Source: Opitutales bacterium (lineage in GTDB: Bacteria > Verrucomicrobiota > Verrucomicrobiia > Opitutales > UBA2987). Taken from it: a DNA stretch of 64,000 nucleotides. Of this stretch, positions 1 to 64,000 are shown one piece after another. The stretch covers positions 64,001 to 128,000 of the forward strand of contig CBDDEL010000011.1 in the NCBI GenBank assembly GCA_965226885.1, given 5' to 3'. The position numbers and the translations under genes were made by a program. The notes below the pieces were generated by a model that was not told where the DNA came from, made no database searches, and worked only from the letters and a program-made list of their open reading frames with translations. The stretch's first letter is position 1. Each line of letters begins with the position of its first letter.

Positions 1-693
1 CCTTGAGTAATACCCAGTCCGTCGGCCAATGAATGTTAGCCTCCAAACAGGTGCCGTCGATCAGGCAAATGGTGGTGTCAATCGGCTTGTCCAATCCCAC
101 CTGCCGGGCCAGAAGGGCATCGCCCACCACCTCAGTCAAGGTCCGGTGCAAGGCCCTCAACTGCTCTTCGCTGAAAAACTTCGAGGCCCGCTCCAGGGTG
201 CTTTTGGAGATGCCCCTGATGCCATCGATCTGCCGGACACGGCAAAAGTCGGCCAACAGATCGCTGCTGCCCAGAGCCCGCGACAAATGCCGAAACGAAA
301 TCCCTCCGAGCAGACGGCCCAGCGTATCCATGCGCAGTGCCTTGATGGCAAAACTGGCCCGCTGCCGCCGGGCCTTTAGACCCATTGGCGGCCACCCCTC
401 CAAGGCCAGCTCAATGGCCTGCGATTCCACCTCCGAGTCGATCAGCAGCCGATCGATTCGATCAATGGTGGCGCGGAAGTTATCGTAATCGAGGCACCGG
501 TCGACCACAGTTAAAGCTGGACGCAGGAGGCATTGGATGGCTATATTTTTCATAGAAAGGGCTATATTGATTTTCGCTAACTCAATTATAGAACCCTCTT
601 TTGGCCGGATCGAGCAAAAACTTGCTCTTTCCGGCTCTTTTTATCAACGTCATCCAGTTGACTATAAAATCTTTATATTTTTGGGACAGCCTC
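1..693 (-). mobile_element. IS5-like element, copy 1 (left end; transposase 5' part 553->1, runs off window)
   Basis: Near-identical to 24731-25462; terminal TTTTGGGACAGCCTC ends at 693, flank TAGTTA. Confidence 0.9.
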
Positions 694-696
694 TAG

Positions 697-1368
697 TTAA
701 AGATCAAAAAACTCACCCTGTGACAAAGGATCACGCCTATCTTTTTTGGGCAAACTATTGGCCATGAGCCATTCCAGGGTGATAGGCTTGAATTCGGACA
801 ATTGTCCTAAATAGAGAAGCAGAAGAGCCGCCCCGAGGGCATCGTAAAGGGCGCAGTGGTAGCGCTTTCGATCGGGCGAGCAATGTTGATGAGCCAAATC
901 CTGCAAATGATCTTCGAGACTGAAGGTTTGCAGCAAATCCCCCAGTTTGTGGCTCTCCAGTTGTTGAAATAAGGAAGCATAGAGAATTCGCGTGTCAATC
1001 CAGGGGCCCCAATCGGCGATCTTCTTTCCGTTGTTTAAAAAATCGGGCGAAAAGGGAGGGTAAGGCCAAACGGATTTTATGAGGCCGTTTTCTACAACTG
1101 CGTGATGCGCGGCTAAACAACCGGTATTGCGCAGCTCGGAAAAATTGGAAAAATACTCGGAAAAGGGCGCTTGCTTCCGGGTTTTGTAATTGGTGATGCC
1201 GTGAAATCGCTCTTCCCTTGAGTCCATGGGCCGGCAAGCCTGGCATAGGCTGGTGGCGGTATTGGCAATCTTACCCTCGAAAATTGAAACAACGCCAAAC
1301 TCAACCACTCCATAAGAACGAGCGCCCTCGAAATCGATAACATGAATAGGCGTCTTCGACCAAAGCAT
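697..1368 (-). CDS. DEDDh 3'-5' exonuclease (DnaQ-like)
   Basis: Motifs VIDFEG, WIDTR, HCALYDA; ATG at 1368. Confidence 0.85.
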   Translation of the reverse strand: MLWSKTPIHVIDFEGARSYGVVEFGVVSIFEGKIANTATSLCQACRPMDSREERFHGITNYKTRKQAPFSEYFSNFSELRNTGCLAAHHAVVENGLIKSVWPYPPFSPDFLNNGKKIADWGPWIDTRILYASLFQQLESHKLGDLLQTFSLEDHLQDLAHQHCSPDRKRYHCALYDALGAALLLLYLGQLSEFKPITLEWLMANSLPKKDRRDPLSQGEFFDL

Positions 1369-1479
1369 GAACAATCACTTAAACAACCCAACCCGCTTTG
1401 CCCAAGCAAATTCTCCACAAGCAAAAAACCATCCTTGGCAAATAATGGAGAGCCGCTATTTTTCAAAAAAATATTAATT

Positions 1480-2244
1480 ATGAATGAGGAAATTCTTGTA
1501 AAATTTATTAAACTACTGGCCGAGGAGAGTGGGAAGGTCATAAGACCTTATTTTGGCGATCCAAAACTGGAAATCGAAACAAAAAAAGATTTCACCCCGG
1601 TGACCATTGCGGACCGAAAGTCCGAAGAGATCATGCGCGGTTTGATTAATGATCGTTTTCCCGATCACGGTATCATCGGTGAAGAATTCGGTGATGAGAT
1701 GAGCGAAGCGGAATATGTCTGGGTGCTCGATCCGATCGATGGGACCAAGCCGTTCTCCACCGGCTGCCCGCTTTTCGGAACCCTCATCGCTTTGCTCAAA
1801 GAGGGCCGGCCAATTCTCGGTGCCATCAATAACCCGGTAACCGGGCAGCTCCTGATCGGCAACAACGTGGAGACGAATTTAAACGGGATTCCGGTAAAAA
1901 TGAGGGAGATGTCCATCCTGGAAGAAGCGCGGTTGCTGACTTCGAGCCTGGAGGCGCCCGCTCAGTATCAAAACGGCGCCAACTGGGACCGCTTGGCCGA
2001 ACGGACGAAGGAACTGTTGACCTGGGGAGATTGCTTCGGATACCTCTTGCTGGCCACCGGTAGCGCCGACATAATGGTCGATCCCATCATGAATCCGTGG
2101 GATTTGATGGCTCTAATCCCAGTCATTCGTGGAGCCGGAGGTGTGATCACTGACTGGCAAGGAAACGATCCCGTGACGGGCAACTCAATCGTCGCAGCCA
2201 ACCCAATCCTGCATCCCATAGTGATCGAGATTCTGAATGCCTGA
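1480..2244 (+). CDS. hisN: Inositol monophosphatase family, probable histidinol-phosphatase
   Basis: TPVTIADR, GEEFG, WVLDPIDGTK, GDCFGY, WDLMAL motifs; likely start MNEEIL at 1480. Confidence 0.75.
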   Translation: MNEEILVKFIKLLAEESGKVIRPYFGDPKLEIETKKDFTPVTIADRKSEEIMRGLINDRFPDHGIIGEEFGDEMSEAEYVWVLDPIDGTKPFSTGCPLFGTLIALLKEGRPILGAINNPVTGQLLIGNNVETNLNGIPVKMREMSILEEARLLTSSLEAPAQYQNGANWDRLAERTKELLTWGDCFGYLLLATGSADIMVDPIMNPWDLMALIPVIRGAGGVITDWQGNDPVTGNSIVAANPILHPIVIEILNA

Positions 2245-2250
2245 ATCAAG

Positions 2251-2940
2251 TCAGGAACGCTTGAAGCGTTCTTCACCTATATTACCGGTTTTGGAGATCT
2301 CGTTTTTAGGAAGATAACCACGGTTGAAAGCAATAGCAGGATAAACTAAAGACCTTTTTCCTAAAATGCTTCCTGGCTGAATTACTGTATTGCACCCCAC
2401 CTCTGCGCTATCACCTATCAAGGCACCAAACTTTATTAGGGCTGTTGGTATTTTTCCTTCCGCAGTGGCAATGTGAATTTCATCCCGATGCAATCTTAGG
2501 TTTGCCAGGATGACTCCGGCTCCGAGGTGGGCACCATTGCCCAGGATGGAATCGCCGACATAGTTGAAATGGGCGGTTTCCACGCAGTCCATAAGGAGGC
2601 AGTTTTTATATTCGGAGGAGTTTCCTATAACACAGCCCTTGCCCACAATGACATTGCCTCGAAGGTAAGCGCCGGGGCGTATTTCTGTTTCGGGGCCGAT
2701 GTAAACAGGTCCCTCTATCACACAATAGGGCGGCAGTTTGACGCTGGGGTGGATGTGAACATTTCCTTTGATGTGGACTTCGGGAGGCACATGTTCGGGT
2801 GGAGCGGTCTCTTTAAAATCAAATTCAAGGAGAGCGGTTTTTATGTCCGGCACCCATTTCCATGGGGAAGCCTCGGGTGAAAAATTTTTTTGGAAAGGAA
2901 GAAGGCTTTCCGGCAGTTCAAAGAGTTCAGAGGCTTTCAC
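2251..2940 (-). CDS. Left-handed beta-helix protein (GlmU C-terminal-like acetyltransferase/nucleotidyltransferase-associated)
   Basis: Hexapeptide repeats; HFNYVGDSILG, LGAGVILAN, GALIGD motifs. Confidence 0.8.
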   Translation of the reverse strand: MKASELFELPESLLPFQKNFSPEASPWKWVPDIKTALLEFDFKETAPPEHVPPEVHIKGNVHIHPSVKLPPYCVIEGPVYIGPETEIRPGAYLRGNVIVGKGCVIGNSSEYKNCLLMDCVETAHFNYVGDSILGNGAHLGAGVILANLRLHRDEIHIATAEGKIPTALIKFGALIGDSAEVGCNTVIQPGSILGKRSLVYPAIAFNRGYLPKNEISKTGNIGEERFKRS

Positions 2941-2952
2941 AAAGCGGAAAAA

Positions 2953-3028
<76 letters not shown>

Positions 3029-3155
3029 TTTGAATGGAAGGAGTAAAATTTAAGGAGCCAAAAAAGTTGTCAACAGGAATTTTATTCCGGTAACCATATT
3101 TTAGTGCCAATTAATTCAGGCACGAGGATGAATTGAAATGGCGCACCCCATTATG

Positions 3156-3742
3156 TCAGGCTTTCGGCAGGTTGGTGTGTTCGGATTCCTCGAATTCAAA
3201 GGATTCGACCTCTTCATCAAGGATAGATGGGTGGCTGGTAACGGAGGGAACGGGATCTTTGTTATGACTGTAATAATAATAATTGCTGGTGTAGTAATTG
3301 TAATCTTCATCCCCGGAATCGGGCACTTGGCTGAGAACCACACCGAGGATTTGGCCATTTACATTTTCGATGATTTGCTTGGCCCGCATGGTCATTGTTT
3401 GGGGGTTGCGCCGATGCTGAACGATGAAAAGCACTCCGTCGGCCAGGCTGGCCAGGAGGCTGGAATCGCTGATGCCGATAACGGGGGGGAATCGAGGAGG
3501 ATTTTATCGAATTGCCGACGGTATTCATCGAGCAGACTGGCCATCTGTTTGCCATGCAGAAGGCCGAGCGAAATATGTTGGCCCTGGCCGCTGGGCAACA
3601 GCTTCAAATTGGGATATTGTGTTTCTACCAACGCCTCGGAGGCCTGGCTTGCGCCGGTCAGGCAATCGAGCAGGCCAGGGGTTTTCGGGGCTTTGAATAA
3701 ATGGTGTTGGGTCGGGCGGCGTAAATCCGAATCGATAACTAG
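3156..3742 (-). pseudogene. C-terminal fragment of CpsD/CapB (Wzc-like) tyrosine kinase
   Basis: VIDSDLRRP, LLDSPP, Tyr-rich tail YNYYTSNYYYY; frameshift in G7 run near 3483-3489; cut by IS1380 at 3743. Confidence 0.85.
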
Positions 3743-4980
3743 CCCGGATATTTCATGAAGGGTAAAGTTTGGCTCGTTATTGCTATTGGAGATGGAGATG
3801 GATTTCTTTGTATTTTGGGCGGATCGTCTTGATTTTGAGGTGTTTTTCAGGGTGTAGAGACACTTCCCCCTTTCCCCCATTGGTTCGGTAGCGCCGGGGG
3901 CAGCGCCAATGCGCCCTTTAGGTTGGCACCAACCGGCGGGCCGCATGGTTGAAAAGACTGGCCCATGGATAACTTTCACTTAGATGAAAGTGAATCGTTC
4001 GGGTGTTGCGCACGATGACCGCTCCGATCTTGATTAATTTTAGCCGTAGACTGTGGCATTGGAGCCGCGCCCACTTCGTCCCTTTTAATGCGAACCGGCG
4101 CAAGGCTTCCATCAAGGTGTAGGCCAGCCCCGACAAGAGCAATCGCCACTGGTTGGCCCACCATTTATGCGCGCTGGTGCGTTCGCTGAACAATTGCATC
4201 TGTTCCTTGATCCGGTTCTCCATCTCACCGCGGCCACAGTATACTTTGTCGTAAAGCTCTTGGGGATCGCCCTGCAGGTTCGTCACCACGAAGCGCGGGT
4301 TGGACCCCTGTGCGGTGTGTTCGGCTTTGTGGATGATAAGGCGTTGGCGCCGCCACGATTTTGCCCCATACTCGAAGTGCTGAAACAGCCGTTGCTTTCT
4401 GCCGCTACCCTCGAACCATTGTTTGGCTTGCTCCTGCAACTGCCGGGCCGCTTGCTGCAAGCGTGCATGGCGGGCCGTTCCCACTATAAAATAAACCTCG
4501 TTGCGCTCGCACCACGAGAGAATCCGATCCCGGCAGAATCCGCTGTCGGCACGCCAAATAATCCGCGTATGGGGCCAGCTTTGGCGAATCCGTTTAACCA
4601 GCAATTTGAGGATGGCCCCGGCATGCTTGCTCGCATCGATCTTGCTGGGCCGCAGGTAGGCCACCAGAAGCTGATCGCCGCAAAAAACATACAGCGGCAA
4701 AAAACAGTAATGATCATAATAACCGTGGAAAAAACGTCCCTCCTGGAGCCCGTGCACCGGATTGTCGGTGGCGTCAAAGTCCAGGATGATCTCTTCGGGT
4801 TCCTCGGCAAAGGATCCGATGAACTGTTCGACCAGCAACTCGTTCAGGGCAAAGGCTGCCCGCCGATCCTGCCCGTTTTCAAAACGACACAAAGTCGGCG
4901 CGCTGGCCAACGCTTCAGTGCGCCCCGTTACCGTTTGCAACAAAGGATCGCGGCGCAGGGTGTCAAAGTCGTTCAAATCC
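3743..4980 (-). mobile_element. IS1380-family element, diverged variant, 5' part replaced by IS21
   Basis: TIR CCCGGATATTTC; transposase 3918-4976 with DFDATD, RADSGF, RGEMENRIKE; many substitutions relative to the other copies. Confidence 0.92.
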
Positions 4981-5153
4981 TGTAAACGCCGGGATGAAAC
5001 CGGTACGGGGGTCGGGGTAAAACCGGTACGCTTGGAATAAGGTTTAGGTTAGTAATTGCAGGTACGTCAAGGTTTAGGGTTTGGGAGTTGGTTTTGGGGA
5101 TTGGCTTGGGGTCGGTGAGGAGGCCGGAGGCCGACGAGCCGGGCCCAAGGCGT

Positions 5154-5921
5154 TTATTGTTTTGGGCCACGGCGACGGCGTCGAGCATCGCGCAAGCGGT
5201 AGCTTTGCCCGTTGGCTTCGAGGATATGCACCCGATGGGTGAGTCGGTCCAGCAGAGCTCCGGTGAGCCGTTCGGAACCGAGCACTTCGATCCAGTTCTC
5301 AAAGGGCAGGTTGGTGGTGACGATGAGACTGGTGCGCTCGTAAGCGCGGCTGACCACGTCGAAGAGCAGTTCGGAACCGGTCTTGGAAAAAGGGACGTAA
5401 CCGAGTTCGTCGAGGATGAGTAGGTCGAGCCTTTCGAGTTGCTTCATGAAGCGCTGCAGGTCGTGGTTGTCGCGTTGCTCGAGCATATGGGTAACCAGGG
5501 CGGTGACCCCGAAGAAACGGATCCGCCGGCCCTGGGCACAGGCGGCAAAGCCCAGGGCGGTGGCCAGGTGCGTTTTACCGGTACCGGCGTTACCGAGGAG
5601 CAGCACGTTTTCGCGCTGGTCGACATACTCCCCGCGCATGAGCTCTCGGATGAGCGCTTCGTTGATCGAGGGCTGCGCTTCAAAGGCGAAGCTCTCGAGG
5701 GTCTTGAGCACGGGGAAACGGGCGTTTTTGATCCGCCGCTGGGCGGCCCGCTGTTCGCGTTCAATGAGCTCCCGTTCGACCAGATGCAACAAAAAGGCGG
5801 CGTAATCGAGCCGGTCCCGGGAACAAGCCGCGGCCACCGCCGGCCATTCGCGCAGGATGGTGGGCAACTTCAGTTTCTTGAGGTGATGGTGTAACAGCAG
5901 CTGGTTTTTTTCTTCCTTCAT
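5154..5921 (-). CDS. istB: IS21 helper AAA+ ATPase
   Basis: GNAGTGKTHLA Walker A, LILDELGY Walker B, LLDRLTHR. Confidence 0.95.
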   Translation of the reverse strand: MKEEKNQLLLHHHLKKLKLPTILREWPAVAAACSRDRLDYAAFLLHLVERELIEREQRAAQRRIKNARFPVLKTLESFAFEAQPSINEALIRELMRGEYVDQRENVLLLGNAGTGKTHLATALGFAACAQGRRIRFFGVTALVTHMLEQRDNHDLQRFMKQLERLDLLILDELGYVPFSKTGSELLFDVVSRAYERTSLIVTTNLPFENWIEVLGSERLTGALLDRLTHRVHILEANGQSYRLRDARRRRRGPKQ

Positions 5922-7557
5922 AAAGCCCCTCCTGGAATCTTGAGCAGTTCGCTGTAGGCACCGAGGTCAGGGGCGGCCACACGGACGTGACGCAGGTGTG
6001 GATGGCCGTCCAGCCGGAAGGTTCTGCTCCCGTAGTCTTCCTGAGGATAGAGATACTGGGCGATGGCCTCACGAGTCAGTCCCCCCACCCGCAGGGCCGA
6101 GACGACGGCCTGCTGCAAGGCCGCCATGGGGTGTTTCTCCAACAGCCGCAGCACCCGGATATACTCCCGGGTGCCTTCGCCCCCGCATTGGCTTTCGAGC
6201 CGGCGTCTGAGGACCTGCAGGCACTGCGGCAACTGCCAGCCCGAGAGTGGGCGGGCGAAGTCCAAAGCGCCCGGTTTTTTCTCCAGCAAAGCCAGGTAGT
6301 GCACCGGCTCGAAAGAGACTTGCTCTTTATCCCAAATGCGGCGGTGCCGGGCCACCTCTTGGCCCCCACAGAAGATCACCACCTGCCGACAGGACCCTTC
6401 CACCACCACCGGATGGTGGGCGCAGCGCACCGGCACCGAATAGTCGTTGCACTCGAAGCGCACCAGCGAGAGGCTGCTGACGCAGGTCGAGCGTTTGCGG
6501 CTCGCTTCAAAGGGTATGGGCGGCAACGCCAGCATGACGGCGCGCTCCTCGGCCAGCAGTTCCTTTTTCACCGCCCTTTTCCCGCGTAATTTACGCTCCA
6601 TGTCCCGCTCACATGCCTCCAACAGCTTTGCGTTGAGTTCCTCCAGGTCCCGAACCTGCGGTACCGGTACCAGGAAGTTGGCCCGGGCATAACGCACGAT
6701 CCCCTCGACCACGCCCTTCTCGTTGGGCCGGGCATAACGCACGATCCCCTCGACCACGCCCTTCTCGTTGGGCCGGGCATAACGCACGATCCCCTCGACC
6801 ACGCCCTTCTCGTTGGGCCGGGCATAACGCACGATCCCCTCGACCACGCCCTTCTCGTTGGGCCGGGCGGGCAGACAGAAGTGTTCCTCGAACAGGTAAT
6901 GGCTCTGTAGCTGCAGAAACCCGTCGGTCAGCTTGCGTTCACGCGAACCGATAATCTTACCCACCGCCACCTTCGAGTTGTCATAGCTGATGCGCCGGGG
7001 CACCGCCCCGAAAAACTCAAAAGCTCGCAGGTGCCCCTCCCAGAAGCTCTCCGTGCACTCCCGTTCGAACACCTGCACGAAAAAGGCATCGCTGTAGGGC
7101 AGGCTCATGGCAAAAAATGGCCGCCTACGCAATTGCCCCGCCTCCTTCACCAGGGCATGACCGAAGTCCACCTGTCCCTCCCCGGGGCGGTGCTCCAGCG
7201 GCACGAACACTTCCCGCCGCCTCGCTCGCAGCTCGGCCACCACCTCCTTGACCGCCGTGTAGCCCCCTTGGTAGCCCTTCTCCCGACCCAAACGCTGTAG
7301 ATCCGTTTGGCCGTATGGCGCTGCTTCTTGGGCACGTTCCGGTCCGCTTTGAGCACCTCCTCGATCTAGCCCACATACGGATCGATCTTGCGCTCTCGCC
7401 TCTTCTTGCGCCGGTATCCCGGCGGCTGGGAATAGGCCAGCATCTTTCCCAGGGTCTCCCAGTGCAGTCCCTCTTCTCGCATTACAGAGCGCTTGCTCTG
7501 CTTGTCCCGCAGCACTTTGTGCCGCACTCTTGTCCATTGCTTCATATCTCGATACAC
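5918..7557 (-). pseudogene. istA: IS21 transposase, inactivated
   Basis: GQVDFG, YDNSK, EKGVVE motifs; TGG->TAG at 7366-7368, 1-nt deletion near 7296 and 45-bp x4 expansion relative to copy 2. Confidence 0.9.
6682..6867. repeat. 45-bp tandem repeat x4 inside istA
   Basis: Unit encodes ARPNEKGVVEGIVRY; present once in istA copy 2. Confidence 0.95.
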
Positions 7558-7631
7558 TCCTCCTTTCTAGGATAAGCGTACCGGTTTTAAAGCGCCCTCT
7601 TTACCGTACCGGTTTTTCCCCGGCGTTTACA

Positions 7632-7786
7632 TGTCGGCTCATACAAAGAAAACCAGGCAACCGGACCCCAAAACCAGCATCCTAACGTCATAGGAGAGCA
7701 AAGTTGATACTCTCCCAAATGCAAATACCTCTAAGATGAGCGCCTATCAAAAGCCCTCGCAAAAATCACCCTTTTGGGACAGCCTC
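7632..7786 (+). mobile_element. IS5-like element, right-end remnant
   Basis: Reverse complement of 23607-23761; ends TTTTGGGACAGCCTC, flank TACCTA. Confidence 0.9.
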
Positions 7787-8875
7787 TACCTAGCAAAGGG
7801 AAAATCAGCAATAATTGTTAAATACTGCTGATTTGATCATCAAATAACGAAGGATAAGATTGCCAAATCACAATGAAAGCAAAAAATTGGGCCTAAAATA
7901 TTAGAAAGTAGCTATTTTCAACGATTATGAATGTTCATATGGGAATACTCGGTTTAAAACCTCAGGATACGCTCACACTCTCCTTCCTGTCATCCACAAT
8001 TTTCGGCTATATCTCGCGCCTTATTAGACGCCCATATATATGGACCAAAGCTACAGCAAAGGTAATTTTTGATTTTGTGTGCTCACAAACTCATTATAAC
8101 GACTATGCTTGAAGAAATGACATATCCATATTTGGTAATACCACGGCTCTACGACTTTTCCTGCGAAAAGATGGTAGGGATGTCCAAACTTGATGTCCTT
8201 GTGTGATCGATTAAACTCATTTATTGCTAATCTTTCTCCAGTGTAATCGTTTTGTAGCTCTGTCTCTGAACCGATAGTATCGTCAAAATAGCAGAACACT
8301 CAAGGTAAGTAGTTTCTTTCATCAGCCGCAAGCATATTCAACGCAGCGACCGTCGATGAATAGAAATCTAAATCATGCGCGATCGCTCCGATGGGGGCAG
8401 GATTATACTTCTCGAAAAAGTACTTTGATGTATCCTTGATGTCACCCAAAACGAGCTTTGCCTTTTTTAATCGTGCTTGGAGTGTTGGGACATCCATTTT
8501 GTAGAAGCCTTTTTTCCACTGATATGGGAGATCCCTATAATCTAAGGGTTCTGGGAGACCTTCTGCTATGTCAAAGCCGTAAATATCAATATCTATATCG
8601 AGCAATTTCGAAGTTTGTTGAGCGTGGTATTCGAGATTCACTAGTCCGTTTCCCCCCGCCACACCGAATTCCAAGACACTTATGCGCTGATATCCCAGTT
8701 TCTTTGCTAATACGGCAGCATAATAAACACAATAGCCATAGTGTGGACGGTCTACTGCTCCTACTCTTATTCTCTGTTCATAACTACCTAACCCGGATAT
8801 TTGTAAACGCCGGGGAAAAACCGGTACGGTAAAGAGGGCGCTTTAAAACCGGTACGCTTATCCTAGAAAGGAGGA

Positions 8876-10366
8876 GTGTATCGAGATATGAAGCAATGGA
8901 CAAGAGTGCGGCACAAAGTGCTGCGGGACAAGCAGAGCAAGCGCTCTGTAATGCGAGAAGAGGGACTGCACTGGGAGACCCTGGGAAAGATGCTGGCCTA
9001 TTCCCAGCCGCCGGGATACCGGCGCAAGAAGAGGCGAGAGCGCAAGATCGATCCGTATGTGGGCTGGATCGAGGAGGTGCTCAAAGCGGACCGGAACGTG
9101 CCCAAGAAGCAGCGCCATACGGCCAAACGGATCTACCAGCGTTTGGGTCGGGAGAAGGGCTACCAAGGGGGCTACACGGCGGTCAAGGAGGTGGTGGCCG
9201 AGCTGCGAGCGAGGCGGCGGGAAGTGTTCGTGCCGCTGGAGCACCGCCCCGGGGAGGGACAGGTGGACTTCGGTCATGCCCTGGTGAAGGAGGCGGCCAT
9301 TTTTTGCCATGAGCCTGCCCTACAGCGATGCCTTTTTCGTGCAGGTGTTCGAACGGGAGTGCACGGAGAGCTTCTGGGAGGGGCACCTGCGAGCTTTTGA
9401 GTTTTTCGGGGCGGTGCCCCGGCGCATCAGCTATGACAACTCGAAGGTGGCGGTGGGTAAGATTATCGGTTCGCGTGAACGCAAGCTGACCGACGGGTTT
9501 CTGCAGCTACAGAGCCATTACCTGTTCGAGGAACACTTCTGTCTGCCCGCCCGGCCCAACGAGAAGGGCGTGGTCGAGGGGATCGTGCGTTATGCCCGGG
9601 CCAACTTCCTGGTACCGGTACCGCAGGTTCGGGACCTGGAGGAACTCAACGCAAAGCTGTTGGAGGCATGTGAGCGGGACATGGAGCGTAAATTACGCGG
9701 GAAAAGGGCGGTGAAAAAGGAACTGCTGGCCGAGGAGCGCGCCGTCATGCTGCCGTTGCCGCCCATACCCTTTGAAGCGGAGCCGCAAACGCTCGACCTG
9801 CGTCAGCAGCCTCTCGCTGGTGCGCTTCGAGTGCAACGACTATTCGGTGCCGGTGCGCTGCGCCCACCATCCGGTGGTGGTGGAAGGGTCCTGTCGGCAG
9901 GTGGTGATCTTCTGTGGGGGCCAAGAGGTGGCCCCGGCACCGCCGCATTTGGGATAAAGAGCAAGTCTCTTTCGAGCCGGTGCACTACCTGGCTTTGCTG
10001 GAGAAAAAACCGGGCGCTTTGGACTTCGCCCGCCCACTCTCGGGCTGGCAGTTGCCGCAGTGCCTGCAGGTCCTCAGACGCCGGCTCGAAAGCCAATGCG
10101 GGGGCGAAGGCACCCGGGAGTATATCCGGGTGCTGCGGCTGTTGGAGAAACACCCCATGGCGGCCTTGCAGCAGGCCGTCGTCTCGGCCCTGCGGGTGGG
10201 GGGACTGACTCGTGAGGCCATCGCCCAGTATCTCTATCCTCAGGAAGACTACGGGAGCAGAACCTTCCGGCTGGACGGCCATCCACACCTGCGTCACGTC
10301 CGTGTGGCCGCCCCTGACCTCGGTGCCTACAGCGAACTGCTCAAGATTCCAGGAGGGGCTTTATGA
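8876..10366 (+). pseudogene. istA: IS21 transposase, frameshifted
   Basis: 17-bp deletion near 9293 between AGGCGG microhomologies; +1 insertions near 9779 and 9932. Confidence 0.9.
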
Positions 10367-11130
10367 AGGAAGAAAAAAACCAGCTGCTGTTACACCATCA
10401 CCTCAAGAAACTGAAGTTGCCCACCATCCTGCGCGAATGGCCGGCGGTGGCCGCGGCTTGTTCCCGGGACCGGCTCGATTACGCCGCCTTTTTGTTGCAT
10501 CTGGTCGAACGGGAGCTCATTGAACGCGAACAGCGGGCCGCCCAGCGGCGGATCAAAAACGCCCGTTTCCCCGTGCTCAAGACCCTCGAGAGCTTCGCCT
10601 TTGAAGCGCAGCCCTCGATCAACGAAGCGCTCATCCGAGAGCTCATGCGCGGGGAGTATGTCGACCAGCGCGAAAACGTGCTGCTCCTCGGTAACGCCGG
10701 TACCGGTAAAACGCACCTGGCCACCGCCCTGGGCTTTGCCGCCTGTGCCCAGGGCCGGCGGATCCGTTTCTTCGGGGTCACCGCCCTGGTTACCCATATG
10801 CTCGAGCAACGCGACAACCACGACCTGCAGCGCTTCATGAAGCAACTCGAAAGGCTCGACCTACTCATCCTCGACGAACTCGGTTACGTCCCTTTTTCCA
10901 AGACCGGTTCCGAACTGCTCTTCGACGTGGTCAGCCGCGCTTACGAGCGCACCAGTCTCATCGTCACCACCAACCTGCCCTTTGAGAACTGGATCGAAGT
11001 GCTCGGTTCCGAACGGCTCACCGGAGCTCTGCTGGACCGACTCACCCATCGGGTGCATATCCTCGAAGCCAACGGGCAAAGCTACCGCTTGCGCGATGCT
11101 CGACGCCGTCGCCGTGGCCCAAAACAATAA
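10363..11130 (+). CDS. istB: IS21 helper AAA+ ATPase
   Basis: Same protein sequence as 5154-5921. Confidence 0.95.
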   Translation: MKEEKNQLLLHHHLKKLKLPTILREWPAVAAACSRDRLDYAAFLLHLVERELIEREQRAAQRRIKNARFPVLKTLESFAFEAQPSINEALIRELMRGEYVDQRENVLLLGNAGTGKTHLATALGFAACAQGRRIRFFGVTALVTHMLEQRDNHDLQRFMKQLERLDLLILDELGYVPFSKTGSELLFDVVSRAYERTSLIVTTNLPFENWIEVLGSERLTGALLDRLTHRVHILEANGQSYRLRDARRRRRGPKQ

Positions 11131-11468
11131 ACGCCTTGGGCCCGGCTCGTCGGCCTCCGGCCTCCTCACCGACCCCAAGCCAATCCCCAAAACCAACTCC
11201 CAAACCCTAAACCTTGACGTACCTGCAATTACTAACCTAAACCTTATTCCAAGCGTACCGGTTTTACCCCGACCCCCGTACCGGTTTCATCCCGGCGTTT
11301 ACAGATATTTCATGAAGGGTAAAGTTTGGCTCGTTATTGCTATTGGAGATGGATTTCTTTGTATTTTGAGCAGATCGTCTTGATTTTTAGGTGTTTTTCA
11401 GGGTGTAGAGACACTGCCCCCTTTCCCCCATTGGTTCGGTAGTGCCGGGGGCAGCACCAATGCACCCT

Positions 11469-12779
11469 TTAGGTTGGCACCAATCGGCGGGCCGCATGGT
11501 TGAAAAGACTGGCCCAAGGATAACTCTCACTTAGGTGAAAGTGAATCGTTCGGGTGTTGCGCACGATGACCGCTCCGATCTTGATTAATTTGAGCCGCAG
11601 GGTGTGGCATTGGGCCCGCGCCCACTTCGTCCCTTTTAAGGCTAACCGGCGCATGGCTTCCATCAAGGTGTAGGCCAGCGCCGACAAGAGCAATCGCCAC
11701 TGATTGGCCCACCATTGATGGGCGCTGGTGCGCTCGCTGAACAATTGCATCTGTTCCTTGATTCGGTTCTCCATTTCACCGCGGCCACAGTATACCTTGT
11801 CGTAAAGCTCCTGGGGATCGCCCGGCAGGTTCGTCACCACGAAGCGCGGGTTGGACCCCTGTGCGGTGTGTTCGGCTTTATGGATGACCAACCGCAGCCA
11901 TCGCCACGAATCGGCAGCATAGACGAAGTCCTGGAATAACCGTTGTTTTTTACCCCTTAGTTCGAACCATTCTTTGGCCTGCTTTTGCAACTGCTGGGCG
12001 TCTTGCTGCAAGCGTGCATTGCGAGCCATCCCCACGATGTAACTAACTTCGTTGCGGTCGCACCAAGAGAGTATCCGGTCTCGACAAAATCCACTGTCGG
12101 CGCGCCAAATAATCCGCGTACGGGGCCAGCTTTGGCGAATCCGTTTAACCAGCAATTTGAGGATGGCTCCGGCATGCTTGCTGGCATCGATCTTGCTCGG
12201 CCGCAGGTAGGCCACCAGCAGCTGATCACCGCAAAAAACATATAGCGGCAGAAAACAATAATGATCATAATAACCGTGGAAAAAACGTCCCTCCTGGAGC
12301 CCGTGCACCGGATTGTCGGTGGCGTCAAAGTCCAGGATGATCTCTTCGGGTTCCTCGGCAAAGGAGCCCATGAACTGTTCGACCAACAGCTCGTTTACCG
12401 CAAAGGCCGCCCGCCGATCCTGCCCGTTTTCAAAACGACACAAAGTCGGCGCGCTGGCCAACGTTTCAATGCGCCCCGTTACCGTTTGCAACAATGGATC
12501 GTGGCGCAGGGTATCAAAGTCGTTCAAATCCTCATAGCCCGCCACCAGCCCGTAAACGCGCTGCCGCAGCATCCCCAATACCTCATGGCGTACTTTGCCC
12601 TTCTGCCGTTTGTCCACTAACTGTCGGGCCGCTCGTTCGGTCAAGCCCAACTGCCGATCCACTTCCCGGATCAAAAGCAGTCCGGCATCCGAAGTAACCT
12701 CTCCGCCCTTGAAATCAACCCGCACACGGCGGCCTTTTACCCTTGTCAACTGTAGCTTTAATTGTTTACCTTTTGTCAT
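11469..12779 (-). CDS. IS1380 DDE transposase
   Basis: TSDAGLLL, DFDATD, RADSGF, ENRIKE; likely start MTKGKQ. Confidence 0.92.
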   Translation of the reverse strand: MTKGKQLKLQLTRVKGRRVRVDFKGGEVTSDAGLLLIREVDRQLGLTERAARQLVDKRQKGKVRHEVLGMLRQRVYGLVAGYEDLNDFDTLRHDPLLQTVTGRIETLASAPTLCRFENGQDRRAAFAVNELLVEQFMGSFAEEPEEIILDFDATDNPVHGLQEGRFFHGYYDHYCFLPLYVFCGDQLLVAYLRPSKIDASKHAGAILKLLVKRIRQSWPRTRIIWRADSGFCRDRILSWCDRNEVSYIVGMARNARLQQDAQQLQKQAKEWFELRGKKQRLFQDFVYAADSWRWLRLVIHKAEHTAQGSNPRFVVTNLPGDPQELYDKVYCGRGEMENRIKEQMQLFSERTSAHQWWANQWRLLLSALAYTLMEAMRRLALKGTKWARAQCHTLRLKLIKIGAVIVRNTRTIHFHLSESYPWASLFNHAARRLVPT

Positions 12780-13085
12780 CGCTGATATTGCTTTAATTAT
12801 TGATCTATCCTGCTGTATATCAGCAGTTAAGCATATCAACGATACTTTTTTTACGAAATATCCGGGCTAAGCTGAATTTTTTGATGATCTTCTTTGCTAT
12901 AGTTCGTAACGGATACGGATCGAGGATTAGTTTTTGCAATTTCCTTATCATCAGTTTTCACCTCATATTATTAATGCCTGAAATTAGGGAGGCTAACATA
13001 TTGCAGGCAGTGTTTACGCAACCCTTAATTGGGTAAGATAAAAATTTGTCTGAGTTTGGCAAGTTAGTTTTTAATTGTCTGAAAA

Positions 13086-14120
13086 TTAACTCAGGACCAA
13101 TAATTTGGCTTTTTTCAGGAGGGGAGATTTTTTCTCCAGGTTGTAGGGGAGGGGGAGTTGGGCGATTCCGATGAGGCGGCGCATGATTTCTACTCCGGCG
13201 TAGGCTTGCATTCTTTTGGTGTCGAAACCTGGCGGGGGGCGGTAGGTTTCCTTGAATTTGTCGATGACGTGCGGTTCCTGATCGCTCAGGTATAGTTGGG
13301 CCAGCATGACTCCGGCGTCGAACTCGGCGGGGCCGAAAAATCCGAATTCGGGGTCGATGATGCGTATGCCGTTCGGGGTTTGCAGCCAACTGCCGGGGAA
13401 ATAGTCGCCGTGGAGGAGGGTTTTTCCGTTTTCCAGGTAAAGCTCGCCCAGTTCGCGCACGGCGGTTGCGAAGTCGCGGTCGTTAATGAGAATTTCCGCT
13501 TCTTTTTTCAATCCGGGCGTTATGCCGTCCAAATCCAGGCCGTCATCCCTTTGCAGCGGAAAATGGAAAATGTGTTCGTGGTTGAGGTCGCGCATTTCCC
13601 GGTTAACCAGGCTGGAGCGGGCCTTATCGTCGAATTGCAAGCCGTGCAAGGCGCTCAACCATTGGCACAGGTCCGTCAAATCCTGATGCGTCAGCCCCTC
13701 ATCGACCGAGTAAAGGCTGGTGAGATCGCTCGACTCTCCCAAGTCCTCCAGGGCAAGGATACGGGAAATGGAATCGAGGTGAAGCAGTCGCGGCATTTTT
13801 TCAGCGATAGACGGTTGGCTGGCGACCAGTTTATAAAACTTTGCCTCGACCAGGACCCGGTCCCAGGGGGCGGCGATTTGCGGGTATTTCTCCACCCAGG
13901 GGCGGGATTGTTTGAGAATCAAGCTGCGCCCCTTCGTGGTCGAGACGCGCCAAGTAAGGTTCATATTTCCCTCACCCGGTTTGTCTTTGCCGGTTATTGA
14001 TTGCTGCCTGCCCAGCAAGTTCCTCTCGCGCAGATAGCTTTCCAGTTCCGAATCGCTGAGCGAATCGAGGAGGATAATTTCCGGATGGTTTTGTAAAAGT
14101 TCTTCTTTTTGGGCCTTCAT
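13086..14120 (-). CDS. APH-fold phosphotransferase, 5-methylthioribose kinase-like
   Basis: GEGNMN, ILKQS, LLHGDYFPGS, IIDPEFGFFG motifs. Confidence 0.8.
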   Translation of the reverse strand: MKAQKEELLQNHPEIILLDSLSDSELESYLRERNLLGRQQSITGKDKPGEGNMNLTWRVSTTKGRSLILKQSRPWVEKYPQIAAPWDRVLVEAKFYKLVASQPSIAEKMPRLLHLDSISRILALEDLGESSDLTSLYSVDEGLTHQDLTDLCQWLSALHGLQFDDKARSSLVNREMRDLNHEHIFHFPLQRDDGLDLDGITPGLKKEAEILINDRDFATAVRELGELYLENGKTLLHGDYFPGSWLQTPNGIRIIDPEFGFFGPAEFDAGVMLAQLYLSDQEPHVIDKFKETYRPPPGFDTKRMQAYAGVEIMRRLIGIAQLPLPYNLEKKSPLLKKAKLLVLS

Positions 14121-14257
14121 TGAAGTGGTCTTTATTACAGTTATTAAGAAGGAGGCGCCGGACGGAATAATATTTCCTCTGGATAGGGTTTTACATGAAG
14201 ACGGTTTTCTACGAGACTGGCAAATATGGAAAAATGGATCTGTGGCCGGGCGGCTTC

Positions 14258-15502
14258 ATGGTGATTCGTTGGAGAGCCCTCGGGCCGGGCCTGCTGATGG
14301 CCGGGATTGCCATCGGAGTGTCCCACCTTGTCCAATCGACGCGGGCGGGAGCCAATTTCGGATTTCAGTTGGCCGGGGTTATCGTGCTCATCAATATCCT
14401 CAAATACCCGTTTTTTGAATACGGGCACCGTTATGCCGCCGTCAAAGGAGAAACGCTCCTGCATGGTTACGGGCGCATGGGAAAGGGTTATTTGCTGGCT
14501 TTTCTCATCATGCAGTTGATCGCCGCCCTGGCCGGAGTGGCGGCTGTCACCGGGATGACGGCGGCGCTGGCCGAGAATGTGCTTTCACTGGGGCTTCATC
14601 ATACCGTCTGGAGCGCCCTTCTGATGTCGGCCTGCATAGCCATTTTGCGTTTGGGCGATTATAAGTGGCTGGACTTGTCGATGAAAGGAATCATGGCCGT
14701 TCTCGCTGCGGCAACCCTAAGCGCTTGCCTGATGGCTGTATTGCGGGGGCCTGTGGCGCCGCCGGGATTTATCAACCCGACACCGTGGAATTGGGTCCAT
14801 CTGGGATTTCTCCTAGCGCTGATGGGTTGGATGCCCGCCCCGATTGAGATTTCCGTTTACCAATCCCTCTGGATCAACGCCCGTGACAAAGCCGCCGGAC
14901 GGTCCACAACCATCAGCGAGGCCCGGTTCGATTTTAACACCGGTTATGCCATCAGCCTGGTTATGGCCCTGGTATTTTTGACTTTGGGCGCTTTGGTCAT
15001 GAATGGCTCTGGCCAGCGATTTGCCGAAAACGGTGTAGCCTTTGCCGCCCAATTGATCGGCATTTATAAAAAGAGCCTGGGAGGATGGGCCGGGCCGTTG
15101 ATCGCCCTGGCCGCTTTCGCCACCATGTTCTCCACCACTTTGGCGGTCATCGATGCCAATCCCCGGGCCCTCAGTATGGGGACCAAGCTGGCCCTTGCGG
15201 GGTGGAAAGTAGAGGAGCGAAAGCTCCGCTGGGGAATTTTGCTGATTGGCTGCTTTATCGTACTGATCATCCTGCATTTTTGGGGCGGCGCGCTGAAAAA
15301 ATTGATCGATGTGGCCATCACCATCGGATTTCTGGCCGGTCCGGTATTCGCCTGGCTCAATTACCGGCTGATTACTTCCAACCATGTTCCAGCTTCGGAT
15401 CAACCCGGTGTATTCATGAGAGGATTGAGCTGGCTGGGAATCGCCTTTTTTATTTTATTCGGTCTCCTCTACCTCACGCACCGCTTCGGCATTCTGGGCT
15501 GA
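14258..15502 (+). CDS. NRAMP-like divalent metal transporter
   Basis: ALGPGLLMAG, SHLVQSTRAGA, LMGWMPAP, ATMFSTT; about 11 TM segments; start uncertain (14195/14258). Confidence 0.8.
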   Translation: MVIRWRALGPGLLMAGIAIGVSHLVQSTRAGANFGFQLAGVIVLINILKYPFFEYGHRYAAVKGETLLHGYGRMGKGYLLAFLIMQLIAALAGVAAVTGMTAALAENVLSLGLHHTVWSALLMSACIAILRLGDYKWLDLSMKGIMAVLAAATLSACLMAVLRGPVAPPGFINPTPWNWVHLGFLLALMGWMPAPIEISVYQSLWINARDKAAGRSTTISEARFDFNTGYAISLVMALVFLTLGALVMNGSGQRFAENGVAFAAQLIGIYKKSLGGWAGPLIALAAFATMFSTTLAVIDANPRALSMGTKLALAGWKVEERKLRWGILLIGCFIVLIILHFWGGALKKLIDVAITIGFLAGPVFAWLNYRLITSNHVPASDQPGVFMRGLSWLGIAFFILFGLLYLTHRFGILG

Positions 15503-15538
15503 ATACTATTCCCATTTGTAGTTAATAAAAAACCGAAC

Positions 15539-16843
15539 TTAGGGCAATTCGATAATGGTCCCGAAGTCCGGGTCGTAAAGCCGTTTGTAGGCCCTCATCG
15601 CGTTTCCGTCGGTCATCCCGGCCAGGTAATCGCAGATGCGCCGCATTTTGCCCACTTTTGATTCTTCCAAATCGATCCAATGGGACACCGGTTGAGGCAA
15701 AATTTTCAGATTTCGGCGTGAATCCTCAATGTAATTGCTAACAAAAGCATCGAACAGCCGCTGCAGAAAAAACCCGCCCCGGAACTCGATTTTCTGGATT
15801 TGCGGCGATTGGAAAATCAAATCGAAGGCAATCGCTTTATAGAGCTCACATTCCTCTCTCACCTCCGCGTCCACCGCCAGTTGGAAACGATAACGGTTTG
15901 TCCTCGAAGACATGAAATTCTCCGTTTCCCGCAAGTGGCAGGCTTTGATGAAATTGCCGATCTTGTTGCTGAAAACCGCCTCGATACTGTTTTTCTGAAT
16001 CAGTTCCGCCAAATGATTGACGCAGGCTGATTGCGATTGGTTGAGCGATCGGCCGATTGGCCAGTCGTTCAATTGTCCGGCGCTGATGAAACCGGCCTTT
16101 ATGCCATCCAGAATGTCGTGCAGGGAATAAGCGGCATCATCCGCCCAATCGACAATCTGGCATTCGATGCTTTTGAAGCCGTTCAGGTTGTCATCCTCCC
16201 GCAGGCCGGCGGGCGGGGTCGATCCGCCAAAAACAAAATCCCGACAGTTTTCCTGATCGTCATAGAGAAAGTGATTTTCCGGATATACGGGTTTTCCCTG
16301 CTCATTTTCTCCCAGGCAATCCCGGTGCAGCTTTTTGTATTTGAGAATACCATCCATGAAGGCGCGGGTAGGGGACATGCCCCTCGGTTTTTCCGGTCTC
16401 TCGTAAATCAGTTCGGTTAAAATGCGCAGGCTTTGGGCGTTTCCTTCGAATCCGCCGAACCGCAGCATCAAATCGTTCAACTTTCGCTCCCCGATATGGC
16501 CGAAAGGGGGGTGCCCAATGTCGTGGGCCAGTCCCAGGGCCTCAGCCAGTTCGGAATCGATGAAAAAATCCTCCCTCAAAATATCGCTCCTTGCTCGCAG
16601 GTATTCGCAAATCGCCCGCCCGATGCGGGCCACCTCGATCGAATGGGTCAGCCGGGTGCGATAAAAATCATACTCACCGGACTGGAAAACCTGGGTCTTC
16701 GATTGCAGGCGTCGAAAAGCTTCCGTAAAGGTCACCCGGTCGCGATCGACCTGAAACGGTGTCCGGATGGGGTCCTCCGGGCGGGAATCGCCAAAGGTTT
16801 CGTAATCGAAAGGTCCGTAAAAATGATTTGCCCTCATACTCAT
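15539..16843 (-). CDS. dgt: dGTP triphosphohydrolase
   Basis: RRLQSKTQVF, RTRLTHS, AHDIGHPPFGH, FEGNAQ, DYLAGMTD. Confidence 0.93.
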   Translation of the reverse strand: MSMRANHFYGPFDYETFGDSRPEDPIRTPFQVDRDRVTFTEAFRRLQSKTQVFQSGEYDFYRTRLTHSIEVARIGRAICEYLRARSDILREDFFIDSELAEALGLAHDIGHPPFGHIGERKLNDLMLRFGGFEGNAQSLRILTELIYERPEKPRGMSPTRAFMDGILKYKKLHRDCLGENEQGKPVYPENHFLYDDQENCRDFVFGGSTPPAGLREDDNLNGFKSIECQIVDWADDAAYSLHDILDGIKAGFISAGQLNDWPIGRSLNQSQSACVNHLAELIQKNSIEAVFSNKIGNFIKACHLRETENFMSSRTNRYRFQLAVDAEVREECELYKAIAFDLIFQSPQIQKIEFRGGFFLQRLFDAFVSNYIEDSRRNLKILPQPVSHWIDLEESKVGKMRRICDYLAGMTDGNAMRAYKRLYDPDFGTIIELP

Positions 16844-17070
16844 TGTCTATGTCAGCCTGGGGGATTGATTTGAAGAAATCGAACCTTATTGGGCAAACAA
16901 TTATGGGTTAAGATGAGCTATCAAACGAATTTTATACGAATTCGTGCCATTTCCGCGATGAATACCGTAAAATATAGTTGAGTATTCAGGAACATAAGTG
17001 CTACGGTGGCGCATAATTGCCTCTAAATCCAGAAAAGGAAGAGGCAGACAACAAGCCCGGTAGGTAAAGT

Positions 17071-18564
17071 ATGGCAAGAGATTGGCTGAAGGGAGTTTCC
17101 AGTTACTATGATGTCATTGTCATCGGCAGCGGCTTGGCTGGATTGACCGGGGCCAACTACCTGGCCAAAAACGGGCATTCCGTCCTCCTGCTTGAGCACC
17201 ATTATCAATACGGCGGTTTAGCCACCTGGTTCCGGCGCAAAGGCGGGCACATTTTCGATATCTCGCTGCACGGTTTTCCCATCGGGATGATCAAGTCATG
17301 CCGCAAATACTGGACCAAGGAGATCGCCGATTCCATCGTGCAGCTCAAAAACGTGCGCTTTATCAACCCCCAGTTCAATATCTGGACGCCTTTTGATCGC
17401 ACCCATTTCACCAACCTGCTGATCGACAAATTCAAAGTTGCCAGAAACATTTCTGAAGACTTTTTCGCCCGCTTGAAGACCATGAATTTTTACGACGACG
17501 TCACGCTGACCACACGAGAGTTGTTCGAGGAATTCTTTCCCGGCCGGGCGGATGTGCATCGGCTGCTGATGGAACCGATCGCCTACGCCAACGGCTCCAC
17601 CCTGGACGATCCGGCCATCACTTTCGGCATCGTTTTCGGAAATTTTATGAACAAGGGCGTTTACACCTTTCGCGGCGGCACCGATGTGCTGATCAAGAAA
17701 ATGGTCGCCGAATTGAAGAAAAACGGAGTCGATCTGCGTAAAAAAGCCCTCGTTGATAAAGTGCTTATCGAAGAAATAGACGGACGGCGCTGTATAACAG
17801 GTGTGCGGGCCAATGGCCGCCTCATTCGCAGCAACGCCGTCCTCTCCAACGCCAATATCAAAAGCACCGTCCTCAAACTGGTGGGCCGCAAGAATTTCGA
17901 TCCCGCATTTGTCGATGAAACGGAGAAAGTGCGCATCAATTCCAGCTCTTGCCAGGTTTACATGGGCCTCAAGGAAGGAGCGCAAATTCCCAATATCGGA
18001 GACCTCGTGTTTACCTCCGACAGCGAGGAATTTTCCATGCACGAACTGACCGACATCCACACCACCAGCCGCACCTTTTCCATTTACTACCCCAACACCC
18101 GCCCCCACTTGAAAAACCCCAGAATCGCCATTGTCGCCTCCCTCAACGGAAAATGGGACGATTGGTCCAACCTCCCGGAGGATCAATACAACAAGGAAAA
18201 GGAGAGGTTGTGTGAAGAATCCCTCTCCTCCCTGGAAAGGCTCATCCCGGACATACGCGAAAAAATCGATCATATTGAGGCGGCCACCCCGCGCACCATC
18301 CAACACTATACCCGCCATGTGGGCGGCGCATCCTTCGGCACCAAATATGAAGGCCTTAAAGTTTCCATGAACCTCTCCCAGCAGATCAGGGGCCTGTTCC
18401 ATGCCGGTTCGGTCGGGATCATAATGTCCGGCTGGCTGGGAACCATCAATTACGGCGTCATCACCGCCAACAAGATCGACAAACTGCTCTACGACCTGGA
18501 AAAAAGCTTTCAGGGGAAGAAGGATGGAGCCAAGTCCAAGAAGGCGAAACACGTCTTCGCTTGA
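17071..18564 (+). CDS. Phytoene desaturase-like FAD oxidoreductase
   Basis: VIGSGLAGL Rossmann motif, GGLATWF, ATPRT, FHAGSVG. Confidence 0.85.
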
Positions 18565-18618
18565 AAAATCCGGCTTCGCCCCGCCGGCAGTGAACCTTGG
18601 CCGGAGATTTAATCTCCC

Positions 18619-19059
18619 ATGAACGAAGTTTACCGAACCATTCCCCATCGGCCCCCCTTCCTTTTCGTCGATGAAATTATTGAAGTGACGGCGGAATCCG
18701 CCGTCACCAAACGCACGGTGCGGGCCGATGAGCCCCATTTCGCCGGCCACTATCCCGGAAACCCGATAATGCCCGGCGTGCTTCTTTGTGAGGCGGTCTT
18801 CCAGACCGGGGCCATTTACCTCGTAAAAAAACTGACCGCCGGCGGCGAGACGCCCGAAGACCTTACCCCCGTCCTTTCCCGCATCAAGGAAGCCAAATTC
18901 AAAAACATGGTCAAACCCGGTGAAATCCTCACCATCGAAGCGCGGTTTAAAGAGTCCCACGGAAAATTCCACTTCCTGCATGGAACCGTAAAAAGAAGCG
19001 ACGGCAAACTGGCCCTCGCCATCGACTTCGCCCTCGCCCTCATCAAAGAACAAGAGTGA
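18619..19059 (+). CDS. FabZ/FabA-like beta-hydroxyacyl-ACP dehydratase
   Basis: IPHRPPFLFVD, FAGHYPGNPIMPGVLLCE, VKPGE. Confidence 0.9.
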   Translation: MNEVYRTIPHRPPFLFVDEIIEVTAESAVTKRTVRADEPHFAGHYPGNPIMPGVLLCEAVFQTGAIYLVKKLTAGGETPEDLTPVLSRIKEAKFKNMVKPGEILTIEARFKESHGKFHFLHGTVKRSDGKLALAIDFALALIKEQE

Positions 19060-19141
19060 GCGGCAGGCCAGCGCCATTGGTTCTCTTTGACAGGTTTGCA
19101 TAAACTTTCGCTCAAGTCGGATTTTTATTGGCGGAAACAGA

Positions 19142-19549
19142 TCACTTTTTGCTTTTGGAATTTTTAAGCTCCAGAAAATCCCATTTGTTTCCGTAGAGAT
19201 CCTCAAAAACAACGACAGCGCCGTAGGCTTCTTCCCTCGGCTCCTCCAGAAATACGACACCCCGTGATTTCATGTACTCATAACTGCGCCGGAAATCCTC
19301 CGTCTGGAGAAATAGAAATACCCGTTCGCCCGCTTGAGTGCCGATGCGTTTCTCTTGCTCCGAAGATGCAGCCTTGGCCAGGAGCAAACCGCTTCCCTCG
19401 CCATCGGGTGGAGCCACCACCACCCAGCGTTTGCCGTCGCCCATCGCAGTGTCCTCCAAAACCTCAAATCGAAGCTTTTCCGTATAAAACGCAATCGCTT
19501 CGTCATAGTCGCGGACCAGGAGCGTTATCCAGCCGATCTTTTGTTTCAT
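19142..19549 (-). CDS. VOC/glyoxalase family protein
   Basis: VRDYDEAIAFY, EPREEAYG, FEDLYGNKWD. Confidence 0.9.
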   Translation of the reverse strand: MKQKIGWITLLVRDYDEAIAFYTEKLRFEVLEDTAMGDGKRWVVVAPPDGEGSGLLLAKAASSEQEKRIGTQAGERVFLFLQTEDFRRSYEYMKSRGVVFLEEPREEAYGAVVVFEDLYGNKWDFLELKNSKSKK

Positions 19550-19574
19550 CGTAAGGGCGAAATCAGTTGGTCGG

Positions 19575-20164
19575 CTAATCGGCGCAACAGGATTTCAAAA
19601 TTTCAGGATTCAGTTTGGCAATCTCGCTCCCGATTTGATCCATCGTGTAACGAGGGGTGATATGCTGTGGGCAATTCCAATCGTAAGCCCGGATTCTAAA
19701 CAAAATCACACGTTCGATGCGGGCCTTATAATTAGAGGGTGTTAACTCATTGGCCAGGTCCGCCTTCTCGGAGGCATCGTAAACCTCGGCTTCGGCCCAA
19801 ATTTTCAGACGCTGCTGGGAAGGATAGTCCATCAAAAAGAGGGAAGCCCTCTTCGTATCCAGGATGTTCCCGGAGCTGATATATTGCCGGTTGCCGCGGA
19901 AATCGGCGAACCCGATACAAGTGTCATCAAGGACCTTCAAAAAACCGGCCGGCCCACCCCGGAATTGCACATAAGGCCAGCCGTTTTCCCCCACCGTGGC
20001 CATATAGAAACTATCCCGCGACTCAATAAACGGTTTCTCACGGTCCGTTAAAACGAATCGATCACCGGACTCCTCCATTCTCGCATAAGACTTTCTCGAA
20101 CCAAGCTTTCCTGGAGTTTTTTAACAGAGTCCGTAAAGGAAAGTTTTGTAAAATTATCATTCAT
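19575..20164 (-). pseudogene. Pyridoxamine 5'-phosphate oxidase-like FMN-binding protein, N-terminal frameshift
   Basis: GWPYVQFRGG, FADFRGNRQY, DWNCPQHI; MNDNFTKLSFTDSVKKLQE from 20164 is out of frame by 1 nt near 20108. Confidence 0.75.
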
Positions 20165-20602
20165 TATTCTAAGGGTTAGGGTTCAGGAGATAATAGTTAG
20201 CCAAATTCAACCGAAAGTTTCATTCATTAATCCACAAAGTGCGCAGAAAACACAGATAAAAACCGAACGGCCCATACTCGCAATTAGCATCAACAGCGCC
20301 GCTGGCCGTGGCAAAACCACTCCCATAGCGGTCAGATATTCTTTCCATCATTATAACATCGATTCTAAGGCCAATATACGGCTTCATACGGCTTCACTGA
20401 GGTTTTTTGCCACATAAGCCGCCACTATACAGCAAAACGCAAAAAACGTCAATGAATAGGTTGGCTCCGCTTGATGCGTTTGAATAAACATCGATTTTCG
20501 GGGTATTTTTCGCCAAAAAAACCCAATTTCACCCAAAAAACACCCTCCCAACACAGACAAATCCGCCAATCACCGAAAAATCTCCCAATCTTCCACACCT
20601 AA

Positions 20603-20762
20603 CACCTGTACCCAGTGAAGCGACATCGTTCAACCTGACACCCGGCACCTGTACCGAGCGAAGCGACATCCCTCAACCTCCATTCCCCATCCGCCATCCC
20701 GAATCCTCCTTCCAAAACGCTCTGAAAGAGCCATATTCCCCAGCCAGGGGTGAAACCCCTGG
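20603..20762. repeat. REP-like cluster: two 34-bp imperfect direct repeats plus two short hairpins
   Basis: CACCTGTACC.AG.GAAGCGACATC..TCAACCT at 20603 and 20646; GCTCT-GAA-AGAGC and CCAGGGG-TGAAA-CCCCTGG. Confidence 0.6.
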
Positions 20763-20879
20763 ATACCCTTGCTTCCGTCCAGCCATCTTTGACAATCTTA
20801 TCCAACCACCCCGAGAAGCTGGCTTAGGGTTCGTCTTCAATTGGCTTCTCGCTTCTCCCTTGCTACTATGTGCCCTATG

Positions 20880-23500
20880 TGACGTGTACTGGATTTGTTG
20901 GACACGGGATTCTCTTATATTCATTGTTTATTGATTAGTGTGTCAGGCGGCTTGTTTTGGTAAAGGGTTTTGTTTTCTCGTTGCCCCCCATGGGGGGCAA
21001 ATATTTTCCTCGAATTGGACTGGGCTTTGGTAACTCAGAGAGGAATGTTTGCGATATCGGTTGTAGAAGATTTCCACGTATTCGAAGACAGTTGATCGCA
21101 GTTCGCGCTCGTCGGCAAAGTGGCGGCCTCGAATCGTGCTGGTCTTGAAGCGGCCGTAGAACGATTCCATGGCCGCGTTGTCGTAGCAGTTGCCTTGGGC
21201 GCTCATGCTCGGCTTCATGCCTAGTTCAGAGACCAGCCTCTGATAGTCGTCGCTGGCGTAGGGGCTGCCCCGATCGCTGTGATGAATAATCCCGGTGCGC
21301 AGTGTGCCGCGGGTCATGGCCGCGGCTTTGAGGGCCTTGCCAACCAGCTTCGCGTCGTTGTGGTTGGAAACGCTCCAGCCCAGCAGGCGTCGGCTGAACA
21401 GGTCCATCACCGTGGCCAAGTACATCCAACCGGCCAGGGTCCGTAGGTAGGTCGTGTCCGCCACCCAGACCTCGTCGATATGGGTCGGCTGGCCATGCTT
21501 TTTAAGCACATTGGGGCTGTAACCATAGGGATGGTTACTGTTGGTTTTTAATGGCTTAAAGCGTTTACTCTGGGTGCTTTTGATTCCCATTTCACGCATC
21601 AGACGCAGAGCCCGGTCACGGCCGCAATCGATGCCCTCATCATCCTTCAGATGGCGGTGCATTGGCCGATGCCCATAGCGGCCCTTGGCCTCTTTGTGTA
21701 CCTTCAGGATCGCCCCCTTGATTCCCTCGTCCTCGATCCGCCGGGCCGAGGGCGCTCGGTGCCTCCAGCAGTAATAGCCACTGCGACAAATCCCCATCGC
21801 CGAGCATATTTCCTCGATCTTGAAGCGCCCCTCGTTGTCTTTGACAAACTGGTACTTCATTGTTCGTCCTTGGCAAAGTAGCCCACCGTTTTTTTTAGTA
21901 TCTGGTTGATCCGCTCCGAGCGGCGCAGCTAGCTCTTTGCGAAGACGATTGATGTGACCGCCGAAAACACTACCATTGCCAGTGAGAGTCTTTCTGGAGA
22001 AATTACCGGAAAGACCTATGAAGCAAAAAAGATACACCCCTGAACAAATCATAACGATACTGCGCGAAGTAGACGCAGGCAAAGGCATTCAGGATGTCTG
22101 TCGGTCCCACAATATCAGTCCTCAAAGCTACCATCGTTGGCGTAAAAAGTATGGCCGCATGGAGCTGCGTGACGCCAAGCGGCTGAAGGAGCTGGAGCGC
22201 GAGAACACACAGCTTAAGAAGATAGTAGCCGAGCAGATGCTGGAGAACCGTGTGCTCAAGGAGGTGAACGCAAAAAAATGGTAGGCCCGAAGCAGAAAAA
22301 GGAAGCGGTGAAGCATGTATTGGCCCAAGGGTCGTGCTCGCTGCGTCGGGCCTGTCAGCATTTTGGGTTGCACCGCTCAACCTACCTGTATGAACCCAAG
22401 AAAGCTACTGAGTATAGGCATAAACTGGTGGCACGCATCATTGCCTTTTCGAAGAAGCATCCGCGCTATGGCTATCGTCGGATCCGCGCTTTGTTGACCC
22501 ATGAAGGTTGGCCCGTGAGTCGCAAATTCGTCCAAAAAGTGCGTCGTTTCGAAGGACTGGGTGTGCGCCCGTCTGGCAAGCGCCGTCGCCGGCAGGGCCA
22601 ATCCACGGCTACCCCGACCCGAGCAGTGCAGCCCAACCATGTGTGGAGTTGGGACTTCGTGGCGGATCGCACCGACCGGGGCGGTCCGCTCAGGCTCTTG
22701 ACACTGATCGATGAACATACCCGTCAATGCCTGGCCATTAAGGTTGCGCGCTCACTGAAAAGTGCCGATGTGGTAGAGGTATTGAACGATGCCATAAGAG
22801 AGAACGGCAAACCTCAGTGCATCCGCTCGGACAACGGATCGGAGTTTATAGCCCACCAAGTCAAAGAAGAACTGCAGCGACAGGAAATTGCCATCGCATA
22901 CATTGATCCAGGAAGCCCTTGGCAGAATGGACATATAGAATCCTTTCATAATCGTTTGCGCGATGAATGCCTTAATCAGGAACTGTTCCTGAGCGTGACC
23001 GAAGCGCGTGTGGTGGTCGAACAATGGCGACACAAATACAACGCGAAACACCCCCACAGCCGATTAGGCTTTCTCTCCCCAAATACATTTGCCAGACTCT
23101 GGCGAACAATCAACAAAGCAGCGGCTGGCTCCATTCGGCCTACGGCCTCATTGCGCCACCCGCTGCAAAACCTACAATACCAAACCTACGGAAATACTCT
23201 CACTTAAAGTGGTAGCAAAGATGGGGTCCGATCACGATCTATCTCGGCCGCCATCTCCTTCGGACTGCTCTGTCGCTTTGAGGTGGCTTCGCCCTGCTGA
23301 TCGTCCAGATAGAGCCTCTTCCACCTATACAATTGGTTGGTGTTGACCCCAAGTTTGGTCGATACCTCGGTGGCGCTCAGACCATCGAGTATCATCAGTT
23401 GAACTGCCTCATTTTTGAACTCTATACTAAAGCGTCTTCTTCCCATGCTTCGATTCTCCATTTAGGAGAATCTCGTGTCCACTTTTTCCAGTGCACATCA
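20880..23500 (-). mobile_element. IS3-family element A, copy 1 (orfA interrupted by element B)
   Basis: TG...CA ends TGACGTGTACTGGA/TCCAGTGCACATCA; orfB with WVADTTY, HHSDRGS, CYDNAAMES; A8 slippery run. Confidence 0.93.
21950..23234 (+). mobile_element. IS3-family element B (IS407-group-like), copy 1, intact
   Basis: orfA 22018-22284, orfB 22278-23207 (WSWDFV, SDNGSEF, PWQNGHIESF); 4-bp TSD CGAT. Confidence 0.93.
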
Positions 23501-23606
23501 TTACCTATGGATGCGGGATCGGTTTCACGGGCGTAACGGGGATGTATTCTATCTGATACTGTCCCAAAATTTCAGGAGAAAAAATGGCAATCAACCAAAC
23601 TATCTA

Positions 23607-25462
23607 GAGGCTGTCCCAAAAGGGTGATTTTTGCGAGGGCTTTTGATAGGCGCTCATTTTAGAGGTATTTGCATTTGGGAGAGTATCAACTTTGCTCTCC
23701 TATGACGTTAGGATACTGGTTTTGGGGTCCGGTTGCCTGGTTTTCTTTGTATGAGCCGACAGTAAGGCTGTGAAAAAGTATTGTCCTTGCTTTTCCGCTC
23801 TCTAGGCCGCCGCTTTGGTTTTTAGTTCGTCTTGCTGGGCCAGCATCTTGGCTACTTTCCATAGGTTGTGCGAGAGTACCGACCAGGCTACGCTGATCGA
23901 GCGGTTGGCAAAGCCTTTGCTGCGCAACCGCCCGGCCTGCCAGCGATTCTTCAATACCCCGATCCGCCCTTCGGTGCTGGCCCGGCGCTTTTGCAATTGT
24001 CTGAACAGTGGTTCCTCCATCCGTTTTTTCAACTGCTTCGGATCGCGTGGACAGAGCGCGTCGTAGATTCCCTCCTGGGCTAACTGCCGGCGGGCCCGCT
24101 GGGAGGCAAATCCCCGGTCCGCGCACATGGCCGCTATGGGTTCTTCCAGGTTGAAGCGGTTCTGTCTTTGCAAACTCTCTTGCATTTGTTCATTTTCGCT
24201 TGGAGTTCGGCTGCCGTAGAGTTTCCAGTCCAGCAGGTACCCTTCAACGCTTTCTCCCAAAAACAGGGTGTTGCCGAACTCGACCTCTTGGCCCGCTTTA
24301 CCTCGCACAATCACCTGCACATCGAGTTCGTAAACACTCAAGACTTTCTCTGCGTTTTTCACCTGGCGGCCGCCAATGATCCGCTCGTGCGCCTGTTTGA
24401 TGACCACCGGGATTTGCTCGCTCATGCGCTCCATCCGGGCGAGGATCTGTTGGACCTGTTTTTCGCTGTAATCGCTTTGCTCCCAGCAGGCTTGCAATAA
24501 TTCCCGGTGACTGCGGGCATGCTCCCCGATCCGTTTGAGCAGCTTTTTCATCTGCCTCAAGATACCCTTGCGCTGCCGCGCGCTGTCCTTTCGCCGCCGG
24601 CTGTGGGTCATCTGTATGCACAGCCGATTCATCTGCCGAGCCAAGGGCTCCGGTTCGATCGGCATGCGATGGCGCAAACCGGCCTTCTCGCGGATCAGCC
24701 GGATCGCTTTGAGCAACGTGCCGGCTACATCCTTGAGTAATACCCAGTCCGTCGGCCAATGAATGTTAGCCTCCAAACAGGTGCCGTCGATCAGGCAAAT
24801 GGTGGGGTCAATCGGCTTGTCCAATCCCACCTGCCGGGCCAGAAGGGCATCGGCCACCACCTCAGTCAAGGTCCGGTGCAAGGCCCTCAACTGCTCTTCG
24901 CTGAAAAACTTCGAGGCCCGCTCCAGGGTGCTTTTGGAGATGCCCCTGATGCCATCGATCTGCCGGACACGGCAAAAGTCGGCCAACAGATCGCTGCTGC
25001 CCAGAGCCCGCGACAAATGCCGAAACGAAATCCCTCCGAGCAGACGGCCCAGCGTATCCATGCGCAGTGCCTTGATGGCAAAACTGGCCCGCTGCCGCCG
25101 GGCCTTTAGACCCATTGGCGGCCACCCCTCCAAGGCCAGCTCAATGGCCTGCGATTCCACCTCCGAGTCGATCAGCAGCCGATCGATTCGATCAATGGTG
25201 GCGCGGAAGTTATCGTAATCGAGGCACCGGTCGACCACAGTTAAAGCTGGACGCAGGAGGCATTGGATGGCTATATTTTTCATAGAAAGGGCGATGGCTA
25301 TATTTTTCATAGAAAGGGCTATAGAAAGGGCTATATTGATTTTCGCTAACTCAATTATAGAACCCTTTTTTGGCCGGATCGAGCAAAAACTTGCTCTTTC
25401 CGGCTCTTTTTATCAACGTCATCCAGTTGACTATAAAATCTTTATATTTTTGGGACAGCCTC
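23607..25462 (-). mobile_element. IS5-like element, full length
   Basis: TIR GAGGCTGTCCCAAAA at both ends; 6-bp TSD TATCTA. Confidence 0.93.
23802..25310 (-). CDS. IS5-like DDE transposase
   Basis: IDGTCLEANIHWPTD, RGKAGQEVEFG, ADRGF, RASTEGRIGVLK; start duplicated (25310/25283). Confidence 0.88.
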   Translation of the reverse strand: MKNIAIALSMKNIAIQCLLRPALTVVDRCLDYDNFRATIDRIDRLLIDSEVESQAIELALEGWPPMGLKARRQRASFAIKALRMDTLGRLLGGISFRHLSRALGSSDLLADFCRVRQIDGIRGISKSTLERASKFFSEEQLRALHRTLTEVVADALLARQVGLDKPIDPTICLIDGTCLEANIHWPTDWVLLKDVAGTLLKAIRLIREKAGLRHRMPIEPEPLARQMNRLCIQMTHSRRRKDSARQRKGILRQMKKLLKRIGEHARSHRELLQACWEQSDYSEKQVQQILARMERMSEQIPVVIKQAHERIIGGRQVKNAEKVLSVYELDVQVIVRGKAGQEVEFGNTLFLGESVEGYLLDWKLYGSRTPSENEQMQESLQRQNRFNLEEPIAAMCADRGFASQRARRQLAQEGIYDALCPRDPKQLKKRMEEPLFRQLQKRRASTEGRIGVLKNRWQAGRLRSKGFANRSISVAWSVLSHNLWKVAKMLAQQDELKTKAAA

Positions 25463-26022
25463 TATCTATGAGCGAGATGACATCATCTACGATATACGTG
25501 CCATTATGGATGAAGGCTATTGGTGGGGTAAATGGACGTGTCTAGTTTGTGGAGTAAAAGGTGAAAGTAGCAAACAATGCGATGAAGTTCGTGAAGCTAT
25601 CGATGCTGCGAAAATCAATCTTAGTGGACATCATGCACGTGGCCATTTACTTGGAAAATAGATTACTCAGTTGACTCCACGCCACCGGCTTCAGCGCCTA
25701 TGAATCCGGCCATGGCGGCGGCTGCTACCTGGGCTTTTTCACACTAAAATAGATAGTCCATTACCCATTGCGGCCGACCTGGACAAGATCAGGCAAAACA
25801 TCATCGCCTTTGCCCTGTTAACCCGACAGGCTGGCAAGGAATGAGGTTTATTTTCAGTCGGGAGAGCGGAGGCTCGCTTTTTTACAATGGATGAACCAGA
25901 AACATCGAGATTGACTGCCGAAACGGACAAGAATAGTTTGCTTTATCACTAAAAGAATAGTTTGCTTTATCACTAATTGAGGAATTGCAACCTACATCTT
26001 GTTACGGAATGAGAAAGGAAAC

Positions 26023-26967
26023 ATGAATATCCATACCCCCCTGGCTCTAGCCCCCATTCAACTTTTATCTCTGGGCGTTGCCTTTGCCTTCGTAGTGCTT
26101 GGGTTCATCATTTTCTCCTTCATCAGCGTATGGTTGAAGGCCCAGTCCTCGGGCGCTCCGGTTTCGCTGTGGAACCTCGTCGTAATGCGCTGGTTCCGCA
26201 GACTCCCCTACAACCTGATTGTGGATGCCCGCATCGCAGCCGTCAAAGCGGGCATCGCTGTGGAGATTGACGAACTGGAAACCCATTACATGGCCGGAGG
26301 GGACATCATGCAGACTACCTTGAGCCTCATCAACGCGAATAAGGCCGGCATCGATATCGATTGGGACCGGGCCTGCACCATCGACCTGGCCACCAAGGGA
26401 ACGGAAAAGTCGATCACCGAAGCGGTGCGCACCTCCATCAACCCCAAGGTCATCGACGTGCCGGGGGCCAGCAGCGGCCGCATCACCATCGACGGTGTGG
26501 CCAAGGACGGCATCCAGGTTAAAGCCCGCTGCCGTGTGACGGTGCGCAGCAACCTCGAGCGCTACGTCGGCAGTGCCCAGGAAGAAACCGTCATCGCGCG
26601 TGTGGGCGAGGGCATCGTGACCACCATCGGCTCGGCCGAAACCTACAAATGGGTGCTGGAAAATCCCGACTCCATTTCCAAAAACGTTCTTGCCCGCGGT
26701 CTCGACACCGGCACGGCCTTCGAAATTCTCTCCATCGATATTGCCGACATTGATGTGGGTCAAAACATTGGCGCCGCGTTGCAGGAAGCACAGGCAGAGG
26801 CCAACAAAAACATGGCTCAGGCACAGGCCGAAATCCGCCGCGCCGCCGCCGTCGCCCTGGAACAGGAAAACGTAGCCAAGGTGCAGGAAATGCAGGCCAA
26901 ACTGGTGGAGGCCCAAGCCGAGGTGCCCCTGGCCATGGCCGAGGCATTCAGGTCCGGCAACCTCTGA
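26023..26967 (+). CDS. floA: Flotillin-like protein (UPF0365)
   Basis: [48 protein letters not shown]; possible premature stop. Confidence 0.88.
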
Positions 26968-27125
26968 GTAATGGAAGCGGGAGTCACGTATTCAATCTGA
27001 ACAGTCAGTGATCTAGTTGAAATGATTGAGAAGTGAAGGATATTGCCGAGATAGCGAATGCAATCAGTGTGGTACCCTCATCCGGCAATATGGCTTTACA
27101 AGGGTTTTTCAAGGCAAGGCTTTAG

Positions 27126-27927
27126 GGTAGTGTATAAAAAAAGAATGTTATTTTGTATTTTTAGCTGTACAAATAGCGTTAGGCAGTTTATTCTTAGTGC
27201 ATGGTTACTAAAATTATTAATTGTCGGCACTGTGGAAGTGAAAATATCATTAAATTTGGCAAGACGCCCAACCATAAACAGCGCTACCGCTGCCATGATT
27301 GTGGTAAACAAAGCCGCGAAAACCCCACAGTGAAATACACCGAAGAGCAAAAAGAAATGATCCTTCGAGTCTATCAGGAACGCAGCAGTCTACGCGGTTT
27401 ACAGCGCGCCTTCGGGGTGAGTCCCAACACCGTTTTGAGTTGGTTAAAAAAAACGACAATCGCTGCGACCGCTCAAAAGCACGATTCTTGCGGCCCGCCG
27501 CCATGATGTCATTGAACTGGACGAACTGTGGTCTTTTGTGGGGCGCAAGAGCGATGCCCAATGGGTTTGGATCGCTCTTTGCCGACGCACCCGTCAAATC
27601 CTCTCCTATGCCATTGGGCCTCGGGATTGGTATCGTTGCCGGGAACTTTACGAGCGTCTGCCACGGGCCTACAAAAGATGTGCCACCTACAGCGACTTTT
27701 GGAGCACTTATGATGAAGTCTTTCCTCATAACCGATCCGTGGGAAAAGAAACCGGTGAAACGGCCCATGTGGAACGATGGAACAATACCCTGCGCCAACG
27801 ACTGGGTCGTTTCACACGCAAAACCCTCTCCTTTTCCAAGCTTAAGAGTATGCATGAAACCTGTCTGAGACTTTTCATTCATCAATATAATCAAGAATTA
27901 GCCACCATTCCTACTTAATACACTACC
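27126..27927 (+). mobile_element. IS1-family element a, copy 1 (insA 27201-27506, insB to 27918)
   Basis: TIR GGTAGTGTAT; CxxC..CxxC InsA; A8C frameshift site; ELDELWSFV, ERWNNTLRQ. Confidence 0.93.
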
Positions 27928-28292
27928 CAATTATACACTACCCAATTATACTATTGAGATAAGATTTAAAATAGCCGAAAATATTCTCTTTCAAAAATCA
28001 TCAAGTCATATTTAAAATAATCCGAAAACTTAACAACCAACCTGCGAATTTTTTTAATATCCGCAATATTTGTTTGAAATAAATAAGGCACCAAAGAAAC
28101 AGCCATAGAGTTTAAAAAGTCTTTTATGATTTTCCGTCATCAGAGATTCCTTTTTATATCTTTAGAGATCACATGCTTTTTAACAGAGCGAAGCAATGGG
28201 AAATAGTTAGATTAATTGATTTATTATATTGTCTTTATTATTTAGTCATTATTAATATTTAATATAATGGATTAAAAATATATTAATAAATA

Positions 28293-28840
28293 GAGGCTGT
28301 CCCAAAAGGGTGATTCCCAAAAGGGTGATTTTTGCGAGGGCTTTTGATAGGCGCTCATTTTAGAGGTATTTGCATTTGGGAGAGTATCAACTTTGCTCTC
28401 CTATGACGATGACGTTAGGATACTGGTTTTGGGGTCCGGTTGCCTGGTTTTCTTTGTATGAGCCGACAGTAAGGCTGTGAAAAAGTATTGTCCTTGCTTT
28501 TCCGCTCTCTAGGCCGCCGCTTTGGTTTTTAGTTCGTCTTGCTGGGCCAGCATCTTGGCTACTTTCCATAGGTTGTGCGAGAGTACCGACCAGGCTACGC
28601 TGATCGAGCGGTTGGCAAAGCCTTTGCTGCGCAACCGCCCGGCCTGCCAGCGATTCTTCAATACCCCGATCCGCCCTTCGGTGCTGGCCCGGCGCTTTTG
28701 CAATTGTCTGAACAGTGGTTCCTCCATCCGTTTTTTCAACTGCTTCGGATCGCGTGGACAGAGCGCGTCGTAGATTCCCTCCTGGGCTAACTGCCAGCGG
28801 GCCCGCTGGGAGGCAAATCCCCGGTCCGCGCACATGGCCG
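28293..28840 (-). mobile_element. IS5-like element, 3' remnant truncated by IS3-B
   Basis: Matches 23607-24133 plus 15-bp and 6-bp duplications; flank TAAATA. Confidence 0.9.
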
Positions 28841-30124
28841 TGATCGGACCCCATCTTTGCTACCACTTTAAGTGAGAGTATTTCCGTAGGTTTGGTATTG
28901 TAGGTTTTGCAGCGGGTGGCGCAATGAGGCCGTAGGCCGAATGGAGCCAGCCGCTGCTTTGTTGATTGTTCGCCAGAGTCTGGCAAATGTATTTGGGGAG
29001 AGAAAGCCTAATCGGCTGTGGGGGTGTTTCGCGTTGTATTTGTGTCGCCATTGTTCGACCACCACACGCGCTTCGGTCACGCTCAGGAACAGTTCCTGGT
29101 TAAGGCATTCATCGCGCAAACGATTATGAAAGGATTCTATATGTCCATTCTGCCAAGGGCTTCCTGGATCAATGTATGCGATGGCAATTTCCTGTCGCTG
29201 CAGTTCTTCTTTGACTTGGTGGGCTATAAACTCCGATCCGTTGTCCGAGCGGATGCACTGAGGTTTGCCGTTCTCTCTTATGGCATCGTTCAATACCTCT
29301 ACCACATCGGCACTTTTCAGTGAGCGCGCAACCTTAATGGCCAGGCATTGACGGGTATGTTCATCGATCAGTGTCAAGAGCCTGAGCGGACCGCCCCGGT
29401 CGGTGCGATCCGCCACGAAGTCCCAACTCCACACATGGTTGGGCTGCACTGCTCGGGTCGGGGTAGCCGTGGATTGGCCCTGCCGGCGACGGCGCTTGCC
29501 AGACGGGCGCACACCCAGTCCTTCGAAACGACGCACTTTTGGACGAATTTGCGACTCACGGGCCAACCTTCATGGGCCAACAAAGCGCGGATCCGACGAT
29601 AGCCATAGCGCGGATGCTTCTTCGAAAAGGCAATGATGCGTGCCACCAGTTTATGCCTATACTCAGTAGCTTTCTTGGGTTCATACAGGTAGGTTGAGCG
29701 GTGCAACCCAAAATACTGACAGGCCCGACGCAGCGAGCACGACCCTTGGGCCAATACATGCTTCACCGCTTCCTTTTTCTGCTTCGGGCCTACCATTTTT
29801 TTGCGTTCACCTCCTTGAGCACACGGTTCTCCAGCATCTGCTCGGCTACTATCTTCTTAAGCTGCGTGTTTTCGCGCTCCAGCTCCTTCAGCCGCTTGGC
29901 GCCACGCAGCTCCATGCGGCCATACTTTTTACGCCAACGATGGTAGCTTTGAGGACTGATATTGTGGGACCGACAGACATCCTGAATGCCTTTGCCTGCG
30001 TCTACTTCGCGCAGTATCGTTATGATTTGTTCAGGGGTGTATCTTTTTTGCTTCATAGGTCTTTCCGGTAATTTCTCCAGAAAGACTCTCACTGGCAATG
30101 GTAGTGTTTTCGGCGGTCACATCA
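28841..30124 (-). mobile_element. IS3-family element B, copy 2 (orfB frameshifted near 29537)
   Basis: Reverse complement of 21950-23234; no TSD. Confidence 0.92.
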
Positions 30125-30840
30125 CAAATGCGGATCATGATTTTGTAGAGAAAACTTGGAAAGAGGAACATCGAGTATTCAATTTAAGAAATGTAAAAAG
30201 AATTTACTACCTACTATTCTCCGGAGCAGAGGGTGAGTTTATTGATGATGATACTTTGCTTAACATTATGACTGCCTTTCTGGAATCCATTAGGGAAACC
30301 CCCGAATGGGTGAGTGTGGGTAATTCTGAAGGGACGGTGGACCCGGGTTCTTCGACGTTGCTTAATGTTCAGGTTGATACCGCTGGTTTGGCGGAAGGGG
30401 AATATGAAACGACGCTCACTTTAACCACCAATGAGCCGGGCAATGAAATCACGGAAATTCCCGTGTATTTGAGTGTTTTTGATACGCTGCCTCAGGATCT
30501 TGCCACTTTTTCATCAACTCCGATTCATGGTTTTCCGGGATGGAGGGGTTCTCCTTGGTATAAGAACTATAACGCAGATACTTGGCCCTGGATTTTTCAC
30601 GATGAGCATGGCTGGCAGTTTATTTCCGAGGAGAGCGACGGTGATGTCATTTTCGTTTGGGACCAAGGTTTGCAGAATTGGTTGTTTTTCAACGAAAATA
30701 CCTACCGTTGGCTGTTTATGTTTGGAGAGGACGCGGACTGGATATGGTCTTTTGAGGATAATACCCCAGACCGGCGTTTCTTCCAAAGAGGTGTCGACGG
30801 CAGTCTCTTCAGCGTGCCCGCCGGTCTTCCGCTTGAATAA
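30125..30840 (+). pseudogene. C-terminal fragment of a large secreted protein (Ig/BACON-like segment plus Trp-rich terminal domain)
   Basis: Open frame begins at the IS3-B end; GTVDPGSSTLLNVQVDTAGLAEGEY; GWRGSPWY...WPWIFHDEHGW. Confidence 0.7.
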
Positions 30841-30870
30841 CAGCTACTTACCTATAACTGTTGAAACCCC

Positions 30871-32271
30871 TCAGCCTTTGAATTCGGCCACGAGGGCGCC
30901 GACGGTGGCTTTGGCGTCGCCGTAGAGCATGCGGGTTTTTTCCAGAAAATAGAGCTTGTTGATGAGGCCTGAAAAGCCCGCCCCCTGGCCTCTTTTGAGG
31001 GCGAAGACGGACCTCGCCAGGTGGGCGTTGATGATGGGCATTCCGTAGATGGGGCTGTTTTCATCCTCAATCGCGGCCGGGTTGACGACGTCGTTGGCCC
31101 CGATCACGATGGCCACATCGACCATTGGCATGGTGGGGTTGATGTCGTCCATTTCCCGGAGTTGTTCGTAGGCCACATCGGCCTCGGCCAGGAGGACGTT
31201 CATGTGCCCCGGCATGCGACCGGCCACCGGGTGGATGGCATAGGCCACCTCGGCTCCATTTTCTTCCAAAATTTCACCCAATTCCTTGACCACGTGTTGA
31301 GCCTGGGCCACGGCCATGCCGTATCCCGGAATGATGACCACGCTACGGGCCGCTTCCAGCACGTAATAGGCGTCCTGGATGCTGAGCGGTTTCATTTCCC
31401 CCTCGGTCTTGCCCGTGCTTTTCTGGGCGCTGGCTCCGAAACCGCTGAAGAGGACGTTGCCCAGGTTGCGGTTCATGGCCTTGCACATGATGATGGTGAG
31501 GATCATGCCGCTGGCGCCGACCAGGCAACCAGCTACGATAAGGACGTTGTTGAGGATGACAAAACCGGCTGCCGCTGCCGCCAAACCGGAAAAGCTGTTT
31601 AAAAGAGAGATGACCACCGGCATGTCTCCACCCCCGATGGGCATGACCCCTAGAAAACCGAGGGCGAGGGAAAGAACCAGGCCGGTAATTAAAATACTAT
31701 ACGAGCAGGAGAGATCAGGCAGTCCGGCAAAGGCCGCCCCCAATACCACGATGGCCAGAAATACCAGGCCGTTGAGAAATTTTTGCCCCGGAAAAAGGAG
31801 GGCCGTTCCACCCAGTTTGCCGGATAGCTTGCCCCAGGCGTAAATACTGCCCGTAAAGGTGATCGCCCCGATGAGCACAGCGATGTAAATCACCGAACCG
31901 GTAAAATAAGGCTCGCCCGCGTAATCGGCCCAGGTGAGGTTATAGATTTTATCGTATTCGGCCCAACCGACGAGGAGGCTGGCCAGTCCGCCGAAGCCGT
32001 TGAAAAGCGCCACCATCTCCGGCATACCGGTCATGGCCACTTTTTTAGCAGCCACCGTCCCGATAAGCCCGCCGAGGACGAGTCCGGCAATAATCCAGGT
32101 ATAACCGAGGATATCCTGGTCCACCAGTGTCACCACGATGGCAATGAGCATGCCGATGGAGGAAATGCGGTTGCCCCTGCGCGCGGTCGTGGCCGACCCC
32201 AGCATTTTGATGCCGTAGATGAAAAGAATGGCGGCCGCGATGTAGGCCAGGTTGATGGCGGTCTGGGCCAT
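30871..32271 (-). CDS. pntB: NAD(P) transhydrogenase beta subunit
   Basis: PIGGGDMPVVISLLNS, PGYGMAVAQAQH, HPVAGRMPGHMNVLLAEA. Confidence 0.97.
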   Translation of the reverse strand: MAQTAINLAYIAAAILFIYGIKMLGSATTARRGNRISSIGMLIAIVVTLVDQDILGYTWIIAGLVLGGLIGTVAAKKVAMTGMPEMVALFNGFGGLASLLVGWAEYDKIYNLTWADYAGEPYFTGSVIYIAVLIGAITFTGSIYAWGKLSGKLGGTALLFPGQKFLNGLVFLAIVVLGAAFAGLPDLSCSYSILITGLVLSLALGFLGVMPIGGGDMPVVISLLNSFSGLAAAAAGFVILNNVLIVAGCLVGASGMILTIIMCKAMNRNLGNVLFSGFGASAQKSTGKTEGEMKPLSIQDAYYVLEAARSVVIIPGYGMAVAQAQHVVKELGEILEENGAEVAYAIHPVAGRMPGHMNVLLAEADVAYEQLREMDDINPTMPMVDVAIVIGANDVVNPAAIEDENSPIYGMPIINAHLARSVFALKRGQGAGFSGLINKLYFLEKTRMLYGDAKATVGALVAEFKG

Positions 32272-32273
32272 GA

Positions 32274-32564
32274 TTATTTCTTCTCCTCCTTTTTGTGAAA
32301 CATGGCCAGCATGCGGTCCGTCACGAGGTAACCGCCGGCCACATTGATGGAGGCGAAGACCACTGCCAGAAATCCCAGGATCATGGCCAGCGACCCATCG
32401 GCGTTGCCGCCTGTGGCCAGGATCGCTCCCACGATGGTGATGCCGCTGATGGCGTTGGAGCCGGACATGAGCGGAGTGTGCAATTGGGAGGGAACTTTGG
32501 CGATCAGTTCAAAGCCCAGGAAAGCGGCCAGGATGAAGATAAAGAACAGTAATACGAGGCTCAT
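32274..32564 (-). CDS. pntA: NAD(P) transhydrogenase alpha-2 (membrane) subunit
   Basis: LHTPLMSGSNAISG, VTDRMLAMF. Confidence 0.95.
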   Translation of the reverse strand: MSLVLLFFIFILAAFLGFELIAKVPSQLHTPLMSGSNAISGITIVGAILATGGNADGSLAMILGFLAVVFASINVAGGYLVTDRMLAMFHKKEEKK

Positions 32565-32627
32565 GGTCTTTGTTTTGTTTTATGAATTATTGAAAATTAA
32601 AAGCGCAGGTAAGGATTTTTGCGGAAT

Positions 32628-33758
32628 TCAGGCGTCCTTGAACTTCGGGTGGATGATTTTGCCGCCGTGGGTGATGAGGCAGCCCTGGATGATTTCGTCT
32701 TCCAGATCCAGGTTGAGCGTTTTGTTTTCCTGGTCCCAAAAATGCTCAATCAGGCTGGTTAGGTTGTAGGCATAAACCTGGCTGGCGTGATGGCCGACCT
32801 GTCCTTCCAGATTGCCTTCGCCTATTATGAGGACGCCGTTTTCGGTAAACACATCTTCGTTCAAACGGGAGCCCTCCACATTGCCGCCGGATTCCACCGC
32901 GAGGTCCACAACGACGCTGCCACGACTCATCTGGCCGACCATTTCCGCCGTCAGGATGACCGGCGCTTTGCGGCCGAAAAGTTTGGCTGTGGTGATGACA
33001 ATATCGCTGCGGGCGCAGGCCTCGGCCATGCCCTTGCGCTGCAATTCTATTTGCTCGGGGGTCAACTCCTTGGCGTAGCCCTGCTCGGTCTGGCCCATTT
33101 CACCGAGATCGATTTTAACGAATTTCGCCCCCAGTGATTTCACCTGCTCTTCCACCACCGGGCGGGTGTCGAAAGCCTCCACCCGGGCTCCCAGGCGCTT
33201 GGCTGTGGCGATGGCCTGCAACCCTGCCACGCCCACCCCAATAACGAATACCCGCGCCGGGGAAATGGTTCCGGCCGGTGTCATCATCATGGGCAAAATT
33301 TTATTCATCCGCTCGGCCGCCCTGATGACGGCGTAATACCCGGCCAAATTGGCCTGGGAGGAGAGCACATCCATTTTCTGGGCCAGGGTGGTGCGGGGCA
33401 TCATTTCCATGCTGATGGCGCTCACCCCGGCCTTGGCAAATGTCTGCAGGAGGTCTTTTTCCTGAAATGGATCGAGAAAACTGATGTGAATCACCCCGCT
33501 TTTCAGCTGGCCGATTTCCTCTTCCGACGGTTTGCGGACCCGCATCACGATATCGGCCGAACCGAGGGCCTGGGCTCTGTCTTCGACGATGGAAGCGCCC
33601 GCTTCCTCGTAATCCTTGTCCTCGTAATCGCTGGCCAGGCCCAGCCCGGCTTCGACCTTCACGGCCAACCCGGCCTCGACCAGTTTTTTCACGCTCACCG
33701 GAATGAGGGCGGCGCGGTTCTCACCGGCAAAAGTCTCTTTGGGGACAAACAGTTCCAT
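32628..33758 (-). CDS. pntA: NAD(P) transhydrogenase alpha-1 (dI) subunit
   Basis: MDVLSSQANLAGY, GVGVAGLQAIATAKRLGA, DLAVESGGN. Confidence 0.96.
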   Translation of the reverse strand: MELFVPKETFAGENRAALIPVSVKKLVEAGLAVKVEAGLGLASDYEDKDYEEAGASIVEDRAQALGSADIVMRVRKPSEEEIGQLKSGVIHISFLDPFQEKDLLQTFAKAGVSAISMEMMPRTTLAQKMDVLSSQANLAGYYAVIRAAERMNKILPMMMTPAGTISPARVFVIGVGVAGLQAIATAKRLGARVEAFDTRPVVEEQVKSLGAKFVKIDLGEMGQTEQGYAKELTPEQIELQRKGMAEACARSDIVITTAKLFGRKAPVILTAEMVGQMSRGSVVVDLAVESGGNVEGSRLNEDVFTENGVLIIGEGNLEGQVGHHASQVYAYNLTSLIEHFWDQENKTLNLDLEDEIIQGCLITHGGKIIHPKFKDA

Positions 33759-34178
33759 CTGGATTCTTTAATGAAAGTAGTAAAATTTTAATCAGTCTAT
33801 CGGTATTGTACCGGAAAATTTGCGTAAAATGAAGGCAAAATGAGGATAAACAGGTCCAAGTCGATAGTAAATCTTAATGTTTCCTTAATAAAACCGCAGA
33901 TTTCACAGATAGAGAAAGCGAATTTGGAGCCCACATTAATCATTTATCTGTGATTTTCCGTGGTTGATCAACTCCGTAGCCCGTGCCCAAAGCTTCACGT
34001 TAGAAAAATAAGGGCTATGCTTCCAATCCGTCGAGGACCCCGCGCATGTAGGCAAAGGATTGTTTCATGCCGTTCAAGGGATTATACTTATCAATCTCAT
34101 ATTCGAGATTCGCGTATCCTTGGTAGTTCATTTTTTTGAGTTGTCTAAGTATTTCAACCATGGGCATTTCCCCTTCAC

Positions 34179-36307
34179 TGACGTGTACTGGATTTGTTGG
34201 ACACGGGATTCTCTTATATTCATTGTTTATTGATTAGTGTGTCAGGCGGCTTGTTTTGGTAAAGGGTTTTGTTTTCTCGTTGCCCCCCATGGGGGGCAAA
34301 TATTTTCCTCGAATTGGACTGGGCTTTGGTAACTCAGAGAGGAATGTTTGCGATATCGGTTGTAGAAGATTTCCACGTATTCGAAGACAGTTGATCGCAG
34401 TTCGCGCTCGTCGGCAAAGTGGCGGCCTCGAATCGTGCTGGTCTTGAAGCGGCCGTAGAACGATTCCATGGCCGCGTTGTCGTAGCAGTTGCCTTGGGCG
34501 CTCATGCTCGGCTTCATGCCTAGTTCAGAGACCAGCCTCTGATAGTCGTCGCTGGCGTAGGGGCTGCCCCGATCGCTGTGATGAATAATCCCGGTGCGCA
34601 GTGTGCCGCGGGTCATGGCCGCGGCTTTGAGGGCCTTGCCAACCAGCTTCGCGTCGTTGTGGTTGGAAACGCTCCAGCCCAGCAGGCGTCGGCTGAACAG
34701 GTCCATCACCGTGGCCAAGTACATCCAACCGGCCAGGGTCCGTAGGTAGGTCGTGTCCGCCACCCAGACCTCGTCGATATGGGTCGGCTGGCCATGCTTT
34801 TTAAGCACATTGGGGCTGTAACCATAGGGATGGTTACTGTTGGTTTTTAATGGCTTAAAGCGTTTACTCTGGGTGCTTTTGATTCCCATTTCACGCATCA
34901 GACGCAGAGCCCGGTCACGGCCGCAATCGATGCCCTCATCATCCTTCAGATGGCGGTGCATTGGCCGATGCCCATAGCGGCCCTTGGCCTCTTTGTGTAC
35001 CTTCAGGATCGCCCCCTTGATTCCCTCGTCCTCGATCCGCCGGGCCGAGGGCGCTCGGTGCCTCCAGCAGTAATAGCCACTGCGACAAATCCCCATCGCC
35101 GAGCATATTTCCTCGATCTTGAAGCGCCCCTCGTTGTCTTTGACAAACTGGTACTTCATTGTTCGTCCTTGGCAAAGTAGCCCACCGTTTTTTGGTAGTG
35201 TTAACATGACGAATGTTTGATATTGCTGTTGTATTCCCAGATGAACAAGCACAGGACGCGAAAATGCATGACCAAAGACTTCGAGAATGACAGCGTTTTA
35301 CGCACATAGCGTGACAGGGACTGTCGCAAGGTATTGTTCCAGCGTTCGATATGGGCGGTTTGGCCGGATTGTTTCCCGCTGGCGCTGTTGTGAGGGAAAA
35401 CCTTGTCGTAGCTTTCCCAGTAATCGCTTACGGTGGCACAGTCGCGATAGGGCTGGGCGATGTTGTGATACAACTGCCAGCACGTTTGATCGCTACGATC
35501 ACCCAGAGAAAACCCGACGACCTGTCGGGTACGTCGACACAAGGCTACCCATAGCCATACCTGCCCCGAACGCTTATCGCCCCAGAATGACCACACCTCG
35601 TCCAGTCCCAGCACATCACTACACTGGCGGGCAAGCAGAGTGGACTCCAGCTTCGGCAAACTCAGGACTTTTTTTTAATCCATTCGATGACCGTCTTTGG
35701 GGCTACCCCGAAGGTACGGTAAATGGCACGCAGGCTCATCCGGTTTTGGTGCGCACGGAGCACCTGCTTGACCAGCGCCGGAGGATGCTCACGACTTTTG
35801 GGGTGAAGCCGAAACTGATAACCACACCCCTTGCATCGATACTTCTGAACCCCTTTCGGATCCTTGCCGTGCTTGATGATGTGATCGCTTCCGCATTGAG
35901 GACATTTTACTGTGATATGGACCATTCCCAGTTCACAACATAATCACGCTAAAAAGTACAGCTTAAACATTCAAAATGTTAACACTACCCGTTTTTTTTA
36001 GTATCTGGTTGATCCGCTCCGAGCGGCGCAGCTCTTTGCGAAGACGATCTATCTCGGCCGCCATCTCCTTCGGACTGCTCTGTCGCTTTGAGGTGGCTTC
36101 GCCCTGCTGATCGTCCAGATAGAGCCTCTTCCACCTATACAATTGGTTGGTGTTGACCCCAAGTTTGGTCGATACCTCGGTGGCGCTCAGACCATCGAGT
36201 ATCATCAGTTGAACTGCCTCATTTTTGAACTCTATACTGCGTCTTCTTCCCATGCTTCGATTCTCCATTTAGGAGAATCTCGTGTCCACTTTTTCCAGTG
36301 CACATCA
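34179..36307 (-). mobile_element. IS3-family element A, copy 2, with nested IS1-b
   Basis: Same ends as copy 1; 3-bp TSD CAC. Confidence 0.93.
35194..35989 (-). mobile_element. IS1-family element b (insA 35662-35925, insB to 35201)
   Basis: 14-bp TIR GGTAGTGTTAACAT; 8-bp TSD CGTTTTTT. Confidence 0.93.
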
Positions 36308-36686
36308 CACCGACAACGCACTGACTTTCCTTGTCCGTCAAATCCCGCAGGTCCTTAATATGCATGTCGAGAACATGGTCTCCGGCATCCGCAATTTCCT
36401 GTACGACATCCGCGCCGGTTCGTACCGTATGGCCGATATCAACACACAGTCCAAACCGTGGGTCCATGTCCCTTATAAGCCTGAGAGCATCGCTTGGACG
36501 AGGATAATATTCGTCTTCGGGGCCATGATTATGAATGGCAACCTTTATATCATATTTCTTAACGAATTTTTCGATTCGCTTTAAATTGTCTTTTGTGGGG
36601 GCGATGACCAGCAACGGCATTCCCGCATGTTTTGCATACTCGAAAAACGTCTGCACATGCTCGTCGGTATCCTCTCTAATATTGTT

Positions 36687-36734
36687 ATTGCCCCCGCCCA
36701 CAATTGCCCCCGCCCACAATTGCCCCCGCCCACA
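36687..36734. repeat. 16-bp tandem repeat x3
   Basis: ATTGCCCCCGCCCACA x3, frameshifts the isomerase gene. Confidence 0.95.
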
Positions 36735-36876
36735 ATTTTCAGGCCGGCATCCTCAAACTCTGCTCTGCCTTTCTGCAATTCCTCCTCAGAAAGATAATAG
36801 GGCAGGTGATGTGACTTAATGTTAATGAAAGGCGACCCAAGCTCCTTAACAACATCAATAGCCTGATGCCTGCTAA

Positions 36877-38443
36877 CCCGGATATTTCATGAAGGGTAAA
36901 GTTTGGCTCGTTATTGCTATTGGAGATGGATTTCTTTGTATTTTGAGCAGATCGTCTTGATTTTTAGGTGTTTTTCAGGGTGTAGAGACACTGCCCCCTT
37001 TCCCCCATTGGTTCGGTAGTGCCGGGGGCAGCACCAATGCACCCTTTAGGTTGGCACCAATCGGCGGGCCGCATGGTTGAAAAGACTGGCCCAAGGATAA
37101 CTCTCACTTAGGTGAAAGTGAATCGTTCGGGTGTTGCGCACGATGACCGCTCCGATCTTGATTAATTTGAGCCGCAGGGTGTGGCATTGGGCCCGCGCCC
37201 ACTTCGTCCCTTTTAAGGCTAACCGGCGCATGGCTTCCATCAAGGTGTAGGCCAGCGCCGACAAGAGCAATCGCCACTGATTGGCCCACCATTGATGGGC
37301 GCTGGTGCGCTCGCTGAACAATTGCATCTGTTCCTTGATTCGGTTCTCCATTTCACCGCGGCCACAGTATACCTTGTCGTAAAGCTCCTGGGGATCGCCC
37401 GGCAGGTTCGTCACCACGAAGCGCGGGTTGGACCCCTGTGCGGTGTGTTCGGCTTTATGGATGACCAACCGCAGCCATCGCCACGAATCGGCAGCATAGA
37501 CGAGGTCCTGGAATAACCGTTGTTTTTTACCCCTTAGTTCGAACCATTCTTTGGCCTGCTTTTGCAACTGCTGGGCGTCTTGCTGCAAGCGTGCATTGCG
37601 AGCCATCCCCACGATGTAACTAACTTCGTTGCGGTCGCACCAAGAGAGTATCCGGTCTCGACAAAATCCACTGTCGGCGCGCCAAATAATCCGCGTACGG
37701 GGCCAGCTTTGGCGAATCCGTTTAACCAGCAATTTGAGGATGGCCCCGGCATGCTTGCTGGCATCGATCTTGCTCGGCCGCAGGTAGGCCACCAGCAGCT
37801 GATCACCGCAAAAAACATATAGCGGCAGAAAACAGTAATGATCATAATAACCGTGGAAAAAACGTCCCTCCTGGAGCCCGTGCACCGGATTGTCGGTGCC
37901 GTCAAAGTCCAGGATGATCTCTTCGGGTTCCTCGGCAAAGGAGCCCATGAACTGTTCGACCAACAGCTCGTTTACCGCAAAGGCCGCCCGCCGATCCTGC
38001 CCGTTTTCAAAACGACACAAAGTCGGCGCGCTGGCCAACGTTTCAATGCGCCCCGTTACCGTTTGCAACAATGGATCGTGGCGCAGGGTATCAAAGTCGT
38101 TCAAATCCTCATAGCCCGCCACCAGCCCGTAAACGCGCTGCCGCAGCATCCCCAAGACCTCATGGCGTACTTTGCCCTTCTGCCGTTTGTCCACTAACTG
38201 TCGGGCCGCTCGTTCGGTCAAGCCCAACTGCCGATCCACTTCCCGGATCAAAAGCAGTCCGGCATCCGAAGTAACCTCTCCGCCCTTGAAATCAACCCGC
38301 ACACGGCGGCCTTTTACCCTTGTCAACTGTAGCTTTAATTGTTTACCTTTTGTCATCGCTGATATTGCTTTAATTATTGATCTATCCTGCTGTATATCAG
38401 CAGTTAAGCATATCAACGATACTTTTTTTACGAAATATCCGGG
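36877..38443 (-). mobile_element. IS1380-family element, intact (transposase 37046-38356)
   Basis: TIRs present; CTAA TSD. Confidence 0.95.
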
Positions 38444-38663
38444 CTAAGTTCGCGCAATGAATAACTGGCGACACCCAACTTTACCGGCCAGCTCTTTGAT
38501 TTACTTTCACCCGGCATCGGAGACCCGGATTCGGCCAAGCCAACATCAGGCAATAAAGAAGCCGCCGATACAGCGCCAGCAACCTTCAAAAATTCTCGTC
38601 GAGATTTGTTTTCCATTCGCTTTACTTCATTATCCAACACTACCAGGACACCACAATCCTTAA

Positions 38664-40455
38664 TTATTTGAAATTGGGAGCTGGTGCTTTAAGATTTACG
38701 TGTGTTCGGAGAAAGGTTTTTACGTCTTCGGAAGGGGAACCAGATGTAAAATCCATATTGTCGAAATGCCAGCGAGAAAGGGTCTTTCTTTCGAGTTCAG
38801 TGAAACCGAAACATGAACCATAAATAGATACATCGACTTGGCAAGTTTCTCGAAGTTTTAAGCGAAATACATTGTCATCATGATAACCGAAACCAAGAAA
38901 TATTACTCGTTTAGCCTTTGAAAGGACGTTGCGAGCCTGCTGAAATTCTGGATCATCCTCAACAGCTTCTGAAACAATTTTTGGTAGTGTATTAAGTAGG
39001 AATGGTGGCTAATTCTTGATTATATTGATGAATGAAAAGTCTCAGACAGGTTTCATGCATACTCTTAAGCTTGGAAAAGGAGAGGGTTTTGCGTGTGAAA
39101 CGACCCAGTCGTTGGCGCAGGGTATTGTTCCATCGTTCCACATGGGCCGTTTCACCGGTTTCTTTTCCCACGGATCGGTTATGAGGAAAGACTTCATCAT
39201 AAGTGCTCCAAAAGTCGCTGTAGGTGGCACATCTTTTGTAGGCCCGTGGCAGACGCTCGTAAAGTTCCCGGCAACGATACCAATCCCGAGGCCCAATGGC
39301 ATAGGAGAGGATTTGACGGGTGCGTCGGCAAAGAGCGATCCAAACCCATTGGGCATCGTTCTTGCGCCCCACAAAAGACCACAGTTCGTCCAGTTCAATG
39401 ACCTCATGGCGGCGGGACCTCATGGCGGCGGGCCGCAAGAATCGTGCTTTTGAGCGGTCGCAGCGATTGTCGTTTTTTTTAACCAACTCAAAACGGTGTT
39501 GGGACTCACCCCGAAGGCGCGCTGTAAACCGCGTAGACTGCTGCGTTCCTGATAGACTCGAAGGATCATTTCTTTTTGCTCTTCGGTGTATTTCACTGTG
39601 GGGTTTTCGCGGCTTTGTTTACCACAATCATGGCAGCGGTAGCGCTGTTTATGGTTGGGCGTCTTGCCAAATTTAATGATATTTTCACTTCCACAGTGCC
39701 GACAATTAATAATTTTAGTAACCATGCACTAAGAATAAACTGCCTTACGCTATTTGTACAGCTAAAAATACCAAATAACATTCTTTTTTTATACACTACC
39801 CAATTTTTATGTTTCCAGTAGCGAGTTTGATGTTGTCAAGGTTGACATTTGATCGGTAAGGTCGTTCGTTTTTTGATCCATGAAAAGGTAGGTCCCCAAG
39901 ATTTCCATGTAGGTGGATAATGGGTATTGATTTGACAAGTTTAGCCGCTTCAGATTCTCCGCAATCGTAATTGTTTTTTAGGGCTGTAATGAGAAAATGT
40001 TCAAATGAACGGTCGTAACGGCCGTAATTGTACGTTAGTACAGATAATTGATTTTTTGGGAATTCTTCTTGAGATGCATCTAACATTCCCAAAAGATACT
40101 CATACCATTTTCCTGATTTCTTTTCTGGTTTATCTGGCTTATCTGGCTTAAAAAGTGCTTGAGTATTCTCGTAGGTGATTAAAACCTGAGCCATCGCAAC
40201 CTTACCTATAAAAATATGGTTTGGCCTTCGCTCGAGGAATGCGTCGACAGATGATAAACCAGAGTATTCGAGTGCTTCGCGAAAGACAGGTATTTTTTGC
40301 GGTTGATTAATAAAAAGACAAAGAGATTTAAAATCCTCAGAATTTTCGTTTCTGAGTCTCTCAACAATTAAATTTCTAAGTTCGGCACCCGAAGGATAAC
40401 CATAATCACGACTCGCGCCTGCTCCAAGAATTAATACGGTCGGTATCTGAATCAT
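38664..40455 (-). pseudogene. SIR2-like domain protein split by IS1-a
   Basis: LILGAGAS, TYNY..YDRS, IHLHGNL, IFLGFGY; joins in frame across the CAATTTTT TSD to 966 nt. Confidence 0.85.
38983..39800 (-). mobile_element. IS1-family element a, copy 2
   Basis: Reverse complement of copy 1 plus a 16-bp duplication; 8-bp TSD CAATTTTT. Confidence 0.93.
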
Positions 40456-40468
40456 TTTACTTAATTAG

Positions 40469-42035
40469 CCCAGATATTTCATGAAGGGTAAAGTTTGGCT
40501 CGTTATTGCTATTGGAGATGGATTTCTTTGTATTTTGAGCAGATCGTCTTGATTTTTAGGTGTTTTTCAGGGTGTAGAGACACTGCCCCCTTTCCCCCAT
40601 TGGTTCGGTAGTGCCGGGGGCAGCACCAATGCACCCTTTAGGTTGGCACCAATCGGCGGGCCGCATGGTTGAAAAGACTGGCCCAAGGATAACTCTCACT
40701 TAGGTGAAAGTGAATCGTTCGGGTGTTGCGCACGATGACCGCTCCGATCTTGATTAATTTGAGCCGCAGGGTGTGGCATTGGGCCCGCGCCCACTTCGTC
40801 CCTTTTAAGGCTAACCGGCGCATGGCTTCCATCAAGGTGTAGGCCAGCGCCGACAAGAGCAATCGCCACTGATTGGCCCACCATTGATGGGCGCTGGTGC
40901 GCTCGCTGAACAATTGCATCTGTTCCTTGATTCGGTTCTCCATTTCACCGCGGCCACAGTATACCTTGTCGTAAAGCTCCTGGGGATCGCCCGGCAGGTT
41001 CGTCACCACGAAGCGCGGGTTGGACCCCTGTGCGGTGTGTTCGGCTTTATGGATGACCAACCGCAGCCATCGCCACGAATCGGCAGCATAGACGAAGTCC
41101 TGGAATAACCGTTGTTTTTTACCCCTTAGTTCGAACCATTCTTTGGCCTGCTTTTGCAACTGCTGGGCGTCTTGCTGCAAGCGTGCATTGCGAGCCATCC
41201 CCACGATGTAACTAACTTCGTTGCGGTCGCACCAAGAGAGTATCCGGTCTCGACAAAATCCACTGTCGGCGCGCCAAATAATCCGCTTACGGGGCCAGCT
41301 TTGGCGAATCCGTTTAACCAGCAATTTGAGGATGGCCCCGGCATGCTTGCTGGCATCGATCTTGCTCGGCCGCAGGTAGGCCACCAGCAGCTGATCACCG
41401 CAAAAAACATATAGCGGCAGAAAACAGTAATGATCATAATAACCGTGGAAAAAACGTCCCTCCTGGAGCCCGTGCACCGGATTGTCGGTGGCGTCAAAGT
41501 CCAGGATGATCTCTTCGGGTTCCTCGGCAAAGGAGCCCATGAACTGTTCGACCAACAGCTCGTTTACCGCAAAGGCCGCCCGCCGATCCTGCCCGTTTTC
41601 AAAACGACACAAAGTCGGCGCGCTGGCCAACGTTTCAATGCGCCCCGTTACCGTTTGCAACAATGGATCGTGGCGCAGGGTATCAAAGTCGTTCAAATCC
41701 TCATAGCCCGCCACCAGCCCGTAAACGCGCTGCCGCAGCATCCCCAATACCTCATGGCGTACTTTGCCCTTCTGCCGTTTGTCCACTAACTGTCGGGCCG
41801 CTCGTTCGGTCAAGCCCAACTGCCGATCCACTTCCCGGATCAAAAGCAGTCCGGCATCCGAAGTAACCTCTCCGCCCTTGAAATCAACCCGCACACGGCG
41901 GCCTTTTACCCTTGTCAACTGTAGCTTTAATTGTTTACCTTTTGTCATCGCTGATATTGCTTTAATTATTGATCTATCCTGCTGTATATCAGCAGTTAAG
42001 CATATCAACGATACTTTTTTTACGAAATATCCGGG
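40469..42035 (-). mobile_element. IS1380-family element, intact (transposase 40638-41948)
   Basis: TIRs (one mismatch); TTAG TSD. Confidence 0.95.
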
Positions 42036-42173
42036 TTAGAGGAATCAAAAACGGGTCGGGTTTATCTTTTTAAAATTGTAATGGTGCTTATTTTGGTGGG
42101 GTTTGATCGGTGGTTGTGGCTGTGTTTGGATTTGGGTTGTCGGTGGTTAGGGGGTTGGCTCCTTGGATGGTTT

Positions 42174-43418
42174 TTATGTGGAGGTCTCTTTGATGGTTTT
42201 TATGTGGAGGTCTCTTTGGGGGTAGGGGATTTCGATGTTGTTTTCTTTGAAGAGTTGCCAGACTTTGAGGAGGATGGCGCTTTTGATGTTGGTTACCCCG
42301 TTACTGGGGTCTTTGATCCAGACGCGCCCTTCGAGGTTGATGGAGCTGTCGCCGAATTCCACCAGGTGGCACATGGGGCAGGGGTCTTTGAGGATGCGTT
42401 CCACACTGGCGGCGGCTTGCAGGACGAGTTCGCGGGCTTTGTCGACGTCCGAATCGTAGGAGATGCCGAGGGGTATGCGGAGGCGCACGAGGTTGTGGGT
42501 GAAGGACCAGTTGATGACCGTTTGGGTGACCAGGTTTTCGTTGGGGATGAGGTGCTCGGTGCCGTCGCGGGTGATGATGGAGACATAGCGGGCGCTGAGG
42601 TTGTTGATCCACCCGTAGGTGTTTCCGATTTCGATGACGTCTCCGGGTTTGATCGATTTATCGGTCAGTAGAATGAAACCGCTGACCAGGTTGGAGATGA
42701 CCTTTTGCATGCCGAAACCGATGCCTACGCCGAGACCGCCGCCGAGCACGGTGAGGACCGTCAGGTCGAGCCCCATGGAATCGACCGCGATGAGGAAGGC
42801 GGCCGAGATGAGGGCGATTTTCGTGGCCTTGCCGATGAGGACCTTGATGGAGGAACTGATGATGGTGATGGCTTTGATGCGGTTGTCGATCAGCCGCGAA
42901 GCCAGTTGCACGAACCAGAGCATGACGATGAGGACAAACACGCCGGTGATCACGCCGTAGGCGGAGATTTTGGTCTTGCCGAGGGTCAACTGCATCGTTT
43001 CCAACAAGTTGACCACAGCTCCAAACCAGCCGAGCAGGTTGAGCGCTATGATGGAGTAAAGGACGATAGCGATCAGGCGCACCACGATGCGGTCCCTCGA
43101 ATAGGCCGTGAGCAAGGCCACGATGAGCCAAAGCCCGGTCAGTGCCCAGGTGATTTGGAGCAGCCCGAGCGGTGTTTTAAGCACAAGGCCGACACCGCCG
43201 ATGACGGCCATAAAAAGGAAGAACCACAAAAAAGCGGCATTTTCCCTTCGCCAGCAGCCGAAGCCGGGAGGGGATTTCAATCCACGGTCGGGCGGGGTGA
43301 GCTTTTTTTTCAGCAACCTGGCGGCGATGTAGAGGCCGACCAGGAGGGGTCCCTGCCAATAAAGGTCCACCAGGGCGATGCCCTGGGGTTGAAATATATC
43401 CTGCAAGTTGAATTCCAT
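42174..43418 (-). CDS. MscS-family mechanosensitive channel
   Basis: GIGFGMQKVISNLVSG, IKPGDVI, LIPNENL, IEIPYPQRDLH. Confidence 0.92.
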   Translation of the reverse strand: MEFNLQDIFQPQGIALVDLYWQGPLLVGLYIAARLLKKKLTPPDRGLKSPPGFGCWRRENAAFLWFFLFMAVIGGVGLVLKTPLGLLQITWALTGLWLIVALLTAYSRDRIVVRLIAIVLYSIIALNLLGWFGAVVNLLETMQLTLGKTKISAYGVITGVFVLIVMLWFVQLASRLIDNRIKAITIISSSIKVLIGKATKIALISAAFLIAVDSMGLDLTVLTVLGGGLGVGIGFGMQKVISNLVSGFILLTDKSIKPGDVIEIGNTYGWINNLSARYVSIITRDGTEHLIPNENLVTQTVINWSFTHNLVRLRIPLGISYDSDVDKARELVLQAAASVERILKDPCPMCHLVEFGDSSINLEGRVWIKDPSNGVTNIKSAILLKVWQLFKENNIEIPYPQRDLHIKTIKETST

Positions 43419-43555
43419 GTGGTGGGTATCAGTATAGGTTTAGTTAAGTGGAAAAGGGAACAATGGATGAATATCAGGTTCTAGTCGCTTGAAAGGGTCG
43501 GACGGATGTTCTTGCAAATTTGGTCATTCAATAAAATGTTTTTGCCTGGTTGTAA

Positions 43556-46207
43556 ATGCAAAGGTTTACCAGAATATTGGGTATCGGGTTTGCTCGGGTA
43601 GTTGCCGCAGCGCTTTTTTGCGGGCTTCTCTTGGCCGGCCCCACGATTGTGTCCCGCGGTCAGGAAATGCCCTTGGCCGATGGCGACTTGAAAGCCCGGC
43701 ATGAGGCGGAGGCTTCCCTGGCCTGGAAGCTGGGTGCGGCCCAGGATGCCCTCGAGGGCGGATTTGCCACTTTGGCGGTGAGCTTATACGGGGCGGTTCT
43801 GAACTCCCCACTGCTCGAAGCTGAGAAACGCCATGAGGTGGCGTTGCTGCTTGCTTCGGGCCTTGTCGCGGCGGCCCGTTTCGAGGAGGCGAGGGAGGCT
43901 CTCGATCTATTTGAAAACAAGGAGGACCCCCAATACCGGTTGCTGGACGCCATTATACTCTACCAATCGGGCCATGCCGAGGAGGCCGGGGAAGTTCTTG
44001 AGGGGCTTCCGGGGCTTCCTATTGAACAGGTAAATCCATCTCAACGGGCCTGGCATTTCATGATCAGGGGGTTGATCGCCTCCGGGCGGCAGGAATTCGA
44101 AAGTGCGGAAAGCTTTTTTCAATTGGCCCGGCAATCGAGCGTCGGGCGAGCCCAGCAGACCCATTTCGATGAAATACTTTTCCGCAATCGTCTTTTTTCG
44201 GGCCGGGCCAATGAGGAACTGGCGACCGATTTGCGGTCCAACCTGGAAGCCAATTTCGGCCGGCGGGAGGGTTTTGAATACGGCAAGGTGTATGCGGTGG
44301 TGCTGGACGAACTTGGGCGCAAGGATGATGCCGTGGACTTGCTGGAAGAACTCCTGCGATTCGAGGCGGTGCAGGAAGGCGACCTGGAAGACCAGATTCT
44401 GCTCCTCTTGGGACTCATCGCAGGGGAATCGACGGCCAAGGGTAAAAAGGCATTGGGGGCGTTATTGAGCAAGGGCGGCAATACCGAGTTACAGCGGGTG
44501 GGACTGCAATTGCTCTTGCGCCAGGCCCTGGACAGTTCGCAAACAGCCGATGTGCGAGCCCTCTTCAACGAGTTGATCGACCGTCCCATCAACCATGCCC
44601 TGCTGGATGAACTTTATTTTTTAAGGGCCTTTCTGGAATTATCTTCCAACCGCATGAATCAGGCCGAAGCGGACGCCAACCGCCTGCTCGAGCTTTTTCC
44701 CGGTTCCCGTTTGTCCAACAGCGCCCTGCGATTGCTTGCCTACACTTCCTGGCAGAGGGATCCACCCCATTATCGCATGGCCGCCAGTTATCTGAACCGC
44801 CTGCGGGCCGTTTTGCCGGATGGAGCGGAGAAGGCCCACCTCACCACTTTGATGGGCGATTGCTACTTTTTGAACGAGGACTACGAAAACGCTACCGACG
44901 CCTATGCAACGGCTTTGCTGGAGGCTCCCCGGAGCGATTCGCGCGGCACTCTGCATTTTCAGCGGATCCTCTCCGAGATCGGAGCCGGACGATTCGATGA
45001 GGCCATTGCCTATTTAAATGATGCGACGGTGGAAAAAGGCGTCGATCCACTCACCCGGTGGCGGGCCGAATGGAACCTGATCAGCAAAATGAAATCCGGT
45101 GGACAGGTTGAGAGGGCATTTGAGCGCGTCAGCAGTTTATTGGGAGAACAGGATGCGGCCCTTGTGCCGATGGATTTACGGCTCCGCTTAATGTGGCTGA
45201 ACGCCCAGCTTTCGCTTGAAGCGCGCCGCCTCAAAGAGACACCCGTTTTATGCGAACAGATAATCGCCGCCCTGAGCGAGCCGCAGAGCGCCACCATCGA
45301 GCCGAAATTACGGGACCAATTGGTCAGCCGCACGCTCTTGCTGCAAGGGCAGGCCTACTTTGCCCTGGGCCTGGCGGAGCAGGGATCGGATATTTTTGGA
45401 AAACTGGGGCGTGAATATGGCGGATCGGAACCGCACATACTTTCCTACATGACAGAAGCGCGCTATTATGCTTCGGTCAACCGCACGGTGGAGGCGCAGC
45501 AGAGGCTCATCGACCTGGCCGATGACGCCCCGGGAAGCGATTACGCGCCCATCGCCCTGTGGGAAGCCGCCCTCAATGCGGAACAAGGGGGCATCTCCTC
45601 CACCTATGAGGATGCCCTAGGCATCCTGGAGCGGCTGGTGCGGGTCTATCCGGAGCATGACCTCGTTTACTATGCGCGTTTGAAACAGGCCGATCTTTCC
45701 CGCCAGCTCAATGCTTTCGGGGACGCCCTCAATATCTACGAACTGCTCATCAATCAGCGCCCGGGACATCCTGAGAGGTACCGTGCGGAAATATCCAGGG
45801 CGGATTGCCTGCTTGCCCAAGGCAGCCGCAATACGGCCAACCTGGAGGAAGCGGCGGCCGTTCTTCAGCGCCTGGTCGATCTCTCCAATCTGCCGATTGA
45901 TCTTCGGGTGGAAGCGGGTTACAAATGGGGTTTTGCGGAAGAAAAAAAAGGCCGCAACGATACGGCCCAGGAAGTTTACTCCATGATTATGAACCGCTTT
46001 CTGCGGGATTCGGAAATGGTTGGCAGTCTTGGCGCGAGGGGCCGCTATTGGCAGGCCCGCCTCATTTTTCAATTGGGGGAAATTTTTGAAAAACAAAAAC
46101 AGTATGCACAAGCCCGTGAAATTTATACCTTGGTTTCCGCTTATGGATTGCCTGGACAATCGCTGGCCGCAGCAAAAATCGAAAGGTTTTCCCGGCCCCG
46201 GAATTGA
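43556..46207 (+). CDS. Large secreted TPR protein
   Basis: N-terminal signal-like segment, repeated TPR-like helical pairs. Confidence 0.8.
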   Translation: MQRFTRILGIGFARVVAAALFCGLLLAGPTIVSRGQEMPLADGDLKARHEAEASLAWKLGAAQDALEGGFATLAVSLYGAVLNSPLLEAEKRHEVALLLASGLVAAARFEEAREALDLFENKEDPQYRLLDAIILYQSGHAEEAGEVLEGLPGLPIEQVNPSQRAWHFMIRGLIASGRQEFESAESFFQLARQSSVGRAQQTHFDEILFRNRLFSGRANEELATDLRSNLEANFGRREGFEYGKVYAVVLDELGRKDDAVDLLEELLRFEAVQEGDLEDQILLLLGLIAGESTAKGKKALGALLSKGGNTELQRVGLQLLLRQALDSSQTADVRALFNELIDRPINHALLDELYFLRAFLELSSNRMNQAEADANRLLELFPGSRLSNSALRLLAYTSWQRDPPHYRMAASYLNRLRAVLPDGAEKAHLTTLMGDCYFLNEDYENATDAYATALLEAPRSDSRGTLHFQRILSEIGAGRFDEAIAYLNDATVEKGVDPLTRWRAEWNLISKMKSGGQVERAFERVSSLLGEQDAALVPMDLRLRLMWLNAQLSLEARRLKETPVLCEQIIAALSEPQSATIEPKLRDQLVSRTLLLQGQAYFALGLAEQGSDIFGKLGREYGGSEPHILSYMTEARYYASVNRTVEAQQRLIDLADDAPGSDYAPIALWEAALNAEQGGISSTYEDALGILERLVRVYPEHDLVYYARLKQADLSRQLNAFGDALNIYELLINQRPGHPERYRAEISRADCLLAQGSRNTANLEEAAAVLQRLVDLSNLPIDLRVEAGYKWGFAEEKKGRNDTAQEVYSMIMNRFLRDSEMVGSLGARGRYWQARLIFQLGEIFEKQKQYAQAREIYTLVSAYGLPGQSLAAAKIERFSRPRN

Positions 46208-46240
46208 TCCGGGTTCATCTTTTTAAAAACAATTGCCGCC

Positions 46241-46894
46241 ATGAATTTGTTCGACTTTACACTCATCGAAAAAGGGGGGCTTCTGATGTGGCCGCTGCTA
46301 TTCCTCAGCTTGGTGGGGATGATTTTATTTTTCGAACGCACCCTCTACCTGCACAAAGGACAGATTCGCACCGGCGTTTTTATCGCGGGGATCAAAAACC
46401 TTCTCATCAAACGCCGGCTGATTGAAGCCCTCACCCTCTGTGAAGAGACTCCCGGCCCGGTGGCCACCGTGACCAAGGCGGCCCTGCTGGAGTACGATCA
46501 GGACGAATTGCGCATACGCTCGGCCATCCAGGCGGCGGCCCTGGTGCAGATTCCATTGCTGGTGCAGCGCGTCGGCTCGATTGCGGCCATCGCCCGAATT
46601 GCGCCCTTGATCGGATTACTGGGGACGGTGATCGGGCTGCTGGAAGCCTTTTTTAAATTCGAGGAAACCGGTCCCTACGCTCATATCGGCATTCTGGCGG
46701 GCGGTTTCGGGGAAGCCCTCATTTCAACGGCCACCGGCCTGGCCATTGCCATCATCGCCTATGTGGGGCATCATTTTCTTCACGGGCGGGTGCGGGCCTT
46801 GGTGCATGACATGGAATGGGTGGGCAATGATATGATGCAATTTCTGCTCCGGGATCTACCGGAAGAGGATTCCGAACGGGAGCGGCCCGCCTAG
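46241..46894 (+). CDS. MotA/TolQ/ExbB proton channel
   Basis: APLIGLLGTVIG, GGFGEALISTATGL. Confidence 0.92.
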   Translation: MNLFDFTLIEKGGLLMWPLLFLSLVGMILFFERTLYLHKGQIRTGVFIAGIKNLLIKRRLIEALTLCEETPGPVATVTKAALLEYDQDELRIRSAIQAAALVQIPLLVQRVGSIAAIARIAPLIGLLGTVIGLLEAFFKFEETGPYAHIGILAGGFGEALISTATGLAIAIIAYVGHHFLHGRVRALVHDMEWVGNDMMQFLLRDLPEEDSERERPA

Positions 46895-46914
46895 GAAGCA
46901 GCCTGAATTCAGCT

Positions 46915-47382
46915 ATGATTACCAGTCCATTGGAGTTGAAACGGCAATTGCCGGAACCGGACAACCGGATCAACCTGGTTCCTTTTTTCGATCTTTGCGT
47001 CATCGGGCTGTTTTTTGCTCTTTACAGCTCGCGATTCGTATTTGCGCCGGGGGTTACGATCGACCTTTCCGAGGTCGATGTTTCGGCCCGCACCGGATTG
47101 CCCACACCGGCCGTGCTGACCGTGCGCGATAATAACATCCTCCTGTTCGAGGGAGAAATATTCCGTCTCGAAGCGCTCAACGAAAAACTGGCCCAATTCG
47201 TTATAGAGGAGAAAATCGAAGGAGCCGCCCTCCTGATAAAAGCCGATAAAAGTGTGGCCATGCAGGAAATCCTGCACATTTGCGATCTGGCTAGAAAAGC
47301 TGGTTTCGAGCAGGTCCACCTGGCTGCCGATGAAAGGCTCAAGAGGGAGGAGTTTCTCTCCTCCAAACCGGGGGTGGAATGA
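46915..47382 (+). CDS. ExbD/TolR family protein
   Basis: INLVPFFD TM motif, LLIKADK. Confidence 0.88.
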   Translation: MITSPLELKRQLPEPDNRINLVPFFDLCVIGLFFALYSSRFVFAPGVTIDLSEVDVSARTGLPTPAVLTVRDNNILLFEGEIFRLEALNEKLAQFVIEEKIEGAALLIKADKSVAMQEILHICDLARKAGFEQVHLAADERLKREEFLSSKPGVE

Positions 47383-47415
47383 TTGAAGGATTCAGGATGA
47401 AACCTGGCCGATAGT

Positions 47416-48177
47416 TTGAAGACGATGAAACCGGGAAAATGGATGGGCCGAAGCAAGTGGAAACTTAGTGGCTATTGGCAGATCGCGCTGGCGGCAGGAC
47501 TTTTTCTGCACCTGCTTGCCTTTGCTACTTTGAGGATTGTCACCCGCTCTTCGCCGGAGGTGACGTTTCCGGAACCTTTTATCAAATATCCGCAAGAATT
47601 GATCGAAACCGGTGGGGGCTTTGCCGATGTTTCCTATGGAGATTTGTTCGATCCCGCCCCGCTGTTTCTGCCCACCCTGTGGAATTTCGCTCCTGATTTC
47701 GGGAACCTGCATCTGGATCGTGAAGTCGAGCCTCTTTTTGAGCCATTCGAGCCCGTCATCAGCCTTTCCGCTCAGCCGCCGGCCATTCTGGCGGAGGAGA
47801 TCCGACCCGGCTACAATCTTCCACGCAACCTTCTCGAAAATGAGCGCAGCAACCATTTTTCGGTTTTTGGCCAACGCCGCCGAGCCATTGAGAAAGCGCC
47901 CCTACGGGCCGGATTCATGGAAGTGAAGAGGGCGGGACTGGAGAGTATGTCCATAGGTTCGGTTCTCCCGGATGGGCTGGCCGAAGTAACCCAGGATATG
48001 CTTTCATTGGTGTTTTTCCAGGTACTCATCGATAAAGCGGGACCCGTGGGCGAACCATTGATTATGAAAGGATCGGGATCGCCGCGGATCGATCTGGCAC
48101 TGAGAAATTACCTGGCCACTCCATTTTTGCTGTCCGGCCTGAAGCCTGGTTATTACACGGTCACTTTTGGGCCGTGA
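47416..48177 (+). CDS. Membrane-anchored protein with TonB C-terminal-like end
   Basis: Single N-terminal TM (LFLH), Pro-rich linker, GSGSPRIDLAL; operon context. Confidence 0.55.
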   Translation: MKTMKPGKWMGRSKWKLSGYWQIALAAGLFLHLLAFATLRIVTRSSPEVTFPEPFIKYPQELIETGGGFADVSYGDLFDPAPLFLPTLWNFAPDFGNLHLDREVEPLFEPFEPVISLSAQPPAILAEEIRPGYNLPRNLLENERSNHFSVFGQRRRAIEKAPLRAGFMEVKRAGLESMSIGSVLPDGLAEVTQDMLSLVFFQVLIDKAGPVGEPLIMKGSGSPRIDLALRNYLATPFLLSGLKPGYYTVTFGP

Positions 48178-48459
48178 AGGTGAAATCTTTCCGGGGCTTT
48201 TGAGCCATTCTTTCCAAAAAAAAGGAAAAAGGGGAAAAAAGACTTGCGCAGCGGAGGTTGGCCCCTATTTTCCGGGGCTCTTTTGTTCTTTTTCAACATG
48301 AGCTTTCGAGCTCGCCGATCTCTTGCGCGCAGATTGACAAGGGGAGAAATATTTTGCATATTATTGTTGACGGAATTTTCTCCTCTTATCAAATTGCTGG
48401 GTTTTAGTAATCCTTTCGCTGGCTTCGCTGGCTTCTTCTGCTATTGATGTTCATTTTAT

Positions 48460-48535
48460 GCCCTTGTAGCTCAGTTGGCAGAGCGCGTCCTTGGTAAGGA
48501 CGAGGTCGGCGGTTCAAATCCGCTCGAGGGCTCCA
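48460..48535 (+). tRNA. tRNA-Thr(GGT)
   Basis: Cloverleaf, anticodon loop TTGGTAA, CCA end. Confidence 0.97.
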
Positions 48536-48667
48536 TCTTCCGATATTCGAAACAATTTCATTTATTCACTTATAAATTAAAGGTATTAACTAGGTATGTA
48601 AGAGGTATGTAAGAAAATTTTCTTACACCCGATTTCTTGCGAAAAACCAATCTGACTTGAAAAATCC

Positions 48668-49858
48668 ATGGCTAAAGAAACATTTCAGAGAACTAAACCC
48701 CACGTAAACGTAGGCACCATTGGGCACGTTGACCACGGCAAAACCACCCTCACTTCGGCAATACTCAAAGTGCAGTCGGATAAAGGTTTGGCCGAGTTCA
48801 AGTCCTATGCGGACATCGCCAAAGGCGGCACAGTGCGCGACGCTTCCAAAATCGTCACCATCGCGGTGGCCCACGTGGAGTACGAAACGGAAAACCGGCA
48901 CTATGCCCATGTGGATTGCCCCGGCCATGCCGATTTCATTAAAAACATGATCACGGGAGCGGCCCAGATGGACGGCGCCGTGCTCGTTGTGAGCGCTGCC
49001 GACGGCCCCATGCCGCAAACCCGCGAGCACATCCTGCTGGCCCGCCAGGTCAATGTTCCCAATATAGTCGTTTACCTCAACAAGGTCGATTTGCTCGACG
49101 ATGAGGAATTGCTCGAACTGGTCGATATGGAAGTGCGCGACCTGCTTAATAAATACGAATTCGACGGCGACAATATCACCGTAATCCGCGGCTCCGCCCT
49201 GGCCGCGATGGAAGGGAAACCCGGCGGAGCGGAATCCATCCAGGAATTGATGGATGCCATCGACGCCGATATTCCGGAACCCATGCGGGAGGTGGACAAA
49301 CCCTTCCTCATGTCGGTCGAGGATGTATTTTCCATCACCGGGCGCGGCACGGTGGCCACCGGCAGAATTGAGCGCGGGGTGGTCAAAGTGGGTGAGGCGG
49401 TGGAAATCGTCGGTTTGCGCGATACCCAGAAGACTATCTGCACGGGGGTGGAAATGTTCCGCAAAATCCTCGAAGAGGGACGGGCGGGGGACAATGTCGG
49501 GATCCTCATGCGGGGTATTCAGAAGGACCAGGTGGAGCGTGGGCATGTCATCGCCAAACCGGGTTCGATAACGCCGCACACCAAGGCGAAGGCCGAAGTC
49601 TATGTCTTGAGCAAGGATGAGGGCGGCCGCCACACACCTTTCTTTAATGGTTATAGACCACAATTTTATTTCCGCACGACCGATGTGACAGGTGTTGTCA
49701 ATCTGCCGGATGGGGTGGAAATGGTGATGCCGGGCGACAACCTTGGCGTAAATCTGGAGTTGGGCAAGCCCATCGCCATGGAAAGCGGGCAGCGTTTTGC
49801 CATACGTGAAGGGGGCCGTACCATCGGCGCCGGTCGCGTGACCGAGATTATCGAGTAG
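48668..49858 (+). CDS. tuf: Elongation factor Tu
   Basis: [18 protein letters not shown]. Confidence 0.99.
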
Positions 49859-49993
49859 TAATTGCGTAAACATTCGAGTTAAGCCGGAAATTCTTTTTTT
49901 CTAAAGGACCGGCCCATCTCTTTTTTCATCCTTAATCTGAATAGGGGGACAAGTAAACTTCATATTTTAGGCGCTAAATCCCGCCGCCACTGC

Positions 49994-50069
49994 AGGGCAG
50001 TAGCTCAATCGGGAGAGCATCGGTCTCCAAAACCGAGGGTTGGGGGTTCGAGTCCCTCCTGCCCTGCCA
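49994..50069 (+). tRNA. tRNA-Trp(CCA)
   Basis: Cloverleaf, anticodon loop CTCCAAA, CCA end. Confidence 0.96.
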
Positions 50070-50166
50070 GGGACCCGACAGATTATTAATTAATTTTTAT
50101 TTAGAAAACTTGTTTCAGCAGTAAAACCATCCATCCACAAGCAGGCAGTCAATTGCCCATTCCACC

Positions 50167-50379
50167 ATGGCCAATCCATTTCGAAAAATCCGCATCTTCG
50201 CCGGTGAAACGGTCACGGAGCTTAAAAAAGCTTCCTGGCCCACCTTGCCCGAACTGCGCTCTTCGACCCTGGTCGTCCTCGTGGCGATTTTGCTTCTGGG
50301 CGGCTTCATCACACTTTCAGACTTCTCCGTTTACAATTTGGTAACCCTTTTGACTAAGCTTGTTCGGCCCGGCAGTTAG
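50167..50379 (+). CDS. secE: Preprotein translocase subunit SecE
   Basis: ELKKASWP motif plus TM; synteny. Confidence 0.95.
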   Translation: MANPFRKIRIFAGETVTELKKASWPTLPELRSSTLVVLVAILLLGGFITLSDFSVYNLVTLLTKLVRPGS

Positions 50380-50442
50380 CTGATAATATAATAACTCTAG
50401 CAAACTTCCACCCTGGCTGCGGCAAGGGTCGGATCCTGCAAA

Positions 50443-51027
50443 ATGTCCCAGGAAAAAGTATCTTCCATTTCAAGTTCCCGCTGGTATGCGGTGCAGACCC
50501 TCTCCAATAAGGAGGGCATCGTTAAGCGCTACCTCGACAAATACTTGTCGAGCGAGGAGATGGACGAGTACATCGAGGAAGTCCTCATGCCGACCGAGAC
50601 GGTGACGGAAGTTAAAAACGGAAAGAAATACCAAAAAGTCCGCAAATTCTATCCCGGCTACATTTTCATACACATGCGCCTTTACCATGATGATGGCAAA
50701 ATCATCGAGAGGCCCTGGTATTACGTCAAAGACGCCGATGGAGTGATCGGGTTTTTAGGCGGCAACCAGCCTATGCCGCTCAAGGAGTCGGAGATAGACA
50801 GCATCCTCTCCCAGGTGCAGGAATCCGAAGGCAAAGAAGTGCCCAAAGTCCAGTATGAAGTGGGGGAGGAAGTAAAAATTACCACTGGACCTTTTCTCAA
50901 CCTGACTGGAATTATCGAAGAAATCGATCCGGAGCGCGGCAAACTCAAGGTCTCGGTATCCATTTTCGGTCGTTTTACCCCGGTCGTTCTGGAATACTGG
51001 GAAGTGGAAAGAGCGGAAGAGAGTTAA
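50443..51027 (+). CDS. nusG: Transcription factor NusG
   Basis: KFYPGYIF, GPF KOW motif, SIFGRFTPV. Confidence 0.97.
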   Translation: MSQEKVSSISSSRWYAVQTLSNKEGIVKRYLDKYLSSEEMDEYIEEVLMPTETVTEVKNGKKYQKVRKFYPGYIFIHMRLYHDDGKIIERPWYYVKDADGVIGFLGGNQPMPLKESEIDSILSQVQESEGKEVPKVQYEVGEEVKITTGPFLNLTGIIEEIDPERGKLKVSVSIFGRFTPVVLEYWEVERAEES

Positions 51028-51096
51028 TCGGACAGAACCATTTTTAACATTGATTTTTGATAAAGAATTTAAACTTGAACCCATTTTGACTTTGGC

Positions 51097-51525
51097 ATGG
51101 CAAAAAAGAAAATAACCGGAATCATCCGTCTGCAACTGGCCGCCGGCGCAGCCAACCCAGCCCCGCCGGTGGGTCCGGCCCTTGGAGCGCACGGAGTCAA
51201 CATCATGGGGTTTTGCAAGGAATTCAATGCCCGCACCAAGGACCAGGCCGGAATGATCCTCCCCGTGGTTATATCCGTTTTCCACGACCGCACCTTTTCA
51301 TTCATTCTCAAATCGCCCCCGGCAGCCGTATTGCTCAAGAAAGCGGCCGGTATCGCCAAAGGTTCCGGTGTGCCCAACCGCGAGAAAGTGGGCACAGTCA
51401 CCCGCAAACAGTGTGCCGAGATTGCCAAACTTAAAAAGAAAGACCTCAACAGCAACAGTGAGGAAGCCGCCATTCTCATCATCGCCGGGACTGCCCGGAG
51501 CATGGGGATCGATGTGATCAACTAA
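51097..51525 (+). CDS. rplK: 50S ribosomal protein L11
   Basis: [19 protein letters not shown]. Confidence 0.98.
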
Positions 51526-51574
51526 AACCATTTCCGGGAAATATCCGAAAACCTTTACTTAATTATCCGCCGCC

Positions 51575-52270
51575 ATGATCAAACAATCGAAGCGATACCG
51601 CTCCGCCCATGAGGTAACCGATTTGACCCAGGAATATTCGCTCGATGAAGCCCTCAACCTTCTCGCTCAGATGGCCTCCTCCAAATTCGATGAGTCGGTG
51701 GAGCTTTCCGTGATTCTTGGGGTGGACCCGCGTCAAAGCAACCAGATGGTCCGCGGGGTCGTCAACCTGCCTAGCGGAAGCGGCAAAAAGGTTAATCTGG
51801 TGGTATTTACCGATAAACCGGATGAGGCCCTGGCCGCTGGAGCGGATGATGCCGGCATGGAGGAGCTGATCAAAAAGGTTCAGGGCGGTTGGGTGGATTT
51901 CGATGTCGCCGTGGCCACCCCGGCAGCCATGAAAGAGGTTCGTAAAGTGGCGCGAATCCTGGGTCCCCGGGGGCTCATGCCCAATCCGAAAACCGGCACC
52001 GTGACCGATGACATCGCATCCGCCATCAAGGACATCAAGCTGGGCGGGCGGGTATCCTACAAGATGGACCGCTCAGCCAACATCGGATTGCTGGTCGGTA
52101 AAAGATCATTTACGACCGAACAACTGGCTGAAAACATCAAAGCGGTCGTTGAAAACATCGGGCAGGCGCGCCCCGATGACATCAAAGGACGTTACATCAA
52201 AAAAATGACCGTTTCCTCGACCATGAGCCCCGGCATCAAACTGGAAGGCTCTCTTTACTCCAATTATTAA
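51575..52270 (+). CDS. rplA: 50S ribosomal protein L1
   Basis: KFDESVE, LGPRGLMPNPKTGTV. Confidence 0.98.
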   Translation: MIKQSKRYRSAHEVTDLTQEYSLDEALNLLAQMASSKFDESVELSVILGVDPRQSNQMVRGVVNLPSGSGKKVNLVVFTDKPDEALAAGADDAGMEELIKKVQGGWVDFDVAVATPAAMKEVRKVARILGPRGLMPNPKTGTVTDDIASAIKDIKLGGRVSYKMDRSANIGLLVGKRSFTTEQLAENIKAVVENIGQARPDDIKGRYIKKMTVSSTMSPGIKLEGSLYSNY

Positions 52271-52334
52271 TATTATTTTTAAAAAATAAAATAATTAAAG
52301 AAACCAACCGAATTTTTATTCATCCACCCCTACC

Positions 52335-52865
52335 ATGAGAGCCGAAAAAAAATACCTCGTCGATGAGATCGGAGAGCACCTGGACAAATCCGGCTATGTC
52401 TTTCTGGCCGACTATAATTACATTACGGTGGCCGAAACGGCGGAATTGCGAAGCGCCTTGTCCGAGCACGATGCGGAGTTTCATGTGATCAAAAACAATA
52501 TGTTCCGGGTGGTCGCCAAGGAGCGGGAACTCCCCGCTATGGACGAGCATCTGGTCGGGCCCACGGCCATAATCATGGGAGGTGAAAACGCTCCCGGAGT
52601 GGCCAAAGCGCTGGGTAAATTTTTCAAGGATAAGAAGAAGTTAGTGGTAAAATGCGGTTTGCTGGACAATAAGCTGCTGCTGACTGAGGATATCAGCCAA
52701 TTGGCCAAGCTTCCCCCCTTGGTCGTCATCCGGGCCCAGTTTCTTGGCCTGCTCAACACCCCCGCACGGCAGATCGCAACGGTCATTCAAGCCATTCCGC
52801 AGGGAATTCTCAATGTCCTCAAGGCGCGTTCCGATCAACTGGCCGAAACCGCAGCCGCCTCGTGA
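52335..52865 (+). CDS. rplJ: 50S ribosomal protein L10
   Basis: VIKNN, LVGPTA, LAKLP; synteny. Confidence 0.96.
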   Translation: MRAEKKYLVDEIGEHLDKSGYVFLADYNYITVAETAELRSALSEHDAEFHVIKNNMFRVVAKERELPAMDEHLVGPTAIIMGGENAPGVAKALGKFFKDKKKLVVKCGLLDNKLLLTEDISQLAKLPPLVVIRAQFLGLLNTPARQIATVIQAIPQGILNVLKARSDQLAETAAAS

Positions 52866-52925
52866 TTTTTGTTTTAATTTAAACCAACCATCAATCAATC
52901 AATCAACCAACCAACCAACTAAAAA

Positions 52926-52997
52926 AACCGGCTAGGGGAGTCGTTCCCTTAAATGCCGCATTCACACTCACAGAATGGCGCTAACCGGTTAAGGAGG
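52926..52997 (+). promoter_or_regulatory. Candidate structured cis-element plus SD upstream of rplL
   Basis: AACCGGCTAG/CTAACCGGTT stem enclosing two hairpins, followed by AAGGAGG. Confidence 0.5.
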
Positions 52998-53002
52998 TAG
53001 TA

Positions 53003-53389
53003 ATGTCCGATATCACTAAAGAACAAGTCATCGAATGGCTGAGCAACCAGAGCGTCCTCGAAGCGGCTGCCCTGGTTAAAGACCTGGAAGAAAAATGGGG
53101 GGTCAGCGCGGCTGCACCCGTAGCCGCCATGGCGGCCGCTCCGGGTGGGGGTGAAGATGCTCCCGCAGCCGAGGAGCAAACCGAATTCGATGTTATCCTG
53201 AAAAACTACGGAGGCAATAAAATTGCCGCCATTAAAGAGGTTCGCGCCATCACCGGGCTCGGTTTACGCGAAGCCAAAGATTTGGTCGAAAGCGCTCCCA
53301 AGGCGGTTAAAGAAGCCATCACCAAAGAGGAGGCCGAAGAAATCAAAGGAAAGCTTGAGGGTGCTGGGGCCGAAGTTGAGGTAAAATAA
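53003..53389 (+). CDS. rplL: 50S ribosomal protein L7/L12
   Basis: [23 protein letters not shown]. Confidence 0.98.
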
Positions 53390-53433
53390 TCATTGTTTCC
53401 TTAAATCTTTGCTATTCATTGCAATTCCAGACC

Positions 53434-53475
53434 CAGCCGGAGGCAATCACCGATACGGTGTTTGCCTACGGTTGC
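53434..53475 (+). promoter_or_regulatory. Stem-loop in rplL-rpoB spacer (attenuator/processing candidate)
   Basis: CAGCCGGAGGCAATCACCG-ATA-CGGTGTTTGCCTACGGTTG. Confidence 0.45.
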
Positions 53476-53604
53476 ACCCTGTACGAGTTTCGCTCGAGCC
53501 GGGCCCGCCATTCGCTGGCGGCCGACCGCATGTTTTGCGGCTGATAAAAAGCTGATCCATTAATTCGTTATTTATTCGCAATCCCAATCCTACAAAAAAA
53601 GAAG

Positions 53605-56600
53605 ATGTCAACACGCAAAAACTTCGGGAAACTGGTAGAGGTAATCGCCCCTCCCAACTTGATTCAAAACCAGATCGATTCCTTCAAAGAATTTCTGCAG
53701 CCCGGCTCGACACCGAGCGGACGCCGGCAAGTTGGCTTGCAGGCGGTGTTCAGCGAGGTCTTTCCGATCGAAAGTTACGATGGGAGGGCTTCCCTCGACT
53801 ATCTCACCTATTCCCTCTCCGGGCCGAGAATGACGGAGATGGAGTGCTTGCGGGAGGGCGTCACCTACTCCATTTCCCTCTACGTCAAGCTGCGGCTGAA
53901 GGAAGAGGAGGCGATCAAGGATGAGGAAATCTACATGGGCGAGATGCCCATGATCACCGAGCGCGGCTCCTTTATCATCAACGGGGCCGAGCGTGTTGTG
54001 GTGAGCCAGTTGCACCGCTCGCCCGGCATCTGTTTCGAGGAGACCCCGCACACCAGCGGCAAGATGCTTTTCTCCTTCCGCATTATCCCGGATCGGGGAA
54101 CTTGGCTGGAAGTTCAATTTGATCAGAACGACCTTCTCTATGTCTATCTGGACCGCCGCCGCCGCCGCCGCAAATTCCTCATCACAACGCTACTCCGGTC
54201 CATGGGCTACAGTTCCGATTACGATATCCTCAACCTTTTTTACAACATCGAGGAAGTCGATGTTAAATCTGTGCTGGAACTCGGCAATGTGAGCCGGGTG
54301 GTGCTGGTGGAAGACCTCGTTGACGCCGAGCGCGGGGTCGTTCTGGCGCGCTCTTTCGAGCCTTTGACCAAAACCATTATTCGATCCATCGACGAGGCCG
54401 GAATCTCCAAGGTTCGGGTGATCGATACGATGGTTGACGATGGGGCCATCATTCGATGCCTGAAAAAAGACCCCACCCGCAACGAGGAGGAAGCTCTCAA
54501 AGAAATTTACAAACGGCTGCGCCCCGGCGAACCGCCCACCACGGCCAATGCCCGCGCTCTCCTGAAACGCCTTTTCCAGGATGCTAAACGCTATGATCTG
54601 GGCCGAGTGGGCCGCTACAAGATCAATCAAAAACTGTCTTTGGACATAGATCTCAATTACCGCACCCTGAAGGCCGAAGACATTGTCGCGGCGACGAAAT
54701 ACCTGGTTCGACTGAAACGCGGCTCCGGCATCGTGGACGACATCGACCACCTCGGCAGCCGGCGGGTTCGCACCGTGGGCGAGCTGCTCATGAACCAGTG
54801 CCGCATCGGCCTGGCCCGCACCGAGCGCCTGGTAAAAGAACGGATGACCCTTTACGACCAGAGCGTGGACAGCATAACGCCGCAGAAACTCATCAACCCC
54901 AAGGCTCTGAGCACCGTCATCCGGGATTTCTTCGCCCGCAGCCAGCTCAGTCAGTTCATGGATCAAATCAATCCCCTGGCCGAGCTTACCCATAAGCGGC
55001 GGCTTTCCGCTTTGGGCCCGGGAGGGCTCAACCGGGAACGGGCCGGGTTTGAAGTGCGCGATGTGCACCCATCTCATTATGGCCGCATCTGCCCCATCGA
55101 AACCCCCGAAGGGCCCAATATCGGGCTGATCAATTCCCTGGCCATATACTCGCACATCAATGAGTTCGGCTTCATCGAAACCCCGTATCGCATCATCGAA
55201 AACGGCAAAGCCACGGATGAGGTGTCCTACCTTAACGCCGATAAGGAAGAGGACCTCGTCATAGCCCAGGCTAATTCGGAAATCGCCGAGGACGGTTCCC
55301 TGATAGGGCCCGTCACGGTACGCAAAGGGGACAACTTTCTCGAGATGGAGCCAAGTAAGGTTAATTACATGGATGTATCGCCCAAGCAGATCATCTCCGT
55401 GGCCGCGGGCCTGATTCCTTTTCTGGAGCACGATGACGCCAATCGCGCGCTCATGGGATCCAACATGATGCGCCAGGGGGTGCCTTTGTTGAGGACGGAG
55501 TCCCCCTTCGTCGGCACTGGCATTGAAGACCGGGTCGCTACAGATTCCAAGACCATTTTGAAAGCTGAAGAGGATGGCATTGTGGCTCGGGTTGACTCGC
55601 AGCGCATTGCCATCTCCAGGGACGGGGAGCTTCCCCTGCGCTTCGACCGCAATCCCAAAACCGATGCCAAAAACGGCATCTACTTCTATGAACTGCGCAA
55701 ATTCATGCGTTCCAATGCTGGCACCTGCTTCAACCAGAAGCCCATCGTGAGCAAAGGCGAAAAAGTGACCAAAGGGCAAGTTATCGTCGACGGCGCGGCC
55801 ACCGATGACGGTGAACTGGCTTTGGGGCGCAATGTGCTCGTCGCCTTCATGCCGTGGAACGGCTACAACTTCGAGGACGCTATCCTCATCAGCGAAAAAC
55901 TGATCAAGGACGACATCTTTACCTCGATCCATATTGAAGAATTCGAGGTGACCGCCAGGGACACCAAACTGGGCCCCGAGGAAATTACCCGGGACATTCC
56001 CAATGTGGGCGAGGAAGCCCTCAAGAACCTCAACCACGATGGGGTTGTGCGGGTGGGCGCCGAAGTCAAGCCGGGAGATATTTTGGTGGGTAAAATTACC
56101 CCTAAAAGCGAAACCGCACTAGCTCCCGAGGAAAAACTGCTGCGGGCCATTTTCGGGGAAAAAGCGGCCGATGTAAAAGATACCTCGCTACTCGTTCCGT
56201 CGGGAGTATTCGGCATCATCATGGATGTCAAGATAAGCACCCGGTTCGAAGCCGAGAAAGAAAAACTCAGTCCCTCCGACCGGCGCCGCCAAATAAAGAA
56301 GATCAACGAGGAATATCGTTCCCAAATGGACCGGCTGAAGGAAAACCTGACCGAGTCCCTTTCCAACATATTGCTGGGTGAAAAAATTCCTTTGGATGTG
56401 ATCAACATGGAAAGCAACGAGATCATTATCCCGGCCAACCGCAAAATTACCAAGACCCTCCTGCGGCGTTTGGCTGCGGTCTACAAGACGGTCGAAATCG
56501 ATCCATCGCCGGTGCGGATCAAGATAATGGAAATCATCAACACCTTCTCCGTCAAATTCGACGAGCTCGATAATGACCGAGATCGCAAAATCGAATCGAT

Positions 56601-57384
56601 CGAGGCCGGCGACGATATCGATTCCGGAGTTATCAAAAATGTAAAGGTCTATGTGGCCACCAAGCGTAAGGTGCAGGTGGGCGACAAAATGGCCGGGCGC
56701 CATGGCAACAAGGGAGTCATCGCCAAGATCGTGCCGGAAGAAGACATGCCCTTCCTGCCGGACGGAACGCCCATTGAGATTTGCCTCAATCCCCTCGGGG
56801 TGCCCAGCCGGATGAATGTCGGCCAGGTCCTCGAAACCCATCTGGGGTGGGCTTGCAAGAAACTTGGCATCAAGGTGGCCACGCCGGTATTCGACGGAAT
56901 TTCGGAAAAACGGGTTCGCGGCTACCTCAAGGAGGCCGGTTTGCCCGAGAGCGGGAAAAGCATTTTGGTCGATGGGCGCTCCGGCGAGCCGTTTGACCAG
57001 GAGGTGGTGGTCGGCTATATCTACATGATGAAGCTGAACCATCTAGTAGCCGACAAAATCCATGCCCGCGCGGTGGGCCCCTACAGCTTGATCACCCAGC
57101 AGCCCCTGGGAGGAAAAGCCCAGTATGGGGGCCAGCGTTTTGGCGAAATGGAAGTTTGGGCCCTGGAAGCCTACGGGGCCGCCTATACCTTGCAGGAACT
57201 GCTTACCGTCAAATCGGACGATGTGCAGGGGCGGACCAAAATTTACGAATCGCTGGTCAAGGGCGACAACAGCCTGCAAGCGGGAACCCCTCAATCATTC
57301 AATGTGTTGATGAAAGAAATGCAAAGCCTCTGCCTCGACATACGGCTCGAATCGGCGGACAGCCTGGGCAGTTTTGGGCTATGA
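53605..57384 (+). CDS. rpoB: RNA polymerase beta
   Basis: [31 protein letters not shown]. Confidence 0.99.
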
Positions 57385-57461
57385 CTACCGTTTCCTCATC
57401 AGACATAAATTAAATTAGTTAATTCATTCATTTTATCAGTTAATAATCCATTACCGAACTT

Positions 57462-60400
57462 ATGAGCACTCAAGAAGTAAGAGAAGTTCTCGGCCTCGAA
57501 AAAGATCAGTCCTTCGATGTCGTTTCCATCACGGTAGCCTCACCAGACATCATCCGGTCCTGGTCGCGCGGGGAGGTCAAAAATCCCGAAACGATCAATT
57601 ACCGCACCTTCAAGCCTGAGCCTGGGGGGCTTTTTTGCCAGCGTATATTTGGGCCGGTGCGTGATTACGAATGCGCCTGCGGTAAATTCAAACGCATCAA
57701 ATACAAGGGCGTGTTGTGCGATCGCTGCGGGGTGGAGGTAACCGTCTCACGTGTGCGGCGTGAGCGCATGGGCCACATCGAGCTGGCCGTTCCGGTTACC
57801 CATATCTGGTTTCTCAAAAGCATGCCCAGCCGGTTGGGGCTGCTCCTCGACCTGACGGCGCGTAACCTGGAGCGGGTCATCTATTACGAGAACTACCTGG
57901 TGACCAATCCAGGCAAAACGGCGCTGGAGGAAAAACAGCTTTTAACCGAGCAGGAATATCTGCAGGCGATCGATGAATACGGTGATGATTCTTTTGAAGC
58001 GAAGATGGGGGCCATCGCCCTGCAGGAAGTTCTCCAGCGCATGGATTTGCCCTCCCTGGTGGACGAACTGCACGACAAGATGCACAGCACCCGCTCCAAG
58101 CAAATTAAGAAAAAACTCTCTAAAAGGCTCAAAGTCATTGGCGGTTTCATAGGATCGAACACCTCGCCCAGCTGGATGGTGTTGGAGGTTCTCCCGGTCA
58201 TCCCGCCGGACCTGCGCCCCCTCGTGCCCCTGGAAGGCGGCCGTTTCGCCACCAGCGACCTGAACGACCTTTACCGGCGCGTCATCAACCGCAATAACCG
58301 GTTGAAAAACCTACTCCAACTAAAGACTCCAGACGTTATCATCCACAACGAGAAACGTATGCTGCAGGAAGCGGTGGACGCCCTTTTCGATAACGGGCGG
58401 CATGGCCGGGCCGTGACCGGGGCAGGGAATCGGCCCCTCAAGTCTATGAGCGACATGCTCAAGGGTAAACAGGGCCGGTTTCGCCAGAATTTGCTCGGCA
58501 AGCGCGTTGATTACAGCGGCCGCTCCGTCATCGTCATCGGGCCGGAATTAAAGCTGCACCAGTGCGGCCTGCCCAAGAAAATGGCCCTCGTGCTTTTCGA
58601 GCCATTTATCATCCGGCGGCTGAAAGAACTGGGATTCGTCCACACCGTGCGCGGGGCTCGCAAAATGATCGAGAAGAAATCCCCCGAAGTGTGGGATATT
58701 TTGGAGGAAGTGACCAAGGGACACCCTGTCCTGCTCAATCGCGCGCCCACCTTGCACCGGCTTTCCATCCAGGCCTTCGAGCCCGTTCTCATCGAGGGTG
58801 ACGCCATCCGCATCCATCCGTTGGTGTGCACGGCCTACAATGCCGATTTTGACGGCGACCAGATGTCCGTCCACGTACCCCTTTCCCTGGAGGCCGTGAT
58901 GGAGTGCAAGCTGCTCATGATGTCCACCCACAACATTTTTTCCCCCTCCAGCGGCAAACCCATCCTGACTCCTTCCCAGGATATTGTTTTGGGTTCCTAT
59001 TATCTGACCCTGGACCCGCGCAAACCATTGCCTACAGATAAACGGCTGCCCCTCTTTACCAATACCCAGGAGGTTCTCCTGGCCGAGGGCGACGGACTCC
59101 TCAAGAGGCATGACTGGGTGCAGTTTGTGAATCCTGATTACGGCAGGGAGACGATTTACGGCAATAGCACCCGCAAAATCTTGCGCACCACGGTGGGGCG
59201 GGTGATTTTCAACGATATTTGGCCGCCTGAGGTCGGCTTCGTCAATTCCTCGGTGCCCAAGGCCAAACTGGGGGACCTCATTTTGCAAACTTACCTGGCA
59301 GGTGGCAAAAAGACCACTGTCGAGGTACTCGACGTCCTCAAGGAACTCGGCTTTGCCTACGCCACCCGAGCCGGTATATCCATTGGCATCGGCGATATGA
59401 TCATCCCTCAGGACAAGCCGGGCATCATCAATGACGCACGGGGCAAGATCGAAGAAATCGAAGGCCAGTACCGCAAGGGGATCATCACCTCGGGGGAACG
59501 CTACAACAAAATTATCGATGCCTGGACCAGTGCCACCGACCAAATTGCCAAGTCCGTTTTCGACGGTTTGGAGGAGAACAAAGGTAAAGACGAAATCAAT
59601 CCGGTGTATCTAATGATGGACTCGGGCGCTCGTGGCAACCGCCAGCAGGTTCGCCAGCTTTGTGGCACTCGTGGGCTCATGGCCAAACCTTCGGGAGAAA
59701 TCATTGAGAGGCCGATCCTTTCCTCATTCCGGGAGGGGCTTTCAGTGCTCGAATACTTTATCTCTACCCACGGCGCCCGCAAGGGTTTGGCCGACACGGC
59801 GCTGAAGACTGCCGATGCCGGTTATCTGACCCGCAAACTCTGCGATGTGGCCATGGACGTCATCATAACCGATGAGGATGACGGCAATCGCGACGGAATC
59901 TGGAAACAAACCATTAACGAAGGAGATGACGAGATCGTCAGCCTCTATGACCGTATCGTGGGCCGCTGCGTCAGCGACGATATTTACAACCCTCTCGATC
60001 CGGTCGATTTGATTGTCGGAAACGGTAAAATGGTGACCGAGGAGATTGCCGCGCGAATCGAAGATTGCGGTGTTGACCGGGTAAAAATCATGTCCCCTTT
60101 GACCCATATGCATCGGTCCAACCTGCCGTCAATGGCCTATGGTATCAATCCGGGCACAAACAAACTGGTGGAGGTGGGAGCGGCCGTTGGCATCATTGCG
60201 GCCCAATCCATCGGGGAGCCGGGAACTCAGCTGACCATGCGGACTTTCCACATCGGAGGCATTGCCAGCCAGATTTTCAAGAATCCGGAAATCCGCGTTC
60301 GCAACGACGGAATGGTAAAATACGTGGGACTGAGGATGGTATCAACCGAGGAGGGCGCCAGCATCGTTCTCAATAAAACCGGATTCATTCATATCGTCGA

Positions 60401-61595
60401 TAATGACGAGAAGGAATTGGAAAACTATAGTATAGTGGCCGGTTCCATCCTCACCATACTCGACGGCCAGAAAATCGAAAAAGGAGCCATTCTGGCCATG
60501 TGGGATCCGCACCATGTGCCCATTCTTTCCGAAAAAGCCGGTATCATCGCCTTTCAGGATATGATTCCCGGTGTTACCGTTAAGAAGGAGATGGACGAGG
60601 CCACCGGGCAGATTGCCACGGTAGTTACCGAGCACAAGGAAGACCTCAATCCGGTCATCCAGATTCACCAAAAATCCGGCTCCTCGGCCAAGCCGACCAA
60701 AGGGAAATTGCTTGCCACATACTCGATTCCGACCGGCGCTCAAATTGTCGTCAACCAAGGGGATATCATCCACCCGGGAGCCCTTTTGGCCAAAACCCCG
60801 CGCCAGGCATCCAAGACCCAGGACATCACAGGCGGCCTACCCCGAGTGGCCGAATTGTTTGAAGCCCGCCGCCCCAAGGAAGCCACTGAAATGGCAAAAA
60901 TCGACGGTTTAGTTTCCTTCGGATCCATGGTTCGGGGGAAGAAGAAACTCATTGTAACTGACGAGGAATCGGGACAGGAAGAGAGCCACCTGATACCGCA
61001 CGGCAAACATATTATCGTGCAGGTGGGCGATCGTGTGAGCAAGGGACAGCACCTCACGGAAGGGTCTGCCGATCCGCACGAAATCCTTGAAATTCTGGGC
61101 CCCAACAAATTACAGGAATATCTGCTGGTTGAAATCCAAAAGGTTTACCGGTTGCAAGGTGTGGTTATCAACGATAAGCATATCGAAGTCATCGTTTCGC
61201 AAATGCTGCGCAAAGTGCGCATCACCGCGCCGGGCGATTCCGAATTTTTCTGGGGCGAGCAAGTGGATCGCCATGACTTCATGGATGAAAACGAACGCAT
61301 CATCGATGCCGGCGGCATGCCCGCCGAAGGCGAACCCATTCTCCTGGGCATCACCAAGGCTTCCATTGAGACGGAGAGCTTTATCTCCGCGGCTTCCTTC
61401 CAGGAAACCACCCGAGTCCTGACCGATGCTGCCACCCTGGGAAAAAAGGATCAGCTCAAAGGATTCAAGGAAAACGTCATCATGGGGCACCTCATACCGG
61501 CAGGCACGGGATTGCCTCGCTACCGGCGTTTACGCATTAATACTCTCGGTCCGGAAATGGCCGAGACCCTCACAGGCACGGAGAAGGCAGGTTAA
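57462..61595 (+). CDS. rpoC: RNA polymerase beta-prime
   Basis: [31 protein letters not shown]. Confidence 0.99.
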
Positions 61596-61631
61596 AAGAC
61601 CTCGCTAAAACTTCGGGCTACCAATATAGAG

Positions 61632-61702
61632 AACCATTCTCGCCTTTCTCACCGGGTACCATTCCGGGTGTTCGGGGCGAAATGGTTTATATTAAACTTT
61701 TT
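61632..61702 (+). terminator. Long stem-loop after rpoC
   Basis: AACCATT.TCGCC...GGCGAAATGGTT followed by a T-rich tract. Confidence 0.5.
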
Positions 61703-61774
61703 CTAAAATTCTTCTTGCACTGCACATAGGAACATTTACCTTTCTCGCTTTTCACAGAAAAGCGTCTGTGGCCC

Positions 61775-62164
61775 ATGCCTACTATTAATCAGCTAGTCCG
61801 CAAACCGCGGAAAATCATCAAGAGCAAATCGAAATCGCCCGCTTTGAAGGGCAACGCGTTTCGGCGCGGTGTTTGTGTACAGGTGATGACCCGCACTCCT
61901 AAAAAACCCAATTCGGCCATTAGAAAAGTTGCCAAAGTGCGCCTTACCAACGGCATAGAAGTCATCGCATATATTCCGGACGAAGGGCACAGCCTGCAGG
62001 AGCACAGTGTTGTTCTGGTGCGCGGCGGCAGAGTTAAGGACCTTCCCGGTGTGCGTTATCATATCGTGCGCGGGGCTCTCGATTGCTTAGGGGTGGAAAA
62101 ACGCCGGCGCAGCCGTTCAAAATACGGCGTTAAAAGGCCGAAGGACGCCAAGGCCAAGAAATAA
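61775..62164 (+). CDS. rpsL: 30S ribosomal protein S12
   Basis: [18 protein letters not shown]. Confidence 0.99.
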
Positions 62165-62253
62165 CGATTGAATTTTGATTTCTCCGAAACTTCGCTAAAA
62201 ATTGAAGCGAGGGCGGGGAATCAGCAACAAACAGCAAGAAGCTTTTATAAATC

Positions 62254-62724
62254 ATGTCGCGAAGACGCCGAGCAGTCAAAAGGGAGCCAGTTCCCGAACC
62301 ACGCTACAACAGCGCTTTGGTCAGCAGCCTGATCAATGTGGTTATGCAGGACGGTAAAAAAACGACTGCCCAGAGGATCGTTTACGGGGCTTTCGAGCGT
62401 GTCAGCGAAAAGCTGGGCAAAGGAGATCCGGTGGACCTGCTAATGGGAGCGCTGGAAAATATCCGCCCCAAGCTAGAGGTAAAAAGCCGCCGCGTGGGGG
62501 GAACCACCTACCAGGTTCCGTTGGAAATTTCATTCGAACGGCAGCAGAGCCTCGCCTTCCGCTGGCTGCGCAGTGCCGCCCGCGGGCGCAAGGGTTCCAT
62601 GAAAGAATCGCTCGCTCAAGAAATCATCGACGCCTACAACAACACGGGGCAAGTCGTTAAGAAAAAGGACGACACCCACCGCATGGCGCAGTCCAACCGC
62701 GCTTTTGCCCACTTACGCTGGTAA
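62254..62724 (+). CDS. rpsG: 30S ribosomal protein S7
   Basis: [21 protein letters not shown]. Confidence 0.99.
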
Positions 62725-62733
62725 AGAATTTCA

Positions 62734-64000
62734 ATGAGCATAGCTGCAACCATTTCTCCTGCGAACTCCAAAGATCGCCGGACCCCACTGGAGTATACCC
62801 GCAATATCGGTATTGCGGCCCATATCGACGCAGGCAAAACCACCACCACCGAACGGATGCTCTACTATACAGGAGTGGTCCACAAAATCGGTGAAGTGCA
62901 TGATGGTAATGCCACCACCGACTGGATGGAGCAGGAGCGCGAACGCGGCATCACCATCACTTCTGCAGCCATTTCTTGCGATTGGACCACCCGCGACGGG
63001 CCTTTCAGTGGTATCAGACACAAGATCAATATCATCGATACGCCCGGCCATGTCGATTTTACGGCAGAAGTCGAGCGGTCGCTGCGGGTTCTCGATGGCG
63101 CGGTAGGCGTATTTTGTGCGGTAGCCGGTGTTCAACCCCAGTCGGAAACCGTCTGGCGTCAAATGGACAAATACAAAGTGCCTCGGATTGCATTCATCAA
63201 TAAAATGGATCGAACCGGGGCTGATTTTTTTGGCGCAGTAGAGGATATCCGTAAGAAGTTGGGCGGCAACGCCCACCCGATCTATTTGCCCATCGGGGCC
63301 GAGGATCAATTTACGGGCCTGGTTGACCTGGTTACCATGAAAGCCCACCATTACAGCGCAGACGATCCGATGGGAATGGAATACGAAACCACCGAGGTTC
63401 CCGCCGACATGGTTGACCTGGCTTCGAAATACCGGGAGGCCCTCATTGAGGCGCTGGCCGATTTTGACGATGTCTTGGCCGAAAAATTTCTTGAAGGGGC
63501 GGAGGTGGAAGAGGGTGAAATCAAGGCGGCCGTGCGCAAAGCCACCGAGTCCCTCGAATTTCTAGGGGTCCTGCCCGGTACCGCATTTAAAAACAAGGGC
63601 GTGCAAATGCTCATGGATTGCATTGTAGACTACCTGCCCAACCCGCTCGACGTCCCCCCCATGGTCGGCCATTTGGACGATGGCGAAAGCCAGATGGAAA
63701 TTAAACCGGACGATGCGGCCGATTTAGCCGGGCTGGCCTTCAAGCTGGCCACCGATCCCTACGTGGGCAAACTCGTGTTTTTCCGGATTTACCAGGGCGA
63801 ACTGAGAAAAGGCAGCACACTTTACAATCCCCGCACCCGCCGTAAGGAACGCATCAGCCGTCTGATGGTTATGAAGGCCGATGCCCGCAAAGATATCGAA
63901 GTTGCTTATTCCGGCGACATTTGCGCCATCATCGGGGCCAAAGACATTATTACAGGGGACACCCTCTGCACCAGGGACCTCGATGTCCGGCTGGAGCCGC
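62734..64000 (+). CDS. fusA: Elongation factor G (partial, runs off window)
   Basis: [32 protein letters not shown]. Confidence 0.98.

Follow-up and report, generated by a model that had tools for sequence, protein, structure and literature searches.

Insertion sequences of the IS1380 family are common in environmental bacteria and one of them, ISEcp1, is clinically important; to our knowledge, the mechanism and regulation of the family are poorly known. One such element in an Opitutales genome raises the question whether the non-coding sequence behind its transposase gene carries a conserved structure, on which strand this structure folds and what it may do for the element. All positions given below refer to the window, i.e. 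the whole stretch of 64,000 nucleotides that was analysed. An initial annotation of the window had proposed a conserved structured element right after the stop codon of an IS1380-type transposase, and this proposal withstood comparison with homologues: as judged from aligned sequences, the feature is the local copy of a deeply conserved motif of ~80 nt in the 3' untranslated region of the transposase gene, here termed the type 1 IS1380 3' motif. As far as our searches reach, the motif has not been described before, and full-text literature searches listed no paper on an RNA or conserved structure in the ends of the family.

The IS1380-type element and its copies

The transposase matches PF13701 with an E value of 2.8e-165 and is of the DDE_Tnp_1_4 type. 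One DDE domain spans residues 33-453, and there is no extra domain. Homologues encoded on plasmids carry IS1380-family annotation, and the protein of the type element, IS1380A, is 43.8% identical to that from the window. Following ISfinder, we take members of the family to be ~1.6-1.7 kb long, to contain one ORF and to have short inverted repeats at their termini as well as a short duplication of the target. The element studied here agrees with this picture in that it has a size of ~1.57 kb, ends in TARCCCGGATATTTC...GAAATATCCGGGYTA and is flanked on both sides by a 4-bp YTAR. A PDB sequence search with the transposase returned no homologue of solved structure, a scan of viral contigs for the transposase found nothing and megablast of the IS against plasmids gave no match. 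The parts of the element and its copies in the window are as follows:

11469..12839, minus strand: IS1380-family DDE transposase ORF, 456 aa as listed, stop codon TAA at 11469-11471
12840..12871, minus strand: left end with inverted repeat (TAG)CCCGGATATTTC
11304-12871: IS copy A, without its last 5 nt, cut by an IS21-like element
40471-42038: IS copy B
36881-38448: IS copy C
3747-4981: IS copy D

Three of the four copies are nearly identical and the fourth, copy D, is truncated at its 5' end and 91% identical. The whole genome (5.48 Mb) contains 221 near-full copies and 313 tails, 217 of which are identical to that of the window while about 30 represent a minor subfamily with seven substitutions. 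A second subfamily of the element with ~91% identity is also present in the genome. Multiplying 1.57 kb by 221 copies yields an estimate of about 6% of the genome, and whatever the motif does is compatible with such runaway activity of the element.

Two inverted copies of an IS21-like element, whose family was guessed from ORF sizes, are located at 4980-7600 and about 8800-11303. Their ORFs encode proteins of 539 aa (5918-7537) and 255 aa (5154-5921), with a second 255-aa ORF at 10363-11130. One of them interrupts IS copy A at a point 5 nt short of the right end, and the other directly adjoins the truncated copy D. Positions 4980-5183 and 11101-11304 form an exact inverted repeat of 204 nt.

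The sequence behind the stop codon in the window

On the minus strand, the TAA codon is followed by AGGGTG CATTGG TGCTG CCCC CGGCA CTACCGAA CCAATG GGGG AAA GGGGG CAGTGTCTCTA CACCCT, exactly as quoted in the initial annotation, and every one of the nested stems drawn there can be drawn in the window copy. The description of the diverged copy (3839-3920) is likewise accurate: a T>C and an A>G substitution replace one T-A pair in the inner hairpin by C-G, and two further substitutions are uncompensated (T>C in AGGGTG and C>A behind the second G run). The non-coding tail, counted from the stop codon up to the end of the IS, comprises the reported 165 nt in copy A, in which the last 5 nt are missing, and 169-175 nt in the remaining copies. 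When the 74 nt in question are folded by themselves, they reach -33.5 kcal/mol with z = -2.35, and 3 of 200 shuffled sequences fold equally well, so that the signal is modest. Moreover, their minimum-energy fold departs from the one proposed and pairs GGUGCUGCCCCC with GGGGGCAGUGUC. Folding of a single sequence therefore decides nothing in this case, and real support has to come from comparison.

A conserved motif in the tails of transposase homologues

Relatives of the transposase were collected from genomes (78 loci; 80 of 372 passing tblastn), from metagenomes (80 loci; 80 of 553 passing tblastn) and from 16 of 401 Verrucomicrobiota genomes, including the one that contains the window. This collection provided 177 tails behind transposase stop codons, 112 of which are distinct in their first 100 nt. 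About half of the tails share a block that we name type 1 and that consists of a hairpin (P1), a linker, two G tracts, a box and an A-rich box. A covariance model, R1, was built from 17 sequences aligned with MAFFT, the 5-bp stem being the sole structure given, and found 56 matches (53 distinct) in 100 sources. All of them are on the strand of the transposase, either immediately after a stop codon or within the tail of a neighbouring copy. An nhmmer profile of the box run against all tails was too insensitive for so short a motif. At copy A, the model match spans 11390-11470, and the motif is laid out in the window as follows:

11453..11457, minus strand: 5' arm of P1, GUGCU; columns 14-18 of the alignment, pairing with the 3' arm 98.8%
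11447..11452, minus strand: P1 loop GCCCCC, the conserved (G)YCCCC loop
11442..11446, minus strand: 3' arm of P1, GGCAC; pair types across homologues are given below
11430..11441, minus strand: A-rich linker UACCGAACCAAU; consensus ..GAUAAACAAY
11417..11429, minus strand: two G tracts, GGGGG-AAA-GGGGG; consensus GGGGG-WAA-GGGGG
11408..11416, minus strand: box CAGUGUCUC; consensus R-G-Y-N-UG-Y-C-Y
11390..11401, minus strand: CUGAAAAACACC, the A-rich box that ends the conserved block; common to L041, L259, L273 and type 2 tails
11304..11389, minus strand: distal tail up to the right inverted repeat; its sequence is unconserved between relatives, its length is kept
36967..37047, minus strand: motif in IS copy C, 75.2 bits
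40559..40639, minus strand: motif in IS copy B, 75.2 bits
3839..3919, minus strand: motif in the diverged minor-subfamily copy D, P1 GCGCU/GGCGC, 76.3 bits

The C-rich loop, the A-rich linker (11-13 nt), the G tracts and the GYGCC/A-rich box are the near-invariant parts of type 1. Throughout the 53 distinct sequences the C run hardly varies; changes within it are exclusively C to U (L264, L275, L119), and a shorter loop run, GGCCC, is present in L033, L038 and L280. One clade (L260, L262, L287, L322 and half of L291) has GGCGG in both tracts and keeps a UCCCC loop. In 48 of 50 sequences an NTG triplet follows the second tract at a distance of 1-5 nt (GTG 19, CTG 17, ATG 6, TTG 6). In 46 of 47 elements, 8-13 nt separate the stop codon from P1, and all three stop codons are used. 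The exception is L119 with P1 52 nt from the stop, and the spacing is therefore not obligatory.

Three metagenome loci, L266, L279 and L281, feature an expanded motif, in which P1 (GCGCC/GGCGC) encloses ~37 nt including an extra covarying hairpin (CGGAG/CUCCG, GCUCGG/CUGAGC or GGCCG/CGGCC) with the loop (A/U)CCAA(AA)C; a C-rich segment is kept at the 5' side. Many copies within the Opitutales genome have tandem duplications of 6-20 nt in their tails (tccatc, acgagc, aatagc and others), nearly all of them in the distal half and few in the motif.

Covariation in P1 and the folded strand

The 5-bp stem of P1 is 98.8% paired in the 53 distinct tails, the transposases of which are 34-90% identical to that of the window. 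The first pair is GC in 41 sequences, GU in five and AU in one, the second UA in 32, CG in 14 and AU in four, and the fourth CG in 46 and GC in four; the closing pair is UG in 48 and UA in one. Three of the five pairs are compensatory, with 23 cells changed on both sides. Neither the pairing nor the covariation score was reached by any of 500 shuffles, and when the partner strand was slid by 1-3 columns, pairing dropped to 24-59% with almost no double changes. Since the 53-sequence alignment had been fitted to the model, the MAFFT-only seed was counted separately; here, P1 is 100% paired and the second pair is UA in 14 sequences and CG in three. The stem variants comprise GUGCU/GGCAC, GCGCU/GGCGC, GAGCU/GGCUC, AUGCU/GGCAU, GGCGG/CCGCC, GCGG/CCGC and GCGCC/GGCGC. 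Double changes occur in at least seven separate lineages of the transposase tree, and the minor subfamily of the window repeats the change from UA to CG. The inner hairpin of the initial annotation is consequently real and conserved, as it covaries across the 53 distinct homologues.

Cells of P1 that are not Watson-Crick pairs are G.U on the coding strand (UG 48, GU 5 and GU 1), apart from three cells, one of which is C.A. This asymmetry points to a folded sense strand, most likely RNA; between RNA and single-stranded DNA, both of which had been suggested before, it favours folding with sense polarity. Three traits, namely a stem whose sequence may vary provided that pairing is preserved, a loop that is asymmetric and fixed, and G.U pairs confined to one strand, together argue for a folded single strand of sense polarity and not for a palindromic duplex operator. 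The same observations bear on the possibility that the motif is a DNA-level subterminal platform, either double-stranded or transiently single-stranded, in which the inverted repeat, the G tracts and the GYGCC/AAAATC box would bind the transposase or a host architectural protein, mark the right end and help to build the transposition complex. We regard this reading as unlikely: stem sequence varies freely with pairing kept while the loop is fixed, and mismatches that are almost all one-strand G.U are left unexplained by a duplex site.

Beyond P1, RNAalifold predicted only a weak helix, GGG/GCC, in which no compensatory changes occur. Another hairpin, CGUUG...CAACG within the A-rich linker, was considered and dropped, since by eye it fits some sequences and fails in many. 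Small hairpins after the box, obtained by folding the sequences singly, have no common place.

Outer stems and a candidate pseudoknot

The two outer stems of the fold originally proposed did not survive comparison. AGGGUG/CACCCU and CAUUGG/CCAAUG, the columns of which flank P1 and were aligned by sequence only, are paired in 31.4% and 27.9% of the cells in the 53 sequences versus 30.4% in shuffles. Both are lost in L253, the closest relative, whose transposase is 89% identical to that of the window: AAGACA and AATTG(C) take the place of the two 5' strands, and their 3' partners have changed little or not at all. With pairing at chance level and this loss in the closest relative, the outer stems are therefore features of this one copy.

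The pseudoknot between the C-rich loop and a downstream G run, also part of the initial proposal, fared differently. The complementarity is widespread, the C run matching the first tract in 93.4% and the second in 77.4% of the cells, but there is no covariation. The observed pairing was reached by 88 of 500 shuffles for the first tract and by 277 of 500 for the second, and slid controls score equally because both partners hardly vary. The geometry is that of a textbook H-type pseudoknot with a stem 1 of 5 bp, a gap of 1-2 nt between it and the C run, and 11-13 nt of A-rich linker leading up to the tract. Stem 1, i.e. P1, is supported, and stem 2 is a plausible candidate. A few hints point in its direction. 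The restriction of changes inside the C run to C to U (see above) is one of them. In L334 the loop is UGGCC and GGCCC occupies the place of the first tract (GGCC/GGCC), L033 and L280 combine the loop GGCCC with GGGC in the second tract (GCCC/GGGC), and the window and L253 extend the match by one G-C pair. Against the pseudoknot stands the clade with GGCGG tracts, which retains its UCCCC loop.

Distribution and other types of tail

Judged from the titles of their records, hosts of type 1 tails include SAR324, Myxococcota, Planctomycetota, Paracoccaceae, several gammaproteobacterial families and Verrucomicrobiota, and the motif is kept with transposases that are only 34-37% identical to that of the window (L115, L117, L124). 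In a FastTree phylogeny of 106 transposases, midpoint-rooted and unreliable for long branches, type 1 occurs throughout, also on the deep branch of L115 and L117, and types 2 and 3 form clades nested within it; the rows L036, L258, L293 and L319, labelled 'oth', are type 1 duplicates. Type 2 tails have a hairpin ~30 nt after the stop codon, CGCGU-UGAAACAG-ACGYG, that differs from P1. It is 92.3% paired, three of its five pairs are changed on both sides, many cells are G.U, and none of 500 shuffles reached this pairing. The hairpin is directly followed by GA-GGN and CUAUGCCUG. RNAalifold found just this hairpin when type 2 tails were searched for long-range pairing, and nothing consistent emerged by eye. 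In type 3 tails, GCUCGCC is followed by AAAAUC. At the level of sequence and predicted folding, the tail types have a common theme: a hairpin, a purine-rich run, a YGCC box and an A-rich box.

R1 had no significant match in ISEcp1, IS1380A, ISAzs3, ISSp1, IS1247 and IS1678 or in elements from Acidovorax, Stutzerimonas and Bradyrhizobium (best E 0.35), and the motif is therefore not universal in the IS1380 family. By eye, the Acidovorax tail (L334) is an expanded variant of the motif despite the missing R1 match, and the tail of IS1678 contains a hairpin followed by GGGAGAAGUAUGCUCAAAAU. The tail of ISEcp1 is AT-rich and without such a block; ISAzs3, ISSp1 and the Bradyrhizobium element feature some hairpin soon after the stop codon. 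On an Enterococcus faecium plasmid, a near-threshold Rfam match to the Enterococcus sRNA Ref64 (L339:391-457, minus strand; 41.4 bits with a gathering threshold of 44.3) adjoins the left end of IS1678 on its outside.

This distribution is of relevance for the idea that the motif provides an RNA partner of the DDE transposase, i.e. a folded 3' untranslated region or a piece processed from it that the transposase binds and needs for activity, cis preference or choice of ends, which would make the enzyme a ribonucleoprotein. Single-stranded parts are conserved more deeply than the protein, given that transposases of 34-37% identity keep GGGGG-UAA-GGGGG and the C loop; the many phyla among the hosts call for a partner that is element-encoded or universal; and P1 begins just beyond what we take to be the footprint of the terminating ribosome. 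On the other hand, there is no variable guide-like loop matching targets, the flanks having YTAR in common and nothing else, the transposase consists of one DDE domain without any addition, and related family members do without the motif. We give this idea a small chance. In its most specific form, nascent transposase would capture the pseudoknotted 3' end of its own message and the resulting complex would render the enzyme active, or active only in cis, which we likewise consider quite improbable. If true, this RNA subunit would be the first known case of an RNA component in a classical DDE insertion sequence.

Possible transcription and reading of the tail

In four metatranscriptome runs of one study, contigs join the tail to the end of the ORF without a break, and one in X1 (11304-11755) starts at the IS end, spans the motif and reaches into the ORF; such contigs from RNA libraries show presence only, not ends, strand or level, with carry-over of DNA being possible. 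Breaks of contigs near the stop codon coincide with a branch point made by self-insertions of the element, and nothing was read into them. No antisense promoter for the tail was found. One sigma-70-like site at 11298-11325 on the plus strand (TTTACA, 16 nt, TAAAGT) faces inwards at the right end of the IS, in antisense orientation relative to the tail; this is a single consensus match, with agreement at 9 of 12 positions.

Neither a known RNA family nor a simple terminator, the two trivial outcomes considered at the outset, accounts for the motif. Positions 11200-11600 searched against Rfam 15 gave best E values of 0.39 and 3.6, far below gathering thresholds, and no Rfam 15 match falls within the tail in ten related loci. 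There are no terminator-like sites in 11250-11550, and P1 is followed by an A-rich stretch and not by a U tract. Many genes end with a GC-rich hairpin, and some hairpin soon after the stop codon is also seen in distant IS1380 members (ISAzs3, ISSp1, Bradyrhizobium), so P1 might be taken as an ordinary protective or terminating 3' hairpin, whose neighbouring sequence is conserved by recent common descent only. Apart from the missing U tract and terminator-like site, this view is at odds with how little the loop, the linker, the G tracts and the box vary where transposases share 34-60% identity and the remaining tail is unalignable, and we consider it the least probable of the readings discussed here.

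The motif could also resemble a ribosome binding site, in which an A-rich leader, Shine-Dalgarno-like tracts and NUG recruit or retain the 30S subunit for re-initiation or for protection of the mRNA end. We take UAAGGGGG to be complementary to the 3' end of 16S rRNA with one G.U allowed. The fit of this segment, the NTG found after the second tract in nearly all sequences, with its first base free, and the arrangement GAGGG, 6 nt, ATG read by eye in most type 2 tails would go along with such a role. Reading frames that start from the conserved NTG comprise 2-78 codons and share no peptide, so the motif is not protein-coding. In addition, initiation sites would call for more than the spacing of 2-4 nt seen behind the second tract, CTCG replaces NTG in type 3 tails and GGCGG tracts are a poor match to the 16S end. 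Altogether, a ribosomal look-alike is more doubtful still than an RNA partner of the transposase.

Target sites, tail length and the DNA level

The target of the element is a 4-bp YTAR without preference in the flanks; among 332 left flanks we counted CTAG 107, TTAG 97, CTAA 94 and TTAA 15. Targeting, which the initial annotation had named as one possible role, thus finds no backing: 332 left and 322 right flanks of the copies in this genome show YTAR and nothing motif-like, and no guide-type segment matching target or flank appears in the logos of these flanks. Thirteen YTAR sites lie inside the IS, two of which take most self-insertions, one at IS position ~824 (roughly 30 events) and the other being the CTAA at the transposase stop codon (22 starts, 11 ends).

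The distance from stop codon to IS end amounts to 163-184 nt in type 1 (30 elements with a right end recognised by pattern), to 217-235 nt in type 2 with one exception of 193 nt and to 211-241 nt, mostly 221-225 nt, in type 3, one false pattern match apart. Length is therefore kept within each type though the distal sequence is unalignable.

Several of these traits would suit the subterminal DNA platform introduced above. The motif is present at one end of the element only, the total length of the tail is constrained, and the two G tracts are direct repeats that have changed together to GGCGG in one clade, like co-evolving half-sites. The distal tail contains A tracts with a weak phasing of 10-11 nt, a signal that is noisy. 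The box is marginally more similar to its own right inverted repeat (5.61) than to those of other elements (5.30), as reached in 43 of 2000 permutations, and one of the two self-insertion hot spots adjoins the motif. However, base composition could account for the weak likeness between box and inverted repeat, nothing like the motif is located near the hot spot at IS position ~824, and the left end begins only about 30 nt before the ORF with nothing similar there. Together with the free stem and the one-strand G.U pairs, these points leave the DNA platform as an unlikely reading.

A possible function in cis

Our best guess at the function of the motif is cis control of transposase expression or transposase binding. 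More specifically, we assign a probability of about one half to control in cis of transposase output, exerted through stability of the 3' end, through events at or after termination or through co-translational capture of the transposase. The motif would act as folded sense-strand RNA inside the transposase transcript. P1 would present the C-rich loop, which possibly pairs with a G tract; the A-rich linker would then be the third loop of an H-type pseudoknot. As the hosts span many phyla, the invariant single-stranded parts would be read by an equally conserved partner, either the element's own transposase or the ribosome, and the effect would be control in cis of the yield of transposase from its own mRNA.

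Known systems resemble this arrangement in part. Signals for read-through of retroviral stop codons are H-type pseudoknots a few nt downstream of the recoding site. The motif is similar in that its hairpin follows the stop codon at 8-13 nt, the loop is complementary to a run further downstream and the putative third loop is A-rich, but it lacks a conserved extension frame, is combined with all three stop codons and its stem 2 is without covariation. RNA-OUT of IS10 and the hairpin in the 5' untranslated region of IS200 are structured RNAs that limit transposase production, as the motif may do, but they act at the 5' end or start codon, whereas the motif is located 3' of the stop codon and no antisense promoter was detected. 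The omega RNA of IS200/IS605 TnpB (PMC10055086) is a further case for comparison. It starts near the 3' end of an ORF and runs towards the right end of its element. The motif likewise extends from the 3' end of the ORF towards the right end. The omega RNA serves a separate RNA-guided nuclease and has its guide beyond the element end, while no such protein and no Rfam match to those families are present here. The bridge RNA or seekRNA of IS110 and IS1111 (PMC11208160, PMC11187229) is a structured non-coding RNA in the non-coding end of the IS. The motif shares with it the position of a structured RNA candidate in a non-coding IS end beside the transposase gene and its discovery by covariation. 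IS110 and IS1111, however, encode a DEDD recombinase and their RNA has loops complementary to target and donor, while here a DDE transposase is combined with variable stems and YTAR as the sole target. Comparative surveys have reported orphan structured RNA motifs of unknown function linked to transposase genes (PMC5737381); the type 1 motif is similar to them in that a conserved structure is tied to a transposase gene, and is set apart by the absence of an Rfam 15 match.

That a non-coding element is kept in at least six phyla, and to a greater depth than the transposase itself, indicates an overlooked function. The motif offers an 80-nt handle on how IS1380 elements control or carry out transposition and on whether a DDE transposase uses RNA, and it is a candidate for a new RNA family entry, as R1 finds it cleanly.

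Solo tails, tandem tails and IS dimers

The pattern CCCCN{14,22}GGGGGWAAGGGGG hit 115 stretches on viral contigs, none of the 80 fetched had a transposase by tblastn and the hits were all put down to chance. Among derivatives with internal deletions (MITE-like) that keep the tail, none had multiplied.

At several loci of the Opitutales genome, full IS copies are followed by one or two extra tails of 169 nt at a spacing of 173 nt (G000:C10:267437-267999, C11:13278-13667, C11:343002-343255, C13:299990-300243, C14:154930-155183 and C14:423539-423792). Solo tails of this kind do not represent a separately mobile unit; insertion of the IS into the CTAA stop of another copy explains them. The flanks show insertion into the stop-codon CTAA directly, and recombination appears to have followed. 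Head-to-tail IS dimers with a single YTAR between right and left ends also occur, and both the extra tails and the dimers probably originate from nested insertion plus recombination.
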